DNA of 16,788 bases. Origin: a virus. Taxonomy: Duplodnaviria; Heunggongvirae; Uroviricota; Caudoviricetes. Below are positions 1-16,788 of the stretch, piece after piece. A program made the position numbers and the translations under genes. The notes under the pieces were generated by a model, which had not been told where the DNA came from, searched no databases, and worked only from the letters and a program-made list of their open reading frames with translations. Numbering within the stretch: the stretch's first letter is position 1; each line of letters starts with the position of its first letter. Location of the stretch: IMG/VR virus record IMGVR_UViG_2667528074_000009; one strand, given 5' to 3'.

Positions 1-105
1 AAGGTAAGTATTCTGCGCAATTTCCCCGACGGTCGCCGGTTCGGTGACGCTTAATTCATTAAACACCACTCTGGCGGTTTCGGTCATATCCTGCTGTTTT
101 AGCAT
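1..105 (-). CDS. Hypothetical protein, 5' end only (gene runs off the left edge)
   Basis: Minus-strand ATG at 105 followed by 35 sense codons (MLKQQDMTETARVVFNELSVTEPATVGEIAQNTYL) to the window edge. It sits downstream of Q and of a minus-strand terminator, where a first late gene would be expected. RBS is weak and no family is recognised. Confidence 0.3.
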   Translation of the reverse strand, partial: MLKQQDMTETARVVFNELSVTEPATVGEIAQNTYL

Positions 106-225
106 GCCTTTTTCCCTTTTCCGGTTAACGTGACATACCAATAACTCTTGTCTGAAAAGCCAGCAAGCTGAAAAACCGGTATTCGTAACCACCAGCGCGT
201 TTAACGCCCTGCACCACTTTTCGGG

Positions 226-253
226 CACAAAAAACCCGCTCGGCGGCGGGTTT
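226..253 (-). terminator. Intrinsic terminator (GC hairpin plus T6 on the minus strand)
   Basis: Stem CCCGC (235-239) pairs with GCGGG (246-250) around a 6-nt loop. On the minus strand the hairpin is followed by TTTTTTG; on the plus strand only by TTT. Possible tR'-like terminator downstream of Q. Confidence 0.5.
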
Positions 254-314
254 AAGCTGTGTGGCGAAGTAACCACTCTTAACAGCATATTTGATTTTTT
301 ACGATTGTAAACTG

Positions 315-343
315 TTGATTATTTATCTCTAATAAAAAATAAT
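315..343 (+). promoter_or_regulatory. Candidate sigma70-like promoter for the lipoprotein gene
   Basis: TTGATT (315-320), 17-bp spacer, AATAAT (338-343), within a strongly AT-rich stretch (290-378) just upstream of the ATG at 379. Hexamer match only. Confidence 0.25.
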
Positions 344-378
344 TGATCTAGGTATACCCTTAACAATGGATAAGATAC

Positions 379-825
379 ATGAATAAAATGACTGCATTAT
401 TACTTGGCGTAACTATCATTTCAGGTTGTGCATCTTCCGTACCATTGATAAAGAAAACTCAATCAGGAAAACCTGAAGGGATTTATCAAAATACGACAAA
501 AGATAAAGTCAAGGATGCCCTTGTGAATTACTGCAATAGTAAAGGATTGATAATTTACAACGCGGATAACAGCAGTGTTATATGTGGTAAAGAACTGGAA
601 GGTGGCTCTGCTGTTCTTGGACAAATGCTAATCGGGAATGCCTATTCAACAACCCCGGTATCAAAAGTCAGATTTACTATCGCTCAAGTTAATACCGATA
701 CAAAAGTATGGGCCGATATGTGGATGGAAACTCAAATGGCAATGGGGCAAGTACAACAAATGGCTATAACAGATAATGCAAGTAAAAACACTATCCAACA
801 ACGTCTTGATGAATTAAAACCTTAA
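379..825 (+). CDS. Putative lipoprotein (moron), 148 aa
   Basis: N-terminus MNKMTALLLGVTIISGC has a hydrophobic signal peptide ending in a lipobox-like ISGC with Cys at the cleavage position. The gene is visibly lower in GC than its neighbours and is oriented against the surrounding minus-strand phage genes. Confidence 0.65.
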   Translation: MNKMTALLLGVTIISGCASSVPLIKKTQSGKPEGIYQNTTKDKVKDALVNYCNSKGLIIYNADNSSVICGKELEGGSAVLGQMLIGNAYSTTPVSKVRFTIAQVNTDTKVWADMWMETQMAMGQVQQMAITDNASKNTIQQRLDELKP

Positions 826-844
826 GTCAATTAATTGAATAACA

Positions 845-866
845 TGGGGAGAATAAATCTACTCCC
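845..866. terminator. Hairpin between the convergent lipoprotein and Q genes
   Basis: GGGGAG (845-850) pairs with CTCCCC (861-866) around a 10-nt A-rich loop. No clean T-tract on either side, so terminator function is uncertain. Confidence 0.3.
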
Positions 867-912
867 CACACGTTAAGCTGATTTAATTCCCCCCCCCTCA
901 ATAAGAGGTCTT

Positions 913-1281
913 CTAACGATCCATCTCTAGCTCAACTTCTAACATCATCAACATGCCGTCAACTATCCCTTCAGCCTTTTGCAACAAACGGCCAACCCAG
1001 CAATCCGAACGACCATGCTTTCGTGCTAGCGCCATAAACGTCATGCCCGCCACGTAATAATCTACCAGCAAATCGTGTAATTCTTTGTTGTTCTTATTCA
1101 ACCGGGCCATACAGCCACAAATGATCATTGCGTCATCGTCGGAACATTGCGGACGCGATTTAACTTTCGACGGTATTAATCCTTTAAAGCCAGCAGCAAT
1201 CGATGGCCATGTGACATCCTCATGATTATTTGCCACCCACGCTCCCCAACGCTCAAGAACCATCTGAATATCACGTGCCAT
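913..1281 (-). CDS. Late-gene antitermination protein Q (short QuuD-like type)
   Basis: [25 protein letters not shown]...[16 protein letters not shown] matches the short Q antiterminator family from memory, including the Cys-rich motif. Sits directly after rusA as in DLP12-type nin regions. Start taken as ATG 1281 (AGGTGG RBS); the ORF track's earlier start at 1290 is GTG. Confidence 0.8.
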
Positions 1282-1642
1282 CGTTACCACCTGTAATTTC
1301 GTAAATCTTCACGCCCAGCCGACCACCAGGTACAAGCTGACTGCGCACAATATTAATTTCATCAAACTGCTCGTCGTCGATAAGCAGTCCCGCATGTGTC
1401 AGTGCATCCAGTGGCGCTTTCAGGATATTGTCCAGGTCTCGACGACGCTTATCCGGCGGCTCTGCGATAACCGTTATCGCCAGCCTTCCGGACAGGTTTA
1501 ATTTCAGCCTCTACTGGCGAACAATAAGTGCCACATCACGGCGATAACGCTTACCGGCTTCCGATATAAAATATGTGCTGCCACGGCGTCGCCAGTAGGT
1601 GTTCACCGTCGGCGGGTAAGGCAAAACAAACTCTATACGCAT
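1271..1642 (-). pseudogene. rusA: rusA Holliday-junction resolvase homolog interrupted by an in-frame amber codon
   Basis: Minus-strand frame from ATG 1642 reads MRIEFVLPYPPTVNTYWRRRGSTYFISEAGKRYRRDVALIVRQ, then TAG at 1513..1511 (codon 44), then continues stop-free as [79 protein letters not shown] to TGA 1273..1271. The DKRRRDLDN and LDDxQ segments are RusA signatures. Absent from the ORF track because the N-terminal piece is under 60 aa and the C-terminal piece has no Met. Confidence 0.75.
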
Positions 1643-1654
1643 CAGTAACCTCTT

Positions 1655-2704
1655 TTATCCGAGTACGCCAGTTGCAAAGGCGTGATCAAGAAAACGAAAA
1701 ATTAAATCAACCTGAGAACCATGCTTTTCTTCGAACGCCTGCGGATCTGCATGAAGTTCGTTGTGATGTTCCCGGCACAGCGGCAACGTAAAAATATCGT
1801 GGGCTTTTGTCCCCATTCCGCCCTGACCGTGACCAATCAGGTGATGTGGATCGTCTGCTGTCTTACCACAACACGTACACGGCTGTGTCTTTACCCAGCG
1901 CGTGTATTTCTCATTCACCCAGCGGCGACGTTTAGGCCGCTTCATGAATGATTCCGGTGACTCAGGATCAACGGCAATGCTGACCACCGTCTTTTCCTGT
2001 GGTGGGTTCTGTTGCTGGTGGGCTAGAGGCGGTAGCGCAATATTTTTTGTGCGCTGCTTCAGTATGCTGGTGGCTGTCTGCTCTCCCGGTACGATGTCGC
2101 TCTCGCGGTACACAGAGCGGATTTTTTCCGTACGTAATCCCAACGAACGACGTAATACTGCCTCCGGTAGCGCGTCCGCCACCTGATTGCAGACCGCCCA
2201 CCAGGATAACTCAGCCAGCGATAATTCCCGCTCTTGCGTACCATTCATTGCATGGCGTATGACGTCAATCATCCATGCTGTCAGATTTTGTTGAGCAAGC
2301 TGCCCGAGTGATTCGGATGTCTGGTCGCGCAGCTGGTTGTCGCAGTGCCAGCACAACACCATTGCGCCGGTACCGTAACGATGTATGACGGTTTCACTGT
2401 GGTGATAGTCTCCATGAGGCCACTGGCAGGATTTAACATGACGCAGGAGCCAGTCAGACAGTGCACCAGTGCCACCGGCAGCACGAATTACCCGCTCATT
2501 GCTGAAAAATGGCAGTAATGATTTATCTTCCGCCAGCGGCTGGCGAACGGCAGGGACGGCTCCGGACGGCAGACCGCGCATACTTTTCGGTTCCGGCTCC
2601 ACCAGCACTCGAGGGCTATGAAATACCTGCATGGATTCACGGCCCGGCTTTAGCACCACCAGTCCGAGTTCCGGTACCAGGGCAGGTCGAACTAATACCC
2701 GCAC
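1655..2704 (-). CDS. ydfU: DUF968-family protein (YdfU-like), 349 aa
   Basis: 349-aa ORF matching the length of the Qin YdfU protein, with a C-terminal Cys/His-rich region (CTCCGK...HHLIGHGQGG...CREHH). GTG start at 2704 preceded by GGAGG at 5-nt spacing. Confidence 0.75.
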   Translation of the reverse strand: MRVLVRPALVPELGLVVLKPGRESMQVFHSPRVLVEPEPKSMRGLPSGAVPAVRQPLAEDKSLLPFFSNERVIRAAGGTGALSDWLLRHVKSCQWPHGDYHHSETVIHRYGTGAMVLCWHCDNQLRDQTSESLGQLAQQNLTAWMIDVIRHAMNGTQERELSLAELSWWAVCNQVADALPEAVLRRSLGLRTEKIRSVYRESDIVPGEQTATSILKQRTKNIALPPLAHQQQNPPQEKTVVSIAVDPESPESFMKRPKRRRWVNEKYTRWVKTQPCTCCGKTADDPHHLIGHGQGGMGTKAHDIFTLPLCREHHNELHADPQAFEEKHGSQVDLIFRFLDHAFATGVLG

Positions 2705-2705
2705 G

Positions 2706-2978
2706 TTACCTCCAGATCCGTTGCTGGTATGTGCGGGACGGACGCGGTGGGCGTTCGGAATAAGGGAGTTTGACGTAGATTATCCAGAGACGATAATCGA
2801 GGCTGAGAGCTTTCTTAATCTCGTATCCGCGTCTGCGGTAGTTCTGAATCAGCCATTCGGCCTGTTCTTCAGTGCATGGGTCATGCTGGTACCAGTCATA
2901 TTTGAATGCATGAGAACGCCGCCCGTGCCTGCTGGCAAGGTCGGTATCAGAATTGTGATGTTTGGCATTGTGCGCCAT
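2706..2978 (-). CDS. Hypothetical protein (about 90 aa), positional equivalent of rem between hok and ydfU
   Basis: ATG at 2978 (MAHNAKHH...). The longer ORF-track start at 3089 would read through the terminator hairpin at 3055-3080. Stop TAA sits 1 nt before the DUF968 GTG. No family recognised. Confidence 0.4.
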   Translation of the reverse strand: MAHNAKHHNSDTDLASRHGRRSHAFKYDWYQHDPCTEEQAEWLIQNYRRRGYEIKKALSLDYRLWIIYVKLPYSERPPRPSRTYQQRIWR

Positions 2979-3054
2979 CGGTTTTCTCTGCTGGCGCAGC
3001 AGGTGCCAGTTGTTCAGGCTGGCCTGTGGATTGTAAACCAGAATACGTAAAACA

Positions 3055-3080
3055 AAAAACCCGCCGAAGCGGGTTTTCAT
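3055..3080. terminator. Bidirectional intrinsic terminator; copy 1 of a 21-bp direct repeat
   Basis: AAAAA-CCCGC-cgaa-GCGGG-TTTT; T-tract on plus, A-tract giving a T-run on minus. Lies 12 nt downstream of the Doc stop on the minus strand. The 21 bp at 3055-3075 are identical to 3904-3924. Confidence 0.6.
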
Positions 3081-3091
3081 TGGAAGCACCT

Positions 3092-3577
3092 TTAGTTTTG
3101 CTGTTCTATTTTAAGCTTGATAGTTTCATACAAAACAATAGTTGCGCCTGTTTTACATAATTCCCGGCTGTCATACGCACGAGACCAATAACACAACCAG
3201 TTCTCGAGATCTTCTCGAGTATAGGTTTTGCAGGCCAGTCCCTCTGCCATTTCCACGATTTCATCGCCTGGTGCTGTTAACTCATAGCCATTCAACAACA
3301 AGAAGACGTAACCAGCCATCATAGCTGTTCGTTTGTTCGCATTAGCAAACGGATGATTCTGAATCAGACTTTCAATCAATACCGATGCCAGTACAAACAT
3401 GTCATTGATCTGTTCATACCATCGAACCATGCTGGGACGGGCCTGAGAAGAACTTAAGTTATCTGGACTCAGAACACCAACGGGCTCATCTGGCGTCTGT
3501 AATTCAATTAGGGAACGATTGATTTCAACAAGATCATCAACCGTAAGGTAATGCACACCTTCAACAATCTCAGCCAT
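3092..3577 (-). CDS. doc: Doc/Fic-family toxin (death-on-curing-like), 161 aa
   Basis: Contains HPFANANKRTAM, matching the Doc variant of the Fic motif (P1 Doc has HIFNDANKRTAL). Preceded 20 nt upstream by a small antitoxin-sized gene. Confidence 0.8.
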   Translation of the reverse strand: MAEIVEGVHYLTVDDLVEINRSLIELQTPDEPVGVLSPDNLSSSQARPSMVRWYEQINDMFVLASVLIESLIQNHPFANANKRTAMMAGYVFLLLNGYELTAPGDEIVEMAEGLACKTYTREDLENWLCYWSRAYDSRELCKTGATIVLYETIKLKIEQQN

Positions 3578-3597
3578 GGAGTACAGCCCCCCATCTA

Positions 3598-3777
3598 TTA
3601 CACTTTAGAGAGGTCTTCCATGGCTTTCTCATAACGAGAAAAACCGAAATCAAAAGCATTTTTCACTTGTTCACGATGTGCGCAGTTTTCATCAATCGCT
3701 GGGCGAGGGACTGCCACAACGCTTTTATCGCGAGGCGGAATACTCAACCGCGTGTGTTTTTTGAGTGGGCAGCTCAT
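3598..3777 (-). CDS. Putative antitoxin cognate to the Doc-family toxin (59 aa)
   Basis: ATG at 3777 with AAGGA RBS about 9 nt upstream (MSCPLKKHTRLSIPPRDKSVVAVPRPAIDE...). Stop TAA 3600..3598 is 20 nt before the toxin start. Family not recognised (not Phd-like by eye). Confidence 0.55.
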   Translation of the reverse strand: MSCPLKKHTRLSIPPRDKSVVAVPRPAIDENCAHREQVKNAFDFGFSRYEKAMEDLSKV

Positions 3778-3903
3778 ACTAATGAGTCCTTTTGTTTTCC
3801 GATTATTGGCAAAGCCATGCACCAAATTTGATGCAAAATAGATCTGTTTGAGATCCTTAGGATAGTCTAATGGTAGCTAAAATTACAACCTCATAATGCG
3901 ACG

Positions 3904-3928
3904 AAAAACCCGCCGAAGCGGGTTAAGT
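3904..3928. terminator. Intrinsic terminator hairpin; copy 2 of the 21-bp direct repeat; likely 3' end of the hok mRNA
   Basis: AAAAACCCGCCGAAGCGGGTT at 3904-3924, identical to 3055-3075. Lies about 70 nt downstream of the hok stop on the minus strand. Confidence 0.55.
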
Positions 3929-3992
3929 GCGGGTGCGTTGAGGATGCCTGACACATCAGAGGTGGCGAGGGATTTCTCCCCCGCCGGGTCTC

Positions 3993-4148
3993 TTACTCCT
4001 CAGGTTCGTAAGCTGTGAAGACAGCGACCTCCGTCTGGCCGGTTCGGATTCGTACCTCGCAGAGGTCTTTCCTCGTTACCAGTGCCGTCACTATGACGGT
4101 TAAACAGATGACGATCAGGGCGATTAACATCGCCTTTTGCTGCTTCAT
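3993..4148 (-). CDS. hokD: Hok/Gef-family type I toxin (HokD/RelF-like), 51 aa
   Basis: Translation MKQQKAMLIALIVICLTVIVTALVTRKDLCEVRIRTGQTEVAVFTAYEPEE matches the HokD/RelF sequence as I recall it. GGAG RBS upstream of ATG 4148; stop TAA 3995..3993. Missing from the ORF track because it is under 60 aa. Confidence 0.9.
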   Translation of the reverse strand: MKQQKAMLIALIVICLTVIVTALVTRKDLCEVRIRTGQTEVAVFTAYEPEE

Positions 4149-4206
4149 AGCCTGCTTCTCCTTGACCTTTCGGTCCGTAAGAGGCTAACCTATGTTTGTG
4201 TGGCAT
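4000..4206 (-). CDS. mok: mok-like overlapping reading frame (68 codons)
   Basis: A 68-codon ORF starts upstream of hok and overlaps it almost entirely in another frame, the arrangement of mok in hok/mok/sok loci. Coding status inferred from position only. Confidence 0.45.
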   Translation of the reverse strand: MPHKHRLASYGPKGQGEAGYEAAKGDVNRPDRHLFNRHSDGTGNEERPLRGTNPNRPDGGRCLHSLRT

Positions 4207-4260
4207 AGATTGGGCCTCAGATTAATGTTAAGCGTCCTGCAAGACGCGTAATGTTAACTG
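4185..4260 (+). ncRNA. sok: Possible Sok-like antisense RNA (approximate, unverified)
   Basis: In hok/mok/sok loci Sok is antisense to the mok translation-initiation region, which here is around 4200. A TTGACC -35-like hexamer lies at 4162-4167 and an imperfect hairpin at 4233-4248. Boundaries are guesses. Confidence 0.2.
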
Positions 4261-4486
4261 GGGCTTTTCTCTGTCTGCCTTACAGTGGCATGCCCGAGGC
4301 AGACAGCCTCAAGCACCCGCAGCAATCTTACCGACACCGATAAGAAAACGCTATTTTTTATTGCCAGCACCATCTATCCAGGCTAATTTATCTGCGTCAG
4401 AACGGCGCAATGCGCTCGCCTGAGATACGTTTACTTGTCATTGGTAACAACAGATAACGGCAATTGTTGTTTCTGTTTTGTTTCCT

Positions 4487-4520
4487 TCAAAAACCCCGGA
4501 CCATCAAGCCGGGGTTTTTG
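4487..4520. terminator. Bidirectional intrinsic terminator
   Basis: CAAAAA-CCCCGG-accatcaag-CCGGGG-TTTTT; perfect 6-bp GC stem with A-run on one side and T-run on the other. Ends the minus-strand operon 4525-5758. Confidence 0.7.
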
Positions 4521-4524
4521 TTTG

Positions 4525-4608
4525 TTATCCCCAGCGGCAAATCGAATACACCATCAGCGCCACCGCCATCGCAATTCCTACCGTTGTGAATGCTTCAGGC
4601 CAGGTCAT
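4525..4608 (-). CDS. Small hydrophobic peptide (27 aa), translationally coupled to the upstream gene
   Basis: MTWPEAFTTVGIAMAVALMVYSICRWG; its ATG overlaps the upstream TGA (ATGA at 4605-4608); followed directly by the terminator. One predicted transmembrane helix. Absent from the ORF track. Confidence 0.4.
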   Translation of the reverse strand: MTWPEAFTTVGIAMAVALMVYSICRWG

Positions 4609-5168
4609 CGCAAAACATCCTCCGCACTTATCAGTTCGTTCCGCTTCAGGTAGTCCATCGCCTTATCCGGCAATTTACAGTCCGGCTTCACTTTCTTCAG
4701 TTGACTGACCAATTGCTTAACCAGCATGGTTAATTCGTCAGTCTGTTTGCCTGGTACTGGTGGATTGTCGGTTGTACCATGACTGGCAGTACAGTTGGCA
4801 CTTCCTCCCTTCTCCTCCCGCAGCGGTTCAGGCAACGCATCCAGTGAAGCTTTCACAAACCACGCTGCCTGTACTATAACGCCATGAATCCAGCGCAAAT
4901 CAGCATCGCGATCGTTCTTTTTCATCTTTTCACCACTTAAAGCCTGGCTTATGTGGCTGCGAACCAGGTCTTCATGTAACTCCTTCGCATCCTCAATGGT
5001 GAAACCACCAGGCAGGCGAGCCGGAGTTACCGGAGAGTTGCCAGCCTTACGCATGGCCATTTCCACGATTTCAACCATATCTCCTGGTGGAATTTTACAA
5101 AGTTGCCCAATACATTTCTGCTGCCTGGCATATTCGAGAATGTGTTCCAGTTTGGTTCGATTAATCAT
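4605..5168 (-). CDS. Hypothetical phage protein (187 aa)
   Basis: Clean ORF with ATG start; its ATG overlaps the upstream stop (TAATG at 5166-5170). No family recognised. Confidence 0.55.
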   Translation of the reverse strand: MINRTKLEHILEYARQQKCIGQLCKIPPGDMVEIVEMAMRKAGNSPVTPARLPGGFTIEDAKELHEDLVRSHISQALSGEKMKKNDRDADLRWIHGVIVQAAWFVKASLDALPEPLREEKGGSANCTASHGTTDNPPVPGKQTDELTMLVKQLVSQLKKVKPDCKLPDKAMDYLKRNELISAEDVLR

Positions 5169-5758
5169 TATTTATCTCCCTTAAGCATGGCGGCGCGGCA
5201 GGCGTTCCAGCCATCAGCATATGTTTCAGTTACACCGTCGAGATGGCAGGTAAGCAAATCCATTTCATCCGGCACTATCAGTACCGGCTGGACGGTGACA
5301 TTGGCAAAGGCTGCACGCAACCCGGCCTTAATTTCCTCTACCTCATCAGCACCTGGCGATGAATCTGACAGTGCATGATGGAATGCGTAAGCCATGTCGT
5401 CGCTTACTGCTATCGGCTCTGCTTCCAGTGATACCAGTGCAATCTGCGCCCTGACCCACGCCACCCGCGCCGGATTCACATGGCACATGTTGTTCCCTTT
5501 TTCTTCATAGTAATGCCCTTTACTCTCGTTAAATGGCAACACCTCATTCAGCCCGGCACTTCTGAAATCAGCGTGTAATTGTTCCAGTGCCGCTTCGCTG
5601 GAGGCACCGATTGATGTGAGATAATCGAAAAGATTGGCGCATAAACCATAATTTCGAGAAAACACCCCACCTGGTTTCGCCCCATTACTCAGCCACAAAT
5701 CATAAGCAATATAAAACCCGTAAAGCTGTTGTCTGATATTTTCTTTGATGTCTTGCAT
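5168..5758 (-). CDS. Hypothetical phage protein (196 aa)
   Basis: ATG at 5758 just downstream of a short hairpin; acidic protein; no family recognised. First gene of a three-gene coupled unit. Confidence 0.55.
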   Translation of the reverse strand: MQDIKENIRQQLYGFYIAYDLWLSNGAKPGGVFSRNYGLCANLFDYLTSIGASSEAALEQLHADFRSAGLNEVLPFNESKGHYYEEKGNNMCHVNPARVAWVRAQIALVSLEAEPIAVSDDMAYAFHHALSDSSPGADEVEEIKAGLRAAFANVTVQPVLIVPDEMDLLTCHLDGVTETYADGWNACRAAMLKGDK

Positions 5759-5767
5759 TATTTATTA

Positions 5768-5783
5768 CCGCCCTTTCGGGCGG
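5768..5783. promoter_or_regulatory. Short GC hairpin between two minus-strand genes
   Basis: CCGCCC-tttc-GGGCGG, a perfect 6-bp stem, with no T-run on the minus strand, so probably not a full terminator. Confidence 0.3.
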
Positions 5784-5850
5784 CCTCCCGATGTTTTGAG
5801 GGTGCAGAAATCCCTCCGGTTAAGGATTATATTTTCAATAATAATGTTGA

Positions 5851-6207
5851 TTATTCTGGGCTAAGTTTTGTCGCCCTGCGTATTCGCGCTTTCACATTAC
5901 GCTCAATCTGAATTAGCTTTTCTATATTTTTACGTCTTTCCCGTTCCTCCTGACGCAATTGTTTTACATCATCTGCCAGTCTGGTTTCTCTTTTCGCCAC
6001 AGAGAGCATCCAGTCAAATGGCTCCACAACTGCACCGCAGATTTTACAACGGACATGACGCTCTTTTTCATCAACCCTGACAGAGGCGTGATGGCAATAT
6101 GGTTTTTCCGATGGCTCATAAAGAAAATTAACCTGATTACGTGGGTCATCCTCTTTTACCGGAAATAAAACAATATTACTTAACTCATCTTCTGGTTTTA
6201 TTTCCAC
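5851..6207 (-). CDS. Hypothetical protein with zinc-ribbon-like motif and basic C-terminal helix (about 118 aa)
   Basis: GTG start at 6207 with GGAGGGAGG RBS at 5-nt spacing embedded in the upstream gene's last codons; CHHASVRVDEKERHVRCKICG motif; C-terminal K/R/E-rich helix. The longer ORF-track start would overlap the upstream gene by about 75 nt. Confidence 0.5.
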   Translation of the reverse strand: MEIKPEDELSNIVLFPVKEDDPRNQVNFLYEPSEKPYCHHASVRVDEKERHVRCKICGAVVEPFDWMLSVAKRETRLADDVKQLRQEERERRKNIEKLIQIERNVKARIRRATKLSPE

Positions 6208-6208
6208 G

Positions 6209-6538
6209 TTACCTCCCTCCGATACGAATACCTGCAACACGCAGTGCATGCTCCAAATCAGCCAGATAAAGCCAGCGCCCATGCTCTTTGGGCATCATGA
6301 CATATTGCTCATCGGCATTTATCGGATGACCCCTTCGAAGGTCATAGCAAGTCGGTAAATGCACTGCCCTTGCTTCCAGCTCTGCAATGCGTTTATCTCT
6401 GGCTTCCAGTTCGTCCAGTAACGCCAGCACAACCTGCGGTGTGACTTTCATGCGAAACGCCAGCAGTTTCTGAGGTGTGGACACTGTTTTTATTGCCTCT
6501 GCCACATCACGCAACGCCTGGTTGTTAATCTGATTCAC
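6209..6538 (-). CDS. Hypothetical phage protein, possibly Ead/Ea22-like (109 aa)
   Basis: N-terminal QALRDVAEA followed by a coiled-coil LLDELEARDKRIAELEAR segment, resembling Ead/Ea22-like prophage proteins from memory. GTG start overlaps the upstream stop (GTGA). Confidence 0.45.
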   Translation of the reverse strand: MNQINNQALRDVAEAIKTVSTPQKLLAFRMKVTPQVVLALLDELEARDKRIAELEARAVHLPTCYDLRRGHPINADEQYVMMPKEHGRWLYLADLEHALRVAGIRIGGR

Positions 6539-6849
6539 TGCGTCACCTCACGATTCCTCAACCAGATACAAACCGGTCCATCCTCGGTGTCATGAATGGA
6601 GCCAATAAACCAGCCCTCACCCTCTGGTCGTTCAGGTTCCCATGCGGAAATATCGGGACCATCTGCATCCGGGTTAAAATCATCTTCATCCATACTGCGA
6701 ATAGTCCACTGAAGATTATTTGCCTTCATCCAGGCGTTAAATTCTTCCGTCGAAATATACTCCCGGCCATCACAAAATTTTTCATATTCAGGATGCGTCC
6801 AGCAGCCATATTCATCACGTTCTACCGGCAGTTCTTTGATTTCAATCAT
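6535..6849 (-). CDS. Hypothetical acidic phage protein (104 aa)
   Basis: ATG at 6849 with GGAG RBS 9 nt upstream (MIEIKELPVERDEYGCWTHPEYEKF...). The upstream small ORF stops 13 nt before this ATG. Confidence 0.5.
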   Translation of the reverse strand: MIEIKELPVERDEYGCWTHPEYEKFCDGREYISTEEFNAWMKANNLQWTIRSMDEDDFNPDADGPDISAWEPERPEGEGWFIGSIHDTEDGPVCIWLRNREVTQ

Positions 6850-6862
6850 AACATTAACTCCA

Positions 6863-7045
6863 TTAAGATAATGCAAAACAAATTAACCACACCACGACAA
6901 CCGATGCTATTAACACCCTGATTGCAAACAGCGGTCTGATATGTCGAAAAGGATTTTCCCAGATAATAAAAGCCGCTGCCAGAAATGCACTGATAAGTAA
7001 AACAATAACAAACAGCTCAATTTTGATTATCCAGAACATATTCAC
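6863..7045 (-). CDS. Small hydrophobic membrane protein (about 58-60 aa)
   Basis: MNMFWIIKIELFVIVLLISAFLAAAFIIWENPF..., with two predicted transmembrane segments. Its start overlaps the DUF4406 stop and its stop leaves a 13-nt RBS gap before the next gene. Confidence 0.4.
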   Translation of the reverse strand: MNMFWIIKIELFVIVLLISAFLAAAFIIWENPFRHIRPLFAIRVLIASVVVVWLICFALS

Positions 7046-7332
7046 TGCATCGCCTTCTGTAAAATAACCGCATGCCCCAGCTTCTCCGCCAGCGCCAGTT
7101 CTGCCTTAGCACCCGCCGACCGCTGCCAGCCATTCAGCATGTAAATCGCATCCACGCAACGTATCATCGCCATGCAGATATCCATGTACTGCGACTGAGT
7201 CAGTCCGTCCGGAAGTACTGCCGAGTTTAAGACGGTATGCCCTTCCCGTTTCAGTTCCTCTTCCGCTTTGTGAAACGCCTCACGGTTGAAGTTTTCATGG
7301 CCAGTCATCGGCCCTGCGACATAAACCTTCAT
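7042..7332 (-). CDS. DUF4406-like protein (nucleoside 2-deoxyribosyltransferase-like fold), 96 aa
   Basis: N-terminal MKVYVAGPMTG...FN signature typical of DUF4406 prophage proteins (from memory). ATGA overlap with the upstream gene at 7329-7332. Confidence 0.55.
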   Translation of the reverse strand: MKVYVAGPMTGHENFNREAFHKAEEELKREGHTVLNSAVLPDGLTQSQYMDICMAMIRCVDAIYMLNGWQRSAGAKAELALAEKLGHAVILQKAMQ

Positions 7333-7763
7333 ATCGTTTTTACTGTCCCTTTATTGTCCCTGTAAAACATCAAAACCCGCTGCATAACATCGCTATTCCG
7401 GCACTCACGACAGATTATGTTCTGACGCCTGTCATAGCGGCGTATTTCTCCATCTGGTAATGAATAAATCAGGTCTGGGTCGCTCTTTTTCTTCGCTCTG
7501 TTTTTCTTCACTCCCCCTTTCGCGATCTTTTGGTGAGCCCTTTCCCAGTCCCTGTGCGCCTGCTCAGACGGAAATACCCCGTAGTCAGAGTTGTACACCT
7601 CACCGCTGGCAGCAAGCTCTCTGGATAAGCGACCGGTAGTGACTCTGCTGACACCCGTTTTATCTGCCAACTGCTGATGTGTTTCTCGCCCACTCTGGCG
7701 TACGAGCTCCACAATGCGCGCCTTCACTTCTTCCCGTTGTTCGTGTGTGAAAGGTTTTGCCAT
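7329..7763 (-). CDS. Hypothetical helix-turn-helix protein (144 aa)
   Basis: ATG at 7763 with GGAGG RBS 5 nt upstream; HTH-like segment HQQLADKTGVSRVTTGRLSRELA; very basic central region (KKNRAKKK). The ORF-track start at 7778 is TTG and abuts the upstream stop. Confidence 0.5.
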   Translation of the reverse strand: MAKPFTHEQREEVKARIVELVRQSGRETHQQLADKTGVSRVTTGRLSRELAASGEVYNSDYGVFPSEQAHRDWERAHQKIAKGGVKKNRAKKKSDPDLIYSLPDGEIRRYDRRQNIICRECRNSDVMQRVLMFYRDNKGTVKTI

Positions 7764-7778
7764 AAGCGCCTCCGGCAA

Positions 7779-8573
7779 TCACTTTTCTGATGCAACACGG
7801 CGGGAAGAATCAGTCATCTGCCGGAAAATATCCCGGTGCTTGTTCAGCTCCCGCAGCGCGGCGCAGACACGTTCCCACTTCCGGATATGACTTTTTGCCC
7901 GGCGCAGTTCACGGTTTGCCATATGTAGCGATGGCAGCATTACATAGTCGGTATGTTTTTCGGTGAACAATGGCAGTGACTGCACAATATCCGCCACCGT
8001 TTCTGTTTTAATTTCTTCCTGTGTTGCCGCTTCCTGTACCGGTAATGCAACACCTGCTGGCTGAGGAAAGGCTTTACCATGGGTTTTCGCTACCGGTGCA
8101 ACTTTCGGCTCTGCTGGTAAATCTTCCCCGGTTTTTTTTACCAGCATCCACTTACACCCCTTCCCCTGTCCCAGCTTAATCGCCATGCCATCGCGGCAAA
8201 GCTTTTCCATCGCAGAAACCAGCGACCTGACGCAATCAGCACGCCCCACAGCAATTGCAATCTCAGCGGTGGTCATTGCCCCACCATGAGCAAGTGTGGA
8301 CAGGATGTCGCAGCGATTCAGTGGCTCACGGTCTTTTCTGCTGACCACCATGCGGGATTTTCTTTCCGCTTTACACACCGGCACTGTTTTTTCTTTCACG
8401 CCACTTTGTCGTTCTGAAACAGACCAGTAACCATTAACCGACACAACTTCTCCCTGCTCTTCGTACTCCCGCAACATTTTAATCGCCTCAGCCGGTGCAA
8501 TGCCCAAACTGGTAGCAAGCTCAGTGCACGTCACCTTTTGCATCGCTTTTAACGTATCAATCAACGTTTCCAT
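7779..8573 (-). CDS. Replication-associated protein with winged-helix-like segments (264 aa), in the position of lambda P
   Basis: Lies directly downstream of the O-like initiator. Two segments resemble winged-helix DNA-binding domains (CTELATSLGIAPAEAIKMLREYEEQGEV and MTTAEIAIAVGRADCVRSLVSAMEKLCRDGMAI). No helicase-loader ATPase motif seen. GGGAG RBS 9 nt upstream. Confidence 0.5.
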   Translation of the reverse strand: METLIDTLKAMQKVTCTELATSLGIAPAEAIKMLREYEEQGEVVSVNGYWSVSERQSGVKEKTVPVCKAERKSRMVVSRKDREPLNRCDILSTLAHGGAMTTAEIAIAVGRADCVRSLVSAMEKLCRDGMAIKLGQGKGCKWMLVKKTGEDLPAEPKVAPVAKTHGKAFPQPAGVALPVQEAATQEEIKTETVADIVQSLPLFTEKHTDYVMLPSLHMANRELRRAKSHIRKWERVCAALRELNKHRDIFRQMTDSSRRVASEK

Positions 8574-8618
8574 TAAAATTTCTCCCGTTAAAAATTATTT
8601 ACCAATCTCAAACAAAAC

Positions 8619-9581
8619 TTATCCCCTGAACCCTGGTGGAATTTCGGTGTCCGGTTCAGAAATATGATTCACACAACGCTGCGCGGGACCACGCCACAGT
8701 CGAATAACCAGTTCATCCCATTTTTCACGGAGTTTTTCCGGGCTCTTGATGTTTTTTATCCAGAACGGATCCCGTTGTGCCCGACTGAACATTTCGCAAA
8801 TTTGTCTGTGACTTCTTCCATCCAGCATCCGCATTGTGCGCACATCATTGGCCCACGTAGTCCAGTTGGGCTCTTTCGGTCGCGTGATCTCACCATCATC
8901 GCTCGCAGCCTGCTCGTACAGGTTTAAAACCCGCCCCCAGATCCACTGTGCACACGTCAAATCCTCACGGGTTCCCCACTGGCGTTTTTTTACACTGAAC
9001 ACAACTGCGTCAGGATGGCGGGTTAAAAACTCCTGTTCAGCCGTCTGCGGGTCCGGTTGCGAAGCTTCCGGACGAGAAGATCTTTTATCTGACGGATCAG
9101 GTTTTAATACTGACGGATCGGGGCCAACCATCGCCCCCCTAACCGGCTGTTTTTTATCAACGGTTGATCCATCAAAATTTGACGGGTCAACCGTTGAGGG
9201 GGCAATATTTGACGGGTCAACGGTTGGCTGGTCATTTTTTGCCGGGTTAATTTTTCTTTTCGGTTTATATGCCTCACGCGCCGCCGCCGCTGCTGCTTCG
9301 AGTTTTTCCACATTAAGACGGTAGATATTGCTTTCATTACGCCCACCGACCTTACGTTCCTCCTTCGTCAGCCAGCCGTTCTTTTCCAGTTCAGCTATCG
9401 CAGCTTTAACCGTTGATTCACTCTTTGCCCCAATCTGACGACGAATGGTCTCCACTGCAGGCCATGACACACCTTCGTCATTGCTGTAGTCTGCAAGGCG
9501 AGCCATTACTGCCACTCTGGATAAGATCATGCCGGTGAAGGCACACCCTTCCCAGACAAGACCATGAAGCTTGCTGCTCAT
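8619..9581 (-). CDS. Phage replication initiator (lambda O-like), 320 aa, with internal repeat linker
   Basis: N-terminal winged-helix region (ARLADYSNDEGVSWPAVETIRRQIGAKSESTVKAAIAELEKNGWL); central Pro/Asp/Ser-rich linker with STVDPSN and PDPS repeats encoded by DNA iterons; position between the regulators and the rest of the early-right operon. Confidence 0.75.
   Translation of the reverse strand: MSSKLHGLVWEGCAFTGMILSRVAVMARLADYSNDEGVSWPAVETIRRQIGAKSESTVKAAIAELEKNGWLTKEERKVGGRNESNIYRLNVEKLEAAAAAAREAYKPKRKINPAKNDQPTVDPSNIAPSTVDPSNFDGSTVDKKQPVRGAMVGPDPSVLKPDPSDKRSSRPEASQPDPQTAEQEFLTRHPDAVVFSVKKRQWGTREDLTCAQWIWGRVLNLYEQAASDDGEITRPKEPNWTTWANDVRTMRMLDGRSHRQICEMFSRAQRDPFWIKNIKSPEKLREKWDELVIRLWRGPAQRCVNHISEPDTEIPPGFRG
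9090..9270. repeat. Putative replication origin: four direct iterons (core TGACGGRTC) plus AT-rich tract, inside the O-like gene
   Basis: TGACGGATC at 9090 and 9111; TTTGACGGGTCAACCGTTGA at 9178-9197 and TTTGACGGGTCAACGGTTGG at 9208-9227 (18/20 identical, 30 bp apart); near-palindrome ATCAACGGTTGAT at 9156-9168; then a T-rich tract at 9232-9270. Same layout as ori-lambda within gene O. Confidence 0.6.
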
Positions 9582-9604
9582 AAAAAACCCCGAACACCGT
9601 GCTT

Positions 9605-10030
9605 TTAGTGCATCACCACGGCATTTCCCGCCGGGCCACCACGATTCATCTGATCGAACAGAACGATCGCTGATGCAACGAAATCATCAATATCTTTCAC
9701 CAGCCGTTCCTTCGTCTCTACCAACTCCCGAAAATAAGCGGAACTGTGGCTGCGCATTCGGGCCACCAGCGGAGGCGGCATCGCTTTTTCGATCGCTGGT
9801 AACAACGCCTGAATTTTTTTAACCGCATCAGGAGTGTCTTTCTCCACCCAGCGGAAAATTTTCTGGGTGTTACGGCCCAGGGCTTCAGGATGGCTGTCGT
9901 CGTACAGTTCCGGGAACGTCATACCCAGTTCGAAATACGCTTTGGTAATTTTCGCAGCCGGTACTTTCTCGCCGTCCGGATGCGCCCAGGCATTCATCGC
10001 CATGCGGATGTGTTCATGCTTGATTTTCAT
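9605..10030 (-). CDS. YdaT-like (CII-analog) regulatory protein, 141 aa
   Basis: Begins MKIKHEHI..., length and position immediately downstream of the Cro-like gene match the Rac YdaT family. AGGAG RBS 8 nt upstream of ATG 10030; overlaps the Cro-like 3' end by 17 nt. Family call from memory. Confidence 0.55.
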   Translation of the reverse strand: MKIKHEHIRMAMNAWAHPDGEKVPAAKITKAYFELGMTFPELYDDSHPEALGRNTQKIFRWVEKDTPDAVKKIQALLPAIEKAMPPPLVARMRSHSSAYFRELVETKERLVKDIDDFVASAIVLFDQMNRGGPAGNAVVMH

Positions 10031-10295
10031 GAATCAAGCTCCTGGAAAGTGGTTGTGTTAACGTTTGGGTATCTTCCAGCTCGGGCCAAATGTTCATCCA
10101 ATCAAAAGGCCGTAGTTGCTGACGTGTAACTTCACCATTACTAGCTCGCTCAATAAGGACACATAACGATGCCCCTAACACTTGACCTTTACTCAATGCT
10201 TTTCTTAGATAACCGATGCTAGTACCACACTCACATGCAAACATACGCTGTTCATCTGACGAAATAGAATTGAGAAATATTCTTAATTCTTCCAT
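10014..10295 (-). CDS. Cro-like HTH regulator (YdaS/DicC-like position), 93 aa
   Basis: Divergent from the repressor gene across an operator-bearing region; AAGGAG RBS 5-6 nt upstream of ATG 10295; HTH-like segment CECGTSIGYLRKALSKGQ. Confidence 0.6.
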   Translation of the reverse strand: MEELRIFLNSISSDEQRMFACECGTSIGYLRKALSKGQVLGASLCVLIERASNGEVTRQQLRPFDWMNIWPELEDTQTLTQPLSRSLIHENQA

Positions 10296-10321
10296 AACTA
10301 CTCCTTAGTAAACACAGCAAA

Positions 10322-10389
10322 GAATACCTACAGGTAAACAAAAGTCAATACCCGTGGGTTGTTTACCTTGTGGTAATCGCCTCTATTAT
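10322..10389. promoter_or_regulatory. OR-like operator/promoter region: three TACC-N4-GGTA half-palindromes with divergent promoters
   Basis: Sites TACCTACAGGTA (10326-10337), TACCCGTGGGTT (10350-10361), TACCTTGTGGTA (10365-10376). Leftward promoter candidate: -35 TTGACT (complement of 10344-10349), -10 TATTCT (complement of 10322-10327). Rightward candidate: -35 TTGTTT (10360-10365), -10 TATTAT (10384-10389). Confidence 0.55.
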
Positions 10390-10395
10390 TTACCT

Positions 10396-10815
10396 ATGGA
10401 CAAATATGAATTTAGACGAAAGCAACTCATCAAAATTCGTGATGAGAAATGCGATGGTAAAGCGGTTAACGTGGCCAGAAAAATCGGCCGCGAGCCTTCT
10501 TATGTATCAAGAATGTTGTACCCAGAGGGGAAAAAAGGGAAAAAACGGATCGCTGATGATATGGTGGAGATTATCGAAGAATCCTTTGGGTTACCCAGGG
10601 GATGGATGGATGGTATCGTTTCATCATCAACGAACACAACCTCCAATTATGAAACAAGGGTTCTAACACCACGACAACGTATTTTTTTAGATCTCTTGGA
10701 CGAACTGCCAGAAAGCGAAGCGGATAACCTATTAAAAACTCTTGAAGAGAAAAAACAATATTACAATATGATCTACGAAGAAATCAGCAAAAAGAAAGCA
10801 CGAAACGCATCATAG
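10396..10815 (+). CDS. CI-type repressor (DicA-like), 139 aa, probably leaderless
   Basis: N-terminal HTH (GKAVNVARKIGREPSYVSRML); C-terminal LTPRQRIFLDLLDELPESEADNLL resembles the DicA C-terminus as recalled. ATG 10396 lies about 7 nt after the candidate -10 with no RBS. The ORF-track start at 10354 falls inside the operator/promoter. Confidence 0.7.
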   Translation: MDKYEFRRKQLIKIRDEKCDGKAVNVARKIGREPSYVSRMLYPEGKKGKKRIADDMVEIIEESFGLPRGWMDGIVSSSTNTTSNYETRVLTPRQRIFLDLLDELPESEADNLLKTLEEKKQYYNMIYEEISKKKARNAS

Positions 10816-10847
10816 CCCACCAAACAACCTACACCTGTCAAAACGCA

Positions 10848-10884
10848 TCAAAAAATTTACCTGTGGGTATTTACTTTTTAGATA
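10848..10884. promoter_or_regulatory. OL-like operator pair upstream of the dicB-type operon
   Basis: TACCTGTGGGTA (10848-10859) and TACCTATAGGTA (10873-10884), same consensus as the OR sites, 25 bp apart, at the head of the plus-strand ydfA...int transcription unit. Confidence 0.5.
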
Positions 10885-11078
10885 CCTATAGGTATTCTCT
10901 CTTTCATGCCAACCCACCCCGCCCCACAGAACGCAGGGCAATACTTCGAGTTACCAGGCAGTGGTCAGGGGGTAAGTAGCCAGCCCGAGGCGTATGAACA
11001 TGACGGCAGGGTTCAACTTTAACTATTGCAGCAGGTTTTTGTTCCGCTACCCCGGCGTTAAGGGGAAATGAGGTCAAC

Positions 11079-11234
11079 ATGGATACTATCGATCTTGGCA
11101 ACAACGAATCTCTGGTGTACGGCGTGTTTCCCAACCAGGACGGCACGTTCACCGCTATGACGTATACCAAAAGCAAAACGTTTAAAACCGAATCTGGCGC
11201 GCGTCGCTGGCTGGAAAGAAACTCAGGTGAGTGA
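11079..11234 (+). CDS. ydfA: YdfA-like small protein (51 aa)
   Basis: MDTIDLGNNESLVYGVFPNQDGTFTAMTYTKSKTFKTESGARRWLERNSGE; GAGG RBS 6 nt upstream; length and sequence match Qin YdfA as recalled. Not in the ORF track (under 60 aa). Confidence 0.7.
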   Translation: MDTIDLGNNESLVYGVFPNQDGTFTAMTYTKSKTFKTESGARRWLERNSGE

Positions 11235-11235
11235 T

Positions 11236-11364
11236 ATGGATTTCGACACAATCATGGAAAAGGCTTACGAAGAATACTTCGAATGCCTTGCCGAAGGCGA
11301 AGAAGCTCTCAGCTTCAGTGAGTTTAAACAGGCACTTTCCAGTTCGACAAAATCTAACGGCTGA
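11236..11364 (+). CDS. ydfB: YdfB-like small protein (42 aa)
   Basis: MDFDTIMEKAYEEYFECLAEGEEALSFSEFKQALSSSTKSNG; starts 1 nt after the ydfA stop; length matches Qin YdfB. Not in the ORF track. Confidence 0.7.
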   Translation: MDFDTIMEKAYEEYFECLAEGEEALSFSEFKQALSSSTKSNG

Positions 11365-11393
11365 TAAGCGAAGCGGCACAGTGAGGAATCAGT

Positions 11394-11612
11394 ATGCAGA
11401 AACCAGAACCCGTCATCATCGCTCCAGGTTATACCGATGATGAAATTTACGAATGGATGATCAAGAAAGTTAAGGCGGTACAGGATCTGAAATGGGCCTG
11501 TGACTCCAGAGAACTGCAGGTCAAAAACCTGTCAGAACTGGATAAGGAAATTGCCGGTCTTACAGAGGCGGCATCATTGAACGTAGCCAAAGTGGCTGCA
11601 CACCTGCGTTAA
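11394..11612 (+). CDS. ydfC: YdfC-like protein (72 aa)
   Basis: 72-aa ORF with GAGG RBS 8 nt upstream; correct position and length for ydfC in the dicA-ydfABC-dicF-dicB operon. Confidence 0.65.
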   Translation: MQKPEPVIIAPGYTDDEIYEWMIKKVKAVQDLKWACDSRELQVKNLSELDKEIAGLTEAASLNVAKVAAHLR

Positions 11613-11631
11613 TATCAAGCCAACGAGATTA

Positions 11632-11814
11632 ATGATGGAAGAGACAGAACTTAAACACGTTATTGCCTTGCTTCTGGAAGATGCAAAACGCTTACATGAA
11701 CTGGAGCCCAATGCAGGCACAGAGGCCCGCATTTGGTTAGCAAAAAAATGCCTGGATAGTAAAAGTTTTCAGAAAGAAATAACAATCAGTTTTGAGAATT
11801 CGCCTCGTCTATGA
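11632..11814 (+). CDS. Hypothetical small protein (60 aa) within an insertion between ydfC and dicF
   Basis: Helical-looking ORF MMEETELKHVIALLLEDAKRLHELEPNAGTEARIWLAKK...; weak RBS; overlaps the 3' end of a convergent minus-strand ORF by 29 nt. Confidence 0.35.
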   Translation: MMEETELKHVIALLLEDAKRLHELEPNAGTEARIWLAKKCLDSKSFQKEITISFENSPRL

Positions 11815-12016
11815 ATTGTTGGATCAGATTTGCTAATTCAGTGGCATGTTTATCACCTGTGCTTTTTAAAGCATCTGTTACACAATCTGAGCGAAGTTCT
11901 GGCGGAAGTCTTGTTGCCATCAAAGCTATCGCGAGCTTAATGGCCCTTAATTCTGCATTTATTCCATCATGGGATAAATCATTATTAATAGTGGTTTTTA
12001 TTGTGTTCAAAATCAC
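11786..12016 (-). CDS. Hypothetical small protein (about 74-76 aa), antisense to the dicBF operon, in an AT-rich insertion
   Basis: Perfect AGGAGG on the minus strand (complement of 12017-12022). It abuts the GTG at 12016, so the true start is more likely TTG at 12010 (6-nt spacing). Product ...INNDLSHDGINAELRAIKLAIALMATRLPPELRSDCVTDALKSTGDKHATELANLIQQFIDEANSQN; visibly low GC. Confidence 0.4.
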   Translation of the reverse strand: MILNTIKTTINNDLSHDGINAELRAIKLAIALMATRLPPELRSDCVTDALKSTGDKHATELANLIQQFIDEANSQN

Positions 12017-12333
12017 CCTCCTGAGGGTTGTTAATTAAGGAGTTCTCCACGGGTCAGGTGGAGTGCGTGCGCCGGACACGGGTGAGCATCCGGCACTGAC
12101 AGTTTACTGAAAGGATATATCCCTGAAAAGTCAGGGCATAACGCGAAAGCGCACGGCGAAGTTCGTCTCACTGTACGGTGTCGTTAAATTTAATTCGACC
12201 GTGCGCTTCCGGTTGTGGCACTCCGCGAAATGGCGCGGCGGTAAGTATGGCGGGGTTTCTCCGTTCCTCGCAAATGCCCACCGGGTTGTCAGGTTGACCA
12301 TACGCTTAAGTGACAACCCCGCTGCAACAACCC

Positions 12334-12390
12334 ATGTTGATTACCTTTTGGCGGCATCAGTTTCATTGCTGGCTGATGTCCGCCCTTTTT
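12334..12390 (+). ncRNA. dicF: DicF-like small regulatory RNA
   Basis: Lies 185 nt upstream of dicB. Conserved GGCGGCATCAGTTT core and terminator hairpin GGCGGCATCAG/CTGATGtCCGCC followed by TTTTT; downstream sequence AAAGTGAATTTTGTGATG...GGTGAATGCGGCT.AGCGCACGCG matches the K-12 dicF-dicB spacer as recalled. The 5' end is approximate. Confidence 0.55.
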
Positions 12391-12575
12391 AAAGTGAATT
12401 TTGTGATGCGGTGAATGCGGCTCAGCGCACGCGGAACAGTTAAAAAAGTGATCGGTACTCCGTATTTGTTTTATGGAGTTGGTTTCCCTGTATTCCGGCG
12501 TTAATTGTTAACTGGTTAACGTCACCTGGAGGCACCAGGCACCGCATCACAAAATTCATTGTTGAGGACGCGATA

Positions 12576-12764
12576 ATGGAAACGTTATTACCAAACGTTA
12601 ATACGTCTGAAGGTTGTTTTGAAATTGGTGTCAGAATCAGTAACCCTGTATTTACTGAAGATGCCATTAATAAGAGAAAACACGAACGGGAGCTATTAAA
12701 TCAAATATGCATTGTTTCAATGCTGGCCCGTTTACGCCTGATGCAAAAAGGATACTGGCAATGA
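12576..12764 (+). CDS. dicB: Cell-division inhibitor DicB (62 aa)
   Basis: METLLPNVNTSEGCFEIGVRISNPVFTEDAINKRKHERELLNQICIVSMLARLRLMQKGYWQ is near-identical to E. coli DicB as recalled; same length (62 aa). Confidence 0.9.
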   Translation: METLLPNVNTSEGCFEIGVRISNPVFTEDAINKRKHERELLNQICIVSMLARLRLMQKGYWQ

Positions 12765-12964
12765 ATACTGCTGTTGCTCTCACTCTGACAGTTTTTCTTA
12801 ATACGGGCGAGCCTGTTGACCTGGTTATTGACATTTACGGTTCAATGAAAGAATGCATGGCTGCCGCAGCGGAACAGAAAATTCCCGGTAACTGTTATCC
12901 GGTCGATAAAGTTATTCACCAGGATAATAACGAAATCCCGGCAGGACTTAAAACAGCGCCGTAA
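12761..12964 (+). CDS. ydfD: YdfD-like protein (67 aa)
   Basis: ATG overlaps the dicB stop (ATGA at 12761-12764). MNTAVALTLTVFLNTGEPVDL... has a hydrophobic N-terminus. Position matches ydfD, which follows dicB in Qin. Confidence 0.6.
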   Translation: MNTAVALTLTVFLNTGEPVDLVIDIYGSMKECMAAAAEQKIPGNCYPVDKVIHQDNNEIPAGLKTAP

Positions 12965-13041
12965 TTGATATTCGGTTTCATTTTTATATACCAGCAATGG
13001 CAGGGATTTGTTCACCCTTAAATCTGTAATGAGGTTTATCA

Positions 13042-15501
13042 ATGCGCACTGATAAAGAAGAATTTGCATTATATTGTGAAGCAAAAAATGACAAAGTCAG
13101 AAAACGCCTTGGAATTAAAGGTGGTTTTTACTGGACTACAGCAAAAAAATTATCTGTTGCCATCTCCCGCTGCATTACCGCAATGGATGACAACGATTAT
13201 GATGAAGACGACTTTAAAAAACCCGTCCGCGTCCATTTACCCGTTGTGAATGACCTTCCACCTGAAGGCGTGTTTGATACTGAATTCTGTAACCGTTACG
13301 AAAAAGGCGGGGAAGATGGCATCACAATGGTATTTATCGCGCCCTCACCCTCTGCGCAGGACAAACCAGCCAACACTGACAATACCAACGTCAACGGCGA
13401 AGACATGACTGAGATTGAGGAGAACATGCTCCTGCCGGTTTCAGGTCAGATTCTGCCTGTTCGATGGCTGGCACAGCACGGCAGCAAAAAACCGATCACA
13501 CACGTTTCGCGGGACGAACTGCGCGCATTACATAACGCACAGGATGAAAAACTTCCCGCCGTTACCGCGCTGGCTATCTCAAATAAAGCAGCGCAACTCG
13601 AACCGCTGGAGATTCGCGATCTCCACAAACTGGTGCGAGACACTGACAAAGTTTTCCCCGCCCCCGTAAATTCGGACCTGGGACTGATAACCTCTTTTAT
13701 CGAAGCATACCTGGACGCCGACTACACCGATCGCGGTCTGCTGACAAAAGAGTGGATGAAAGGAAATCGTGTTTCGCGTATCACCCGTACGGCTTCCGGT
13801 GCAAATGCCGGTGGCGGGAACAAAACCGATCGCAATCCGAATTTAGTACACACCTTCGATACGCTGGATGTGGAGATTGCAGCAGCCACACTTCCGATGG
13901 ATTTTAATATTTATGAAATTCCGGGCAGCGTTTATCGTCGCGCAAAAGACATCGTCCTGAAAAGAGAAAGTCCGTTCAAAGAATGGTCCGCAGCACTTCG
14001 CGCAACCCCGGGTATTCTTGACTATTCCCGCGCCGCTATTTTTGCACTTATCCGGAGCGCCCACCCTGAGTTTTATCACTACCCGGGACGCCTTCAGGGG
14101 TATATCAACGCCCACTTAACGGAGACTGATCACGAGAACCCCAGCAAGGAAACTCTCGCTGCTGCACGACATACACCGGAAAAGGATATCCTGGAAGAAG
14201 TTAACCGCGAACTGGCTGCTGAACGCGAAACAGAAGAAGAAAAAAATAATGAGGAAAAATCACAACCGTCTGACGCAATGGCAGATGAACAGGCAACGAC
14301 TACTGAAGCAATGGGACAGGATACAACTGAACATCGCCAGGACACACAATCGCTGGATACTCAGGCACAGATAAATCCGGTTAATCAGGTAAAAGTTACC
14401 GCTGTCGAAGTAAACAAAATTATGCAGGCAGCCAATATCAACCAGCCTGATGCCGACAAAATACTGGCAGTCCATCGCGGTGAGTTCGTTGACGGAATTA
14501 GCGACCCGAATGATCCGAAATGGGTTAAGGGGATTGAAACCCGCGATTCTGTGAACCAGAACCAGCCCGAATCGGAACAAAACGACCAGAAAGCGGAACA
14601 AAACAGCCCAAATGCGTTACAAAACGAGCCAGAAACGAAACAGCCTGAACCAGAAGAGCAACAAGAACCGGAAAAAGTCTGCACCGCCTGCGGTCAGACC
14701 GGCAGCGGCAACTGTCCTGACTGTGGCGCGGTGATGGGCAACGCAACATACCAGGAAACATTCGATGAAAAAAATCAGGCTGAAGTTCAGGAAGATGATC
14801 CGGAGGAAATGGAAGGCGCTGAACATCCGAACAATGAGAATGCTGGTAACGATCAGCATCACACCAGCGATAGTGAAACTGGCGAGGCGGCAGATCCCTT
14901 AATTGCGGTGAACGGTCATCACGTTATCACATCCACCAGCAGAGTGTGGATTCACCTGTCGGTCGACCTTGAAACGATGGGAACAAATCCTGATGCGCCA
15001 ATCAACTCTATTGGCGGTAAATTTTTTGATCCGGCAACCGGAGAGATGGGGCCTGAATTCAGTAAAGCTATCGATCTGGAAACCTCCGGCGGAATCATCG
15101 ACCGTAAAACAATAAAGTGGTGGGCGAAACGATCACGCGAAGCACAATCCGCTATTTTTACCGATGAAATCTCGTTAGATGTTGCTCTCCGGCTATTCAT
15201 AGAATTTATCGAAAAAAACTCCGGCGGGTGTTTTGTCCAGGTATGGGGAAATGGAGCCAACTTCGACAACGTAATTTTACGCCGTTCATATGAACGGCAG
15301 GGGATCCCCTGCCCATGGCTTTACTACAACGATCGCGATGTACGCACAATCGTTGAACTGGGTAATGCCATTGGCTTTGATGTCAGAATGGCTATTCCAT
15401 TCGAAGGCGTACCCCACAATGCGCTGGACGATGCCCGTCACCAGGCAAAACAAGTTTCAGCAATCTGGCAAAGACTGATCCCGCGTCAGGCTGATTTTTA
15501 A
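13042..15501 (+). CDS. Large early-left-operon protein (819 aa) with C-terminal DEDDh-type 3'-5' exonuclease domain, acidic low-complexity linker and CxxC-N9-CxxC zinc ribbon
   Basis: C-terminal motifs VDLETMG (Exo I), WGNGANFDNVIL (Exo II) and HNALDDARHQA (Exo III); central region about aa 380-620 is rich in E/D/Q/N/T; CTACGQTGSGNCPDCG around aa 545-560; GAGG RBS 8 nt upstream. Occupies the slot of ydfE (truncated in K-12 Qin). Confidence 0.75.
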   Translation: MRTDKEEFALYCEAKNDKVRKRLGIKGGFYWTTAKKLSVAISRCITAMDDNDYDEDDFKKPVRVHLPVVNDLPPEGVFDTEFCNRYEKGGEDGITMVFIAPSPSAQDKPANTDNTNVNGEDMTEIEENMLLPVSGQILPVRWLAQHGSKKPITHVSRDELRALHNAQDEKLPAVTALAISNKAAQLEPLEIRDLHKLVRDTDKVFPAPVNSDLGLITSFIEAYLDADYTDRGLLTKEWMKGNRVSRITRTASGANAGGGNKTDRNPNLVHTFDTLDVEIAAATLPMDFNIYEIPGSVYRRAKDIVLKRESPFKEWSAALRATPGILDYSRAAIFALIRSAHPEFYHYPGRLQGYINAHLTETDHENPSKETLAAARHTPEKDILEEVNRELAAERETEEEKNNEEKSQPSDAMADEQATTTEAMGQDTTEHRQDTQSLDTQAQINPVNQVKVTAVEVNKIMQAANINQPDADKILAVHRGEFVDGISDPNDPKWVKGIETRDSVNQNQPESEQNDQKAEQNSPNALQNEPETKQPEPEEQQEPEKVCTACGQTGSGNCPDCGAVMGNATYQETFDEKNQAEVQEDDPEEMEGAEHPNNENAGNDQHHTSDSETGEAADPLIAVNGHHVITSTSRVWIHLSVDLETMGTNPDAPINSIGGKFFDPATGEMGPEFSKAIDLETSGGIIDRKTIKWWAKRSREAQSAIFTDEISLDVALRLFIEFIEKNSGGCFVQVWGNGANFDNVILRRSYERQGIPCPWLYYNDRDVRTIVELGNAIGFDVRMAIPFEGVPHNALDDARHQAKQVSAIWQRLIPRQADF

Positions 15502-15515
15502 TGTTCAACCCTGAT

Positions 15516-15543
15516 CGCCGCTAACCGCATATAGTTAGCGGCG
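15516..15543 (+). promoter_or_regulatory. Perfect 10-bp inverted repeat between the exonuclease gene and xis
   Basis: CGCCGCTAAC (15516-15525), loop cgcatata, GTTAGCGGCG (15534-15543). No strong T-tract follows (GTTATGAG), so it is an attenuator, processing site or protein-binding candidate rather than a canonical terminator. Confidence 0.4.
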
Positions 15544-15559
15544 GTTATGAGATATAGCC

Positions 15560-15763
15560 ATGAGCAGCTTATTTTTAACCGAAGATGAATTGCTAATATT
15601 AACGGGCTGCAAATATGCAAGCCACCAGCGAAAATGGTTAATGGAAAACGGGCTTCCGTTCTATACCAATCGTAGTGGCAAACCGATTGTCAGCCGGGAT
15701 CTATTTACCCGCAATAAAACTTTACCACCACGCGAGGTAGAGCCGAATTTTGGTGCGATCTGA
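15560..15763 (+). CDS. xis: Excisionase (Xis-like), 67 aa
   Basis: Small basic protein immediately upstream of and overlapping the integrase start (ATGA at 15761-15765), as for lambda xis-int. Confidence 0.7.
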   Translation: MSSLFLTEDELLILTGCKYASHQRKWLMENGLPFYTNRSGKPIVSRDLFTRNKTLPPREVEPNFGAI

Positions 15764-16788
15764 TGGGAAGACGAAGGAAAAATCCTGAACACGAAAAATT
15801 ACCTCCAAATGTATACCCAAATAAATATAGTTATGTATGGAAACCAACATCCAGAGAATCTGTAACACTAACCGCCATCAAGGATGGTTTTGCTGCTTTA
15901 TGGAAAAAGTATGAGGAAACTGTAAATAATCGCGATCGTGCAATGACATTCGGTCGCTTGTGGGAAAAATTCCTCGCCAGCGCCTATTACAGTGACCTTA
16001 GCCCAAGAACACAAAAAGATTATCTGCAACATCAAAAAAAGTTGCTTTCCGTATTCGGTAAGGTACCAGCGGATTCCATAAAACCAGAACACATCCGTCG
16101 ATACATGGACAAAAGAGGGGAACAGAGTAAAACGCAAGCCAACCATGAAAAAAGCAGTATGTCCCGTGTTTACAGTTGGGGGTATGAGCGAGGGTACGTA
16201 AAGGCTAACCCATGTGCAGGCGTAAGTAAATTCAAGGCCAAAAACCGCGAACGATATGTAACCGACAAAGAATACCAGGCAGTATTATGCGTTGCCCCCC
16301 TTCCTGTTTTTATCGCAATGGAAATTGCCTATCTGTGTGCAGCGAGGGTTTCCGATGTGTTATCGCTGAAATGGGAACAGGTTGGAAACGACGGGATCTT
16401 TATCCAGCAAGGGAAAACTGGGAAAAAACAGATAAAAGCATGGAGTCCACGATTACAGGCAGCGGTCGAAAAAGCAAAACAGTTACCAAAATCCGCCTAT
16501 GTTATCAGCAATCAATACGGCAACCGATATATGTACAAGGGCTTTAACGAAATGTGGGTAGAAGCCAGAAACCGTGCTGGAAAAATTTCAGGTATTTTAA
16601 CCGACTTCACCTTCCATGACCTGAAGGCGAAAGGAATTTCAGACTATGAAGGAAGCAGCCGGGATAAACAACTTTTCTCTGGTCACAAGACCGAAGGACA
16701 GGTACTAATCTATGACAGAAAGGTTAAGGTTTCACCAACACTTGATGTTCCGTTACCTGAAAATATTCCAGGAAAATATTCCAAGTAA
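15763..16788 (+). CDS. int: Site-specific tyrosine recombinase, lambda-family integrase (341 aa)
   Basis: N-terminus MGRRRKNPEHEKLPPNVY parallels lambda Int MGRRRSHERRDLPPNLY. C-terminal catalytic region carries ...RVSDVLSLKW... and ...FHDLKAKG... . The stop TAA is the last codon of the window. Confidence 0.9.
   Translation: MGRRRKNPEHEKLPPNVYPNKYSYVWKPTSRESVTLTAIKDGFAALWKKYEETVNNRDRAMTFGRLWEKFLASAYYSDLSPRTQKDYLQHQKKLLSVFGKVPADSIKPEHIRRYMDKRGEQSKTQANHEKSSMSRVYSWGYERGYVKANPCAGVSKFKAKNRERYVTDKEYQAVLCVAPLPVFIAMEIAYLCAARVSDVLSLKWEQVGNDGIFIQQGKTGKKQIKAWSPRLQAAVEKAKQLPKSAYVISNQYGNRYMYKGFNEMWVEARNRAGKISGILTDFTFHDLKAKGISDYEGSSRDKQLFSGHKTEGQVLIYDRKVKVSPTLDVPLPENIPGKYSK

Follow-up and report, generated by a model that had tools for sequence, protein, structure and literature searches.

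A prophage early protein that joins the non-catalytic part of RecE to a predicted DexA-type 3′-5′ exonuclease

Introduction

What is the role of a large early gene which directly precedes excisionase and integrase, and from where has it obtained its parts? This question is raised by a complete ORF for 819 residues (13042..15501, stop codon included) in a DNA stretch of 16,788 nucleotides from a virus of the Caudoviricetes (IMG/VR record IMGVR_UViG_2667528074_000009). This stretch is referred to as the window; coordinates are those of the window and all features described are encoded on the plus strand. The initial annotation, made from the sequence alone, had described a DEDDh exonuclease, an acidic disordered linker and a cysteine motif in one intact ORF, and all three parts were confirmed. 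We find that the protein consists of a RecE-type N-terminal module (N-module), an acidic linker and a DEDDh exonuclease domain.

The gene is widespread and under purifying selection

The ORF starts with an ATG codon, and a Shine-Dalgarno-like GAGG (13031..13034), read directly from the sequence, is found 8-11 nt before it. A protein identical to the 819-residue product is held by NCBI, and at least 80% of the gene is present in 1248 of 5426 complete Escherichia coli genomes (about 23%). In the computable region-by-allele comparisons, dN/dS values were 0.04-0.45; for all three regions of the gene a range of 0.12-0.45 was obtained. For these reasons a chance ORF can be dismissed; the fusion gene is under purifying selection. 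Along the gene, the synonymous divergence from one allele rises abruptly, from 0.017 to 0.338, which indicates ongoing exchange of modules. The gene is widespread and has already been annotated, and its domains are known, so that it does not represent a new kind of system. In the literature on PF16473/Rv2179c-like proteins and on the function of the RecE N-terminus we found no study of the fusion.

The C-terminal domain is a DEDDh exonuclease related to T4 DexA

The region from residue 638 to 809 (14953..15468) matches the DnaQ-like family PF16473, to which DexA belongs, over profile positions 2-177 of 177 (E=3.9e-59, 199.7 bits; the curated cut-off is 27 bits). The Exo I motif D642-L-E644 (14965..14973) aligns to D7 and E9 of T4 DexA, the Exo II aspartate D742 (15265..15267) to D119, and the Exo III motif H792-x4-D797 (15415..15432) to H186 and D191. 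Among 48 homologues, E644, D742, H792 and D797 are invariant, and no fewer than 90% retain D642. The proposal of a 3′-5′ exonuclease of the DEDDh type at the C-terminus has thus been upheld, as the five catalytic residues align in profile as well as in structure comparisons; the possibility that the motifs would be misplaced relative to the catalytic residues in a profile alignment was checked, and they coincide.

When the AlphaFold2 model of the nuclease domain was searched with Foldseek, T4 DexA was the top match, and DexA, a DnaQ domain and RNase T were all found with a probability of 1.0. Matches to RNase T, Orn and REXO2 had E-values of about 1e-5 to 1e-4. In a profile search of the PDB with the stand-alone homologues, DexA (E=2.4e-14) was the only match below E=0.5, with oligoribonuclease/REXO2 chains at E-values of 0.55-0.82. 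A single-sequence search with the whole protein against PDB sequences returned nothing at E<=0.01, and DexA was reached from the PDB only with the isolated domain and with profiles. The AlphaFold2 models of the protein have pTM values of 0.31 and 0.38, too low for a statement on domain arrangement.

Among solved structures, the C-terminal domain is thus closest to T4 DexA (exonuclease A; PDB 8KEL/8KEN). DexA differs in showing only about 25% sequence identity and in being a stand-alone protein of 227 residues with extra loops. Stand-alone DnaQ-like exonucleases, namely gp34 of phage LLS and enterobacterial homologues of about 185-190 residues, are 54-66% identical to residues 622-819 but lack the RecE-type N-terminal extension of 620 residues. 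LLS gp34 is likewise encoded in the slot immediately before xis-int, and early-left operons of lambdoid phages have been reported to contain DnaQ-type nuclease genes near int (PMC12315714). A 183-residue E. coli form (P0071), which seemed to be a further stand-alone version, was rejected as an independent gene; in its locus it represents the final segment of a YdfE-type allele that is spread over three frames and apparently frameshifted.

The N-terminal region is derived from RecE up to a sharp junction

The N-terminal part of about 370 residues had been left unassigned in the initial annotation, which is contradicted by our results. Residues 58-621 (13213..14904) are 55% identical (BLASTP) to residues 50-591 of RecE from the Rac prophage of E. 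coli K-12, which is the non-nuclease part of that protein. A Pfam match to Exonuc_VIII (PF06630) covers residues 57-189 (E=9e-28), and the NCBIfam exoVIII model PRK09709 is matched over positions 1-603 of 877. The score against this model, 876.6 bits, stays below its equivalog cut-off of 1269 bits. Only residues 1-57 (13042..13212) cannot be aligned with K-12 RecE. They represent the start of a variable "head" (MSTDKEEFAL...) which is common to other alleles.

The similarity to RecE stops at about nt 14905, just ahead of the start of the RecE PD-(D/E)XK domain. Both the DNA alignment and the BLASTP end point place this abrupt end of DNA similarity to K-12 recE at 14903..14906 (...ADPLI / AVNG...). 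In the 819-residue protein there is no match to RecE residues 592-866 by BLASTP and none to DUF3799 by Pfam, while K-12 RecE has DUF3799. The catalytic 5′-3′ domain of RecE (PD-(D/E)XK, Pfam DUF3799, RecE residues 615-850) is therefore replaced by a DEDDh 3′-5′ domain. As the RecE nuclease domain is absent and the score is below the cut-off, the name "exodeoxyribonuclease VIII", given to the gene in some phage records, is a misnomer.

The N-module is folded over residues 4-380 (13051..14181), with a small alpha/beta sub-domain at about 4-100 and helical sub-domains at 128-248 and 268-380. Invariant alignment columns and a motif survey identify residues 230-266 (13729..13839) as the most conserved motif of the module (DRGLL.KEW..GNRVS.I.RT.SG.NAGGG..TDR). 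Its Gly-rich loop is predicted to be disordered, yet it is conserved with every type of C-terminus. The N-module family comprises 219 clusters at 50% identity. Its members carry a PD-(D/E)XK domain, a DEDDh domain or no recognisable domain, and this one conserved motif is common to all three classes. Structure and sequence searches with the N-module found no informative relative.

In addition to the Exonuc_VIII region and the conserved motif, RecE and the 819-residue protein share an acidic linker with a CxxC-N7-CxxC motif. Both genes are located in the early-left region of lambdoid prophages and are transcribed towards xis-int. They differ in their first 57 residues and in recT, which follows recE but is absent here. 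The N-terminal domain of RecE has been described as "of unknown function" and is dispensable for nuclease activity (PMC11611040). According to the statement in that source which cites Fu et al. 2012, linear-linear recombination is boosted by full-length RecE but not by the nuclease domain alone (PMC11611040). Relatives of the RecE N-terminal region which lack the RecE nuclease domain have been reported as "RecE-2" proteins of lambdoid phages (PMC12315714), and our class without a recognisable C-terminal domain probably corresponds to these. According to their description, "RecE-2" proteins have no nuclease domain at all, whereas the 819-residue protein has an intact DEDDh nuclease.

Acidic linker and Cys4 motif

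Residues 381-632 (14182..14937) form an acidic low-complexity linker which is predicted to be disordered, based on composition and on AlphaFold2, with pLDDT below 50 except for a small hairpin at residues 544-567. Over residues 371-620, D and E account for 23% and K and R for 7%, the net charge is -40, and 41% of the residues are Q, N, S, T, P or G. The linker is the least constrained part of the protein (dN/dS 0.23-0.45), varying in length and sequence, while its acidity is kept in all clades.

A putative zinc knuckle, CTACGQTGSGNCPDC (residues 547-561, 14680..14724), is embedded in the linker. A motif of this kind within an acidic linker had been noted before with a spacing of nine residues; motif and linker stand, but the spacing is seven (CxxC-N7-CxxC; C547, C550, C558, C561). 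The pairs at 547-550 and 558-561 flank the short hairpin, for which AlphaFold2 predicts short strands with pLDDT 55-61. The Pfam DZR match to the motif (E=0.13) is below threshold. The four cysteines are kept in 12 of 13 aligned sequences of the E. coli clade and in K-12 RecE; in the alignment, the Citrobacter and Phytobacter clades lack the motif despite the same architecture. As residues 58-621 are RecE-like, linker and Cys4 motif are features inherited from RecE.

Genomic neighbourhood

Upstream of the gene are dicB (12576..12764) and a ydfD-like DUF1482 gene (12707..12964, with a likely start at 12761), an order which recurs in relatives. A DicF-like sRNA is located 650 nt upstream in the same operon. 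Downstream follow an excisionase-like DUF4224 gene (15560..15763) and a tyrosine integrase (15763..16788). The fusion and its slot before xis-int recur in loci of Escherichia, Citrobacter and Phytobacter; homologues of the fusion are also named from Salmonella and Enterobacter. In every locus examined, the fusion is the last early-left gene before xis-int. Between repressor and int, no annealase gene of the recT type was found, neither here nor in the related loci examined. The position in an early operon, as originally proposed, was borne out, and this position suggests early expression. A scan for promoters and terminators around the gene gave results at or below shuffled expectation.

The ydfE gene of K-12 is a poor guide to the intact protein

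That the Qin prophage of K-12 has only a truncated gene in this slot was also correct: ydfE follows dicB-ydfD in the same way. The comparison with the K-12 ydfE fragment that had been recommended was carried out and proved to be of little information, as the surviving K-12 part is a non-homologous head. In K-12, IS2 has truncated ydfE right at the start of the shared core, which leaves an overlap of only about 12 residues with the 819-residue protein. A direct comparison of the two proteins by BLASTP and by hhalign detected no homology, and the link was found only via intermediate sequences. The helical core of the N-module is also present in intact YdfE-type alleles (37% identity over residues 270-359, E=9e-13). 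These alleles differ in their first approximately 245 residues, an alternative head unrelated to residues 1-269 of the protein studied here. One E. coli locus continues from a YdfE-type core into a linker/Cys4 segment that is 87% identical to the one described here, after which a DEDDh domain follows. From these sequence relationships, K-12 ydfE can be explained as the truncated remnant of a mosaic allele with a different N-terminal head.

Discussion

We consider it probable, by a modest degree, that the gene codes for a mosaic prophage early protein in which the non-catalytic part of RecE, about 620 residues, is combined with a DexA-type DEDDh 3′-5′ exonuclease, and that this protein processes DNA ends. 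The architecture with its sharp junction, the intact catalytic residues, the purifying selection and the slot before xis-int without an annealase are established. Recombination at the junction would have joined the RecE part to the DexA-type domain, replacing RecE's own 5′-3′ PD-(D/E)XK nuclease. The inherited part would comprise the folded module of about 380 residues, an acidic disordered tether of about 250 residues and the Cys4 knuckle. As the closing gene of an early-left operon under repressor control, the gene is expected to be active once a prophage has been induced or a cell infected. Its C-terminal domain is predicted to remove nucleotides from free 3′-OH ends by two-metal-ion hydrolysis, the substrate most likely being DNA, as with DexA. 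The N-module, judging from the domain combinations, is probably a platform for targeting or assembly, held on a flexible tether, and it would do its job irrespective of the direction in which the attached nuclease degrades. On this view, the protein would serve the phage in DNA end processing rather than as a recombinase of the RecET type. Candidate benefits for the phage are the trimming or blocking of 3′ tails during replication or recombination, the degradation of competitor or host DNA, and counter-defence.

One alternative reading concerns the substrate. PF16473 carries the name "Rv2179c-like 3′-5′ exoribonuclease", and an enzyme similar to Rv2179c/RNase AS or to RNase T might trim RNA 3′ ends, such as those of dicB-DicF transcripts or of host RNAs. 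The Foldseek matches to RNase T, Orn and REXO2 and the DicF-like sRNA in the same operon are in line with such an activity. However, the nearest characterised relative by both profile and fold is DexA, a DNase, and no exoribonuclease is significant in the profile search. DexA itself scores in PF16473, so that the substrate does not follow from the name of the family, and the partner module stems from a DNA recombination nuclease. We regard an exoribonuclease as unlikely; RNA is the less likely substrate by analogy with T4 DexA. The label "exoribonuclease" says little on the substrate, given that the closest solved relative is a DNase. A more specific role on DNA would be that of an HREX-type defence nuclease, which protects the lysogen by degrading 5hmC-modified DNA of T-even phages while unmodified host DNA is spared. 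Exclusion and defence genes are often among the accessory genes adjoining int. A DexA homologue of E. coli, EcD, has been reported to degrade T4 DNA and, with plasmid-borne expression, to protect cells (PMC12153337), and DexA D90, on which formation of the tetramer active against unmodified DNA depends, corresponds to V714 here. On the other hand, the residues proposed to recognise 5hmC, DexA W152 and D169, are not conserved (Y762 and A776, the alignment being uncertain around D169), and the repressor-controlled early-left operon with dicB is expected to be silent in a lysogen. PADLOC defence models gave no match, and the claim for HREX comes from one study with over-expression (PMC12153337). 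EcD was also considered as a close homologue and rejected, since its termini as judged from the cloning primers (starting with MIDTET and ending with TIPETYD) do not fit this subfamily. A defence role of this kind thus appears quite improbable.

The RecE heritage may also be taken to mean that the protein still serves recombination, with reversed polarity: the N-module would draw DNA ends together, as has been proposed for full-length RecE in linear-linear recombination, the DEDDh domain would resect 3′ strands, and the resulting 5′ overhangs would anneal via host functions. N-module and linker are those of RecE, the N-module is retained with either type of nuclease, and the recombination effect of full-length RecE (in the PMC11611040 statement citing Fu et al. 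2012) would fit. But DnaQ-like 3′ exonucleases destroy 3′ tails and in this way usually act against recombination (PMC12315714), and the operon is without an annealase gene at every locus examined. We find this version very unlikely. In its favour, the host 3′-5′ exonuclease ExoIII helps E. coli to assemble linear DNA in vivo; for DexA-type enzymes we know of no processive resection of duplex DNA. Anti-restriction had been named as a candidate role; this or another inhibitory function might be carried by the acidic linker as a DNA mimic, the nuclease being secondary. Although the net charge of -40 over about 250 residues and the acidity kept in all clades might be seen in this way, the linker is predicted to be disordered and not a folded DNA mimic, it is the least constrained part, and the nuclease has strictly conserved catalytic residues. 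RecE carries the same acidic region, and to our knowledge no anti-restriction activity has been reported for RecE. Nothing in our results supports this role, and it has next to no likelihood.

The platform interpretation can be carried further than the preferred reading of a DNA end processor demands. The N-terminal 380 or so residues of RecE could be a self-contained platform, indifferent to the nuclease, which might bind DNA ends, the replisome or a host factor and be organised around the conserved DRGLL...NAGGG..TDR loop. This is a speculative proposal which we rate as having an outside but real chance. If true, phages would combine the N-module freely with a 5′-3′ nuclease, a 3′-5′ nuclease or none, and the DEDDh version would be a natural counterpart of RecE with reversed polarity, one that processes DNA ends but has no annealase dedicated to it.

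RecET is a mainstay of recombineering, and for the N-terminal part of RecE, about 600 residues, the boost to linear-linear recombination is the sole reported effect. Here, a common natural protein keeps this part intact and under selection together with a nuclease of opposite polarity, and other relatives keep it without a recognisable nuclease. For annotation this means that "exodeoxyribonuclease VIII", a name which many phage and prophage records use, misdescribes the catalytic domain, and that "3′-5′ exoribonuclease", as used in others, is unjustified with respect to the substrate. These combinations speak for a function of the N-module that is independent of both 5′-3′ resection and RecT loading. 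The nuclease-swapped relatives are ready-made natural chimeras for testing this independence. The nuclease swap suggests that what the front part of RecE does is not tied to the particular nuclease behind it.

The gene and its three parts

The gene is an uninterrupted ORF at window positions 13042-15501 (+), which codes for 819 aa, has an ATG start codon and is preceded by GAGG 8-11 nt upstream. Compositional analysis confirmed the three-part organization described in the initial annotation. Residues 1-370 and 621-819 are of ordinary composition, and residues 371-620 contain 23% D+E versus 7% K+R, carry a net charge of -40 and consist to 41% of Q, N, S, T, P and G. A small correction applies to the cysteines of this acidic linker, for which a CxxC-N9-CxxC motif had been given; they are at positions 547, 550, 558 and 561, which corresponds to CxxC-N7-CxxC. 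Only the E. coli/RecE clade has this Cys4 motif; proteins of the same architecture from Citrobacter and Phytobacter are devoid of it, their linkers still being acidic. An NCBI entry ("exonuclease [Escherichia coli]") is identical across all 819 residues. Of 5426 complete E. coli genomes, 1248 carry 80% or more of the gene, with a top nucleotide identity of only 94.4%.

The full-length structure was predicted from a 48-sequence alignment representing three clades (mean pLDDT 63.8, pTM 0.31). Order is predicted for residues 4-100 (alpha/beta), 128-248 and 268-380 (both helical) and 633-815 (DEDDh fold), and disorder for residues 381-632, where only the Cys4 motif is modelled as a hairpin, at low confidence (pLDDT 55-61). 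A separate model of residues 1-380, the N-module (pLDDT 73.3), matched nothing in a viral structure library at E<=0.001, and the N-module sequence profile found no match in the PDB.

A RecE-related protein with an exchanged nuclease domain

The N-terminal 370 residues had been considered unassigned, but they are matched by Pfam Exonuc_VIII (aa 57-189), by the NCBIfam exonuclease VIII model (positions 1-603 of 877, with a score under the equivalog cut-off) and, by BLASTP, by RecE, the exonuclease VIII of the Rac prophage. Residues 58-621, acidic region and motif CNACGQTGGDNCPDC included, share 55% identity with residues 50-591 of K-12 RecE. DNA identity to K-12 recE is about 85-90% until window position ~14903-14906, between ...ADPLI and AVNG... 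of the protein, and then vanishes. This junction is just ahead of the PD-(D/E)XK nuclease part of RecE (Pfam DUF3799, RecE aa 615-850). The protein is thus the non-catalytic part of RecE joined to a swapped-in nuclease of predicted opposite polarity. According to a 2023 review (PMC11611040), the function of the RecE N-terminal domain is not known; the nuclease domain by itself suffices as a genetic substitute, and full-length RecE improves linear-linear recombination.

The C-terminal domain (aa 638-809) covers the full profile of PF16473 ("Rv2179c-like 3'-5' exoribonuclease", E=3.9e-59). Alignment to T4 DexA, to gp34 of phage LLS and to stand-alone homologues from enterobacteria places D642, E644, D742, H792 and D797 opposite D7, E9, D119, H186 and D191 of DexA, and all five are invariant or nearly so across 48 full-length homologues from several genera. 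The exonuclease motifs thus coincide with the catalytic residues, as had been proposed. T4 DexA is a DNase. A profile made from the stand-alone homologues alone matched it in the PDB with E=2.4e-14, and no other PDB entry scored E<0.5. With the predicted structure, Foldseek ranked DexA first, above a DnaQ domain, RNase T and oligoribonucleases. Since DexA also scores in PF16473, the substrate cannot be read from the family name, and relatedness to DexA makes DNA the more likely one.

All three parts are under constraint, with dN/dS values against three alleles of 0.12-0.31 (N-module), 0.23-0.45 (linker) and 0.19-0.27 (DEDDh domain). With the closest complete-genome allele (locus L001, 14001-16436) as reference, the N-module shows a synonymous divergence of 0.017, the linker one of 0.036 and the DEDDh domain one of 0.338. 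The gene is thus itself a mosaic, within which modules are still being exchanged.

The mosaic family and the origin of ydfE

An exhaustive HMMER search with residues 1-380 among 1.84 billion representative proteins retrieved only 219 clusters, so that the N-module is narrowly distributed. Sorting of the long matches with domain probes revealed three architectures, in which the N-module is followed by a RecE-type PD-(D/E)XK nuclease (about 25 representatives), by a DEDDh domain (about 16) or by a C-terminus without recognisable nuclease. A Pfam scan of ten members of the last class found nothing besides Exonuc_VIII; the class is probably that of the "RecE-2" proteins mentioned in PMC12315714. 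The motif DRGLL.KEW..GNRVS.I.RT.SG.NAGGG..TDR (aa 230-266) is kept in representatives of all three architectures and stands out as the N-module's strongest functional-site candidate, although its Gly-rich loop is predicted to be disordered.

Several variants were encountered. In six proteins of 700-790 aa (P0302, P0304, P0308, P0329, P0364, P0376), a YdfE-type head is combined with the N-module's helical core; their remaining 350-450 or so residues matched no Pfam family. In P0242 (756 aa), the conserved loop (...SGANAGGGN) is joined directly to the Cys4 motif (...CPDCGAV), which looks like a deletion of about 300 residues between two GGGN stretches. Phytobacter/Enterobacter homologues (A3; locus L008, 8001-10508) show an apparent internal duplication of the N-module, with a repeated YVQNLL..A..V segment and Exonuc_VIII matches at two separate places, and have a faint precomputed match to Pfam PF27432 ("YdfE_C").

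K-12 Qin indeed has a truncated gene in this slot, the pseudogene ydfE, interrupted by IS2. The proposed comparison with its product revealed no significant similarity to the 819-aa protein (BLASTP, hhalign); the sole overlap is a motif of about 12 residues (QTWKTLDDELA in YdfE, HTFDTLDVEIA here). However, YdfE matches the N-terminal 200-250 or so residues in 27 of 150 representatives recovered with the N-module. E. coli locus L011 (737-3127) has an intact YdfE-type ORF of 456 aa with head and core, the C-terminal part of which is 37% identical to aa 270-359 (E=9e-13). It is followed by a linker/Cys4 segment (157 aa, 87% identical to aa 461-587) and a DEDDh piece (183 aa), the three pieces being in three different reading frames. 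This is apparently a frameshifted allele of the mosaic gene, and cluster P0071, the abundant "stand-alone" E. coli form of 183 aa, may thus be a pseudogene fragment. From these matches and from L011 we conclude that ydfE (locus L002, 6079-6999) is what IS2 left of an allele of the mosaic gene that has a different N-terminal head. IS2 cut almost exactly at the start of the shared core.

Genomic context

The window comes from a Qin-like lambdoid prophage and corresponds to its immunity, replication and early-left region. A DicA-like repressor (10354-10815) is followed by small ydfA/B/C-like ORFs, a DicF-like element, dicB, a ydfD-like DUF1482 gene, the RecE-N/DEDDh gene, an excisionase-like gene and the integrase (15763-16788, +), the stop codon of which ends on the very last base of the window. 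The layout is alike in E. coli, Citrobacter and Phytobacter loci, with the RecE-N/DEDDh gene last ahead of xis-int. In phage LLS, the same slot is occupied by a stand-alone 190-aa homologue annotated as "DnaQ-like exonuclease", and its authors state that near-int DnaQ-type nuclease genes fall outside recognisable recombination modules (PMC12315714). The location of the RecE-N/DEDDh gene predicts that it is expressed with the early-left transcript upon induction and stays silent in a repressed lysogen.

The DicF-like sRNA (12335-12385, +) matches the full Rfam model (1-52) with 34.1 bits (E=2.8e-5), under the gathering score of 48, and is therefore read as a diverged DicF; its place between ydfC-like ORFs and dicB is that of dicF in K-12. 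Directly 3' of it and extending into the start of dicB is a sub-threshold match to sRNA STnc100 (12383-12608, +; 34 bits versus a gathering score of 47, E=2.6e-5). A sok antitoxin RNA of a hok/sok module (4146-4318, -) scores 109 bits, far over gathering, at a position where hokD is annotated in relatives. The late-early region codes for a Doc-like toxin (3092-3577, -; phrog_577, E=1.7e-51) and a DUF968/HNH-endonuclease-family protein (1655-2704, -; phrog_96, E=1e-175). Relatives with the same type of integrase are located at differing chromosomal sites, L001 by ompW and L011 by a Bax1-I-family (PF01027) gene.

Possible functions

The best-supported account, to which we give somewhat better than even chances, is that of a phage DNA-end-processing enzyme in which an active DexA-type 3'-5' exonuclease would be attached by a long acidic tether to a RecE-type platform, the role of which would be independent of nuclease polarity. 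What doubt remains lies mostly with the substrate and with the notion of a platform. Were the substrate RNA, the protein would be an exoribonuclease, as the family name and structural likeness to RNase T suggest; the closer likeness to DexA argues for DNA. A rival reading as a recombination exonuclease with reversed polarity gains appeal from the RecE module, but recombination is usually inhibited by 3' exonucleases, and neither an annealase nor another recombination gene was found in the operon.

Defence against 5hmC phages by a nuclease of the HREX kind (PMC12153337) is a weakened alternative to DNA-end processing. The DEDDh domain does not conserve the residues proposed for recognition, the operon position speaks against expression in the lysogen, and EcD, the E. 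coli DexA homologue tested in that work, is apparently from another subfamily. For anti-restriction through the acidic linker, which had also been suggested, we found no support.

The gene is widespread and already annotated, both domains are known, and the domain pair is already present in precomputed Pfam tables. Our literature search found no paper on the RecE-N/DEDDh swap, on the three alternative architectures of the RecE N-module or on the origin of ydfE. Besides correcting two misleading annotations, the main value of this gene is that it provides a natural experiment on what the N-terminal region of RecE does.
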